Source: a virus
Lineage: Duplodnaviria; Caudoviricetes
Length of the DNA: 48,699 bases
Reading direction: 5' to 3' (one strand)
Virus record (IMG/VR): IMGVR_UViG_3300035008_000005
Location: 1 to 48,699 of that record
Shown here piece by piece: positions 1-48,699 of the stretch (positions are counted from its first letter, which is position 1; each line of letters opens with the position of its first letter). Made by a program: the position numbers and the translations under genes. The notes beneath the pieces were generated by a model that was given only the letters and a program-made list of their open reading frames with translations, did no database searches and was not told where the DNA came from.

Positions 1-405
1 ATGCAGGCGCTGCGTCAGGGCGTGGACCCGATGGATGCACCGAAGGGCGATTGGACGGGCTATTACGAGTGGCTGGACCCGATGCTGTTTCACCCGGGAC
101 GGTGGGCGATCATCCCCGACATTCCCGGCGCCCCTTCCCAGCTCAACGACGGCTTGCTGAACGACTGGCCTTTCGGGGATCGCGGGGCGCCGGTGTGGCA
201 CATGGACGGACCGCTAGATCGTCTGGCGCGCCTTTGCGAGAAATACGCTCGCGTATGCATCGGCTGGATCGGCGACCCGAAGAAAGAGCCGGTGGGCTGC
301 GAGGCCTATTTTCGGCGCATGGACGAGGTTGCCGCCCTGATGGGCAATACGTGGCACCCGCTGCACATGCTGCGCGGGACGCTCGTCGCTCGGCAATATC
401 CATGA
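1..405 (+). pseudogene. 5' part of interrupted TGT/DpdA-like (tRNA-guanine transglycosylase-like) phage protein; probably also truncated by the window edge
   Basis: Motifs WAIIPD, APVWH, RVCIG, LHMLRG; stops at ...RQYP-TGA and continues at 759 with FVSVDSTSLAQN (family-type PFxSxDST motif). Confidence 0.65.
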
Positions 406-546
406 AGAAGCCGCAGGCCTGAAAAGGCAAAAGGACCGACCCAAAGGGCCGGTCCTCCGGTTCAACCGGCGGTCTGGCGACCGCGATCTCACTATTCGCA
501 CCAGAGGAATCGCACGCCAGACCGCCATTTGCAAGGAAATTGCACA

Positions 547-624
547 GTGGTCCGCGTTCGCGCTTATACCCGTGTGCGGTTCGGCAGTGTGGAGCACGTG
601 TGCGCCCACTGGCGTTCGCGCTGA
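547..624 (+). CDS. 25-aa basic peptide MVRVRAYTRVRFGSVEHVCAHWRSR inside the insertion
   Basis: GTG start with AAGGA SD at 533-537; followed by a terminator; below the ORF-track length cutoff. Confidence 0.6.
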   Translation: MVRVRAYTRVRFGSVEHVCAHWRSR

Positions 625-684
625 CAGGGTAGCCTGATCCAGCAACAGCCGTGACCTACGGGCGCCACGGTCCTATCAGCACCT

Positions 685-711
685 AGGGCGGCTTCGGTCG
701 CCCTTCTCTTT
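685..711 (+). terminator. Intrinsic terminator
   Basis: AGGGCGGC-TTCG-GTCGCCCT followed by TCTCTTT. Confidence 0.65.
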
Positions 712-758
712 GCCCACATTCCGTGTGTGGTATCTTAAGTGAATAATGTCCATATCCA

Positions 759-989
759 TTCGTCAGCGTGGACAGCACGAGCCTTGCGCAGAACGGGCAC
801 CGCTATGACTGCGAGGGTGACAACTATGCTGGCCGCGCCCGCTACGCCGACCGCCTCGAAGCCGGTAATTTCGCTAACCGACTTTGCCGCAAGATGCAGC
901 GAAATCGTTTCGCAGCACAGCGGCCACCAAGCCCACCGCCAACTCGACCTGCTGGTTACCGAGACCCTGTGCAGCTTGGGCTACTCTGA
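759..989 (+). pseudogene. 3' part of the interrupted TGT/DpdA-like gene
   Basis: FVSVDSTSLAQNG...QLGLL; in-frame TAA at 744 upstream; joins 1-402 in frame. Confidence 0.65.
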
Positions 990-1194
990 GGGAATGGCGA
1001 TCTTTCTGGCGCACGTTAGCGATTATCATCCAGAAGAAGTTTGCGACACATGCGGCGGTTACGGCGAGGTGTATGGTCATTCCGACGACTGCGAAAGCGA
1101 CTTGTGCGCGCTCGCTGGCGGCATGGATGACTGCAACGGCCAAATCGTCACTTGTCATTGCTTCACCCCCACCCCGGAGCCCCACCATGACTAA
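805..1194 (+). CDS. Hypothetical phage protein with C-terminal Cys-rich motif (start uncertain)
   Basis: HRQLDLL...LGYSEGMAIF and CDTCGG...CHC; stop overlaps next start. Confidence 0.6.
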   Translation: MTARVTTMLAAPATPTASKPVISLTDFAARCSEIVSQHSGHQAHRQLDLLVTETLCSLGYSEGMAIFLAHVSDYHPEEVCDTCGGYGEVYGHSDDCESDLCALAGGMDDCNGQIVTCHCFTPTPEPHHD

Positions 1195-1444
1195 CAAAGA
1201 TACCCGACTGGATGGGTGGATGCCGATTGAGACGGCGCCGCGGGACGGGACCGAGGTTCTCGTATGCGTCACCCATAATCTGCCAGACTGCGGCGCGTGG
1301 GAAACGATCATGTGGGTGGACTGGCAGCGCGGCCCATATGTCTGGCCGAATTACGACGCTCGCGCTGACATTCCGTTCCCGCCGACCCATTGGCGGCCCT
1401 TACCTCCCCCTCCCCCGACCACAGGAGATAACCCCGATGCCTGA
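1187..1444 (+). CDS. DUF551-like phage protein
   Basis: WMPIETAPRDGTEVL...PTHWRPLPPPP signature; GGAG SD. Confidence 0.8.
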   Translation: MTNKDTRLDGWMPIETAPRDGTEVLVCVTHNLPDCGAWETIMWVDWQRGPYVWPNYDARADIPFPPTHWRPLPPPPPTTGDNPDA

Positions 1445-1826
1445 CAGCGATATACAGCGGCTGGTCGAGAGGATCGAGGGGGCGGGCGGGCCGGATCGGG
1501 AATTGGACGACGAAATCGCTTTCGCGGTTTCTGCGATGGGCGAAAAAGTCCCCTGTGGCCACACCCTCAATCGTCTTACGGGTCACAAGAGCGGGATTGC
1601 CGCTCGGCGCTACACCGCCAGCATAGACGCTGCGATGACGCTGGTGCCGGAGGGCTGGTCATTTGAGGTGAGGAGCAGCGGCACGGGCGATCCAGGGCAG
1701 GCCTCAGTATGGAACCCCATGCGGGCTCCGGGGCATGAAGAATATCGCGTGTCAAACTTCGCCACTCCTGCGCTCGCTCTTTGCGCCTGCGCCCTCAAAG
1801 CAAGGAACCCCCGATGTCTGACATAG
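1437..1826 (+). CDS. Hypothetical phage protein
   Basis: AGGAGA SD; LVERIE...DRELD...YTASIDAAMTLVPEGW...TPALALC. Confidence 0.75.
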   Translation: MPDSDIQRLVERIEGAGGPDRELDDEIAFAVSAMGEKVPCGHTLNRLTGHKSGIAARRYTASIDAAMTLVPEGWSFEVRSSGTGDPGQASVWNPMRAPGHEEYRVSNFATPALALCACALKARNPRCLT

Positions 1827-2101
1827 TTGAGCGTCTGCGAGCGGAAAACGAACGCAAGCGCGACGCTGGCGGAGACATGCTGTATCGAGGCCCGTCTGAC
1901 CCATTGCTCACCGAAGCGGCCGACACCATAACCGACCTGCGCGCAGAGGTGGAGGCTTTGAAAGACCCGAACGTCGTTCACGTCAACATGCTACGCGGTG
2001 GGATCGCTCGACCCAGCTTAGCGCAGATAATTCATATCTATGGAGAAGAGGCGATCCGCGCCACCCTCGTTCAAACCAAGGACACGACCGATGACGCTTG
2101 A
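1814..2101 (+). CDS. Hypothetical phage protein
   Basis: AAGGA SD; MSDIVERLR...EAADTITDLRAE; coupled to neighbours. Confidence 0.75.
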   Translation: MSDIVERLRAENERKRDAGGDMLYRGPSDPLLTEAADTITDLRAEVEALKDPNVVHVNMLRGGIARPSLAQIIHIYGEEAIRATLVQTKDTTDDA

Positions 2102-2309
2102 AGAGGTGACACTACCGCCCGGTGGCGCGCCGGACACGGAAACCGCCGAACTGATGCAGCGGCTTTCCGATTTGCAGCAATGGTGCTTCCTGATGACGCA
2201 GAAAGACAGCGGCGGCATCGCAGCAGGAAGGCTTGTGCAGGACGTTCGGGTTTTTATTGTTGAGCGCCTTTATCCCCGCGCTGCTCTATCTTCTATCGGA
2301 GGTGAGTAA
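2091..2309 (+). CDS. Hypothetical protein
   Basis: Overlapping start/stop with neighbours. Confidence 0.6.
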   Translation: MTLEEVTLPPGGAPDTETAELMQRLSDLQQWCFLMTQKDSGGIAAGRLVQDVRVFIVERLYPRAALSSIGGE

Positions 2310-2596
2310 TGGATAGGGACGAACTGGCCCAGAAGGTCGCTAACGCGCGCTTCGATTACGGCAGGAGTGAGCTGCCGGAAGGGTGCAAAATCGTTGTCAG
2401 CGATCTTGACCGCGATATTGCCGACGCCGCCCTATCATACTTCCGTGAGTATCTAGGGAGGGAGGAGACGGTGGAGGCTGCTGCAAGGACGATGCAGGAG
2501 AGCAAGGCGTGGCCAGCGGTTCACCAAGCTGGCACCGCGGAACTTCTCGCCCGCGCCGCCCTTACCGCTATAGGAGGACATGATGAGAAAATCTGA
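2309..2596 (+). CDS. Hypothetical phage protein
   Basis: GGAGGT SD; TAATG overlap. Confidence 0.7.
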   Translation: MDRDELAQKVANARFDYGRSELPEGCKIVVSDLDRDIADAALSYFREYLGREETVEAAARTMQESKAWPAVHQAGTAELLARAALTAIGGHDEKI

Positions 2597-2972
2597 GCCA
2601 GCGCCATTTGCAATCATGGCATTATTGGCCGCATTGGCCGGGTGTAGCCCGCCAGAGAAGAGCCATTACCCAGTACCAGAAGGAGATATGGAAACACTAG
2701 CTACCACTCCGATCAAGACCCAAGCGGAAATCGCCGCTGAGGCGGAAGCGGAGGCTCAACTTGCTCGCGAGCGGAAGATCGAAGAGATTCGTCAACGTGA
2801 TCCGAATGTGAATTGGGTCAACATTGGTATCACGACGGGGAAATTTTCAGAATCGTTGAGAACCAGTACGCACAAGACATACGACGAATGCGTCGCGCAC
2901 TCGTACATGGAAGACAACGACTGCTTTCCGATTGCTGCTTTGCCGGAATCCTACTGGAATGCGCGGCCATGA
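2580..2972 (+). CDS. Putative lipoprotein
   Basis: AGGAGG SD; hydrophobic signal with lipobox LAGC. Confidence 0.7.
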   Translation: MMRKSEPAPFAIMALLAALAGCSPPEKSHYPVPEGDMETLATTPIKTQAEIAAEAEAEAQLARERKIEEIRQRDPNVNWVNIGITTGKFSESLRTSTHKTYDECVAHSYMEDNDCFPIAALPESYWNARP

Positions 2973-3021
2973 AGCCGCCCCTTGGTCAGCAAGTCCGCGC
3001 CATTCTCTTACGGGATAAGGG

Positions 3022-3474
3022 GTGATGACGCAGAGCAAGCTTCAAACCGTTTCTCGAATCGTGAACGCCGCCGATGCTGAGCGCGTCTCCACAATATACC
3101 GCCGCTGCTATTCAGGCGATGATGGCTGGGGATCAGCAGCAACCTTCAACGAGTTTCGCGAGCGTCTCAATGCTTCTATCGGGGTAGATGGAGGAGAGGG
3201 CATGGTCGTCCGCATCACCGCTCGCAAGGATGATGAAGATTGCGATTGGTTTGATGTCTCAGGCGTTACACCGGACGGGACTTGTTGGGCTATCGAGTTT
3301 CGTCCTTGGGGCGAATGGAAGCTACTTCCCGTCGAAGCCGAAATGCCGATCGATGATGCGGCGACGCACATCTATTATGAGATGACGTGGGGAGGTTGGC
3401 CCGAACAGTCTGAGGAGCGATTCGCCGACATTTGCGATGCCGCCGAAGAGGTGCGAAGGCAGTTCGATGCTTGA
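3022..3474 (+). CDS. Hypothetical acidic protein
   Basis: 150-aa ORF co-oriented with the cluster. Confidence 0.65.
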   Translation: MMTQSKLQTVSRIVNAADAERVSTIYRRCYSGDDGWGSAATFNEFRERLNASIGVDGGEGMVVRITARKDDEDCDWFDVSGVTPDGTCWAIEFRPWGEWKLLPVEAEMPIDDAATHIYYEMTWGGWPEQSEERFADICDAAEEVRRQFDA

Positions 3475-3486
3475 AGCCCTCGCCCC

Positions 3487-3576
3487 GTGAACCCCCTTCT
3501 CCGCCACGGCCACCGCATTGCCATAGCCTTAGGGCTCATGTTTATTGCGGGGGTGGTGGTTTGGGTGGTGGGGTGA
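3487..3576 (+). CDS. 29-aa single-TM peptide MNPLLRHGHRIAIALGLMFIAGVVVWVVG
   Basis: Hand-translated; one strongly hydrophobic segment; no clear SD. Confidence 0.45.
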   Translation: MNPLLRHGHRIAIALGLMFIAGVVVWVVG

Positions 3577-3579
3577 GGA

Positions 3580-3820
3580 AGAGCGGGGGCGTTCACCCGG
3601 ATCGGAACCCGGTTTAGCGAGCGCCCGGCCTTCGCACTTGGGCCGCCCCCTTGCTCATAGCGCGGGCCGTGGAAACGTTTAAGAGGCGAGCCGTAGCCTA
3701 CCCCTCCCGGCTGGACCTTCGGGGTTGCGCCCCTCGCCACTGCTGGCTGCCCTATACACCGGGATGGTGATCTCCCGCCACGGTCGGGTCTTGCGATCTT
3801 TCGCTCGCCGCCGCGCCCCA
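3580..3820 (-). ncRNA. Candidate structured ncRNA (unidentified)
   Basis: No convincing gene; nested long-range stems and tetraloop hairpins; upstream TTGCTC-N16-TATGAA promoter-like site at 3850-3823. Confidence 0.5.
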
Positions 3821-3858
3821 CCTTCATAGCAGAACAGGGCCGGAGAGCAAGGTTTTCG

Positions 3859-3886
3859 TTGCGGAATCGCGTGGGAATGATAGGAT
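3859..3886 (+). promoter_or_regulatory. Sigma70-like promoter, back-to-back with the minus-strand promoter
   Basis: TTGCGG-N16-TAGGAT; ATG at 3893 suggests a leaderless mRNA. Confidence 0.45.
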
Positions 3887-3892
3887 TTGGGG

Positions 3893-4165
3893 ATGGTAGA
3901 GAGCATTACGCAGCTCGCGCTGATGGATGCCGAGGAGACGCTGGCACTCGCCGCCAGCCCGAATATTCCCGACCCGCGCCACATGGACGAGGTCCGGGCG
4001 CTTGGCGAACGCATCGGCTACGGCAATCTGATGACGACAGCTTCGGCAATCTGGGGCGAGAAGATGGAGGCTGCCGGAATAGGCGGCTCCGAGTTCGTCG
4101 CCGGGCCTTGTCGCTCGACAGTGGAGAAGGCTTTGGCGCTGGTTCGGTCTGCCATTAAGGAATGA
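3893..4165 (+). CDS. Hypothetical protein
   Basis: ORF directly after promoter; ATGA overlap with next gene. Confidence 0.65.
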   Translation: MVESITQLALMDAEETLALAASPNIPDPRHMDEVRALGERIGYGNLMTTASAIWGEKMEAAGIGGSEFVAGPCRSTVEKALALVRSAIKE

Positions 4166-4353
4166 TGATGGACAACGTAATCCAGATGCTGCCGACGCTC
4201 GAAGCGCACCCCGGCGTCCAAGATGAAATACGCCGCCTGTCCACCGCCCAATTGAAGGCAATGTGGGACGATCCAGACCGCTACGGCAATTTCTGCGATG
4301 AAATATATTTTGAGATGCAAGCGAGAGGCGAAGGGCGCTACGTAGCGGTTTAA
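4162..4353 (+). CDS. Hypothetical protein
   Basis: TAAGGA SD; coupled. Confidence 0.65.
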   Translation: MMMDNVIQMLPTLEAHPGVQDEIRRLSTAQLKAMWDDPDRYGNFCDEIYFEMQARGEGRYVAV

Positions 4354-4390
4354 TCCGGCAGCGTCTCACTCCACGCCCTAACCGAGTCAC

Positions 4391-4419
4391 TTGGAACGCA
4401 CCGGGAACGTCGCTAGCAT
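4391..4419 (+). promoter_or_regulatory. Sigma70 promoter overlapped by alphaproteobacterial LexA box
   Basis: TTGGAA-N17-TAGCAT; GAAC-gcaccgg-GAAC at 4394-4408. Confidence 0.65.
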
Positions 4420-4425
4420 CCCGGC

Positions 4426-4641
4426 ATGGTCAATCACACGCCCCCGATTCTCTCCCCCGCCCTCTCGACGGCATGGCGAAACTGCGAACGACGATGCCCC
4501 AAGGAAACGGCACTTCTTGTGTCCGAGTTCACGGGACGGATGCTCGATCTTGAAAAGCGAAGCGAAGGTGCGGGCATATATTCGACGCTGGACGCGCCTA
4601 CGGGAGTGCGTCACTCCACGCACGAACGCCCGAAAGCTTAG
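4426..4641 (+). CDS. Small putative SOS-inducible protein
   Basis: ATG 6 nt after the -10 element; converges on the o-spanin gene. Confidence 0.5.
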   Translation: MVNHTPPILSPALSTAWRNCERRCPKETALLVSEFTGRMLDLEKRSEGAGIYSTLDAPTGVRHSTHERPKA

Positions 4642-4876
4642 CGGCGCAGTCTCCCCATGCGGCATGATAGGCCAGCACCCATTCGGACACGATGCGGTCG
4701 CGCTCGATCCCCGGCGGCGGCAATACGGGAGCGTCCGGCTGTCCCGCGCACGTCAGCAGCTCTGGCGGCGGCTTAGTTGCCTTTACCGCTACCTTTGGCC
4801 CGCAGGCTGTCAGCGACAGCGCCAAGGGGATCCCCAGACTGGCGAGCAGCTTCCCGCGCTTTCTCAACTTCGGCAT
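4598..4876 (-). CDS. o-spanin (Rz1-like lipoprotein)
   Basis: Basic N-terminus, lipobox LTAC, Pro-rich PPPELLTC; overlaps Rz 3' end. Confidence 0.8.
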   Translation of the reverse strand: MPKLRKRGKLLASLGIPLALSLTACGPKVAVKATKPPPELLTCAGQPDAPVLPPPGIERDRIVSEWVLAYHAAWGDCAAKLSGVRAWSDALP

Positions 4877-5135
4877 CAACCTTACCTTTCGTTTCCGCAG
4901 CGGTGACAGTCCCGGCAGCATCTGCCTTTGCGTCGGCTGCTTCGATCTTTGCGGCAGCAGCTTCCCATCGGGCGCGCTCGTCGTCCCTGCCCCGATCCCA
5001 TGCCCAAGCGTAGGCGAGGTAGAGCGCGAGCGCGACGATCAGGGCGAACACGACATAGCCGCCCCACTTCGCCGCCTTGGCGGGCATGATGTAGGTCAGG
5101 GCGTTACCGATGAAGCCGATTGCGAGCCTTACCAT
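4773..5135 (-). CDS. i-spanin (Rz-like)
   Basis: N-terminal TM followed by Ala/charged coiled coil; lysis context. Confidence 0.8.
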   Translation of the reverse strand: MVRLAIGFIGNALTYIMPAKAAKWGGYVVFALIVALALYLAYAWAWDRGRDDERARWEAAAAKIEAADAKADAAGTVTAAETKGKVDAEVEKAREAARQSGDPLGAVADSLRAKGSGKGN

Positions 5136-5314
5136 TCGTCGTCCTTTCCGAATCCAAGCGGGTTGGGCGCGCGCATGATCACGTTCCCGTCCGCGTCGAG
5201 CAGGCCCGTATCGACGGCCTCGTGATCGCAGACCTCGATGCTGGTCAGAAGCGGCGCCATCGGCTCCCAATATTCGTCGTCGGCGCGCGGGCGCTTGGTG
5301 AAATAGCGGGGCAT
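5129..5314 (-). CDS. Hypothetical protein
   Basis: GGAGA SD; DTGLLDADG...LGF. Confidence 0.65.
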   Translation of the reverse strand: MPRYFTKRPRADDEYWEPMAPLLTSIEVCDHEAVDTGLLDADGNVIMRAPNPLGFGKDDEW

Positions 5315-5356
5315 TGCGTTCTCCCGTTGGCGGGAGCCGAAGCCCCCGCCGTTGGC

Positions 5357-5713
5357 TCATGCGGCCAGCTTTTCGCGGAGGGCATAGCCTTCAAGCGGCC
5401 AAAGCTGCTTGATTGCGTCCTCGTAAGCGAAGCGGTTGCCCTTCTCCTGATCGAAGTTCTCGGGCGACGCCGGGGCGCTCTTCCCGATGACAGTGAAGCC
5501 GTTCTGCATAACCAAGATGCAGATGGTCAGGATAGCGAGCGGGTTGCTCGCCTGAGCATGGTCCGCGCCGGGGTTGAGGGCGCTGAGGGCCGACCCCGCC
5601 GAGAAATAATGCTCCTCCGCGATCTTTGCCTTCATGTCGTCGAGCGAAACGCGCGGGTGAGTTGCACGGCTGGCGCTGAAAGCTTCCGTGGCTTCGAGGG
5701 TAGGACTGTCCAT
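5357..5713 (-). CDS. Phage N4 Gp49/Sf6 gp66 family protein (Acb4-like)
   Basis: LTICILVMQNGFTVIGKSAPASPENFD...AYEDAIKQLWPLEGY signature. Confidence 0.85.
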   Translation of the reverse strand: MDSPTLEATEAFSASRATHPRVSLDDMKAKIAEEHYFSAGSALSALNPGADHAQASNPLAILTICILVMQNGFTVIGKSAPASPENFDQEKGNRFAYEDAIKQLWPLEGYALREKLAA

Positions 5714-5757
5714 CTTAGGTTACTCCAGTCAATTTGCCGCTGATCCGCGCGGCCCGG

Positions 5758-6180
5758 TTATCCGGCTGAGCCGGAATCCTTCACGGCCTGAGCCTCGTCC
5801 ACAGCCGCGTCAGCCACCCGCTGCGCAGCCTCGTCGCGGCTTATGTCGGCAGATACCCCGTCACGGCTCGCGTTGAACGACAGCCGTCCGCCTGCCAGGA
5901 TGATGACGACGAGCACGAGCAGGGAGAGGGCTTGCACCCCGATGACGATAAGCAGCGCCTTGCCGAGCGTATCGACCTGCACGTTCATCAGGCTGAAACA
6001 GGCGTCGATGGCATTGGCGGGGCGCCCGGTGGCATATTTCGCGGCCCCGAGCGCGCGTGTGCACCAATCCTGCGCGGAGAGGATCAAAACGAGCCATACC
6101 GCCATGCCGATGGTGAACGCGCTGGACACAGCCACGGCGACCAGCGCCCATGTGCGGATCGGGGCGCGGCGCTCGGTCAT
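5758..6180 (-). CDS. Two-TM membrane protein, possible holin
   Basis: Two long hydrophobic helices; directly after endolysin. Confidence 0.6.
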   Translation of the reverse strand: MTERRAPIRTWALVAVAVSSAFTIGMAVWLVLILSAQDWCTRALGAAKYATGRPANAIDACFSLMNVQVDTLGKALLIVIGVQALSLLVLVVIILAGGRLSFNASRDGVSADISRDEAAQRVADAAVDEAQAVKDSGSAG

Positions 6181-6866
6181 CAATCCCTCCACCCGCCCTT
6201 GGCGATGGCCGACATAAAGCGTTCGGCATATCCGGCGATGAGATCGGACTTATCCATGCCGTTGATGATGCGCCGTGCCTGCCGGAACTGCTCGCGGGTC
6301 GCGTTGTCGCCGGTGAGATAGTGCCGGAGCGCCTTGCCGGTGAAAGCCCCTGTCTCCATGCCGAGCACGAGGATGCGCGCGGCAATGTCGGGTTCGAGCG
6401 CGCGGTCGAAGTTGCGGAGCAGCGATCCATTGAGCCCCAGCGCCTTGTCCGCCCATTCATAGTTCCGGTCATGCGTCAGCTGGACTAGGCCGCGCCCGTA
6501 AGGCACCTGCCCGCCATATGCGCCGGGCTTGCCGTAGTAACGCCCCCGTCCCTTGCCCCATTCGGCGATCGGGCGAAGACGGCACTCGTGCCAAGCGGTG
6601 GCCAGCGCATAGGCTAGCCACGGCGCCCGCCACCGCGTTGCCCCCGCGAGCAGCCGGTTGATCGTGTCCACCTGCACCTGATCGAGAGAGCCGGTGATGG
6701 CCCGAACCGCAGCAAAGAACGCCGCCGGGTTCGTCATGGTGTAATTGCCGTCAGGAAGGGCGATGGGGGTAGCAGGAGCCGCCGCAGGAGGCGGAACGGG
6801 CGGCGCGGGCCGCATGACGTGCTGTGCCGCCATCAGTGCCGTGTCGAGCATTTTGGCGAGGCTCAT
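6180..6866 (-). CDS. Endolysin, glycoside hydrolase 19-like
   Basis: LAYALATAWHE, YGRGLVQLT...NY, ARRIING.D. Confidence 0.85.
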   Translation of the reverse strand: MSLAKMLDTALMAAQHVMRPAPPVPPPAAAPATPIALPDGNYTMTNPAAFFAAVRAITGSLDQVQVDTINRLLAGATRWRAPWLAYALATAWHECRLRPIAEWGKGRGRYYGKPGAYGGQVPYGRGLVQLTHDRNYEWADKALGLNGSLLRNFDRALEPDIAARILVLGMETGAFTGKALRHYLTGDNATREQFRQARRIINGMDKSDLIAGYAERFMSAIAKGGWRD

Positions 6867-7198
6867 TTGAACAACCCTTCCTTCACTGCGATGTAGGCGC
6901 TAAACAGGGCGGTGATGACGACGCCAAAGGCTCGCGATCCGAGCACCGCAGCCAGAAAGCCGCGCTCTCCATCATTGCGGTCCTTCGCCGCCTCAAGCGC
7001 ATCTACTCGCGCACCGAGCGCCTCCACGCGGTTACTGAGCTTTTCGTAATCAGCTTGGGACGGGGCGGTCAGGAGCTTCTCGGTGAGCCCGTCGAGCTTC
7101 ATGGCCATGTTGTTCTGGTTGTGGATCAGCTCACGCAATTGCCCGCTAATTTCCCCGACCTTTACTGCTAGCGTGTGGAGTTCGGATTGAGCGGTCAC
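6863..7198 (-). CDS. Coiled-coil plus C-terminal TM protein (holin/antiholin-like)
   Basis: Immediately upstream of endolysin; single C-terminal TM. Confidence 0.6.
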   Translation of the reverse strand: MTAQSELHTLAVKVGEISGQLRELIHNQNNMAMKLDGLTEKLLTAPSQADYEKLSNRVEALGARVDALEAAKDRNDGERGFLAAVLGSRAFGVVITALFSAYIAVKEGLFK

Positions 7199-8940
7199 AC
7201 CTGCCTCCACAGCGTGCCGTTGAACACGAACTCATAGACCCCGCCGTTCGCAGCGGTGATGTTCGATCCCGAGGTGGTGGTGAACTGATTGGCGCCGGTG
7301 CCGTGCGTGATCGTCGTGTTAGCGTCCTGCACAATGATCACAAGGCGCTGCCCCAATTCCCCGCCTGTCGCCGTGGCGAAGGACGTGGCCGAACTGTTCG
7401 CTGTCCGCACCGCTGAAATGCGCGTGACCGCAAAGGTCGTCGCGTTCACCGTCCAGAGCGTCGGCACCTGCAGGTTGAACCCGTAGGAGCGGGCGTAATC
7501 GAGCATGTCGAAGCGGGTTGCCGGCGTGTTGCTGGCAGGCAGGTTCGTGGTGATATTCGGCGGGTTATAGGACACCCCCGCCGCCGTGTTGCGCCAGTGC
7601 GCGGCGCCGATCAGCGAATTGCCAACATCGAGCAGCCGCGCGTCAGTCTTCGATTGCAGGCGATAGTTGTTCGTGACCGACGAGCCCGACTTGGGCAACC
7701 AGCGCCCGCCGCGATCAACCCACGTCCATCCCGCTTCCTGATAGTCCGCGCCCGAAACAAGCGCCGTCACGGCCGTGCTCGCCTTGCCGACCCAGTTGCA
7801 CCCGAGCGTGACCAGCGATCCGATGTAGCGAAGCCGGATGCCGATGAGGGTGAAATCCTCGATATTACAGCCGACCATGTTGATGACATACTGGCTATCG
7901 ACGGTGTCCACGGTCGAGCGCGCGCCGAAGTCGCCCCAGATTTGCCCGCCGTCGAGACCGTTGCAGCCGATGAGGTTCGCCTGCCCCCAGATGCGATAGC
8001 CCGCCATGCCAGTGCCGACGACATGCGCGTAGCAGTTGGTGAGCGTGCGGACGATGTCACCCTTCAATTCGAAACCATGCCCCCCGGTCGAGGAAACATG
8101 GACGTTGGTGAAGTCGCAGGAGAAATTGTTGTCGGCCTTGATGCAGCTTCCCGCCGCGCTCTCAAGCCACAGATCGGAGAAACTCGACGCGTAAATCTGG
8201 TCCCCGCCAGCAAGGCCGGAAAGGTCCAGAGCGGTGTCGCAGTCGCCGTAAATGCGGAAGTCGCGCATGGTGACGCGGTAAAGCCCGGTCGGCGATTCCA
8301 GCTTGAGCGCCGGGAGCCCCGTCATTCCATCGCATAGAAGAGCGGACGCCTGCATACCGCGACCCGACCAGAGGCGGTTGTAAGGACCACCGGCGGGGAT
8401 CGTTAGGCTGTCCGTGATTTTATAGGTCTTCTGGGACAGCTTGAAATAACCGACCGCGTCGATCATCGCCTGAATTGCAAGCGTGTCGTCGGTCGTGCCA
8501 TCGCCCACCGCTCCCCACCATTCGACGGTCAGGAAGTCGGCCAGAACCTCGTAGACGTTGCGCGAGACCGTGCCAGAACGGGGGTTTTGGACCCCGACCA
8601 TGGATGCACCGGTGGCGTCAGCGAGCGCCGCAGTGGTGGCAAGGGTGCGCTGCTCATCGGCGACACCGCTGTTATTCAGATACACGGTGACGGTGCCATC
8701 ACCATTGTCTACGGCGAACCCCTCGCCGTCCGTCGTGGCCGCTAGCCCCGCCGACGTGTTCGCGTAGGTCGGACCCGTCATTGATTCGGCGTAGGCTGCG
8801 CTCACCTCCGATGCGCTTGCTGCAACCTCCGCCCGATCGCGCGCAATACGTGACTGGGCCGCGAGAGACGCCGCAAGCTCGGCCCCCGCAGCGGTGATGA
8901 CATAAGCGCCCTCGCGCTTGACGATGATCGCGCGTGTCAT
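7195..8940 (-). CDS. Tail spike/depolymerase with pectate-lyase-like beta-helix
   Basis: WWGAVGDGTTDDTLAIQAMID followed by beta-helix-like repeats. Confidence 0.8.
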   Translation of the reverse strand: MTRAIIVKREGAYVITAAGAELAASLAAQSRIARDRAEVAASASEVSAAYAESMTGPTYANTSAGLAATTDGEGFAVDNGDGTVTVYLNNSGVADEQRTLATTAALADATGASMVGVQNPRSGTVSRNVYEVLADFLTVEWWGAVGDGTTDDTLAIQAMIDAVGYFKLSQKTYKITDSLTIPAGGPYNRLWSGRGMQASALLCDGMTGLPALKLESPTGLYRVTMRDFRIYGDCDTALDLSGLAGGDQIYASSFSDLWLESAAGSCIKADNNFSCDFTNVHVSSTGGHGFELKGDIVRTLTNCYAHVVGTGMAGYRIWGQANLIGCNGLDGGQIWGDFGARSTVDTVDSQYVINMVGCNIEDFTLIGIRLRYIGSLVTLGCNWVGKASTAVTALVSGADYQEAGWTWVDRGGRWLPKSGSSVTNNYRLQSKTDARLLDVGNSLIGAAHWRNTAAGVSYNPPNITTNLPASNTPATRFDMLDYARSYGFNLQVPTLWTVNATTFAVTRISAVRTANSSATSFATATGGELGQRLVIIVQDANTTITHGTGANQFTTTSGSNITAANGGVYEFVFNGTLWRQV

Positions 8941-9365
8941 ATTGTTACGCCCGGCTTGAGGATGAACTTGCCCTCGACCGGGATGCGCTTGGCCATTCCA
9001 GACGGCGTGACGTGCAGATCGTAATGGAGGCTGACCGACTTGTCGTAAGGCGTCCCGAGCGCGAGGCCTTCCAGCGTCGTCTCGTCGATCTGGACGAGAA
9101 CAAGCGTCGCCGGTCCGGTCACTTCTTCGTCGGTCTTTGGATCGACGTAGACATAGGCAGGATCGTAGGTCGCGCTGATCCCTTGCGAGCCCGCCGACGC
9201 ATTGGCGAGGCTGACGATGGGCGTCCCGGTGTCGCCGGGGTTGTTCCGAACGTGCATGGCGAAGGTGGCGTCGTCCCATTCTTCGCCGAAAAAGACCCAT
9301 GTCGCCCCGTCCTCATCGACGAACGGCACGCGTTTATAGGCTTCCAGATTGAGGGTGACGGCCAT
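8937..9365 (-). CDS. Tail tip/adaptor structural protein
   Basis: Between tip and spike; YDL...EGKFILKPGVT C-terminus. Confidence 0.65.
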   Translation of the reverse strand: MAVTLNLEAYKRVPFVDEDGATWVFFGEEWDDATFAMHVRNNPGDTGTPIVSLANASAGSQGISATYDPAYVYVDPKTDEEVTGPATLVLVQIDETTLEGLALGTPYDKSVSLHYDLHVTPSGMAKRIPVEGKFILKPGVTI

Positions 9366-9396
9366 GCAGAAACCCTATTCGCGGGCCTTTAAACCG

Positions 9397-9408
9397 TTAC
9401 CGCCGTCA
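9397..9408 (-). promoter_or_regulatory. Late-promoter motif TGACGGCGGTAA (copy 1)
   Basis: Exact 12-mer, 31 nt upstream of ATG 9365. Confidence 0.7.
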
Positions 9409-11316
9409 GGGTATCGGGTTGTCCCATCCGCCGCCGCCGCCACCCCAGCCGGGCGGGCGTGGATCGGGGGTCGGTGCGGCCCCGCCAGTCAGCGTCGCAA
9501 CCCAGCCGATAAAGACATATTGGTTCGAAGCGACTTCGGTTGATGAAGGCTCAAGGGTAGCCAGATAGTCGCCAGCCACCAAGTCCCAGAAAAGTCCGTA
9601 TTTCGTGCCAGAAGGCAAACCGTCGATGCTGTCGGCGGGAAATTCGATCTCCGTCCCGTCGTCGAGCGTCCCATCGAAGGCGGCAATGATGATGCTGTCG
9701 TCGTCGGTCGTCACCGGATAGAGCGGCGTTTGCGCGACGATCTTGTGGACACCCTGCCATTCGGCGGCCTCGTCGATGCCCTGCACGAGCGGATTCAGGC
9801 TCCAGTCGTAAAGCGTCGGGTCGGCGGGCTCGACCGCCGGCGCTTCATCCTCGTCCCAAGCGTAAATCTGCGCGTTTTCCTCGCGCAGCATGACCGGGCA
9901 TGTCCCGTCGACCCGGTGCTCCATCTCGGCCACGCGGAACAGCTTTTCGGTCCATCCTAGGCGTGAAAATGTGAGCGGGATGACCATGTTCTTTTGCAGA
10001 AGCCAGCCGCGCGCGTTGAAGGTCGTCGTGAACTCGCCGCCGTAAAGCTGGCGCTGCAATCGCTGTTTCGCGAGCCGCTGCCATTGTGAGGGCGATTGCA
10101 CCAGGGCCAGGTCGAACGGGTCGAAGCGATCGATGCCGTCGCGGCTTTCGATTTCGACCGGCGGCGCCTCGACGAGCTGATAAAGCGACTGGTCGCGCGG
10201 GTCGGTGTAGGAGCCCTTGACGATGTTGAAGCTGTCCGAAAGCGCCGGCGTCTGCACCCAGCGGAAGCCCTCGACCATATCGTCATCGGTGAACAGCGGC
10301 CCCGGGTCGGCAAGATCATTGTTGAACACGGTCAGCCGGAACTTGCCGCCCACGTCGTCGAGATCGGCATTCATCGCCGCCTTCAGATTGTCGATGACGT
10401 TGGTCGGGTCGTCGCCGTCCGAGAAAACGCCGTCTGCCCGGTATCGCGGTTCGGTTCCGCCCGCCGCCAAAGAGACTGTCTCGTCGCAGAGGTTCGCCGC
10501 GGTGATGAAGGATTCAAGATCGATGCGGTTCGCGGGGATGCCGCAGCCTATCGAGACGAGCCCGTTGATCCGCCAGCCGAGCAGATACCATAGCAGGAGC
10601 AGCGCCGGGTTGCGGCTCGCGTCGTCGTCCCACTCCCACGTCGATTGATCGTTGGCGCGGTGCGAGCCCGAGCCACCGGGGACCGTGCCATCGAGGCGCG
10701 GGTCATAGACATAAGCGCCCTCGGTCTTGATCGTCAGGCGCGTCGGGATGGACTGAGCGAATGGGCTGTCGGTCTTTTTCGAGTTGCCGGTCAGCTTGTA
10801 GCGCAGATGGACATAGGCAAGGCCGGTGTAGCGCCGCGTCGAACCCATGCGCGCGCTGATATTGATCGCATTGCCCGCCGTGCCTTCGAGGATCGGCGCG
10901 ACGGTGAGATGGCCGACATATTCGCCCTGCACCCCGCCCGCCATCGTCCACGCCTTCTTGTCGTCGAACCAGATTTCGGTGATTTCGTGGACCTTGTGCG
11001 CGGCCACGACGATGAAGCGGTGCAGATAGGTCTGGCTGTCCGTATATTCCTGATCGCGAATATCGGTGTTGCCCGCGGTGACTCCCCATACACCCTTGCG
11101 CGGGGTGCGGGGGTCTATGCTGGCATTGAGGCGCTCGACCGAGCCTTGCGGCGTTTTCGGGGCCTTCGGGCGCTTGGCGAGCAGGGACGCGCCTATAGAT
11201 GCGCCGACGGAGATAGCGCCGAGCAACGCCGCCGATATGCCGAGACTGGCGCCGAGTGTGACGGCGGCAGCGGCAACGGACGCGACGACGGCGACAATTT
11301 TAAGGACTTTGCTCAA
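9406..11316 (-). CDS. Tail tip/central fibre (gpJ-like) protein
   Basis: YTGLAYV, VYDPR, NPALLLLWYL, IDLESF..AANLCDE motifs. Confidence 0.85.
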   Translation of the reverse strand: MSKVLKIVAVVASVAAAAVTLGASLGISAALLGAISVGASIGASLLAKRPKAPKTPQGSVERLNASIDPRTPRKGVWGVTAGNTDIRDQEYTDSQTYLHRFIVVAAHKVHEITEIWFDDKKAWTMAGGVQGEYVGHLTVAPILEGTAGNAINISARMGSTRRYTGLAYVHLRYKLTGNSKKTDSPFAQSIPTRLTIKTEGAYVYDPRLDGTVPGGSGSHRANDQSTWEWDDDASRNPALLLLWYLLGWRINGLVSIGCGIPANRIDLESFITAANLCDETVSLAAGGTEPRYRADGVFSDGDDPTNVIDNLKAAMNADLDDVGGKFRLTVFNNDLADPGPLFTDDDMVEGFRWVQTPALSDSFNIVKGSYTDPRDQSLYQLVEAPPVEIESRDGIDRFDPFDLALVQSPSQWQRLAKQRLQRQLYGGEFTTTFNARGWLLQKNMVIPLTFSRLGWTEKLFRVAEMEHRVDGTCPVMLREENAQIYAWDEDEAPAVEPADPTLYDWSLNPLVQGIDEAAEWQGVHKIVAQTPLYPVTTDDDSIIIAAFDGTLDDGTEIEFPADSIDGLPSGTKYGLFWDLVAGDYLATLEPSSTEVASNQYVFIGWVATLTGGAAPTPDPRPPGWGGGGGGWDNPIP

Positions 11317-11735
11317 ACCCGCCAGCCCCCGCCCCATTCGGCGCGCGGGATGCGTATCAGTCCCTCCGCCACCTCATCGCCATCGGTCGTCTCGGCCCTC
11401 CCGACGAACAGCGCATAGGCGCCCATGCAGACGCCGACCGCCTCGCCATTCCAAACCCCGTCGCCGCGCTGCAATCGGCCGACCGGGCATGGTTCGAACA
11501 GGCTATCGAGCGTCGATTTGAGATCCCCGGCGCCGAAGCGCCTCAAGACCTTTGCCGCGCCCAGATCGGTGGAATATTTGCCGCGGAACGGTGCGCCGGG
11601 GTCGTCGCCGGTCATCGCCATGACGGCGCCCGCGAAAAAGAGCCCGCAGTCGAGACGGCCCCATTCGAACCGATCGCCCCGAACCGAAGCGATATAGGCC
11701 GAAAGATCAGCCTCCCATGTCGAACGGCGCGTCAA
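11313..11735 (-). CDS. NlpC/P60-like tail assembly protein
   Basis: FEWGRLDCGLF, RGKYST, RGD. Confidence 0.8.
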   Translation of the reverse strand: MTRRSTWEADLSAYIASVRGDRFEWGRLDCGLFFAGAVMAMTGDDPGAPFRGKYSTDLGAAKVLRRFGAGDLKSTLDSLFEPCPVGRLQRGDGVWNGEAVGVCMGAYALFVGRAETTDGDEVAEGLIRIPRAEWGGGWRV

Positions 11736-12388
11736 AACTGCCGCTCGTTGTAATTGCGGCCGTCGTTCGGCCTGCCACCGCCGGAGCCGGGATAGGTCGG
11801 CGTGTTGCCCACGACCCCCGACACCCCGTTCGCGATGGCGATGGCGGCTTTCGGAGACAGGTCGCCCGCATCATAGCGCCCCTGATCGAGATAGGTGCGG
11901 TTCGGTGCCGACGAGAAGGCGGCCAGATAGGTTTCGATGGTGACGGTGATCGCCTGCCCGCCATCGTCGCCACCGACCTCGAGCGAGGTCATGTAGCCAG
12001 TATAATAGGGCTGGTAGCCGCCTTGCTGGATATTCTGGGCGTCGCGGATGACGCGCCATAGCCGGGCGAGCCGGCCCTGCCAGTTCGCCGGGTCCGAAAT
12101 GAGGTCGAAAGTTTCGCTGTCGATCGCCGGCAGACCAGAGAGGGTGGCCGTCACCGATTCCGTGCCCTGATCGGACACCTTCACCGACGATATGTCGACG
12201 AACATATGGCCGATGCCGATGAATAGCGCATCGTCGAGGTCGTCGTCGCCTGTCCCGGTGGGCGTGATGTCGTGCCCCGACGAGTTGGCCCGCACCTCGT
12301 CGCCCACGATATCGAGAAACGCGAAAAAGACGGGCTTGATAACCTCGGCTTCGAGCGCCGCCGCAGCCGTGCTGTCAGGGACGCTCAC
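11732..12388 (-). CDS. Minor tail (hub, DUF2163-like) protein
   Basis: Position after Dit; TLSGLP...WQGRLARLW...YTGYM. Confidence 0.7.
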   Translation of the reverse strand: MSVPDSTAAAALEAEVIKPVFFAFLDIVGDEVRANSSGHDITPTGTGDDDLDDALFIGIGHMFVDISSVKVSDQGTESVTATLSGLPAIDSETFDLISDPANWQGRLARLWRVIRDAQNIQQGGYQPYYTGYMTSLEVGGDDGGQAITVTIETYLAAFSSAPNRTYLDQGRYDAGDLSPKAAIAIANGVSGVVGNTPTYPGSGGGRPNDGRNYNERQF

Positions 12389-12987
12389 AGGGCTTCCTCA
12401 AGATCGAAGCCCGCGCCGCCGACTGCATTGTCCCAACTGATAGAAACGCGCTGATCGGCGTTACAAACCGGGATGAAGGGCTCGGCGGTTTCGACGGTGG
12501 CATTATTCGCCGGGATTTCGCCGAGTTCGATGTTGAGCTGGGCGGTCGCTTGGCCCGATGCGTTCGTGATGAGGTCGGCCGCGAGCATGACCAGCCGCTG
12601 ATGACCCGACGGCAGCGGCACGGTCATGTAATGGCCGGCGGAGAGAATGCGCGTCGATGTCTGCATCCCGTCGAGCGGCAGCTCATAGCCCGATGCCGAC
12701 GCGGCATTGACGAGCGGCTTGCCGCCGACATGGCGCTGTTTCGGCAGCGGATAGTGGAAGATATTCTGCCGCCCGCGCAAGCTGAACAGGAAGGCGCGCC
12801 AAGGTCGTTCGTCATTTTCGGTGGCGAGCGGCTCGATCGAGAACGACGCCATCCACATTTCAGCGCCGGGAAGCCCGACGATCTTGCGCCGCCGTGTCCA
12901 GATCGAGCGATTTTGCTGATCGGGCACGTCGAGCGTGAGGCTGTTGAGGATCAGCGCCTCGGTGTCGGGGATTTCGAGCAGCGCCAT
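12385..12987 (-). CDS. Distal tail protein
   Basis: First gene after tape measure; WRAFLFSLRGR. Confidence 0.75.
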   Translation of the reverse strand: MALLEIPDTEALILNSLTLDVPDQQNRSIWTRRRKIVGLPGAEMWMASFSIEPLATENDERPWRAFLFSLRGRQNIFHYPLPKQRHVGGKPLVNAASASGYELPLDGMQTSTRILSAGHYMTVPLPSGHQRLVMLAADLITNASGQATAQLNIELGEIPANNATVETAEPFIPVCNADQRVSISWDNAVGGAGFDLEEAL

Positions 12988-13022
12988 GGCACGGTGACGC
13001 TATGGTTCGGTCCGTTCATCGG

Positions 13023-13034
13023 TTACCGCCGTCA
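13023..13034 (-). promoter_or_regulatory. Late-promoter motif (copy 2)
   Basis: Exact 12-mer, N20, then TAGCGT; ATG at 12987. Confidence 0.7.
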
Positions 13035-15716
13035 GCGTCCGGCGCCGGGCATGCGGGGGCGGTTCGATCGGCGGATGGTCTCGTTTGCCGCGCGATCGAT
13101 GATGGCTGGTGCTGCTTCCAGCGTGACCTTGACCGCCTCACCTTGGCTGATCGCCTGAACATCGGATATGAAGGCGCCGCGGTCGGCATAGACGCGCAAC
13201 TCGATTGGCCCTTGCTGAGCGGTGACGGGCTGTGCGGCGCGTGCGTTCACCTGCCCGAGCGGGATGACGGTGCCACTGACATCGGACTGGAAAAATTCGG
13301 GGTTCCCGGGAGTTGCATTCTCGTTGATCCGGTAGATGCTATTGGCGCTCGTCGGGCCGCCACCGGCACGCGCACCTGCAAAACGGCTGTTGAAACTCGA
13401 AGCCCCGGATCCGATGCTCGACGATGCGGAACCTCCACCACCGAACAGGCCAGTCACCGCACCGATTATCGATCCGAACAATCCACCGCCACCCGAGCCC
13501 TTGTTGCGCAGCGCCTCTGCGAGCGGCCGAAACACTGCATCGTCGAGAAAGATCGAAAACAGGTCGCGGACGAAGCTGGACTTGATGCCGAGTTCTTTCG
13601 ACAGCGAATCCGAAATGCCGTCGTTCACTTCCTGCAATTGTCGAACCATCGCCGCTTCAACGCGGGTCTTGGTGTCGCCCACATCGTCAAGATAGCGATC
13701 GAGGGGGTTGTTACGTCCGATCATCTCGGCGTCCGCACCGCGCCGAGCGCCAATAGATGCGTTGCGCAGCCCGGCAATACGGGCGGCATCTTGAGCGGCG
13801 TCGAGCACTTCTTTTGCTACCCTGCCCGCCTCATATTCGGTTTTCAGGCGGGCAGCGGCCGCGATGACGAAATCATTCTGCGCCCGCTCTTCTTCATATT
13901 TCAGGTCGAGGAGCCGCAGTTCGATGGCGTTGCGCTCGTCGAGGGTGCGCGCGAGATCGGCCCGGCCTTGGAGCAGGTCGGCTTCGTCTGCACGCTGCGC
14001 GCTTCCGATCTGCGCGTCACGCTCGCGCTGGGCTTCGGCAAGACGGAAAGCGCGAATATCGGCATTCCGCTTGATCAACTCCGCTTTGTATTTCGCCGTC
14101 TCGTCGTTGATGAGGCGCAAGGCGTCAGCCTCATCGGAACGCAGTTTCCGCTGCGTGACAAGGCTGTCCAGATTATCGTTATACCGCTGTCGCTCAATTT
14201 CGATTGCTTCGAGGTTGGCCTTGTCGATCGCCTCGGCACTGGTGACGAGCGAACGGCGGGCGGCCAATTCCTCAGCCATCGCCGCGGCAAGCTCGTTCTC
14301 GAAAGACTGGCGTCGGCGCTCTTCCGAATCCGCCGCCCGTTGCGCGCCCTCCGTCGAAGGATTGCCATTCCACGCGACATGAAAATGGTCGTTATGATCG
14401 TTGCGCGTGCGTGCGCCGCGACCGGGACCGAAAAACTGCTCCTTGCCGGAAGCGTTGCGACGGATCTCGACACCAGCGGCTTGAAGCATCTGGCGAACCA
14501 GTTGCGTGCCCGCTTCGTTCATCATCCCCGGAATGACGAAATCGATCGCCCTGCCAGCATAATGGTCGGAACCCTTGGTGTGTTTGCCGCCGGTCGTGCT
14601 GGTGATGCGGGCCTCAGGGAATAGCTGCTTGATCAGCGCGACCATATCGCCAACCCGCGCGCCAGATGCGCCCGATGACGGCGAGGATCGCGCGGCGCGT
14701 TGCGAGTCCTGATAGCGTTTCAGTTCGGCTTCGCGGGCCGCGTTAATTTCCTTGATTTCCTTGCGCAGTTCGGCCTGTGCGGCCTTGCTGGCATTAGCAG
14801 CGCGCGCGGCACGGTCGATCTGCGCGTCATATTTGCGGTTGATCTTTTCCTCGGCGCTGGCGTTTTCCTGCTCGACGGTGCGCGCGGAAATAGCCTGCCC
14901 CAGAGAATTGCGCAGACGCTGAGCCTGCGCATCGGCCTTCGCCAGTTCGGCTTCGATCGCTCGGATCGTGTCCAGCCGTGAAGACAGCCCCAACGCCGCG
15001 CGGTCGCCAGTCTCACCGGGGCCAGATGCCCGCTGTTTCTGAATTTCATAAAGGGCGCGAGCATCAGCAAGCCGGGCACGGGTTACTTCGCGCAACGCCT
15101 CGGCTTCGTTCAGGTTTTTCTGGATGCTTTCGACGGTCTGCTCGGCTTCGCCCTTTTTCGCGAGCCGCAGGGCTTCGACAGCTTTTTCGGCATCGTCGGC
15201 CGCCTTCGTCACGCCCTCGATCGTCCGCGCGAAGAGAGCGTTGGCCTGCTCCGTAAGCACCGCCTGACGTTCCTGCGCCTTCATTTTCTCAACGAGATCG
15301 TCGACCGTATCGGCGGCTTCTTTCGTCTTAGAAAGCCACACGCCAAGCAGCGTCGTCGCGGCGAGGACAGCGGCGCCATAGGGGCCCGACAGGAAGGTGG
15401 CGAACCTCCCGACGGCCCCGCGCGCACCTTCAAGGGCATTCGCGACCTGCGGGCCCTGCTGAGCCAGAACAAGGAAGGGCGAGGTTCCGGCACTCAGCTG
15501 GACGCCGATGTCGGAGATCTGATATCCAAGAAGGCGCGATTGCTGGGCAGTGTTGGCGAACGAACGCCCGACCTGGCGCTCCATGCGAGAAGCCGAATTT
15601 TCGATCCTGACGAGCGCCTTTTCGGTGACGGTGGCCGAACCTTCCATGTCCACGCGAAATTTACCCGCGCGCGCTTCGAGTTCCAGAACGACCTTATCGA
15701 TGCTTTCACCCGCCAT
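13032..15716 (-). CDS. Tape measure protein with embedded M15/LAS peptidase-like domain
   Basis: QISDIGVQLSAGTSPFLVLAQQGPQ; long helical region; SDHYAGRAID...HFH. Confidence 0.9.
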   Translation of the reverse strand: MAGESIDKVVLELEARAGKFRVDMEGSATVTEKALVRIENSASRMERQVGRSFANTAQQSRLLGYQISDIGVQLSAGTSPFLVLAQQGPQVANALEGARGAVGRFATFLSGPYGAAVLAATTLLGVWLSKTKEAADTVDDLVEKMKAQERQAVLTEQANALFARTIEGVTKAADDAEKAVEALRLAKKGEAEQTVESIQKNLNEAEALREVTRARLADARALYEIQKQRASGPGETGDRAALGLSSRLDTIRAIEAELAKADAQAQRLRNSLGQAISARTVEQENASAEEKINRKYDAQIDRAARAANASKAAQAELRKEIKEINAAREAELKRYQDSQRAARSSPSSGASGARVGDMVALIKQLFPEARITSTTGGKHTKGSDHYAGRAIDFVIPGMMNEAGTQLVRQMLQAAGVEIRRNASGKEQFFGPGRGARTRNDHNDHFHVAWNGNPSTEGAQRAADSEERRRQSFENELAAAMAEELAARRSLVTSAEAIDKANLEAIEIERQRYNDNLDSLVTQRKLRSDEADALRLINDETAKYKAELIKRNADIRAFRLAEAQRERDAQIGSAQRADEADLLQGRADLARTLDERNAIELRLLDLKYEEERAQNDFVIAAAARLKTEYEAGRVAKEVLDAAQDAARIAGLRNASIGARRGADAEMIGRNNPLDRYLDDVGDTKTRVEAAMVRQLQEVNDGISDSLSKELGIKSSFVRDLFSIFLDDAVFRPLAEALRNKGSGGGGLFGSIIGAVTGLFGGGGSASSSIGSGASSFNSRFAGARAGGGPTSANSIYRINENATPGNPEFFQSDVSGTVIPLGQVNARAAQPVTAQQGPIELRVYADRGAFISDVQAISQGEAVKVTLEAAPAIIDRAANETIRRSNRPRMPGAGR

Positions 15717-15724
15717 GCGTCACC

Positions 15725-15945
15725 TCAGTTCATATGCGCGCTGGTGAAACGGCGCAGCTTGTCGATGTCCACGGAACCGCGAGCCGCCTTCGCGTCCGGG
15801 TCGTGGGCCTGATTCCAGTTCCAGAGAAGCGCGCCATATTCCCAAAGGCTCAACCGCCCGCATTCTTCGGGGCCGACATTCATCATGGCGCAATTTGCGA
15901 GGGCCTGACCGTAGTCTAGGCGGTCGTCGCCTCGTCTTTTTTTTT
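15725..15945 (-). CDS. -1 frameshift extension (gpGT-like) of tail chaperone
   Basis: A9G slippery run at 15945-15936; -1 frame reads RRGDDRLDYGQ...LSLWEYGALLWNWNQAH...HMN-stop just before tape measure. Confidence 0.8.
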
Positions 15946-16365
15946 ATCGAAGTCGGCTCCACCGGGAGGGTCAAATCCGACGACGCGAGCCGAGAGAATG
16001 GCATATGCCAGTTTCCAGCTCTTATCGAGCGGCTGACGATCGCCCAGCACATAGGCGTCGATCAACTGGTTCGCGCGCGTCGCATCGACAGTTACGGGCT
16101 CACCGTCCACCGTCCCGCAACCGCCGCCGATAAGCCCTTGGCGAATTACCGCGGTCAAATCCTCCATCCGGTATTCCGACTGAGCCGGGTCGCCGAACAG
16201 GATTTCGCCATCCTCGGTCTTGCGGTGAAAGATGCCGCGCGCCACGCGAGCGAACAGCGCGCCAATCCCGATATCGCAGACATTCTGGATTTCGTTGATC
16301 TGGCGTAGACCCAGCGCGAACAGATATTCTCCGTCGGCAAACTCAAGGGTGATAGACGTTTCCAC
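15916..16365 (-). CDS. Tail assembly chaperone (GTA gp10-like)
   Basis: Between tube and tape measure; IRQGLIGGG. Confidence 0.8.
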   Translation of the reverse strand: METSITLEFADGEYLFALGLRQINEIQNVCDIGIGALFARVARGIFHRKTEDGEILFGDPAQSEYRMEDLTAVIRQGLIGGGCGTVDGEPVTVDATRANQLIDAYVLGDRQPLDKSWKLAYAILSARVVGFDPPGGADFDKKKDEATTA

Positions 16366-16374
16366 GCATCACCC

Positions 16375-16821
16375 TCAGGATTCAGGCGTCCACGTCCATG
16401 CGCCTTGGCTGGCGAGCGTGATTTCCGCCGTCGAATCGCCGTCGCGCTGAAGGTTGAGATTGGCGGCGTTCATCTTGTAGGCGCCAGAAAGCGTGCCGAG
16501 CAGGTCGCCGGCATCCGTGCCGTTGTCCTGATAAAGCTCGATCTTGTAATTCTTCGTCACGCCGAGCGCGTCGAGGAACGTGTCAATCGAAGCCTTGTCG
16601 GTGAGGCCATTGCCGGTCACGTCCTGCTGCTTGCCGGTCGTTTTCGACTTGCGATAGGGGATTTCACCGGGCTTCGCGCAGTCGCGGACGAAGCGATCCT
16701 GCGCGTTGGCAACGGTGTTGATCTGGACGTTCTGAATGCCGCAAGCGGTCGTCAAGACTTCGGGGTCGGCGCCGTCACCAATCTTGATGATGGCGAAATC
16801 GGCTTCGGTCGGAAGGCTCAT
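16375..16821 (-). CDS. Major tail tube protein
   Basis: IKIGDGADPEVLTTACGI...ITLASQGAWTWTP. Confidence 0.85.
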   Translation of the reverse strand: MSLPTEADFAIIKIGDGADPEVLTTACGIQNVQINTVANAQDRFVRDCAKPGEIPYRKSKTTGKQQDVTGNGLTDKASIDTFLDALGVTKNYKIELYQDNGTDAGDLLGTLSGAYKMNAANLNLQRDGDSTAEITLASQGAWTWTPES

Positions 16822-16862
16822 GTGCAAATCTCCGGCATGGCAATTGCCGGAGACGCTATGGC

Positions 16863-17126
16863 TTAGGGGTTGCTGTCGTTACCGCCGTCAGCTTGCGGCC
16901 CGAGCTTCACGCGTGGAACCATCTGGACGACCTTCATCTCGTCGCGCGCCAAATCCGCCTCGCTTCGCCCATGTGCCTCGAAATAGGCGCCGCGCACACT
17001 ATGGGCTGTGTCGTCGTCTCCATCCTCCCGCACGATGTCGGCCGCCATCGCCTCCACGTCGTCGAGATCGAGAACGCCCTTTCGGATCAGCGTTCGGAGC
17101 AGATGAAAAGCGATGAGATCAGTCAA
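16863..17126 (-). CDS. Hypothetical protein (moron)
   Basis: Coupled to upstream lipoprotein gene. Confidence 0.55.
   Translation of the reverse strand: MTDLIAFHLLRTLIRKGVLDLDDVEAMAADIVREDGDDDTAHSVRGAYFEAHGRSEADLARDEMKVVQMVPRVKLGPQADGGNDSNP
16879..16890 (-). promoter_or_regulatory. Late-promoter motif (copy 3)
   Basis: Exact 12-mer, N20, then TAGCGT; upstream of tail tube gene. Confidence 0.7.
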
Positions 17127-17353
17127 CGTTGGGCAGCTTCAGTGCAATCGGCCGCCGCATTGACGTTCCACCGCTGATATTCTGGCGAATTTTCCTCCGC
17201 CAGATAGGCCTCCGAGACTTCGCGGGCCTTGCTGCATAATTCTGCGACGTCGCGGTTCGCCGATTTCATCATGTCGTATTGCCGCTCAAGCTTCGCCGAT
17301 TCCGGTTCGGAGCAGGCGCCCAGAGCGAGGGCGGCGAGGACGGCGTATCGCAT
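17123..17353 (-). CDS. Small lipoprotein (moron)
   Basis: MRYAVLAALALGAC lipobox. Confidence 0.75.
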   Translation of the reverse strand: MRYAVLAALALGACSEPESAKLERQYDMMKSANRDVAELCSKAREVSEAYLAEENSPEYQRWNVNAAADCTEAAQR

Positions 17354-17390
17354 GGGGCGCGAACCTAGCGCCAAACGCGCCCGCGTTCAA

Positions 17391-17822
17391 CTAGGCCAAC
17401 ATGCGCGCCGTGATAGAGGCGGAATATTGGAACGCCCCCGGCTCTTCCGGGTCTGGACGCAAAATCAAATCGCCCATGCGATATGCCACCTTCCCAACGT
17501 CCGTGAGAACAGCTCGGCGCCCATCGACGGTTAGCTCGATCGCCTCGCCTATCTGCGCTGCGTGCGTTTCGGCCGTCACATTAGCAAGCCCGCGGGTGAA
17601 AGCAGAAACGCCAAAATTGACGGTCGCCCCGCGCACGCACGCTGCACGAAGCGGCAACGCCTGCGGGGCGGTGAGTTTGATGAATGGCCATTCCGGAACG
17701 CCGTCGGGTTGCTGCGTATGGATATTTTCCTCGGCGATGATCGCGAGGACGCCAGCGTCATTCTTTAGCGCGATGAGAACGTCGCGACGAGCGAGGCGTT
17801 GAAGCGCGGCCATCGTTGCCAT
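17391..17822 (-). CDS. Tail terminator (DUF3168-like)
   Basis: Position; WPFIKL. Confidence 0.75.
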   Translation of the reverse strand: MATMAALQRLARRDVLIALKNDAGVLAIIAEENIHTQQPDGVPEWPFIKLTAPQALPLRAACVRGATVNFGVSAFTRGLANVTAETHAAQIGEAIELTVDGRRAVLTDVGKVAYRMGDLILRPDPEEPGAFQYSASITARMLA

Positions 17823-17973
17823 TACTGGTCTCCAAGGTAGGGATGATGAGGACGCGGGCCTTACGCGCCGCCAACTGGATATGAGCGGGCAGATTTTCCT
17901 TGTGCCCGGCGGGGTATGTGACCGTCGTTTCGGGGTCACGATAGGTCCATTCGGCTGCGAACGTGTCCATCAT
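17758..17973 (-). CDS. Hypothetical protein
   Basis: AAGGAG SD; TVTYPAG. Confidence 0.55.
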   Translation of the reverse strand: MMDTFAAEWTYRDPETTVTYPAGHKENLPAHIQLAARKARVLIIPTLETSNGNDGRASTPRSSRRSHRAKE

Positions 17974-18428
17974 TTCGCTCCTTGTTTGGTCGAGGCAACA
18001 AAGCGCCCGAATGCGTCGTCGAGCATGGCTTTGACCTCGGGCTTCTTGCGGTCGCGGGCTGGCCGCATGAACGGCCTGGCTTCCATGCGGGATGTACCGA
18101 ATTCGAGCCAAGCCGACTTTCGGTCGTTCGATGTAACCAAAACCCTTAGAGGTGCTGGCTGGGTTGCCTCGATTCCACTCCGGAGATCTCCCTCGAAGAC
18201 AGCGGGCGGCTCGCCCGGTCGAGACGGGACATGGTTCCTTTTGTTCTGAACCTCAGCCCTGCCGCGCGTCATGCTGATCTGAGCTTCGACAACGATTTCC
18301 TCGCCGCCCGCGAATAGTGCAGGGCCAAGATATTTCTCGACCCCACCGCCGGCGAGCGCACGCATCCGGCGCACGGCTTCTGATTTACCCTTAAGCGGCA
18401 CGACCGCGACACTCCCACCCGAACCCAA
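17970..18428 (-). CDS. HK97 gp10-like neck/tail completion protein (start uncertain)
   Basis: SRPGEPP, LEFGTSRMEARPFMRPA. Confidence 0.9.
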   Translation of the reverse strand: MGSGGSVAVVPLKGKSEAVRRMRALAGGGVEKYLGPALFAGGEEIVVEAQISMTRGRAEVQNKRNHVPSRPGEPPAVFEGDLRSGIEATQPAPLRVLVTSNDRKSAWLEFGTSRMEARPFMRPARDRKKPEVKAMLDDAFGRFVASTKQGAK

Positions 18429-18759
18429 GCGTATCGCGCTGCACGGTGACGAGCGAATAGACCTTGCCCGCGAACGGCCCGGCGGAAACGGCGAGCGTCG
18501 GCGTGCGATCGAGCGCCTCCGGGTCGATGATCAGGATTCGCACGTCCTCGGCCATGAAGCCGTCGGCTTGACGCATCGCCTCGGTAGCGACGTCTATTTG
18601 TGCGCGGCAGGCGACATCATAGGGCGTTCCCGGCGTGACGATATCGCCGCCGTCGTCCTTCACCGGCACGCCCGGATAGGTCAGCGTCGCGGTGTAATAG
18701 GGACCGCCGACGGCTTCGGACACCAGCCCGGCGATCTGGCGAAAGGCCTCGTCAAGCAT
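18391..18759 (-). CDS. Head closure protein
   Basis: Position; DVRILI...WECRGR. Confidence 0.7.
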   Translation of the reverse strand: MLDEAFRQIAGLVSEAVGGPYYTATLTYPGVPVKDDGGDIVTPGTPYDVACRAQIDVATEAMRQADGFMAEDVRILIIDPEALDRTPTLAVSAGPFAGKVYSLVTVQRDTLGFGWECRGRAA

Positions 18760-19153
18760 CGGTCGCTACCTTGGGCATGAAACTCACATCGAGGCTGAGT
18801 TCGGCGCTGGCGAGGATGGTGACAGCCACGCGGCCGTGCGGCTTGTCGGTGCGCCAGCTATTGTCCGAACGTCCCGATACATGCCCCCAACCAGTCGCCT
18901 TTTGGGTTGCCTCGGCGAGCGCCTTCACGATGGTATCGAGGTCGGCAGCGTCTTCCGTCCATGGCACTGCAACAAGATCAAGGTCGCGGGCAAGAGACCC
19001 GTGGATGGCAAGAGAATAGCCGTTAGCACGCGCGGCGTCGCGCAGATGAGGCAGGCAATGATCGAGAAAAATCCCAATCTCGGAACGCATACGCTCGACC
19101 GCATAGGCCTTCGCATAATCGCTGTAATGGTCGGGGTGACGCCACTCGCCCAT
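18752..19153 (-). CDS. Putative minimal nucleotidyltransferase-fold protein
   Basis: GYSLAIHGSLARDLDLVAVPW and distal LDVSF. Confidence 0.55.
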   Translation of the reverse strand: MGEWRHPDHYSDYAKAYAVERMRSEIGIFLDHCLPHLRDAARANGYSLAIHGSLARDLDLVAVPWTEDAADLDTIVKALAEATQKATGWGHVSGRSDNSWRTDKPHGRVAVTILASAELSLDVSFMPKVATDA

Positions 19154-19800
19154 CACGCGCACCCAACGAGTCGCGGCCCACCAACGTTCCGGCGCAGATA
19201 GGTCAGGAACTGGACGCCATATTTCGTCGACGAATAGCCGCCAGATCCCGAGCGAATTACTGCCCCCTCGGCGAAATTGACCGACATCGACGCGGATTTG
19301 AACGACGTCACGCCCATTGCTGCCAGAGCGCCAACAGCACCGCCAGCCGAACCAGCCCCAGACAACGCGAGATTATGCGCCGCCAAGGCCATGCGCGCGG
19401 GCGAGATATCGGCCTCGATCCACGAATCCGTGACGGTCGTCTCGGCATCCTTCAGCCAATAGGCGATTTGCGAGACGCCGACCGATGCGAAGGCCGGATA
19501 GCGCATGAGAAATTCCGCGACCAACGCCGACGAGGAATCGACGACATTGACGATGACGGTCGTCTCGAAGGTGCGCCCGCCCGACGTCACCGCCGTCAGC
19601 GTGAAAACCGAAGCCGTGCCGTCAGTGCCGCCCGAAAGCCAGATCGTGCCGGTTCCGTCCGCTTCGGCATAACTGTCCAGCACGACATCGCCCGAAATCT
19701 TGGCGGCGGTAAAGGACGAGACCGAATCCCCGGCGTCCAGCGGGATCTTCCAAGGATAATCTAGGACTTCCTGCGGGTCTTTGGCGAACTGGCTGGTCAT
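19153..19800 (-). CDS. Head-tail adaptor (DUF4054-like) with extra N-terminal domain
   Basis: N-terminal KDPQEVLDY...WLSGG...TSGGRT; C-terminal FLMRYPAF...AAHNL...STKYGVQFL. Confidence 0.8.
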   Translation of the reverse strand: MTSQFAKDPQEVLDYPWKIPLDAGDSVSSFTAAKISGDVVLDSYAEADGTGTIWLSGGTDGTASVFTLTAVTSGGRTFETTVIVNVVDSSSALVAEFLMRYPAFASVGVSQIAYWLKDAETTVTDSWIEADISPARMALAAHNLALSGAGSAGGAVGALAAMGVTSFKSASMSVNFAEGAVIRSGSGGYSSTKYGVQFLTYLRRNVGGPRLVGCA

Positions 19801-21569
19801 CGGCCCGACACTACGCTTTTGACCGCCCGCGAGCTTACCGCCGTCACTATGGTGCGGTCTTGAGGGGTGCGGATCGTGCGGGCAGGTATGGTTGAAGTGA
19901 TTTCGCGGGACTGGCGGGGATCTTTGACCGAGCGCGCGGCCGATGGCGGCAGCGAAATGCGGATGGCCGGCGCCGTTGCCAGGTGCAGATGGACCGCCGA
20001 ATAGGGAGTGACCGAAGCGGTGGCCGATATGGTCGGGCTCGAGGTGTCGTTGACGTGCGCCGATGCATCAGGGTTGACCGCCGAGCGCGCGGGCAGGCTC
20101 GGCGAGGTGGACGCGACATCGTGCGCGCTATCGTTCACGACGACGCCACCGGCCCACGCGATCGACGGCGAACCCGATACCTGATCATGCGAGGCAGTGT
20201 CTGGCGCGATGACGGTCGAGCCGGACAGGCTGGGTTCGGTCGATGCGACGTCATGGGCGGAATCGTCGACCGATACCGCCGAATGCGCCGCTATGGTCGG
20301 CTCGGATGCAGTCGTGTCGTGCGATGCGCTTTCCGGCACAATCGAGCCCGCCAGCGTGATCGTCGGCTGTGTCGAGGCGACGTCATGGACCGTCGAATCC
20401 GGTGCGATCGGATAGACGGCGGCAAGGCTCGGGCTGGTCGAAACGGTGGTATGCGCCGATCCGTCGGGAGAGACGGTAGAGGCCGACGAAAGCGTTGGCG
20501 CTGACGATGCCAGGATATGCGCTGCATCGTCGGGCTGGACGTCAGATGCCGCGGCGATCGATGGCGAGGATGCTGCCGACATGTGCGCCGATCCATCCAC
20601 GGCAACGCTGTTGGCAGTCGCGAGGCTCGGGCTTGTCGCAGCGTTCACATGGGCGGCATTATCCGGCTCCACCGACGATTGAGCGGTGATCGTCGGGCTC
20701 GATGCCTCCGATATGTGAGCAGTTGCGCCCGGCGATATAGCGACCGGAACGCTGACGGGCGGGCTGGACGCAACATGGACGTTAGCTGCGCTGTTCGGGG
20801 TTACGGTCGATTTCGCGGCCAAGGTGGGCGATGAGGCCGTGTGCGTGTGCGCAGCGTTCGCGGGGGTTATCGAGACAGACGACGACACATTCCTGATCGC
20901 CAGCGTGATCCAGATGTGCCCTGAGATCGCTCGAGCGTCTGCAACGATGTTCGGGACCGCACCCGCCGTCTCTTTCTCCGCGGTGAATATCGCGACCCCG
21001 CCACCGGCTCCCGCTGCCGTGCCGTTGTCGAATTGCTTGGCAAGATTTTCTCCGCCGCCGCTCGGGGCAGGGCTGGTTTCCCACGTATTTGTCGCGAGGT
21101 CCAAATCGGAAAAGACGAAGGTGACGATGAGGCAATTGTCGTCGGGCGTCGTGATGGCGCCGAAAGTCCGCCCCGCTGCCGGGGTGCCTTGCGGAGCGGA
21201 GCCGCTGTCGAGCGCGCAGACCTCAACCGCCGACGCACCGCCGCTTGGCCGAACGGCGAGACCGACAGCATATTGATGGTTTCCGCTATCGGCGATGGCT
21301 ACGGTCGCTTCGGACCCCGTCGCCTGTTTGTCGAAAACCGCCCCGCGAACGGCTTGCGCAGCACCCGCCGTGCCTTGGCCTAGAGGGTTGCCCGAGCCGG
21401 GCGTCTGCGTGAACCCTGTCGGCGCGGCGATGGCCTGGTTGGCAGTCTCGACACCGATGAGCAGCAAGTCGCCAGCCGCATGACCCGACCCCGAAAAACT
21501 GATGTTAAACGTGCTGGCGTTGCCGTTTCCAGTGCTCAAGCCAACAAAGGTGGGGCCGGAATATGCCAC
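19797..21569 (-). CDS. Fibre-like virion protein with 14 x 22-aa His repeats
   Basis: Beta-rich N-terminal domain followed by tandem repeats. Confidence 0.75.
   Translation of the reverse strand: MAYSGPTFVGLSTGNGNASTFNISFSGSGHAAGDLLLIGVETANQAIAAPTGFTQTPGSGNPLGQGTAGAAQAVRGAVFDKQATGSEATVAIADSGNHQYAVGLAVRPSGGASAVEVCALDSGSAPQGTPAAGRTFGAITTPDDNCLIVTFVFSDLDLATNTWETSPAPSGGGENLAKQFDNGTAAGAGGGVAIFTAEKETAGAVPNIVADARAISGHIWITLAIRNVSSSVSITPANAAHTHTASSPTLAAKSTVTPNSAANVHVASSPPVSVPVAISPGATAHISEASSPTITAQSSVEPDNAAHVNAATSPSLATANSVAVDGSAHMSAASSPSIAAASDVQPDDAAHILASSAPTLSSASTVSPDGSAHTTVSTSPSLAAVYPIAPDSTVHDVASTQPTITLAGSIVPESASHDTTASEPTIAAHSAVSVDDSAHDVASTEPSLSGSTVIAPDTASHDQVSGSPSIAWAGGVVVNDSAHDVASTSPSLPARSAVNPDASAHVNDTSSPTISATASVTPYSAVHLHLATAPAIRISLPPSAARSVKDPRQSREITSTIPARTIRTPQDRTIVTAVSSRAVKSVVSGR
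19835..19846 (-). promoter_or_regulatory. Late-promoter motif (copy 4)
   Basis: Exact 12-mer, N21, then TAGTGT; ATG at 19800. Confidence 0.65.
19944..20867 (-). repeat. 14 degenerate 66-bp (22-aa) tandem repeats
   Basis: Consensus approximately xPDxxxHxxxSxSPxLxxxxxV, uninterrupted register. Confidence 0.9.
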
Positions 21570-21589
21570 GGGCTATCTCCCGCCCGAAT

Positions 21590-21955
21590 TTACGACGGGT
21601 CGCGGACCTCGATCGTCCACGCGCCGATGTCGACCGTGCCGCCCGCTGCGACAGCCTGTGAAGCGGTCGTCGTGACATAGCGAAGGGTCGTGTCGCCGGT
21701 CTTGATCAGGGCGATATGCGTTGCCGTGCCCGAGGCATCGACCGCAACGCCCGTCTTGGCCTGCACGCCGCGCTTACGGCCCGATGTGTCGCCGTTCGCG
21801 ATTGCGTCGAAGGTTGGGGCCACGTCGGCCAGCGCATAGGTCGCGTTCGCTTCGGTGTAGCTCGTCGGTTCGGCCGAGCAGAGGACCATCTTGTCCGCGT
21901 CGGTCCAATAGGTCAGGGCTGCATCGGCGCCCGCGTCGTTCATGCGTTTGGCCAT
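21590..21955 (-). CDS. Small beta-rich virion protein
   Basis: TAAGGA SD; ASGTATHIAL...GGTVDI. Confidence 0.7.
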   Translation of the reverse strand: MAKRMNDAGADAALTYWTDADKMVLCSAEPTSYTEANATYALADVAPTFDAIANGDTSGRKRGVQAKTGVAVDASGTATHIALIKTGDTTLRYVTTTASQAVAAGGTVDIGAWTIEVRDPS

Positions 21956-21968
21956 TTTCGGTCCTTAC

Positions 21969-22002
21969 AAAAAGGGCGGGCGGCTATTCACCGGCCCGCC
22001 CT
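21969..22002 (-). terminator. Intrinsic terminator after capsid operon
   Basis: AGGGCGGGC...GCCCGCCCT followed by T-run on the minus strand. Confidence 0.6.
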
Positions 22003-22024
22003 GCGCCCCAGACTGGTGGGTTGG

Positions 22025-22288
22025 TTACTTCGGCTCGCGGGCCAGCTCGATCGCGGCGATGATGTCGGCCTTGTTGGTCGCGTCGCCGAGGTCGATGCCC
22101 TCGGCTTCGGCGATGGCCTTCAGTTCCTTGACGGTGTTCGACGAAAGCGCGCCGTCGCTGCCGTCGTCGAACCATTCATCGTTCACGTCGGTGAAATCGC
22201 CCTCTGCCGTCTGGCCGGGTTCGACCATGACGAGCTGCGTTCCGATATAGGCGCCGCGTGCGCCAGTGCTGATGTTGACCAGTTTCAT
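22025..22288 (-). CDS. Small head-associated protein with Rho-N/HeH-like C-terminus
   Basis: TVKELKAIAEAEGIDL...KADIIAAI. Confidence 0.75.
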   Translation of the reverse strand: MKLVNISTGARGAYIGTQLVMVEPGQTAEGDFTDVNDEWFDDGSDGALSSNTVKELKAIAEAEGIDLGDATNKADIIAAIELAREPK

Positions 22289-22300
22289 TGTCAGCCCTCC

Positions 22301-23395
22301 TTAAAAGCTGTCGCGATACACGATCGCCTTGGGCAGTCGAATCTCGACGCCGCCGACGTTCATGATGCCGCCAACCTCGTAGACGAGGCTCGACTTCTGG
22401 AACGGCGGCAGGAACTGGTGGGCTCCGGGAAGGTGGAACTTCAGCACCTGGGCATTGTTCGCATAGGCGATCATGCGGGTCGTCGAGCCCGTGCCAGCCG
22501 TTTCGAGCGCGCGGCTCTTCAGGATGGTCAGGCCTTCGCCGGCGACGTTGTTGGCCATGAGGAAGCCGAGGATCGTCGATCCGGTGTCACCAACGCGGGT
22601 CGTCGCGATATAGTTGTAGGCCGAGGTCGGCAGGACCAGCGTGTCGGCGACCATCGTTTCGCCCGTTCCGGTTTCAACCGCGGTCAGGGCGGCATTGATG
22701 TCGCGCAGGATGAGGTCAGCGGTCTTTGCCGACCAGAGACGCGACGAGCCGGTGCCGTCCGCTGCCACCTGTGCCGACGGGGCGGAGCCGTTGTTGATGA
22801 AGCCGGTCCAGCCCTTTTCGGACACGCCCGCCGGAGTCTGCCCGGTCATGCCGATCGTGTAGATGAAGCGGTCGGCAGCGAGCTTGGCGGCGGCGGCCTT
22901 GTCGGAGCTGAGCGAGCGGCCAAGCTTGGCGGCGCGCTGCAATTCCTGCGTGTTCCACTCGTAGCCGATGGCCGCGAGGTGGAAGTTCTTGGTCGCCTGC
23001 GCCATCTTCGTGCTGGCATAGGGCATGTCGAATGCCCCGCCTGCCATGAATTCGGCCTGCCCGACCTGATCCATCGAATAGACCAGCGTGCCGACGTCCC
23101 ACATATCGCCCGACGTATCGACCGTCATGAAGCGCGAGATGTCGAAGCTCGGATACTTCGTCATGTAGACTTCGGTTTCGATGCGATAGAGCTGCGGCGT
23201 CAGGAAGGCATAACCGACCTGGGCATCGCTCAGGAAGGCATCGGCCTTGTCCGCGAAGGTGGCTGCCGTGCGCGCGTTGTCCGCCGCCCACAAGCCGATG
23301 ACCTGCTTTTTCAGGCCAGCGTCTGCGGCGAGGAAGCCGACCGGATCGGTGATGCGGCCCGCTGCGCTGTCGTAGAAATTGGTGATCGCGTTCAT
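22301..23395 (-). CDS. Major capsid protein (DUF2184 type)
   Basis: GYEWNTQELQRA, GGVEIRLPKAI; position. Confidence 0.9.
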   Translation of the reverse strand: MNAITNFYDSAAGRITDPVGFLAADAGLKKQVIGLWAADNARTAATFADKADAFLSDAQVGYAFLTPQLYRIETEVYMTKYPSFDISRFMTVDTSGDMWDVGTLVYSMDQVGQAEFMAGGAFDMPYASTKMAQATKNFHLAAIGYEWNTQELQRAAKLGRSLSSDKAAAAKLAADRFIYTIGMTGQTPAGVSEKGWTGFINNGSAPSAQVAADGTGSSRLWSAKTADLILRDINAALTAVETGTGETMVADTLVLPTSAYNYIATTRVGDTGSTILGFLMANNVAGEGLTILKSRALETAGTGSTTRMIAYANNAQVLKFHLPGAHQFLPPFQKSSLVYEVGGIMNVGGVEIRLPKAIVYRDSF

Positions 23396-23408
23396 TTCAT
23401 TCGCCCCT

Positions 23409-23855
23409 TCAGCGCTTGGCCAGCTTCACGAGCGCGGCGTTGGCGCCGGTCGTGTCGAAAAACCATCCGTCCATGATCGTGTTGTCGGTCGAGGTGTCGA
23501 CGATCGACGTGTCGGTGTCATAGGCCTGCGCACCGTCGGTGACGGCCTCGCCCGCCGTGACCCAGATGACGCCCCGCGCCATGATCGTCACGTTGTCATA
23601 CTGCTGATACTCGTCCGCATCGACGCCGGCGGTGAGCGCCAGTGCCGAGGTTGCGACCGAGATGCCGAGCAGCTGGCCGCCGGGCGTGCGCGTGCAGCCA
23701 TGATCGCCGGTGCCGCGATAGACGGGAACACCGAAGGGAATGCCCGCCGCATCTTCGCAGGTGCGCGTGATGCGGTTCGACGTTTCGCCGTTCGCCACCA
23801 TGCCGGGATAGCCGGCTGCGATCGTTTCGCCGTAGCTGGTCTGAAGTTCAGCCAT
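23409..23855 (-). CDS. Head decoration/cement protein
   Basis: GYPGM, IPFG, RGVIWV; immediately upstream of capsid gene. Confidence 0.8.
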   Translation of the reverse strand: MAELQTSYGETIAAGYPGMVANGETSNRITRTCEDAAGIPFGVPVYRGTGDHGCTRTPGGQLLGISVATSALALTAGVDADEYQQYDNVTIMARGVIWVTAGEAVTDGAQAYDTDTSIVDTSTDNTIMDGWFFDTTGANAALVKLAKR

Positions 23856-23867
23856 TTATCGTCTCCC

Positions 23868-24974
23868 TCAGGCGTACTGCGCGGCGCGCGCGAAATCGCG
23901 GACGCTGGCGTTGTCGGTGGTCACGGTGCGCGGCGCGCCGATCGGAACAACCGTGTCGTTCGCGCTCTTGCCGTCGGTCAGGCCATCGAAACGGGCCTCG
24001 ATATAGTCGTCCGACTTGTCGGCAATCGCGGCGTCGCCCTTGACGAGGCGGACGGTCTCGCGGCGGACGTCGGCAACGGTCTTGCCCTTGAAGTCCGGCG
24101 TCTTGTCGCCGAGCAGCGATTTGGCCTTGGTGACGGCTTCCGACTTGGCATCGGCAAGCGCGTCGATCTTGTCCTGATCGACAACCTTCGCCTTGAGATC
24201 GTCGATCTCTTTGTCCTTGGCGGCCATCGCCTTGTCGTGGGCGGTCGTCGCATCGGCCAGCGCCGTCTTGCTCGCGGCCATATCCGCTTGCAGCTTCAGA
24301 ATTGCCGCCTCCGCTTCATCGGAGACGTTCGGGACACGAAGCCCGTCGATCGTCAAAGTTTTCATGGGTATGTCTCCAGTGGAGGTGAGGCGGTCGAAAA
24401 TGTCCGCAGGGAGCGCGTCGCAGGCGGCGAAACCGTCCTTGATCGCACATTCGGAACCGGCACGGCCCCGATCCACGAGGGCGACGTGATTGCCCACGAT
24501 GGAAGTCTGACGCGCCTGGCATTTGGTGCCGTCGGGCGCGGTAAAGTCTCCGAACTGCAGGTCGGTCGAATAGCCGTTCGACAGTTCGCGCTTGCCCGCA
24601 TCGACCTTCGCGATGGCGTCGGCGTCGGTCAGCAGCAGGTCGAACGCGAGATAGTCACCGCTGCGCATGGCGCCCATGACGGTCCCGCGAGCGAGGTCTT
24701 TCCAGTTTTTCGAGGTGACGGGCTCGGCGGGGTGATTGTCGGTGATCGGTTTGCCGATGAAACTATGCGCGCTGGCAGTGTCGAAAACCGTCTGGTCGTC
24801 GCGCAGCACCTTGACAATCGGCGTGTCGCGCAGGCCATGCTTGTTCTCGGGGTCGACCTCAGGCCCCGCATAATCATAGACGCCCGTGCGCGCAGCCTTT
24901 GCGCGGACAGCCATATAGCCGTCTTTCGTGCGCTTCGGCGCGTCGAGGGTCAGGACGTCAGTGCAATACACCAT
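23868..24974 (-). CDS. Prohead protease/scaffold (DUF2213)
   Basis: ARTGVYDY, GKPITDNHP, ELSNGY, NHVALVDRGRAG; coiled-coil C-terminus. Confidence 0.9.
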   Translation of the reverse strand: MVYCTDVLTLDAPKRTKDGYMAVRAKAARTGVYDYAGPEVDPENKHGLRDTPIVKVLRDDQTVFDTASAHSFIGKPITDNHPAEPVTSKNWKDLARGTVMGAMRSGDYLAFDLLLTDADAIAKVDAGKRELSNGYSTDLQFGDFTAPDGTKCQARQTSIVGNHVALVDRGRAGSECAIKDGFAACDALPADIFDRLTSTGDIPMKTLTIDGLRVPNVSDEAEAAILKLQADMAASKTALADATTAHDKAMAAKDKEIDDLKAKVVDQDKIDALADAKSEAVTKAKSLLGDKTPDFKGKTVADVRRETVRLVKGDAAIADKSDDYIEARFDGLTDGKSANDTVVPIGAPRTVTTDNASVRDFARAAQYA

Positions 24975-25007
24975 GCCCGCTTGGGTATTGCGGGCTGGGT
25001 CAGGTCG

Positions 25008-25019
25008 TTACCGCCGTCA
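25008..25019 (-). promoter_or_regulatory. Late-promoter motif (copy 5)
   Basis: Exact 12-mer upstream of ATG 24974. Confidence 0.7.
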
Positions 25020-25030
25020 GGAAGGTGGGA

Positions 25031-25204
25031 TTATTCGAGCACGCCTTTGACGCGGACTCGTCGGGCCAATGGCTTGGGCAATTCGACGATGCGCGTTGGC
25101 GCTGGCATTCGCACCACGCGCCATCCCGCATCGGCGAGGTCTTCAACAGTCAGGCCGGGGAACTTGCTCTCGCCAATGATCTCGGGGTAGGTTTTCGGCT
25201 TCAT
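25031..25204 (-). CDS. Hypothetical protein
   Basis: Coupled start. Confidence 0.5.
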   Translation of the reverse strand: MKPKTYPEIIGESKFPGLTVEDLADAGWRVVRMPAPTRIVELPKPLARRVRVKGVLE

Positions 25205-25470
25205 CACCCGCCCTCGCTCAATGCGGCGTCGATCATGGCTTGCCAGATGTGCTCGGGTATATCTTTGGGATGGTGGCATTCTCCATAACCCGCCACTTGC
25301 ATCCCCTCGCTCGGCTCGCGGATCGCGGTGAGGACGGCGCGGGCGATTTGATCGGCCTCGTCGATCGCTGGTAATGCGGCCCGCAGCTCAGGGCTTGGAT
25401 TGCTCGCTAATTCCAGTCCACCAAGCCTGATATTCAGCACGGCATTGCGCGCGCGTGCCAGAGGCGTCAC
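25204..25470 (-). CDS. Hypothetical phage protein
   Basis: AIREPSEGM..AG...WQAMIDAAL module. Confidence 0.7.
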   Translation of the reverse strand: MTPLARARNAVLNIRLGGLELASNPSPELRAALPAIDEADQIARAVLTAIREPSEGMQVAGYGECHHPKDIPEHIWQAMIDAALSEGG

Positions 25471-25790
25471 AGATCAGCATCCCGCGCCGTTACTGTGATG
25501 CGGCTCGGCAAGACGTCGGCAGTCGGATGAATCTCGGCAGACGCATAATCGCCGCACCAGTCATAGTCCTTAGTGATCGGATAGACCGTCGACAAAGCAA
25601 TCATGTCGTCGAAGCTATGATCGCCTGTGCCAGCAATCTCCGCAGCCAGCGCAGGAACAAACTGCGGCGCGCGCTTTCGACAGGCACCCTCATTGGGCAA
25701 TCCAATCGCCGCGCCCTCCTTGTCCGACCAAAAGCGGCACGTCGCGCAATGAAGGCCCATCGCGTCCGACCAATCTTCACCCGCGCTCAT
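25467..25790 (-). CDS. Cys-motif hypothetical protein
   Basis: CATCRFW...GACRKRAP...YP...DWCGDY. Confidence 0.7.
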   Translation of the reverse strand: MSAGEDWSDAMGLHCATCRFWSDKEGAAIGLPNEGACRKRAPQFVPALAAEIAGTGDHSFDDMIALSTVYPITKDYDWCGDYASAEIHPTADVLPSRITVTARDADL

Positions 25791-26127
25791 GCTGAAACTC
25801 CCTCGGCAAGCAGTCATCAGCCAGCATCGCGCGGTATTCCGGCACCGCCAGCATCTTTTCGTGAATCAGGGCAATTGGCACTTCGTAAAATGCCGCGATA
25901 TGCCAAAGGTCGATGAACATGCGGGCGAGCAATGCGGGATGCTCTTTCTGTGCGCAATTCTTCCAAGTGTCGTTGCACGCACCGCCGGTGTAATCCCACC
26001 GATCGCTCCAATAATCGTTATGCCCGATGGGGCGAATATCGAAAAGTGCGGGCGCGTCGCCATCTGGCTTCTTCCAAAGCAGCAGCACGTCCTTTAGGGG
26101 TATGTCAGCCATTCGATGTCCTATCAT
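25777..26127 (-). CDS. Hypothetical protein
   Basis: 116-aa ORF in coupled cluster. Confidence 0.65.
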   Translation of the reverse strand: MIGHRMADIPLKDVLLLWKKPDGDAPALFDIRPIGHNDYWSDRWDYTGGACNDTWKNCAQKEHPALLARMFIDLWHIAAFYEVPIALIHEKMLAVPEYRAMLADDCLPREFQHERG

Positions 26128-26187
26128 CGTCTAAGGTCAGGGCCGAGCAGCGCACCATCGCTGCTCGGCCCGAAAGTCTAGCACTGA

Positions 26188-26385
26188 TCAGCCGCGACTC
26201 AAAGGTTTTTCGCGCTTTTTCGTCAGCTTCATTTCAAGCGCGTAGCGACCGAAATGCTGGTGGATGAGCAGAATTACGGGATCGACGGCGCTCGGGATTA
26301 AAGCGGGCGCGGCGGCCTTCGCGGTGTCGATTGCGACGCCGACGGGCGGCATCTTCGGATCATAGACAACCTTAGGCTTTTTCAT
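26188..26385 (-). CDS. Hypothetical protein
   Basis: GGAG SD; overlaps the stop of the upstream gene. Confidence 0.45.
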   Translation of the reverse strand: MKKPKVVYDPKMPPVGVAIDTAKAAAPALIPSAVDPVILLIHQHFGRYALEMKLTKKREKPLSRG

Positions 26386-27241
26386 CGTCCCACTCCCAAA
26401 CAAGCACCGACCGAGACCTGCACCCGCAGTAAGGAGGCGCGCCGGGTCTGTCAGATCGCTCGGGCGGCGCATTGACGACCTTCCCGCCCACCGACTTGCC
26501 GACCTGCGAAGCGACGTCGGAATAATACAGCCCATCCCGCGCCTCATGCCGGACGCGCGGATGCTTTTTCCCTGAATGTCGCCACTCCCAAACGGTAATC
26601 CCCGCCTCGATCCGGCGCTGATCGGCGAGCGATGCTGACAGTTTCGAAAGCTGATCCGACGCGATAAGCTGAGCCCGGCGCCGCCCCATGCCAACAGCCT
26701 CGGAGATTTGCTTTGCCACCTCGCGCGCGGGCCGACGCTCGTTGAGGCCGGAAAACACGGCATCGGATATCCGCTTTTTCGTCTGCGCAGACACGTCTTT
26801 GACGAGATCCACATTCCAAGCGAGATAGGATTGCAGCGTGTCCTCGACGTCGAAAACCGAGAGTCGCGTCGACAAATCCACGCTCGTCGCCGAAAAGACC
26901 TGGCGCACCCAACGCTGACGGACTGCGGCCTCTACTCGCACGGCCCATCGGCGCAATGAAGGCGTCAAAGTCAGCATCAACCGCGTCGCAGCCGATTCCG
27001 CGGCGTCGATCTGGCCCTGAATGTCCGCCGGGCTGTCCGTGGTCATCTGGGCGAGCGTGCGGGCGTACTCTTCGGCGATCGGCTTCGCGGCGTCGGCCCA
27101 AATCTGGATGATCGGGCGATAGACGGAATTGTAGAGGTCCGTCGCCAGCATCTGCGGCGCTGCAACTTCGCCGAGGGTGATGGAGCGGCGGCGGATGTTG
27201 CGGGTGCGGCGGGCTTCGGCCTTCAAATCGAACCGGGGCAT
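26372..27241 (-). CDS. Head morphogenesis/minor head protein (SPP1 gp7/Mu F-like)
   Basis: RAQLIASDQ, WEWRHSG...R..H, PG...CGCR. Confidence 0.9.
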   Translation of the reverse strand: MPRFDLKAEARRTRNIRRRSITLGEVAAPQMLATDLYNSVYRPIIQIWADAAKPIAEEYARTLAQMTTDSPADIQGQIDAAESAATRLMLTLTPSLRRWAVRVEAAVRQRWVRQVFSATSVDLSTRLSVFDVEDTLQSYLAWNVDLVKDVSAQTKKRISDAVFSGLNERRPAREVAKQISEAVGMGRRRAQLIASDQLSKLSASLADQRRIEAGITVWEWRHSGKKHPRVRHEARDGLYYSDVASQVGKSVGGKVVNAPPERSDRPGAPPYCGCRSRSVLVWEWDDEKA

Positions 27242-29130
27242 TAGTGCGCCCCTTCGTCGATTTCCTCAAAAATCTCGGCGCTGAGCTTGATCTCGCCGCG
27301 GAATGGATCGACGCCCGACAGGTCAACAGGATCGCCGGTCAGCGAGATATGCGGCTGATAGTCCTCATATGACCACGACGCGCCATTCTCGCGCATCTCG
27401 CGATTGCGCCACGACAGGTCCGACGATGCGAACATAAGAACGGCCGTTCGATCGCCGAGCGGCTCGACGACGCGCGGCCCGCCTTCGGTGATGGTCATGC
27501 CGCCCTTGCCGTCGCGGTCGCGCCAGTCCTGCCCCATCTTGATCCAGTCGACAGGCTGGAGGCTATAGGCGACGGTGACGTGCAGATTGTCCTGCAATGC
27601 GGGAAGCCCCTGCTCTTTCGCCCATGCCTTGAGCGCGCGCACGGTCTCGGGCAGCACGTCGCGGCGGACGTAGAGGGTGCGGGGCTGCGCATCGGAGAAT
27701 CGGCTATCATTCGCAGCACGGGCAGCGGGGACACGCGCCCCGCTCCCGGCAGATGCTGGATCACCTCCCTCCGTTGAAACGATGGCGCTGGGGTCGGTTT
27801 CGTCGTCCTCATCTGGCCCGACAGCCCCGCCATAACGCTGGGCCTCGGGGATCTTGTCGAGCGCGGCGTCGATGCCGGGCGTCCAGCCATTCTCGCGCAG
27901 GCCGTTCTGATAGGTCTCATTGAACGCGACCTCAGGAATGGCGCCGGACATGGCAACCTTGTCCATCGCCTCGGTCCATGTCTTGAACCGGGTCGTTTCC
28001 TCGCTTTCGGTCGGGATGGAGAGCGCGCCGAACTTCCACCAGATTTCGGGCGGGCGCTTGCCGAGCGCCGACGGGATCATCGCGGCGTCGATCTGGTCGA
28101 GGCAGGGCTTGAGTTCGAGTTCCTGCCCGGTCTCTACCATCTTGTTCCAGTCGCGCTCATCCCCCTCCCCGGTCGCGTTCAACCCCTTCGCCGACGTGCC
28201 CCAGAAGCGTGTGAACGGAATATCGGCTGCCGCGCAGAAGGCTTCGGCAAAGATGCGTATGGTTGCGTCGATACCCGCCCAATCGACCTGATGGCGATCA
28301 AGCTTCTCGCCGCCTTTGCCGTTCTCATCGCCGAGGTCGTAGAGCTTGCCGTTGAACACCGACGAACCAGCGATCATCAGCGACAGGCGCTTGTTCAGCC
28401 GTGCCTCACCTTCTGGCGTCGAGACGATATCGAGCAGCTTCGACACGCCGATATCGACGTTGAGCGCATCCTTGATCATGGCCGCGAACGTGCCGAGCGC
28501 TTCGTCGAGGTTCTGGGCGGATTCGATCAGCGACGGAACGCGCCCCCGGCCCCAGAAGCGATCCTCATGCGAGGCGGTATAGGCCGACGGGAGCGGGTCG
28601 CCACGGAAACATACGACACGGGACGGATGGATGCGCGTGCGGTTCTTGCTGCCGTTGATGACCCAATATTTCGGGGTGCCGTAGGTCGGGCTCGCGATCT
28701 CGTCGTCCCAATCCTCGCCGGACAGGTGGTGGCGGCTGACCATGTTGGCAGCGATGAGCCCGCCCTTGCTGGTGACATTGATCGGCAGCGCGGGGTCGCC
28801 GGCGGCAATGAGGATCATCGCCCCGCCACCTAGGCCGCGCAGAATTTCGCCCTGCTTGCACTTCGCCTGAATTTGCAGGCGGCGTTCCTCGGCCTCGATC
28901 GCCTCGATCTGGCTGTCATCGGCCTGCCAGTCACGCCATGCGCGCACGCGATCGGTCGCGGGGATGGCAATGGCCTTGCGCAGCGACGGGCTGGCCTCAT
29001 AGGCTTGCTCGATATCTTGCGGCGACAGAAACAGGCTGGCGTAGGATCGGGCCATGCGCGGGTCGGCACGCGTGCCTAGGCCGGTGACGAGGTTTTGCAG
29101 CCCGTCGACGATATTGCGCACTACGCCCAT
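27241..29130 (-). CDS. Portal protein (DUF1073) fused to 2H-phosphoesterase (Acb1-like) domain
   Basis: IHPSRV, AADIPFTRFWGTSAKGLNATGEGD; C-terminal LHVTVAYS...YQPHISL. Confidence 0.9.
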   Translation of the reverse strand: MGVVRNIVDGLQNLVTGLGTRADPRMARSYASLFLSPQDIEQAYEASPSLRKAIAIPATDRVRAWRDWQADDSQIEAIEAEERRLQIQAKCKQGEILRGLGGGAMILIAAGDPALPINVTSKGGLIAANMVSRHHLSGEDWDDEIASPTYGTPKYWVINGSKNRTRIHPSRVVCFRGDPLPSAYTASHEDRFWGRGRVPSLIESAQNLDEALGTFAAMIKDALNVDIGVSKLLDIVSTPEGEARLNKRLSLMIAGSSVFNGKLYDLGDENGKGGEKLDRHQVDWAGIDATIRIFAEAFCAAADIPFTRFWGTSAKGLNATGEGDERDWNKMVETGQELELKPCLDQIDAAMIPSALGKRPPEIWWKFGALSIPTESEETTRFKTWTEAMDKVAMSGAIPEVAFNETYQNGLRENGWTPGIDAALDKIPEAQRYGGAVGPDEDDETDPSAIVSTEGGDPASAGSGARVPAARAANDSRFSDAQPRTLYVRRDVLPETVRALKAWAKEQGLPALQDNLHVTVAYSLQPVDWIKMGQDWRDRDGKGGMTITEGGPRVVEPLGDRTAVLMFASSDLSWRNREMRENGASWSYEDYQPHISLTGDPVDLSGVDPFRGEIKLSAEIFEEIDEGAH

Positions 29131-29163
29131 GCGCGGGGTTATGCTGTGGGGTGCTGGGTGGCC

Positions 29164-29175
29164 TTACCGCCGTCA
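29164..29175 (-). promoter_or_regulatory. Late-promoter motif (copy 6)
   Basis: Exact 12-mer; its TGA is the terL stop; upstream of portal ATG. Confidence 0.7.
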
Positions 29176-30405
29176 GAGGGCGTTGGCGAGGGCGGCGCCG
29201 TAGTTGTAGCCTTCCATCTTGATCAGCGGTGACACCGAATAGCGGATGGCATCGATCCAGTGGTTATTGGCATCGACGAGGACGGGAAGAATGTCGCCGG
29301 TCAGCCGGTCAACCTTGTAACTGTAGAGGCGCAATTCGCTGATCGTGTTGGTGCAGCGCGGATGCACGACGATTTCGCGGAAGGCGCGTAGGAACCGGAT
29401 GCCGTCGTCGACGCTACCTTGCCATTTGTCCGCACCGATCGCTTTCGGCAGACCTGATCGCGTCAAGATGCTGATCGAACCGGGCGAGGCGCTGTCCCAC
29501 CGGCTGACATGCTCGTCATAGCCCGGGATAGCCTCGTTGACATGTTCTGCGATGGCGTCCAGCTCGATCGAACGCCCGCCGGCCTCGTGGCTGACGTAGA
29601 GCGTGTCTCCGTGGATATAGACCCGAACGGCCGCGGTCGGATCCTGAGCATATCCGAAGTCGCCGCCCTGATACGGCCCGTCCCATGTGTCCTTGGGCTC
29701 GAATTCCTCGACGCGCCATTTGCCCGAAAAGACCTGGGCAGCCGAATTGACCAGATATGCGCCGTCCCAGACATGGGCATAGGTTGCGGGATCGAGGCGG
29801 GATTGCTCGCGCCGCCGCAGCTTGTCGAGACCGTCGGGGAAGAACGGATTATCGTTCCAGTTCATCTCGACGGTGACGGCATTGTCGGGCGGGTGCTTGC
29901 GGAAGCGCATGTCGACCGGCGAACCGTCGAGCCGCGGGTTCCAGAGCGCCCAAAGTTCCGATTTGGGCTGACGAAACACCGTGGCCTCCAATGCCAGCCA
30001 CGAGGCTTCGGGCGCGTCCTCGGCTTCCTCGACGATCGTCAGGTCGATCTTGGCCAGCGACTTGATCGTGTTCACGCTATGCCGCAGTCCACGGAAAATG
30101 AATTCGGTCCCGTTGGCGCCGCGCAGATAGTCGACGCCGACGTCGTAATGCGCTTCGAGGAACGGGTGAGCAGCGATCGCGGCCTTCAGTTCGGCGTGGA
30201 ACGATTCCTTGATGCTCGCCTGAAACTCGCGTGTGCAGAGGATGCGCAGGGGTTCGGCATAGCCCCACACCGACGCCATGAGCGCCGCCGAGAATGACTT
30301 ACCCGACCCGCGCCCGCCGTGCATGTTGCGATACTGCACCGCGCCGCGCTCGAGCGCGAACATGGGAACGATCTTGGGGGGGAGTTCAATCGTTGCTACG
30401 GTCAT
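29173..30405 (-). CDS. terL: Terminase large subunit (PBSX/SPP1-like)
   Basis: GGRGSGKS Walker A, IVEEA Walker B, WNP, DFGY..DPTA, NHWIDAIRY. Confidence 0.95.
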   Translation of the reverse strand: MTVATIELPPKIVPMFALERGAVQYRNMHGGRGSGKSFSAALMASVWGYAEPLRILCTREFQASIKESFHAELKAAIAAHPFLEAHYDVGVDYLRGANGTEFIFRGLRHSVNTIKSLAKIDLTIVEEAEDAPEASWLALEATVFRQPKSELWALWNPRLDGSPVDMRFRKHPPDNAVTVEMNWNDNPFFPDGLDKLRRREQSRLDPATYAHVWDGAYLVNSAAQVFSGKWRVEEFEPKDTWDGPYQGGDFGYAQDPTAAVRVYIHGDTLYVSHEAGGRSIELDAIAEHVNEAIPGYDEHVSRWDSASPGSISILTRSGLPKAIGADKWQGSVDDGIRFLRAFREIVVHPRCTNTISELRLYSYKVDRLTGDILPVLVDANNHWIDAIRYSVSPLIKMEGYNYGAALANAL

Positions 30406-30802
30406 TGTCTGCCTTGGCCGCGACGATCTGGATCACCTTGGGCTGGTTCTGGCTGCCGTCTGACGAGGTAAGGTCGATCTTGTCGCCGTAGCGCTTCGGA
30501 TCCCACTTCGCGAGCAGCTTCAGCCGAAAGTCGGCACGGACACGGCGGGAGGCCGGATCCTCGTTCACGTTGTCCACGATTTCAAGCCCGCGAGCCGCGA
30601 TGGCATCAAAGCCGACCTCGCGCGCACGCGCATACGCGATGGCTAGGGATTCATCGGCGGCAACCCAATCGCCCCATGTCGAAGGATGAGGAAATCGCTT
30701 CGGATCGCTTGCGCAAATCGTGGCCAGCGGTTCGCCGTCGGAGATGCGCTTGAGGATTTCTTCCTCGACGTCATCGTGGCGCTTGGTCGGCATGGGCATC
30801 AC
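30386..30802 (-). CDS. terS: Terminase small subunit
   Basis: ILKRISDGEPLATIC...YARAR...KLLAKWDPKRYGDK. Confidence 0.9.
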   Translation of the reverse strand: MMPMPTKRHDDVEEEILKRISDGEPLATICASDPKRFPHPSTWGDWVAADESLAIAYARAREVGFDAIAARGLEIVDNVNEDPASRRVRADFRLKLLAKWDPKRYGDKIDLTSSDGSQNQPKVIQIVAAKADNDRSND

Positions 30803-31002
30803 CCCACCCCCCTCAAAAACCGAGCCCGCGCCGCCTTCAGCCGCTCAGCCCCGAGCATGATATACCAGCGGTTGGCGCAGCGTTTGCCGAACATGCGATT
30901 AACCTTGGCCCAGCCGTGCTCGACGAAGATGCCCTCAAACTCTGGCGCCGGCGGGCGGAAGGTCTTGGTGGAATATGGGCGGGGGCGGGTTTGGGGGGTC
31001 AT
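30799..31002 (-). CDS. Hypothetical protein
   Basis: ATGA-type coupling on both sides. Confidence 0.65.
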   Translation of the reverse strand: MTPQTRPRPYSTKTFRPPAPEFEGIFVEHGWAKVNRMFGKRCANRWYIMLGAERLKAARARFLRGVG

Positions 31003-31373
31003 CGCGTGGCCTCCCCGGCTTCGATAATGGCTGGCACAATAGGGCGGTGCTTAGCGATCAGGTCGGCCATATCTCGCACAAGGTTGTGCTGCTCGGAACC
31101 CGCGCCCCAATGATTGCCAGCCGCGATCACCAAGTCATCCATCTTTGCGACAGGGACCACGGCATACCCAGCTTCCGTTATGGCGGTGAGAGCGGCTTGT
31201 GCGGCGTCGATGTAGTCAGGCTGGCGTGGTTCGTTGATGTCGCGATACCTACCGCCAGATTCCCCGCGCGCTTCGATCCAGTGCGGCTTGCTGCGGTGGG
31301 CGTGGTCGAAGTCGTCTCCGATGCCATCAGCAATGGCCCGCGCGATTGCTTCTATCAGTGCGGTGGTGCTCAT
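30999..31373 (-). CDS. Hypothetical phage protein
   Basis: Coupled; IEAIARAI...AQAALTAI..AGYAVVP. Confidence 0.7.
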   Translation of the reverse strand: MSTTALIEAIARAIADGIGDDFDHAHRSKPHWIEARGESGGRYRDINEPRQPDYIDAAQAALTAITEAGYAVVPVAKMDDLVIAAGNHWGAGSEQHNLVRDMADLIAKHRPIVPAIIEAGEATR

Positions 31374-31942
31374 ATCGCCGCATCCTCATCAATCGGCCCA
31401 AACCCACTCGCCGCGGCCATCTCAGCCAGCGCAAAGAAATACTCCCGCGCATCCGGCGTCGCCCGGTTCCAGCACCGCACGATCTCGGTCGAGAGGCGCG
31501 TCGTCGCATCATCGTCGGGCAGAAGCTGGCCCGTCTCGGATTTATGCTCGACCACCGCATGATGTGCAGCGCGCTCGTTCCAGTGCTCCTCGACGGCCTG
31601 CTTCAGCATCCGCAGCCGCAACCCCTCATCCTCGACCTTGGCAATGTGCTTGCAGACCTCGAAGCTGATGCGATCGGTGCGCCATGCCGGCGGGATGAGC
31701 TTGGCGACCTTTGCATCGGCGATAGCGCGCTTCTTGTCGACGCCGATCTGGTCGAGGAACAGGTCCATCTGCGGCTGGTCGTGGAATCGCTCGATGCCGA
31801 CCCTGAGCCACTCCGCCACCTTCCACTCGGCATGGCGATGCTCGGCAAAGATCGTGCGCGCTTCTTCCACCCAGGCCTCGAACCCCATGTCGGCGGGCAA
31901 GATGGCTTCGAGCGGTCGGTCGAGAGTTGAAAGAGCATTCAT
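31370..31942 (-). CDS. Putative transcription regulator, LmbU-like
   Basis: LP...FEAW...W.VAEWL..G...R..RISF...W pattern resembles the LmbU family; lies at the late-regulator position. Confidence 0.5.
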   Translation of the reverse strand: MNALSTLDRPLEAILPADMGFEAWVEEARTIFAEHRHAEWKVAEWLRVGIERFHDQPQMDLFLDQIGVDKKRAIADAKVAKLIPPAWRTDRISFEVCKHIAKVEDEGLRLRMLKQAVEEHWNERAAHHAVVEHKSETGQLLPDDDATTRLSTEIVRCWNRATPDAREYFFALAEMAAASGFGPIDEDAAI

Positions 31943-32115
31943 GCAAACAAGTCTCCGGTCTTGCGGTTGAGAGGCGATGCTTGGGCGATCTCGACACAGA
32001 AGCGGGCATAGTCCTTCGAGACCTGCCACGTCGGGAACAGGGCTCGAAGCTGGTCGAGGTCGATCGTGCCTTTTCTGAAGTCGATGAGGTCGAGGTGGAG
32101 TTTCTGGACGGTCAT
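31939..32115 (-). CDS. Hypothetical protein
   Basis: Coupled; ends GDLFA. Confidence 0.6.
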   Translation of the reverse strand: MTVQKLHLDLIDFRKGTIDLDQLRALFPTWQVSKDYARFCVEIAQASPLNRKTGDLFA

Positions 32116-32139
32116 GGATGGGCCATGCTTTGAAGGTCT

Positions 32140-32392
32140 GTAACCACCTTCCACGCGCGCGCGTATACCGGTGTTTTTTCACCTCTCCTTACTTTCTTCT
32201 CTTTAGAAAAAAGGTGGTAACAATAAAGGGAAAGGCTAGGTTTTCTGCGCGTTACCACCTCGTTACCACCACCGAAAAAAGGTGGGAACAGAGGTGGAAA
32301 CGTCAAAGGTGGAAACGCAGGACGTGAAACAATATTGCGCGTGTTACCACCTGAGGTGGTAACAAACCCCAAGTGGTAACAGAGGTGGAAAC
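32140..32392. repeat. Probable replication origin: 11 copies of a GGTGGWAAC-like 9-mer in both orientations
   Basis: Copies at 32140, 32213, 32251, 32262, 32281, 32293, 32308, 32343, 32355, 32372, 32384; AT-rich tract; directly after VapE gene. Confidence 0.8.
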
Positions 32393-32407
32393 GGGAGATT
32401 TCTGGTC

Positions 32408-33580
32408 TCATTGTCGGGTCCAGACCTTTCTTGGAGGCTGGCCCGGTGGCCTCTGCGTCGTGCGCGCGAAGCCGATCGACCGAAGCGCCGCCCCGACACG
32501 CATCTGGGCGCGCTTGTCCTTTCTCTCGTGCGGGATGCCGAGTTGGGTCAGTGCGAAGTCGGACGTCACATCGTCATGACCCTGAAGCTTCTCCTCCAGG
32601 ATTGGCGCCCAAGCGTCCTGTTCCTGCCGCTGCGCCGTCTCTGCTTCGGCAAGCTCATTTTCCTCGCCTTCGAGCCACCAGCGTTCGTTCTCGCGGTAGA
32701 GATGGAAGGCCTCGGCCCAAAGCTGGTCGCGCTTCTCTCGTATGCCATCCAGATCGATCTTGGTGACGCGCACGGGCCAATAGCGCCGGTTGCCGGTGCT
32801 GTCGGTCAGATATCCCATGTCGTCTGGGTTGATCGTGCCGAAGAAAACGCAACGCCGTGGGTGGTTCGACGCCGCCTTGGCGTAAGGCAGCACGACCTTG
32901 TCGTTCCGCATCGAGATCAGACCCTTGACCGCGTTCATGTCCTTTTTGAGGATGGCGACGAACTCGGCCAGCTCGACGCACCACGCGCCCATCATCTGCA
33001 TGACCATCTTGTTGTGCTGGTCGAAGATGCTGACCGATTCGGCCGTGTGCTCCTCGCCGAACAGGACCGAAATTGCCGTCGATTTCTTCAGTCCCTGATC
33101 CCCTTCGAGGACCATGATCGTGTCGACCTTGCACCCCGGCTGCATCGCGCGCGCGACGGCGCCGACCAAAACCTTGGGCCCGACCAACTGCACGAAAGGG
33201 GTGTCGGGAGCGCCAAGCAGGGTTTGCATCCATCGATAAAGGCGCTTCGTCCCGTCCCATTTCAGCGGGGTGAGATAGTCCACGACCGGGTTATAGCTAT
33301 TCTCGCGGCACACGCGATCGATGGCCGGGCGAATATCCCTGTCCTGCGACTGGTAATTCTCGCGCTCGAGCAACAGACGGATATCGACGACATCGGGATC
33401 CTCGATCGGCTTGTTGCACCACTCGATTTCCTGCGTCATCTCATTGAAGCGCAGATTTTTGCCGAGTTCGGGCAGGCCGCGGAGGTGCGCGATCGTGTTC
33501 GTCAGGTTCCGCTTCGGACCCTTGTCGCCCATTTGCAGGTTATGCCGCCAGGCATTGAGTTCGTGGACGACGGCCATCAT
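32408..33580 (-). CDS. VapE/VirE-family replicative helicase
   Basis: WDGTKRL, AVARAMQPGCKVD, GDQGLKKST, ELAE, YLTDSTGNRRYWP. Confidence 0.92.
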   Translation of the reverse strand: MMAVVHELNAWRHNLQMGDKGPKRNLTNTIAHLRGLPELGKNLRFNEMTQEIEWCNKPIEDPDVVDIRLLLERENYQSQDRDIRPAIDRVCRENSYNPVVDYLTPLKWDGTKRLYRWMQTLLGAPDTPFVQLVGPKVLVGAVARAMQPGCKVDTIMVLEGDQGLKKSTAISVLFGEEHTAESVSIFDQHNKMVMQMMGAWCVELAEFVAILKKDMNAVKGLISMRNDKVVLPYAKAASNHPRRCVFFGTINPDDMGYLTDSTGNRRYWPVRVTKIDLDGIREKRDQLWAEAFHLYRENERWWLEGEENELAEAETAQRQEQDAWAPILEEKLQGHDDVTSDFALTQLGIPHERKDKRAQMRVGAALRSIGFARTTQRPPGQPPRKVWTRQ

Positions 33581-34338
33581 GCTGCGCTTCTCATATTCAT
33601 ATGCGCGTGAGCGCGTGGTGCGGGGCGCCGGATCAATCGGTTCAGGGCTTTGACGTCGACGCCTTCGCCGGCGGTAATGAGTTCCGCGAAAGGCCAATCG
33701 ATCTTGTTCATCGGACCGATCGCGAGGGCGCTTGGGGGGCGACCATGCCAGACCGGCGGGATATTGGCCTGACGACGCGCCTGTTGCGCCGACCGGACAT
33801 GCTCGAGCCTCGCCCGGGCGAAGTCACGCGCCCATGCCTTCGCGTCGGCGTGAACTGTGAACCGCTGCGTGTTGATCGGTTCGATGAGGCTGGGTTGCTT
33901 CGTCGTGAACAGACTGGCGTTTCCGTCGGCGTCGATCAGCACGATTTCTGTGATCGGCACATGCTCGATCGTCATCGGGCTCGGGCTGGGAATGGCGATA
34001 GCCACCTTCCACCCGTCGACGTTCATCGCCGTCATGCCCCCGAGCGCCAGCGTGGGCGTCGTCGCGGGGTTCAGGCTGAGCATCCGGCACTTCCACTGGT
34101 GCGCCGATTCCCATTTCGTTCGCTCGATCCGTCGGGCCGCGCGCCAGAGCTTGTCGGGGGTGTCATCGGTGTGTGCGTCGAGGACGTCGGTTATCTCGGC
34201 GCACAGTTTCGACATTGTTCGGACGTCGGCCATCGAGTTCATAGACGTGTCGAGCGCCTCGTCTATGGGCGCGAAGACCTGCCGGATCGCGATTTCGGCC
34301 GCATAAGGGCCGGCGATGATGATGTCGCGTCGCCTCAT
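33577..34338 (-). CDS. Hypothetical replication-module protein
   Basis: Coupled between methyltransferase and VapE. Confidence 0.65.
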   Translation of the reverse strand: MRRRDIIIAGPYAAEIAIRQVFAPIDEALDTSMNSMADVRTMSKLCAEITDVLDAHTDDTPDKLWRAARRIERTKWESAHQWKCRMLSLNPATTPTLALGGMTAMNVDGWKVAIAIPSPSPMTIEHVPITEIVLIDADGNASLFTTKQPSLIEPINTQRFTVHADAKAWARDFARARLEHVRSAQQARRQANIPPVWHGRPPSALAIGPMNKIDWPFAELITAGEGVDVKALNRLIRRPAPRAHAHMNMRSAA

Positions 34339-35684
34339 GCTGCGAGCCTCCGTTGATCGAGCAGCGCAGCCAGCCGCGCGAGGATCCATTCACCGTTAGA
34401 AGCCGCCCAGCTATTGCCGAGCGCCTTGTATCGGGGGCCATCGGCGGCGGGCTTGCCGCGATATTCGATGTCGGTGAAGCCGTCCGGGAAGTCCTGAAGA
34501 CGCTCGCACTCGGTCGGCGTAAGGCGGCGGACCTGCCAGCCTTGTGCTATCGACGGCCCGGGAAATCCGGTGTCCATTGGGCCGGTGTGGTCGCCGTAAA
34601 ATAGAACATCGGACTGGCGAGCGTCGAATGCCACCGCCATTTGCCCGCCGCCGTTCGCATGGCTCTTGTCGTGCCCCATGCTGCGGAGGGTCGGCGAAGG
34701 GTCGCCGGGATTTCCGATGCCCGTTCCCGGAGCACCGCCGCTTGATCCATCCGCGCGATTGTTCGTCATCGTCGCGCCGCGACTGGCCTGCCGCATGTCG
34801 ATTGGGATTATCGGCGTCCCGCGCCCAGTCCCGTCTTCGCTCGCATCAAAACCCTCGGCGCGGAGGCTATGGGCGACGAAATGCCCACACCCGCCGTTGA
34901 TGTGCTGATCTTCGAGGCCCTGCTTATCGCCGAGCGTCGTGTTGAGCCTCGGGGCGACGTCGTGGCAGTGGATCAAATGTCCGGCTTGGGCCTGATTGTC
35001 ATCTGCGCCACATGTTCCAACGCCATTTGAAGTGAGCGCGGCAACTCGCGTCCCCGTTTCCCGGCGCGGCGCAGTATTCCCAGACAGGCTTTTGCGCTCA
35101 AATAATACCGCTGCGGGATCGGCCCCTTCTCCAAAATCTGCGACAACGAACACACGGCGGCGTCGTTGGGCCACTCCGAAATATTGAGCGTCGAAAACCC
35201 GCCAAGCTGCCCGTGCCCTTGGCCCGGCAACCATACCTGCACTGGGCCATTTTCCGTCGAGTGGCGAACGCAGGGCATCATCTGCCCCGACAAGGCCTCC
35301 CAAGAAACTGCCGAAGGCGTTGTCGGGCATGTTGAGCCAGCCGGGGACGTTTTCGACAAGAAGGTTTCGAGGTCTAATTGCATGTGCTATTTCCATGAAA
35401 CGGAGGGACAGGTTGCCGCGGTCGCCAGCGGTCCCGGCGCGCAGGCCCGCGACGCTGAAATCCTGACAGGGCGGGCCTCCGACGAGCAGGTCGAGCGGGC
35501 CGAAGGCGGATGCGCGTTGCAGGAAGTCGTCGGCCGTCACGTCGCCGAGATTGACCGAATGCGGGAAGCGCGCAGCGAGCACGGCGGAGGGGAATTTTTC
35601 GACCTCGGCGCACCAGACCCAATCGAATTGGGGTCCGCCGAGTTCGGGGGCTCCGATGCCGGAAAAGCAGGATGCGGCTTTCAT
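34335..35684 (-). CDS. C5-cytosine DNA methyltransferase (no adjacent restriction enzyme recognised)
   Basis: FSGIG, GGPPCQDFS, ENV, QRRRRVF, RRLTPTECERLQDFPD, YKALGNS. Confidence 0.95.
   Translation of the reverse strand: MKAASCFSGIGAPELGGPQFDWVWCAEVEKFPSAVLAARFPHSVNLGDVTADDFLQRASAFGPLDLLVGGPPCQDFSVAGLRAGTAGDRGNLSLRFMEIAHAIRPRNLLVENVPGWLNMPDNAFGSFLGGLVGADDALRSPLDGKWPSAGMVAGPRARAAWRVFDAQYFGVAQRRRRVFVVADFGEGADPAAVLFERKSLSGNTAPRRETGTRVAALTSNGVGTCGADDNQAQAGHLIHCHDVAPRLNTTLGDKQGLEDQHINGGCGHFVAHSLRAEGFDASEDGTGRGTPIIPIDMRQASRGATMTNNRADGSSGGAPGTGIGNPGDPSPTLRSMGHDKSHANGGGQMAVAFDARQSDVLFYGDHTGPMDTGFPGPSIAQGWQVRRLTPTECERLQDFPDGFTDIEYRGKPAADGPRYKALGNSWAASNGEWILARLAALLDQRRLAA
34973..35383 (-). CDS. Nested alternate-frame polypeptide (M.EcoHK31I beta-like)
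   Basis: Fully inside the methyltransferase gene; GGAA SD-like; SLSQILE..P.RYYLSAKACLGILRRA.KRG..LP. Confidence 0.7.
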   Translation of the reverse strand: MQLDLETFLSKTSPAGSTCPTTPSAVSWEALSGQMMPCVRHSTENGPVQVWLPGQGHGQLGGFSTLNISEWPNDAAVCSLSQILEKGPIPQRYYLSAKACLGILRRAGKRGRELPRSLQMALEHVAQMTIRPKPDI

Positions 35685-36004
35685 GCCAGCCCCTCCAATC
35701 GAAGGGTGTCGCGCACATCGTCGACAGAATAGGCGGCGAAGGCCAAGCCCCCTGCCCGCTGTACGGCCTGCGCAAATTTCACCTGTTCGGGCTTCAAGCG
35801 GTCTTTTCCGATCTTTGCGTCGATCCAGACCGATCGCCCTTTGATCGTCGCCGCGATGTCGAGACGGCCTTTTTTGCCGATCTTCACCGGACGCCCGGCC
35901 TTGTCGAACAACAGACCCGGCGTTTCGATGTGGCACGACAGGCCGCCGATCTCGGAAATGAAGATGCGGATTTTGCGGACAAGGTCGTCGTGGGGGGCGC
36001 TCAC
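35681..36004 (-). CDS. VRR-NUC-like nuclease
   Basis: G.LDI...WIDAK...L.PEQ.KF...GG; GTG start overlapping upstream stop. Confidence 0.8.
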   Translation of the reverse strand: MSAPHDDLVRKIRIFISEIGGLSCHIETPGLLFDKAGRPVKIGKKGRLDIAATIKGRSVWIDAKIGKDRLKPEQVKFAQAVQRAGGLAFAAYSVDDVRDTLRLEGLA

Positions 36005-37116
36005 TGGATCACCGTCACTTTCTCGGCCGCGCGCGTGACCGCGGTATAAAGCCAGTTCGCACGGGCATCGCGAAACGCGCCGCTCTCGTCGAACACGATG
36101 ACGTGATCCCACTGGCTGCCCTGAGATTTGTGGCAGGTGATCGCCCATCCAAAAGTGAATTCGTCGTACTTCTGACGTTCGCGCCATTCGATCTTGTGCT
36201 CAGCACCGACGAAAAATTCCTCGGCGACCTCGACCGTCAAAGGGTCACGATCCTCGTCGAGCGATGTCACCTCGATAGACAAGCATCCGAATTTGTCGGC
36301 AACGCTGTCCGCCATCCACATGCCGCCGTTGAAGATGCTCTTGGCTCGCTTGTTCTTGAGGCAAATCAACTTGTCGCCGACGGTCGGGTGAAAATCCTCG
36401 GCATCGCCCGCCAATCCTTTGAGCGCGCGGATCCGGCGGTTATATGCGACGCGGGTGCGGTTCATGCCGCACAGAAGCTGGTCAGACGACAGCACCAATT
36501 CGCGCAGACGGTCGTGGCCGATGTCTGCGCGAGCGGTGACGAGGCTGTCACCATAGGCGCCGACGGCAAGTCGATTGCCTTCGCGAATGTCCATGCTCAT
36601 CCGAATGATCGGGTTTTCGGCCGCCTGGCGGTGAACCTCGGTCAGCATCACGTCGGGCGCCGAGTTGATGAAGAAACCCTCATCGCGGACAGGCGGCAGC
36701 TGTGCCGGATCGCCAAGGACGAGGATGCGCTTGCCAAACGAAAGAAGGTCTTTCGCAAGTTCGGCGCCGACCATCGACACTTCGTCGACGATCAGAAGCG
36801 CGGCGTCGCAAAGGTCACTTTCGTTGTTGAGCGTGAAAGTCGCCTCTCCGGTGCGCTCGTTCACCTCAACCTTGTAAATCAGAGAATGAATCGTGCTCGC
36901 GTCATCGCACCCTTTTTTGCGCAGGACGAGCGCGGCCTTGCCGGTGAAGGTGGCATAGAGCACCGAACCCTTGACCGACTGCGCCAGTTCTTTCGCGAGC
37001 GTCGTTTTGCCCGTCCCGGCATAGCCAAACAGGCGAAACACCTGCTTGCCGGACTTGTCGGCCAGCCATGCCTTGACGTCGGCGATCGCCCGTTCCTGTT
37101 GAGGTGACCAGCTCAT
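36001..37116 (-). CDS. SF1 RecD/Dda-like helicase
   Basis: GYAGTGKTT, VDEVSMV, GDPAQLPPV, LTEVHRQ, TCHKSQGSQW, YTAVTRA. Confidence 0.92.
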   Translation of the reverse strand: MSWSPQQERAIADVKAWLADKSGKQVFRLFGYAGTGKTTLAKELAQSVKGSVLYATFTGKAALVLRKKGCDDASTIHSLIYKVEVNERTGEATFTLNNESDLCDAALLIVDEVSMVGAELAKDLLSFGKRILVLGDPAQLPPVRDEGFFINSAPDVMLTEVHRQAAENPIIRMSMDIREGNRLAVGAYGDSLVTARADIGHDRLRELVLSSDQLLCGMNRTRVAYNRRIRALKGLAGDAEDFHPTVGDKLICLKNKRAKSIFNGGMWMADSVADKFGCLSIEVTSLDEDRDPLTVEVAEEFFVGAEHKIEWRERQKYDEFTFGWAITCHKSQGSQWDHVIVFDESGAFRDARANWLYTAVTRAAEKVTVIQ

Positions 37117-38723
37117 GCAGCCACCCTCTCATCAGCGATCTCGCGCAGCACCGCCCCGGTGAATACCTCAGGATGCTCGCGCTCGATCCATTGAAACACC
37201 GACGGCTTTTCGGCACGGATCCACATCAACGCCGCCACGGCACCCTTCGACGCCGCGGGCATTCCTTCCTTGCGATAGGCTTTGACCTGCATTGGGGTGA
37301 GACCGATCGAGTCAGCAAATTGCTGGGCCTCGATGCGGCCCTGAAGCACATGGCGCGCCCAGGCTTCGGGATTTCGCTGGCCGCGCTGGCGACCGACACG
37401 GATAAGGTCATCGAGCGTTTCCGCCTGCCCCTGCTCGCGTTTCTTCGCCTGCATCTCGGCCCGGCGCAGCGCCTCGACGTCGATCTCTTTCAGATCGCCC
37501 TCGACCTGCTCGATCTCGCGAACCTGCGCGACATACACATGGCCGCAGTTCGGGCACTCGGGCACCGGTCGGAACACGGCGAAGCATTCGGAGCAGGTGC
37601 GTATCGTGACTTCGGATTTTTCGCCGGCCTTGCGCTTTTCCCGGTCGTCCAGAGACCATGTGCGATCGTCGTCGGGAAAGCCGTGCCCCTGCCCGTTCAG
37701 TTCGCGCGGGAGCGAATTGCCCGCATGATCGAGAATGATTGCATAATCCTTGCCGGGCGCCGGCCTCAGCGCGCGGCCGACCTGCTGCAGATAGAGCGAC
37801 AGGGATTTGGTCGGGCGCAGGAGAATGACGGCCTCGATCGCGGGCACGTCAAAACCTTCCCCGAAAAGCTCACAATTTGATAGCACGAGCGTTTCGCCGC
37901 CGATGAAGCGCTGGATCGCCGCGTCGCGCGTCGTCGTGTCCATCGTGCCGTCGACATGTTCGGCCGCGATACCCGCCAACTGAAACTGCTGAACGATGTG
38001 GCGCGAATGCTCGATATTGACCGCGAACGCGACGGCGCGCTTGCCGGGGCAGAGTTTCTGATAATGTTTCACCGCGTCGCCGACGATCGACGGCTTGTCC
38101 ATCACCTCGGCGAGTTCGTCGCGTTTCAGGTCGCCGGCTTGAGTCCCGACCGATGACAGGTCGGGAACGTGAGGCGCGAACAGGCGATATTTCGACAGCG
38201 CCCCGGCCTCGATCAACTGCTTGACCGTCGGCCCATTGACCATGCGCCCGAACCAACGCCCGAGCCCGACGCCATCGAGCCGCCACGGGGTCGCGGTCAG
38301 GCCAATGATCTTCGCATCGGGGAACGCGTCGAAAATGGCCTGCCACTGACCCGCGCCGAGATGATGGCATTCGTCGAAAATGATCAGATCGGGCGGGGTG
38401 AGCTTGTCGAGGCGGCGCGCGACGGTCTGGATCGAACCGATTTGCACCAGCTTGTGCGGGTCTGTCGAATGCCCGCCCTGGATGATGCCGTGAACGATAC
38501 CCATTGAGGAAAAGGTGCGGCTCGTCTGCCCGATCAACTCACGGCGATGGGTCAGCCACCAGCAGACTTTGCCCTTCTGCGCGGCGCCGTGGATCATATA
38601 GGAGCCCGAGACCGTCTTGCCGCCGCCGGTTGCGAGCTGAAGCAGGATCGCGCGGATACGCTCTTTGAAGCCTTCGCGGGCGCCGTCGAGCATTGTTTGT
38701 TGGTAGGGGCGGAGGTGGATCAC
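37113..38723 (-). CDS. SF2 DEAD/DEAH helicase with Zn finger
   Basis: LRPYQ, ATGGGKT, DECHH, TATP, EGFDVP, QQVGRALR, CSEC...CPNCG. Confidence 0.93.
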   Translation of the reverse strand: MIHLRPYQQTMLDGAREGFKERIRAILLQLATGGGKTVSGSYMIHGAAQKGKVCWWLTHRRELIGQTSRTFSSMGIVHGIIQGGHSTDPHKLVQIGSIQTVARRLDKLTPPDLIIFDECHHLGAGQWQAIFDAFPDAKIIGLTATPWRLDGVGLGRWFGRMVNGPTVKQLIEAGALSKYRLFAPHVPDLSSVGTQAGDLKRDELAEVMDKPSIVGDAVKHYQKLCPGKRAVAFAVNIEHSRHIVQQFQLAGIAAEHVDGTMDTTTRDAAIQRFIGGETLVLSNCELFGEGFDVPAIEAVILLRPTKSLSLYLQQVGRALRPAPGKDYAIILDHAGNSLPRELNGQGHGFPDDDRTWSLDDREKRKAGEKSEVTIRTCSECFAVFRPVPECPNCGHVYVAQVREIEQVEGDLKEIDVEALRRAEMQAKKREQGQAETLDDLIRVGRQRGQRNPEAWARHVLQGRIEAQQFADSIGLTPMQVKAYRKEGMPAASKGAVAALMWIRAEKPSVFQWIEREHPEVFTGAVLREIADERVAA

Positions 38724-38884
38724 CGCCCACCCCTCGCCAGCCCATTGGCCCGCGCGATACCGGCGACAGTCGTCGTCGACCGGGAAAATTCACGGGCCAC
38801 GCGCACGTAAGGAGTCTTCGGCCGCGCTGCGAGATAGGCCACGATTTCGTCGCGCTCGCGGGGTTTGATGCGGTTGGGGATCAT
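38720..38884 (-). CDS. 54-aa HTH-like protein
   Basis: Hand-translated MIPNRIKPRERDEIVAYL...VAREFSRSTTTVAGIARANGL; coupled at both ends. Confidence 0.65.
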   Translation of the reverse strand: MIPNRIKPRERDEIVAYLAARPKTPYVRVAREFSRSTTTVAGIARANGLARGGR

Positions 38885-39363
38885 GCAGACACCCGCAGCG
38901 CTTCAATTTCCGAGATATACGCCCCCAGCTCGCGATAGGCCTCCTTGAGCATCGGCAGCGCGTCCAGCCGCTCCTTCGGCAATTCGACGATCCCGCCCGG
39001 CCCGTTCGGGCAGCGCATCTTGCAGATCGTTGCCACAGCCTCTGCGAGCGGAGTCAGCGGATCCGACGCTTTGCGATCGAGGTTCTCGGCGCGCGCGCCG
39101 TATAGTCGATGATATGGGTCGACATAATGTGCGCCATATCGTGCCCCGATGCGCGCGATCGTCACGGCATTCAGGTCGGCTCGCTCATTGCGGGCATTGC
39201 GCACGGTGCCGTCGCTGATGCCCAACTGGTCGGCGGTTTCCTGATCGGTTTCGCCATAATCGCGCTGGACGTCACGGATGATGGTGGCGACTGCACCGCG
39301 CAAAGACTTTTGCGTCGGCAAAGACAAAGGCAGAAAGCCATTTCGGTCCAAAGGCTTCATCAC
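38881..39363 (-). CDS. CII-like HTH regulator
   Basis: ETADQLGISDGTVRNARNE; downstream of cro. Confidence 0.7.
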   Translation of the reverse strand: MMKPLDRNGFLPLSLPTQKSLRGAVATIIRDVQRDYGETDQETADQLGISDGTVRNARNERADLNAVTIARIGARYGAHYVDPYHRLYGARAENLDRKASDPLTPLAEAVATICKMRCPNGPGGIVELPKERLDALPMLKEAYRELGAYISEIEALRVSA

Positions 39364-39601
39364 AAAATCCCATGATCGAGAGAAAAAACAGCGACGTTGG
39401 CGAGCTTCGCGGGAAGATGAGTTTCCTCCAGACGGCCCGCGTTGACGCCCGAGAATTCAGACGCAGCTCGCCCTTCGCAGCCGCCGTCGCGGTCGGCTGT
39501 CGAGTATCCGGTGGGGGTGTTCTGGAATGTGCGCCCGCGCTCGGAGGGGATTTGGGGAAACCGAGCGCGGGCTGTCCCGCCGAGGGGTTGGGCGGGAGGG
39601 G

Positions 39602-39802
39602 TCATGCGGCGGCGCTCGACTGGTCGGGCGTGTATTCCGCCATGAACTTGCGAATTTTGGCCTCGGTCTCGGGCCACAGTCGCCGACCGCTGCGAAGCTG
39701 ACGAACCAGATGACGATCATTGCTCGCCATGTCGCCGAATGCCGTCGGCGAAATCTCTTTCGCTGCGATAAAGGCTTCGATATCTTCGAGGATGCTTGCC
39801 AT
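39602..39802 (-). CDS. cro: Cro-like repressor
   Basis: 66 aa, divergent from cI; IEAFI...SPTAFG...D..LV..LR.GR. Confidence 0.8.
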   Translation of the reverse strand: MASILEDIEAFIAAKEISPTAFGDMASNDRHLVRQLRSGRRLWPETEAKIRKFMAEYTPDQSSAAA

Positions 39803-39810
39803 GCTTGCGA

Positions 39811-39892
39811 TTGATAGGTGTGAAATTGCACACCGTCAAGGTGTGATATTTCGCGACTGCTCAGATATTATCGAACTGTGCCATTTCACACC
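39811..39892. promoter_or_regulatory. cro promoter and three operators
   Basis: Minus strand TTGACG-N17-TATCAA; GGTGTG-N6-CACACC at 39817-39834, degenerate copies at 39840-39857 and 39875-39892. Confidence 0.8.
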
Positions 39893-39893
39893 G

Positions 39894-40517
39894 ATGGCAG
39901 AAGCATTCGACATCGAGGCATTGCGCGCATCCGTTCAGCGGCAGATGGACCGCGTTGGCATTAAGCGAAAGCCGCTGGCCAAGGAGGCCGGGCTTGGCGA
40001 GACCGCGATCCGCGACCTTTTCAACCCTGAGCGGAAATTCGTGCGAGCCGACACGCTGGTGAAACTGGCGGAATATTTCGAGACGACGGTCGATGACTTG
40101 AGCGGTCGCGATCCGGTGTTCGTGCACGGCAACATCGGCGCCGGCGGCGAAATCCTGTGGCTGGAAGAAAGCGAGCCGGAGAACGTGCCGCGCCCCGCGT
40201 TCACGCCAGGCCGCTTGATGGCCCTGCGCGTCTGCGGCGATTCAATGCTTCCGAAATATGATGATGGCGACATCGTATATGTGCGCCGCGATCATGAGGG
40301 AATTCTGCCCGAATATATCGACGACTATTGCGCGGTCCACACGGCAGACGGCGGCACCTATCTCAAGATACTTTCGCTAGGGACCGAGGCCAACCGCTAT
40401 ACGCTGCGGTCGCTGAACGCGAAGGACATGACCAACGTCGAGGTTTTATGGGCGTCGCCGGTGGAGGGAGTTTTGCCGCGGCGCGCGCTCGAAAAATGGA
40501 AGTCGCGGCAGATTTGA
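39894..40517 (+). CDS. cI: CI-like repressor (HTH plus S24 peptidase)
   Basis: LAKEAGLGETAIRDL HTH; GAG cleavage site; VCGDSMLP; YLK. Confidence 0.92.
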   Translation: MAEAFDIEALRASVQRQMDRVGIKRKPLAKEAGLGETAIRDLFNPERKFVRADTLVKLAEYFETTVDDLSGRDPVFVHGNIGAGGEILWLEESEPENVPRPAFTPGRLMALRVCGDSMLPKYDDGDIVYVRRDHEGILPEYIDDYCAVHTADGGTYLKILSLGTEANRYTLRSLNAKDMTNVEVLWASPVEGVLPRRALEKWKSRQI

Positions 40518-40536
40518 GGAAATCAGGGGGAGGATT

Positions 40537-40947
40537 ATGCTGAGGATTCTTCTGGCAGTAGGGTTGGCGATTTCATCGCCCGTGTTCGCGCAAGAGACCG
40601 CGAGCAAGATCATCATGTATCGACCGGGATCGGTCGTCGGCATGGCCCTCGCGTGCCCGATCCGATACGAGGGCAAGGAGGTCGTCGAGCTGGGCCGGAA
40701 CAAATATGCCGAATGGACCGTGCAGCCGGGCCGTTATATCCTGATGAACAAGACCGCCAGCATCGAGGTGGCCGTCGGCGCCGGTGAGACGCGGTATGTC
40801 CGATGCGCGATAAAGACCGGCTTTCTATCGGGCCGTGCCGACCTGCAAATTTCCGATGAGGCAACGTTTAAGGCGAAATTCAACGAATTCGAACGCAAAG
40901 ATGTCAACGCCGAGTTTATGGAACAGACACCGATCGCCGCCAACTAG
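40537..40947 (+). CDS. Exported protein (DUF2846-like), co-transcribed with cI
   Basis: GGAGG SD; signal peptide ending VFA; IIMYRP...QPGRY. Confidence 0.75.
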   Translation: MLRILLAVGLAISSPVFAQETASKIIMYRPGSVVGMALACPIRYEGKEVVELGRNKYAEWTVQPGRYILMNKTASIEVAVGAGETRYVRCAIKTGFLSGRADLQISDEATFKAKFNEFERKDVNAEFMEQTPIAAN

Positions 40948-40962
40948 ATCGCCTAATCCGCC

Positions 40963-40994
40963 AAACCCCGCCCGAGCAATCCGGCGGGGTTTTT
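40963..40994 (+). terminator. Intrinsic terminator of the cI operon
   Basis: AAACCCCGCC...GGCGGGGTTTTT. Confidence 0.8.
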
Positions 40995-41010
40995 CGCGCC
41001 TTGACAATAA

Positions 41011-41065
41011 AGTGTGAACCTACACACCGATTATTGTTGACAGGTGTGAAATCGCACACCATAAC
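41011..41065 (+). promoter_or_regulatory. Early promoter with two operators
   Basis: TTGACA(41037)-N17-CATAAC; operators AGTGTGAACCTACACACC (41011-41028) and GGTGTGAAATCGCACACC (41043-41060). Confidence 0.85.
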
Positions 41066-41115
41066 GACTCCATCACCCGCCGACCTCCCAACCGGGACGC
41101 GAGAAGCGGGCAACG

Positions 41116-41388
41116 ATGGAGACGACCTTGCGCCACGACCCCGCCCTCATCAAAGCCTTCGACGCGAACCGCCGCGCGATTGCGCTGAGCCTCGTTCCCG
41201 AAACCGCCGTGCGCAACTTCGAGGCGATGCCGGTTCACGAGCGGCGCCACCGGCACGAAGCCGCGACGATGGAGGCGATCCGTCAGGACATTCTCGCGAA
41301 GAAGCCGAACGCTGACGCCGCATATCATGCGCGGCTTGCCGATCAGTCGCGCCGGACGGCCGACGCTTTGAAGGCGGTGGGGCTGTGA
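41116..41388 (+). CDS. Hypothetical early protein
   Basis: First ORF after the early promoter. Confidence 0.7.
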   Translation: METTLRHDPALIKAFDANRRAIALSLVPETAVRNFEAMPVHERRHRHEAATMEAIRQDILAKKPNADAAYHARLADQSRRTADALKAVGL

Positions 41389-41582
41389 GCGGGGCCAGCG
41401 CCTATCGCGGTTGGGCGATCGCGTTCGACTATGGCCGCTACACCGCGACCAGCCCTGATTACGATGCATCTTACGAGGGGCCGGAAGACGGCTGGGTCGA
41501 CAACGGTCTGATCGTCGAAGCGCGCACGCTCGACGACCTTTGCGCCGAAGTCGATGCCAAGATCGAAGGGGCCACAGCATGA
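41385..41582 (+). CDS. Hypothetical protein
   Basis: YRGWAI...PDYDASYEGPEDGW; coupled. Confidence 0.75.
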   Translation: MSGASAYRGWAIAFDYGRYTATSPDYDASYEGPEDGWVDNGLIVEARTLDDLCAEVDAKIEGATA

Positions 41583-41749
41583 CCCTCGCCCTCCGCATCA
41601 CCGAAGCCGAGGAAGCCTTTGCCGACGCGGCGCTTCTGAACCTGTCCCGCCTTCGCGACTCTCTGCGGGTCCGTGGCGAACACCTCACAGCCGACCTTTT
41701 CGACGACGCGATCCATGCGGTCGAGGCGGCTTCGCGGGAGATGAAATGA
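41579..41749 (+). CDS. Hypothetical protein
   Basis: ATGA coupling. Confidence 0.6.
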   Translation: MTLALRITEAEEAFADAALLNLSRLRDSLRVRGEHLTADLFDDAIHAVEAASREMK

Positions 41750-42465
41750 TGAATGCCCCATCAAAGATTGAAGCTGAAAAGCTGCCGTTCAAACTGCGGT
41801 CTACCCTCAAGAAACCGGTCCATTGCTTCGCTGTGCGGCTCGATGCGCTGCTTCGTGTCCGCCCGTTTATCTCAACCGAGATGACGCGCTATTATCTCGG
41901 CGGCGTATTTGTCCACGCCCACGATAGCGGCGGCGCGGTATGCGCAGCTACAGACGGTCATCGTCTCGGGGTCCGTCGCGATGTCGACGGACTGGTCAAC
42001 GAACCGCAGATCATCCGCTTGCCGAAAGAGATCAAGACGCCTGTCCGCGAACACGCCCGCGCTTGGGCGGTAATGACGCGAACCGGCCCGCTTTTCGCTC
42101 ACCTTTCATTGGTCGATCCGATTCACGACCGCGACCACGACACGCCCGAAAACGCAATCGCCCGGATCGATGATTGTTACCAGCGTTTCGGTGACGTGCT
42201 GATCGACGGCACGTTCCCCGACTATACGCGCATCCTTCCCGCCGAAGCGGAAGCTGATGTCGTTCGCGGGTTCAATGCAAAATATCTGACGAGCTTTGGC
42301 CAAAGCCTGACCATCCGCGGCGGCCAGGAATCTGACCCGCACGTCATATTGGACAGCAGTGATCCAGACTTTCTCGGCGTCCTTATGCCTATGCGTATCA
42401 GCGGGCGGGCTCGACAAGACTGGACGCGCTCACTGGCATACCCGTCAAAGGGGGACGCAGCATGA
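41746..42465 (+). CDS. Short DNA polymerase III beta-clamp-like protein
   Basis: STEMTRYYLGGV, ATDGHRL, IDGTFPDY.RILP, GFNAKYL, VLMPMR. Confidence 0.85.
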   Translation: MMNAPSKIEAEKLPFKLRSTLKKPVHCFAVRLDALLRVRPFISTEMTRYYLGGVFVHAHDSGGAVCAATDGHRLGVRRDVDGLVNEPQIIRLPKEIKTPVREHARAWAVMTRTGPLFAHLSLVDPIHDRDHDTPENAIARIDDCYQRFGDVLIDGTFPDYTRILPAEAEADVVRGFNAKYLTSFGQSLTIRGGQESDPHVILDSSDPDFLGVLMPMRISGRARQDWTRSLAYPSKGDAA

Positions 42466-42680
42466 AACACCCCCACACCCTCGAGGCCTTCAACCGCGCA
42501 TCCTTCGATCCGCCGACGCCCGAAATCATCCCCGCCGAAACCATGCAGGCCGACGAACGCCCGACGCCGCGGTCGGTCCTGTCGAGCATCCCGGCGCGGG
42601 ATTTCTTTGCGGCGGTCGGAATCACCGCGACCCTCTGGTTCATCGCCGCCGCGGTGTCCGTCATCTTTCCGGGAGCCTGA
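42462..42680 (+). CDS. Small membrane protein
   Basis: C-terminal TM; coupled. Confidence 0.65.
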   Translation: MKHPHTLEAFNRASFDPPTPEIIPAETMQADERPTPRSVLSSIPARDFFAAVGITATLWFIAAAVSVIFPGA

Positions 42681-42683
42681 TAC

Positions 42684-43376
42684 ATGGCTGTCAAATATCA
42701 CCGCGATCTTATTCAGGGCAGCGATGACTGGCATCGGGCTCGTCTCGGTCTGATGACGGCATCCGAGTTCAAGCTGGTTCTGACGCCGACGCTCAAGATC
42801 GCCAACAACGACAAACTCCGCGCCCATGTCTGGGAAATCGCGGCGCAGCGTATCAGCGATTACGTCGAGCCGACCTATATCGGCGAGGACATGCTTCGCG
42901 GCATGGACGACGAAATTCTCGCCCGCGACCTTTATGCCAAGCATTACGGGCCGGTCGAGGAAGTGGGTTTCGTCACGAACGACAAGTGGGGCTTTACGCT
43001 CGGCTGCTCGCCCGACGGCCTGGTCGGCACGGACGGCGGCATCGAGGCCAAGTCGCGCCGACAGAAATTCCAGATCCAGACCATCGTCGAAAATTATCGC
43101 GCCGGCGGCATCCCCGACGACTTCATCCTGCAGGTGCAGGGCGAAATGCTCGTCTGCGAGCGCAAGTGGTGGGACTTCATTTCCTACTCTGGCGGTCTGC
43201 ACATGGCCGTCATTCGAGTGCATCCGATCCCCGAAATTCAGGACGCGATCATCGAGGCCGCGGGCGAGTTCGAGAAGAACGTGATGAACGCGATGGCCGA
43301 CTATTTCGAGGCTTTGGAAGCCATGCCGAAGCCGATCCCAACCGAGCGAAAGATTGAACAGGAGATGTTCGTATGA
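42684..43376 (+). CDS. YqaJ/lambda-exonuclease family protein
   Basis: QGSDDWHRARLG.MTAS, MLRG, CSPDGL, IEAK, QVQG. Confidence 0.92.
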   Translation: MAVKYHRDLIQGSDDWHRARLGLMTASEFKLVLTPTLKIANNDKLRAHVWEIAAQRISDYVEPTYIGEDMLRGMDDEILARDLYAKHYGPVEEVGFVTNDKWGFTLGCSPDGLVGTDGGIEAKSRRQKFQIQTIVENYRAGGIPDDFILQVQGEMLVCERKWWDFISYSGGLHMAVIRVHPIPEIQDAIIEAAGEFEKNVMNAMADYFEALEAMPKPIPTERKIEQEMFV

Positions 43377-44014
43377 ACGATATGAGCCAAGTCATCATTC
43401 CGCGGAGTGACCAGCTCAACGCGGAGGACTTCATCGCGGGCCCAGCAACCTTCATCATCGAAGGCGTTGCGATCAGCCCCGGCACCGAGCAGCCGGTTAG
43501 TATCAAACTGGTGGGCGAGCCGCGCGTCTGGCGCCCGTGCAAGTCGATGTCTCGCGTCCTCGTCGCCGCATGGGGCCCCGACGCCAACGCCTATGTCGGT
43601 CGGTCGGTCACGCTCTATCGCGACCCCAAGGTCAAATGGGGCGGCCTCGAAGTCGGCGGCATTCGGGTCAGCCACTTGTCGCACATCGAACGCGACATGG
43701 TGATGTCGCTGACGGCCACCAAGGGCAAGCGCGCGCCGCACAAGGTTTGCGTTCTGGAAGCGCCCGCGAACGACGCCACCCCCGCCGGCCTATCCCTCGA
43801 CCAGGCCCGCTGCGACATCGCCAACGCCACCACGATCGACGACCTCAAAACAGTCTGGACGCGCAAGTCGATGGCGCCGCACCGCGCCGAACTTCAAGCC
43901 GACCTCGACGCACGAAAGGCTGAGCTGACGGACGCGCCCAACGCCGAGGAAGGCCGCGCCGATACTGACATGGGCGAGGCGCATGTTGAAGAGACGGAAG
44001 AGGCGCCCTTCTGA
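43373..44014 (+). CDS. Putative ssDNA-binding/annealing partner of the exonuclease
   Basis: SDQLNAED, PCKSM.RVL..AWG, GGIR.SHLSHI; acidic tail ending PF. Confidence 0.6.
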   Translation: MNDMSQVIIPRSDQLNAEDFIAGPATFIIEGVAISPGTEQPVSIKLVGEPRVWRPCKSMSRVLVAAWGPDANAYVGRSVTLYRDPKVKWGGLEVGGIRVSHLSHIERDMVMSLTATKGKRAPHKVCVLEAPANDATPAGLSLDQARCDIANATTIDDLKTVWTRKSMAPHRAELQADLDARKAELTDAPNAEEGRADTDMGEAHVEETEEAPF

Positions 44015-44283
44015 TGACCCGCGAACGCCGCTCCGACGACAGCCTCACGCCGTCGCGCCAGCCCGCCGCCATCTCGCAATACGAGCGCGATCGATACCGG
44101 CGCGACCCGGCTTACCGGCTGAAACGCATCAACCACACGCGGGCTCTGCGCGGTCGACCGACGGTAACGAGCCTCGATGAGGTTCGGCTGCGCCCCCCCC
44201 GCATAGCCGCCGGATCACCGGCAACGAGTTTCCACAGGGAGCCGGGCGCGGCCAACAACCCGCCCGGTGTAATTCAGGAGTGA
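44014..44283 (+). CDS. Hypothetical protein
   Basis: Coupled. Confidence 0.55.
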   Translation: MTRERRSDDSLTPSRQPAAISQYERDRYRRDPAYRLKRINHTRALRGRPTVTSLDEVRLRPPRIAAGSPATSFHREPGAANNPPGVIQE

Positions 44284-44495
44284 TGATGATGAGTAGTTTT
44301 GTTCGCCGCATTCAACGTCAGCAAGTCGGAACCGATTTTAGCCCCCGTTTCGTCAACGGCGAGTTCGACGGTTACGTCAGCGTCGGCCCGCGCAAGAAGT
44401 TCTATCTTGGTCGCGGCAAGATGCTTGGCGTCACGAACCCGAAAGCGAAGGACTTGCTTGCCCGCCAACGCCGTGAAGCGCGGAGGGCAGCATGA
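44280..44495 (+). CDS. Hypothetical basic protein
   Basis: AGGAG SD. Confidence 0.65.
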   Translation: MMMMSSFVRRIQRQQVGTDFSPRFVNGEFDGYVSVGPRKKFYLGRGKMLGVTNPKAKDLLARQRREARRAA

Positions 44496-44749
44496 ACCTC
44501 CTCCACACCATCGGCTTGATGACGCGGGCAGAGCATGAGCGGATCGTGCACCGCATGTCTGACAAATTCAAGCGCGCCGCCACCGACCTCGAAAAGCAGA
44601 TCGAACTAAATGCGGAACTGCATGAACTGGCCGATGGTCGCGCCGCCAAGGTTCTCGCGCTGAGCAGCGAAATCGCCGCCCTCCGCCCCGACGCTCTCGC
44701 CATGCGCCGCAAGAGACAGATGGATAGGGATAGGAGGAAGGGACGATGA
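44492..44749 (+). CDS. Hypothetical coiled-coil protein
   Basis: GGAGG SD; coupled. Confidence 0.65.
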   Translation: MNLLHTIGLMTRAEHERIVHRMSDKFKRAATDLEKQIELNAELHELADGRAAKVLALSSEIAALRPDALAMRRKRQMDRDRRKGR

Positions 44750-44907
44750 GCGTCGAGCCTCTGCGCCCCCACCTATCTGATGGCCGCCCGCGCTGCCAAG
44801 CGCGCCTGCGCTACGGATCGACTTGGGTTTCAGGCCGTCGCCAATGCAGCAAGGCTGCGAAAAATGGCGTATTTTGCGCGGTCCATCACAAACAGGTGCA
44901 GCCATGA
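44746..44907 (+). CDS. 53-aa Cys/His (Zn-finger-like) protein
   Basis: Hand-translated RCQA...QCSKAAKNGVFCAVHH; ATGA coupling at both ends. Confidence 0.6.
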   Translation: MSVEPLRPHLSDGRPRCQARLRYGSTWVSGRRQCSKAAKNGVFCAVHHKQVQP

Positions 44908-45173
44908 CCTCCCCCAACCTATCAGATCTTATCGAACGGGTGGAGGCGGGCGAGCGCAGCAACGAACTGGACGTGCTGATCGAAGTCGCCCTGTTCAAGC
45001 CCAGCGATGTCTACATCGCGATAAGCCCGAACTCCGCCGGGACAAAGGTTATTTACACCCACCGAGGTGGGAAAGTGCGCACGACGTTTTGGGCGGAAGA
45101 GCACACGATTTCCCCAACGATAACGCTCGCCTCCCTCCGCGCCCTCGAAGAAAAGGATATTGATCATGGGTGA
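44904..45173 (+). CDS. Hypothetical protein; N-terminus resembles 1437-1826
   Basis: LIERVE...ELD..I..A. Confidence 0.65.
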   Translation: MTSPNLSDLIERVEAGERSNELDVLIEVALFKPSDVYIAISPNSAGTKVIYTHRGGKVRTTFWAEEHTISPTITLASLRALEEKDIDHG

Positions 45174-45324
45174 CCTGTCCGCCCGCAGGCGAAAGTTTAG
45201 GGCCCTCGACAGTGTCCGCCGCCTGATCGTTACCGGAAATAACAAGCGATACTGGCGGCAGCGCGAGCGCGACATTCTCGCGGCGATCGAACAGCTTGAC
45301 CGAAAGGACCACCCCCATGCCTGA
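45166..45324 (+). CDS. 52-aa hypothetical protein
   Basis: AAGGA SD; fills the gap between coupled genes. Confidence 0.5.
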   Translation: MGDLSARRRKFRALDSVRRLIVTGNNKRYWRQRERDILAAIEQLDRKDHPHA

Positions 45325-45616
45325 CAGCAATAGCACTGTGGGCGGGCCCGAGGACGACGAAGGCTTCTACGACGACTGCGGGCGATGGTGGCCGAGCGAC
45401 GCCGAATGGTGTGATCGCTGCCAAAGCATGGGCACCGAGGAGTGTCTGTGCGCGGGAGATTTCTGCTGCTGCGGTCGCGGCGAGGTCGAGTGCGAACGAT
45501 GCGGCGGCGAAGGATATTTCGTGCCCACCGAAGCCTTCAAGAAAGCTCGCGCGGAAACCGCCAAATGGTGGCGCGAGCTGAACGATAGCCTTCCCCAGCC
45601 CGGAGCATCATCATGA
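45317..45616 (+). CDS. Cys-rich Zn-finger-like protein
   Basis: CDRCQSMG..ECLC...CERCGGEG. Confidence 0.7.
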   Translation: MPDSNSTVGGPEDDEGFYDDCGRWWPSDAEWCDRCQSMGTEECLCAGDFCCCGRGEVECERCGGEGYFVPTEAFKKARAETAKWWRELNDSLPQPGASS

Positions 45617-46788
45617 CGAGCAATACCCCTGTGACGCAGGCGCCTTTCCCGGTGACGCAGGCGGGTCGGGATGCTGCGGCAAACGCAGTTATTCAGGCGA
45701 CAGACCAAACCATGCAAATTCGTCTCGGCGAGGCGGATCATCTTGCTGTGGTTCAAGCCTTCGCCGCCCTCACCCCTTCTGCGCTGTCCGGCGATAACAG
45801 CCAGAGCAGCAGTAATGCTGGCGGGGTGGAGCCGTGGCCCGGTTGCTATGCCGACCTGCAACAGCGGCGCGTGACCACGCTCGCCAAGTTGGGCCTTATG
45901 CTTTCCGTCATGGCGAGCGGGGAAGCTGCGGAAGTCGTCGGCTATGACGCTGCGGACCTTTACGCCGAAGTGCTGATGGCCCTCGGTATCGAGGATGCCG
46001 ACGACACCGACATTGCCTTGGAGATCGCTCGCGATCATCCGGAGGGCGATATCCTCGCCTCTCTATCCACCCCCACGGCTGAACCGATGGCGGAATTGCA
46101 GCGGCTTGGGCAGGAATATGACGGGGAGGTGCTGGTCATGGCACCTCGCGAGCCGACAGATGATATGGTGCAGGCGGGCCTCTACCAACTTTCTGTCGGT
46201 GGCGACGAATGGGCGATGGTCTATCAAATATGGGTCGATATGTTCACCGCTATAACGATGGACGGCGGCATAACGACGAGCCTTCCTGCGAAACCCGTCG
46301 AACTGGCAGAACGAATCCTGTGGCACGTCGAACAGGTTTGCGGACCTCTCTCGATAGAGACGACTGAGAACCCCGGCGACGATGACCGGAGCATTTTGCT
46401 GCACAACATTCGCGCCGCCCTCACCACACCCCCGACACCCGACCGTATCGGGAAGGATGCGGTGCGGGAGGCGTTGGCGACCGCGCGCAATTATGTCGTC
46501 GGCAATCACGATGAGGGATGCGAACTCGATCTCGAATACGGCGAGCAAAATTTCGACGACGAGGACGGCGAGCGCACATGGCCGGATGACCGGAAATGCA
46601 CTTGCGGGACCGACGAAATGCTTGCGACCATCGACCGCGCCCTCTCTGCCACCCCCGCACAGGAGGGGGACGAAGCATTTTGCGCTACCGTATGGGATGC
46701 CCTCAAAGGCGACCATACCGACCTCCGGCGTCAGCAGATCATCCTTACGGCGCATCGAATCGCCACTGGTCGGGAAGGGGAGGTATAA
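45613..46788 (+). CDS. Mosaic hypothetical phage protein
   Basis: 391 aa; concatenated short modules (PREPT..M..AG; LQRLGQEYD). Confidence 0.7.
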   Translation: MTSNTPVTQAPFPVTQAGRDAAANAVIQATDQTMQIRLGEADHLAVVQAFAALTPSALSGDNSQSSSNAGGVEPWPGCYADLQQRRVTTLAKLGLMLSVMASGEAAEVVGYDAADLYAEVLMALGIEDADDTDIALEIARDHPEGDILASLSTPTAEPMAELQRLGQEYDGEVLVMAPREPTDDMVQAGLYQLSVGGDEWAMVYQIWVDMFTAITMDGGITTSLPAKPVELAERILWHVEQVCGPLSIETTENPGDDDRSILLHNIRAALTTPPTPDRIGKDAVREALATARNYVVGNHDEGCELDLEYGEQNFDDEDGERTWPDDRKCTCGTDEMLATIDRALSATPAQEGDEAFCATVWDALKGDHTDLRRQQIILTAHRIATGREGEV

Positions 46789-47141
46789 TGGATACTTGGG
46801 CAGCAAGACTGATCGATGACCTGCATCCCTACCGCACCGTGCCGAACGACGGCTTGGGCCTCGGGCAACGCGTCGGATACGGCGTCAACTCGCATGATGC
46901 TATCGCGATAGCGCACGCTTTCCAGACGAAACGCATAGCCGATGCGCTCGAAAAGTTAGCCGACCACACCACGCGTGCGTCCGCACAGCCTGTTGATGAA
47001 ACCGAGAGGCTGCGGGAGGCACTGCGCGAGATAGCAGACGGCCAAATGGTTATCGAAGGCTCGGGCAAGATACGCTTTCGCAGCCCTGTCGAAATTGCCC
47101 GCGCCGCCCTCCAACATAAGGGGGAGGTGAGCCGTGGGTGA
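46788..47141 (+). CDS. Hypothetical protein
   Basis: GGAGGT SD; ERLREALREIA...IARAAL. Confidence 0.7.
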   Translation: MDTWAARLIDDLHPYRTVPNDGLGLGQRVGYGVNSHDAIAIAHAFQTKRIADALEKLADHTTRASAQPVDETERLREALREIADGQMVIEGSGKIRFRSPVEIARAALQHKGEVSRG

Positions 47142-47325
47142 CCTCATCTTCAAGTTCCGCGTGCTGCAATATCTGCTGGCCGGCGCATTCGTTGAATGGC
47201 GCGACAGCGTTTGGCGGCGCGACCTCGATTCCTCCTACTGCTGCGACGGGCGCGAATGCGGCTGCGCGGCGACCAGCGTCCGCGACCTCTGGTCGTGGCA
47301 TGTTGAAAAGGACAGCCAGCCATGA
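47134..47325 (+). CDS. Small Cys-rich protein
   Basis: GGAGGT SD; CCDGRECGC. Confidence 0.65.
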   Translation: MGDLIFKFRVLQYLLAGAFVEWRDSVWRRDLDSSYCCDGRECGCAATSVRDLWSWHVEKDSQP

Positions 47326-47486
47326 TCCGCCACATCGAACACTACGCCCCCGAGCCCGTCATCATAGAACAGGCCTTCGGTAGATTCGTCCACAGGGAGT
47401 TTCCTGTGCTGGTAGCTCGGGTAAGAGAAATGAAGAACCGGGACGCTGGCGAGATCGTCGGGGTCGTGGAGCGGGGGCGGCGATGA
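47322..47486 (+). CDS. 54-aa hypothetical protein
   Basis: ATGA coupling at both ends. Confidence 0.5.
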   Translation: MIRHIEHYAPEPVIIEQAFGRFVHREFPVLVARVREMKNRDAGEIVGVVERGRR

Positions 47487-47650
47487 CGGCGCGCGCTCGC
47501 TTCTCTCAGGCTGACGTGCGGAAGGCAATTCGCGCCGCCAAGAAGGAAGGCGAGCAAGCCCCGCGCGTCATCTTGCGCCCCAATGGCGAAATCGAGATCA
47601 TATGCGGAAAGACGCCGCCCGCCAACGATGAAGAAGAGTTTGACCTGTGA
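47483..47650 (+). CDS. Putative excisionase/recombination directionality factor
   Basis: MTARARFSQADVRKAIRAAKKEG...PNGEI; small basic ORF coupled to integrase. Confidence 0.7.
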   Translation: MTARARFSQADVRKAIRAAKKEGEQAPRVILRPNGEIEIICGKTPPANDEEEFDL

Positions 47651-48699
47651 AGCGCAAAAAGTGGCTCCCCGATAACGTGACCGAATATACCGATCGCCAC
47701 GGCGGCAAGCGGTATCGCTTCCGCAAAGCGGGACTGCCGACCTATCATTTCCGCAACCAGCCAGGAACCCCCGAGTTCATGGAGGAATATCTACGGGCGA
47801 AGTCAGCGGAGAAGCCCGCGCCTGAACCGAGATATGAAGCCGGAACCGTCGATGCTGTTGTGGCTGCGCTATACAACACCCCGCGCTGGCGCAAGATGAA
47901 GCCGTCGAGCCGCCGCACCTATCAGGGCATTATCGAGAAGTTCCGCGCCCGCAACGGACACCGCAAGATCACGGCCATAACCACGGCGATCATCGACAAG
48001 AAACTTGGCGAGATGGAATCTACCCCGGCGGCGGCGAACAACTATCGCAAGGCTCTCGCCCGCATATTCCGGCAGGCCATCAAAATGGGCCTTATGAAGC
48101 ACAACCCCGTCGAGGCAACCGATGCCTACAAGATGGAGGGCGAAGGCTTCCACACTTGGACGGAAGAAGAGATAGCCGCCTATGAGGCGAAATGGCCCGT
48201 AGGAACGCGCGAGCGCCTTGCCTTCGCGCTGCTCCTGCACACCGCCGTGCGCCGGTCGGATATGATCAAGATCGGCCCCGAGAACCGGAACGGGGACAGG
48301 CTCAATCTCGACCATACGAAAAACGATAGCGACACGTCGATTCCGATCACCGCCGAGCTGGAGGAGGCCCTTGCTCCCTTCGCCGACACGACCGGAACCT
48401 ATCTCCAGACGCAATTCGGAAAGCCCTATACCGCGGACGGCTTCGGCAACTGGTTTCGCCGCAAGGTGAAGGACGCGGGGCTGCCGCTGGGCTGTTCACC
48501 CCATGGACTGCGCAAAGCCATGTCGCGCCGCCTAGCCGAGTCGGGATCGACCAACCAGCAAGGCCGCGCGGTCACCGGTCACAAGACCGACCGGGAGTTT
48601 ACCCGCTACGCCGCGAAGGCGAATAAAGCCGCGATGGCAGACGAGGCGATGGCTAACCTGTCAAAGAAGTTCGCCAAGCCCAGCAAGGAGAGCCGCTAA
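47647..48699 (+). CDS. int: Tyrosine integrase
   Basis: TAVRRSD (R), HTKN (K), HGLRK (HxxR), TGH, RY (Y). Confidence 0.95.
   Translation: MKRKKWLPDNVTEYTDRHGGKRYRFRKAGLPTYHFRNQPGTPEFMEEYLRAKSAEKPAPEPRYEAGTVDAVVAALYNTPRWRKMKPSSRRTYQGIIEKFRARNGHRKITAITTAIIDKKLGEMESTPAAANNYRKALARIFRQAIKMGLMKHNPVEATDAYKMEGEGFHTWTEEEIAAYEAKWPVGTRERLAFALLLHTAVRRSDMIKIGPENRNGDRLNLDHTKNDSDTSIPITAELEEALAPFADTTGTYLQTQFGKPYTADGFGNWFRRKVKDAGLPLGCSPHGLRKAMSRRLAESGSTNQQGRAVTGHKTDREFTRYAAKANKAAMADEAMANLSKKFAKPSKESR

Follow-up and report, generated by a model that had tools for sequence, protein, structure and literature searches.

The interrupted gene and its insert

The window analysed here, the whole stretch of 48,699 nucleotides, is a temperate tailed prophage, with integrase, repressor, terminase, portal and tail matches among the 63 open reading frames (ORFs) scanned. 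It also holds a DNA methyltransferase gene at 34338-35684 on the minus strand. At its left edge, a TGT/DpdA-like gene is divided by an insert that lies between two copies of an 8-bp repeat. The features of the locus are as follows.

1-402, plus strand: 5' part of the TGT/DpdA-like gene, cut by a TGA at 403-405 (PHROG 887, E 3e-15; upstream DNA in locus L045; fold of homologue L003)
396-403, no strand assigned: left-hand copy of the 8-bp target duplication, ATATCCAT (complete relatives also have 8-bp duplications)
404-751, no strand assigned: almost certainly the right-hand 348 nt of an IS1595-family transporter insertion sequence (IS), the left edge being an internal point of the parent (record 5 of run X2; leftward continuation in runs X2 and X8)
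427-499, minus strand: predicted antisense RNA of ~72 nt (between the predicted promoter and the minus-strand terminator)
430-458, minus strand: intrinsic terminator-like hairpin and U-tract, predicted 3' end of the antisense RNA (terminator scan; covariation)
468-526, plus strand: long conserved stem-loop within the small ORF's 5' leader (alignment A2, helices 2 and 3)
506-534, minus strand: predicted sigma70-type antisense promoter (TTG at -35, TG of an extended -10, A at -11, no T at -7)
533-538, plus strand: Shine-Dalgarno-like AAGGAA preceding the small ORF (read from the sequence; alignment A1 conserves the GG)
547-624, plus strand: 25-codon ORF with a GTG start, encoding a basic aromatic peptide (PHROG 21154; 14 invariant residues)
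685-710, plus strand: intrinsic terminator of the small-ORF transcript (terminator scan; matching hairpin in 10 of 10 modules)
727-751, no strand assigned: lone IS1595 terminal inverted repeat, GGACATTATTCACTTAAGATACCAC from the tip (matches the module-side ends of L080 and L053)
752-759, no strand assigned: right copy of the 8-bp target-site duplication (exact repeat of the left copy)
759-989, plus strand: 3' part of the TGT/DpdA-like gene (FVSVDSTSLAQN...), severed from its start (continuous in homologues)

A first-pass annotation of this DNA had described a 356-nt structured element that could be removed precisely from the gene. The repeat at 396-403 and 752-759 was borne out, with no further copy in the window, and removal of 356 nt does yield the fusion ARQYP-FVSVDSTSLAQN in frame, 210 aa counted from the first Met of the window. 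This precise removability is unsurprising, because any target duplication restores the frame once the insert and one copy are deleted. Empty sites, which the annotation had proposed to look for, were readily found: the insert was absent from 14 of 14 viral homologues of the gene's 5' half, and the motif YP-F.S.D(S/A)TSLAQN ran uninterrupted through 12 of them. In L011 and L012, which are identical in sequence and count as one case, one extra T was present at the YP/F point. The joined protein also proved continuous with its relatives, the YP-F.S.D junction pattern being present in 103 of the 120 listed homologues (1,197 in total). Run X1 covers positions 1-1200 in a single contig with zero differences, so that an assembly artefact at the junction is unlikely; X1 may be the source of the window, and neither it nor L045, whose insert is identical, is independent of the window. 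The insertion in the phage gene is real. BLASTn with the insert returned only 22-24-nt flank matches from the phage collection and no match from the plasmid collection, and an exact-pattern search of viral contigs gave no match to insert patterns.

The annotation of the host gene as TGT/DpdA-like was supported by sequence (PHROG 887) and by a model fold, whereas its proposed start at the first Met of the window was not: according to L045 the true start lies ~172 nt upstream of the window, and the full product has ~267 aa. Reading from that start requires the ribosome to shift by +1 at ATG TTT C GAC, which lies 31 nt to the left of position 1 (L045:4379-4394). The same shift at ATG TTT CGA is needed in 6 of 13 viral homologues (L002, L007, L008, L009, L010 and L013), while the other seven are in frame. 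On sequence grounds, the ATG TTT CGA site looks like a programmed frameshift. In L011 (~840) and L012 (~3398), the gene is in frame at the usual site and has CCC TTT CGT C at the YP/F point. YCC_UUU_CG is given as the +1 motif of influenza A and PLEKHM2 in a recent report (10.1101/2024.08.30.610563). The slip site may have been relocated within the gene in L011/L012, although this is one sequence only and could be an error.

The fold was modelled on the frameshift-free homologue L003 minus its first few residues (67 sequences, pLDDT 94). The top structural matches of the model were Cap10 (9ntn, Z 11.9), archaeosine TGT (1iq8, 11.8) and DpdA (7ui4, 11.4), with an rmsd of 3.5-3.9 over 201-204 aligned residues at 9-16% identity; unrelated TIM barrels tied with these to within 1 Z. 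The best Foldseek TM-score was 0.58, again for Cap10. As modelled, the host gene product is a TGT-type TIM barrel. DpdA, archaeosine TGT and Cap10 share this fold as its three closest matches, but the host family is far shorter (about 230-270 aa) and many of its members require the +1 frameshift. The stop codon created by the insertion precedes the nearly invariant Asp of S.DSTS; the analogy with TGT suggests that this Asp is catalytic. Loss of gene function is therefore predicted, with the insert acting as a permanent knockout. No preQ0-synthesis gene was found among the 63 window ORFs scanned with PHROGs. The QLGLL tail of the host protein, considered as a clamp motif, overlaps the frame of the next gene and was given no weight.

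A small gene module inside the insert

The hairpins described in the first-pass annotation are present, including the perfect 12-bp stem 468-479/515-526, and the insert folds more stably than 100 shuffled sequences (z = -5.0). However, the insert is not purely structured or non-coding, as had been supposed. It contains a conserved 25-codon ORF at 547-624 (PHROG 21154, E 1e-7), whose peptide has 14 residues invariant across 14 homologues. The start codon is GTG in the window alone and ATG in all six other runs compared; other changes within the ORF were mostly silent, apart from one Ala-to-Ser and one low-depth His-to-Tyr replacement. The peptide matched nothing in Pfam or the PDB. A query that lay 24 nt upstream of the L029 ORF, in the same frame but without the last eight residues, gave six hits and unnamed clusters below 0.9, results to which we attach little weight. 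The small ORF is in frame with the 5' part of the host gene, the TGA at 403-405 being the sole separator (window 403-624).

In an alignment of eight homologues, 85% of cells were paired and 14 of 25 pairs had changed on both sides. None of 500 shuffles scored as high, a test that kinship can inflate, and slid controls reached 29-51%. The both-side changes fell in helix 2 (8/9 pairs), helix 3 (2/8) and the minus-strand terminator hairpin (4/8); the RNAalifold covariation term was small (-0.12). The stem-loops of the insert are its cargo: a leader stem, the 25-codon ORF, a sense terminator, and a predicted promoter and terminator on the opposite strand. The sense terminator probably lowers transcription of the downstream phage genes (a polar effect). 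Within the terminal repeat, an outward-facing TG-N-TATCTT lies at 728-736; it was not called by the promoter scan, and judged by its motif it could be an extended -10 promoter for the same downstream genes.

Besides that of the window, we found 13 distinct modules of this short type. An IS1595 transposase or a piece of one accompanies 6 of the 13, with no nearby hit in the other seven, and a winged-helix-like gene lies divergently upstream in 11 (tblastn). A longer peptide subfamily (L016-L039, L065-L068) comprises 33-42 aa with a C-terminal QLxF(xF), an ending that we take to resemble a sliding-clamp-binding motif. In several loci of this subfamily, inverted repeats enclose the whole ORF (by eye), and many lie near prophage repressor-like genes. 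We did not find the cargo module in the literature searched, including the main text of PMC5082802, whose supplements could list the ORF.

The minus strand of the module carries predicted signals of its own. In most homologues, the minus-strand version of the 430-458 hairpin is the better fold. Outside this first hairpin, the invariant non-coding columns of a 10-module alignment correspond to window positions 510, 513, 514, 532-534 and 535, and six of these seven read TTG-N17-TG-N-N-A on the minus strand, with fixed spacing. These first 10 modules served to define the promoter pattern, which recurred in all four found later (L063, L064, L080 and L081), against a shuffle rate of 1.2%. Most viral peptide loci (22 of 24) and all QLxF-type genome loci (4 of 4) lack it. 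A T at -7, which the predicted promoter lacks, is missing from most alphaproteobacterial promoters according to PMC8407463. One contig of the module, X19, stems from an RNA library, and strand and transcript ends are not readable from a contig. Together, the promoter pattern and the covarying terminator make an antisense RNA over the small-ORF leader probable. Like the antitoxin of a type I locus, such an RNA would act as a translational repressor of the peptide.

The insert belongs to the IS1595 family

Twenty-four runs contain part of positions 300-860, and seven of them were compared base by base. In six of these seven, the match was to the insert only and the phage gene was absent, barring two short unrelated pieces in X2. 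Record 5 of X2 differs from 404-751 by 14 substitutions and 2 gaps (~95% identity) and forms the end of an element: 2,566 nt of its 2,668-nt contig make up the element, the far end is an inverted copy of 727-754, and the duplication GGTCTTAT lies outside both tips, as interpreted from the loose ends of the contig. Genome searches revealed relatives in 5 of 401 genomes of one family, with four true module matches, and in 12 of 301 genomes of one genus, with three; the weak matches (one of the five and nine of the 12) were generic terminators and were excluded from the module counts.

Two complete relatives were present among the searched genomes, L053 and L080, both with paired terminal repeats, an IS1595 transposase and 8-bp duplications. 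L053 measures 2,499 bp, is flanked by AGCATACA and encodes a transposase that scores 175.8 bits against NF033547 (cut-off 75) and contains the PF12762 and PF12760 domains. L080 measures 2,672 bp, is flanked by AGAGCTCT and has a transposase 90% identical to that of L053; over window positions 429-752 it is 71% identical to the window. A sister element with other cargo, L083, has the 8-bp duplication TATAATCG. The parents are laid out as end repeat, small-ORF module, winged-helix-like gene, transposase and end repeat, over 2.5-2.7 kb. The window repeat at 727-751 agrees with L080's module-side end in 24 of 25 bases and with that of L053 in 21 of 25. The elements may belong to the ISNwi subgroup, whose ISfinder end motif, ggnnatTAT, is fitted by GGACATTAT. 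The paired terminal repeats of L053, L080 and X2 start with GG, a feature of the IS1595 family, for which PMC8101967 also gives 8-bp duplications and a Zn-ribbon plus DDE transposase.

These comparisons indicate that positions 404-751 are almost certainly a fragment of an IS1595-family, cargo-carrying insertion sequence. The first-pass annotation had suggested that homologues might occur at unrelated loci, and the relatives of the insert are indeed the ends of full transposons at unrelated, intergenic sites. Its statement that terminal inverted repeats are missing holds for a pair of ends but overlooked the single IS1595 repeat at 727-751. Likewise, a non-autonomous mobile element with target duplication was the right kind of object, yet not an unrecognised one, since the IS1595 family is known. 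In common with IS1595 transporter elements, the insert has a GG-starting terminal repeat and an 8-bp duplication, and its parents carry a Zn-ribbon plus DDE transposase and cargo; unlike them, the window copy is one-ended, lacks a transposase and has an internal left boundary. A transposase tblastn against the window gave no match, and with a single end only, the window copy is not an intact element. No close full-length donor with a sequenced transposase was found among the runs and genomes searched. Decayed copies were seen as well: in L052 one tip is damaged and the transposase is partial, and transposase pieces are present in L041 and L042. In a prophage locus, a C-terminal piece of an IS1595 transposase (L010:5409-5528) lies ~3 kb from a homologue of the host gene with an intact site.

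Origin of the left join

To the left of 404, X2 and X8 agree at 29 of 30 nt in sequence internal to the element. This internal sequence ends in CCC and the phage flank in CAT, with no end homology shared. Given that the X2/X8 sequence and the phage flank are dissimilar, the left join is blunt and lies exactly at the edge of the duplication; G404 is at most one base common to the join and the lost left tip. A cryptic left end at 404 was rejected, as its 9/25 matches are equalled by 37-44 of 297 positions and thus represent background. The lack of an end-like sequence at 404 is a weak point of a transposase-made left cut.

The GGACA-ended complete elements (L053, L080 and X2) all occupy TGTCA-N8-(T/C)(G/T)ACA sites (3/3; L053:4791-4803 and 7303-7315, L080:2756-2768 and 5441-5453). 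The window site, CGGCA-N8-TCGTC, matches at three of five positions on the left and one of five on the right, a poor fit that might be expected if the insertion event was aberrant. TGTCA-N8-TGACA-like targets mimic the abutted ends of the GGACA-ended elements themselves and also -35 boxes. L052 and L053 share one site, beside a thrS-like gene. In X5, a sister element occupies the target site of X2 in the opposite orientation; an invertible segment, considered because the module end faces opposite flanks of one site, was dismissed as the interiors differ, which makes two insertions in opposite orientation the simpler reading. The apparent target preference was absent from the literature searched.

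We consider it reasonably probable that the left join was made by the transposase in a one-ended event. A transposase supplied in trans would have made an 8-bp staggered cut in the target, one side of which received the true right end and the other an element-internal point. One-ended insertions are known for DDE elements, for example IS911 and the Tn3 family. For IS801, right-end fragments of 229, 360 and 679 nt produced by one-ended transposition are documented in PMC3189936. The window insert resembles these in its true right end, internal left boundary and comparable size; however, IS801 is a rolling-circle element of the IS91 family whose fragments end at a tetranucleotide resembling its left end, whereas the window insert has a DDE parent, an 8-bp duplication and a left boundary that is not end-like. 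The literature searched, mostly open-access and including PMC7835479, contained no one-ended IS1595 products, and it gave no account of the IS1595 transposition mechanism.

The same junction might have arisen if a complete element had inserted normally and ~2.2 kb, from the left tip to 404, had been lost afterwards, through host repair or following a nick at the left tip, with prophage packaging limits favouring the loss. A normal two-ended insertion yields the duplication without special chemistry, decayed copies such as L052, L041 and L042 are common, and G404 may be a remnant of the left repeat, namely its first base. Such a deletion, however, must have stopped 0-1 nt from the edge of the duplication with a microhomology of at most 1 nt, and the right half of the site that complete elements occupy is missing from the window target. 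The sequence itself is compatible with both routes; we regard later loss as the main alternative, though a less likely one. Much less likely still is an established, MITE-like derivative, in which the 348-nt unit would move again and again with fixed ends at 404 and 751. Like MITEs and other non-autonomous IS derivatives, it is short, without a transposase and bounded by a target duplication on both sides, and its one perfect terminal repeat, clean duplication and ~95% identity to copies in many runs would suit that reading. Yet a MITE retains its two terminal repeats and is present several times over, whereas the insert has one repeat and one known copy: no second copy starting at 404 turned up, X2 and X8, the two runs that extend to 404, continue into the parent, no further copies came from the prophage itself, from the phage and plasmid collections or from the genomes searched, and 404 is not end-like.

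The first-pass annotation had offered, as its alternative to a mobile element, a switch removed at the DNA or RNA level. The DpdA-like enzyme would then be recovered through self-splicing, through translational bypass that leads from CCA-UGA to the second CCA, or through programmed excision. Deletion does restore the frame, a stop codon stands directly after the first CCA, and the insert is strongly structured; but frame, stop position and structure are all expected from a target duplication plus a terminator-bearing cargo, and the complete relatives are the ends of full transposons outside genes. A sense terminator lies inside the insert (685-704), and the joint across the insert was absent from the seven runs compared, as contigs, which drop rare variants. 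All nine plus-strand registers of the repeat fail both the GUGYG start and the terminal G, as the annotation had noted, and an Rfam scan of the insert found no family at threshold (best E 0.6). With no boundary rule and no Rfam match, group I and group II introns and known RNA families were set aside. Known translational bypass gaps are, to our knowledge, far shorter than the insert, and the matched CCA codons are explained as a by-product of the duplication, so bypass was rejected too. Any such switch is highly improbable. We thus return to the one-ended reading, in which a 348-nt right-end fragment entered the prophage with an 8-bp duplication through an aberrant reaction and truncated the TGT/DpdA-like gene; as a whole, we regard this account as fairly likely.

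Possible roles of the cargo

Classical type I toxin-antitoxin loci include hok/sok and tisB/istR, and their toxins are mostly hydrophobic. The module shares with such loci a small ORF in a structured predicted mRNA with its own terminator. The type I locus aapA1/IsoA1 of Helicobacter pylori, as described in PMC5416894, has in common with it an ORF of ~25-30 codons, a structured leader, a terminator of its own and, on the opposite strand, an antisense RNA, which in the module is a predicted one. The window peptide nevertheless differs from most type I toxins in being basic and aromatic, without a membrane segment, and the predicted antisense RNA, unlike those of type I loci, ends ~35 nt upstream of the ribosome-binding site. 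By analogy, the peptide may be toxic, a suggestion that we make with some hesitation.

A different role is likewise only tentative, and about as likely. The peptide might regulate the winged-helix-like protein or the transposase, or be a partner of one of them, with the minus-strand promoter and terminator forming an attenuated leader that serves the winged-helix-like gene. The position of that gene, divergent and downstream of the minus-strand terminator in 11 of the 13 other short-type modules, agrees with this. The L063 module, however, has a different upstream gene, longer relatives of the peptide occur in prophage and chromosomal loci without a winged-helix-like gene or transposase, and the winged-helix-like gene seems to own a promoter-like sequence (L047, by eye). 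The winged-helix-like cargo proteins (L053:5340-6128, L052, L054, L055, L040, L041 and L080) begin with RSPxYP, and a model of the protein shows a confident 150-residue N-terminal domain. No NCBIfam or PADLOC family covered it, one member had a weak Pfam match, and Foldseek gave no match at E 0.001; its Atlas cluster has no name, and DUF5343 is the closest family there that does. The label 'winged-helix-like' is our interpretation of the model and the weak family hits. In L040 and L054, the winged-helix-like gene and the module lie directly 3' of a uvrA-like gene, without a transposase.

A reading that joins all of these elements would see a new alphaproteobacterial family of antisense-controlled type I loci with a basic toxin of 25-42 residues, a QLxF subfamily, and mobilisation by one-ended transposition of a 348-nt IS1595 piece. 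In that joint reading, the clamp-like QLxF(xF) ending suggests that the second subfamily may block replication. We consider the combination as a whole unlikely. If it were true, the transposase would drop the module at new sites as a 348-nt mini-element, and the window would hold the first one-ended product of the IS1595 family.

Significance

The idea that a structured switch removes itself from a DNA-modification gene falls. In its place stands, at the strength argued above, a natural one-ended IS1595 insertion that is clean and retains its duplication, and that bears on IS1595 transposition and target choice. The parent family is known; its new aspects would be a junction with one end, a preference for certain targets and a microgene under predicted antisense control. 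The cargo itself is a widespread microprotein with a conserved predicted antisense promoter and terminator, and as such a candidate type I toxin-antitoxin system or regulator.
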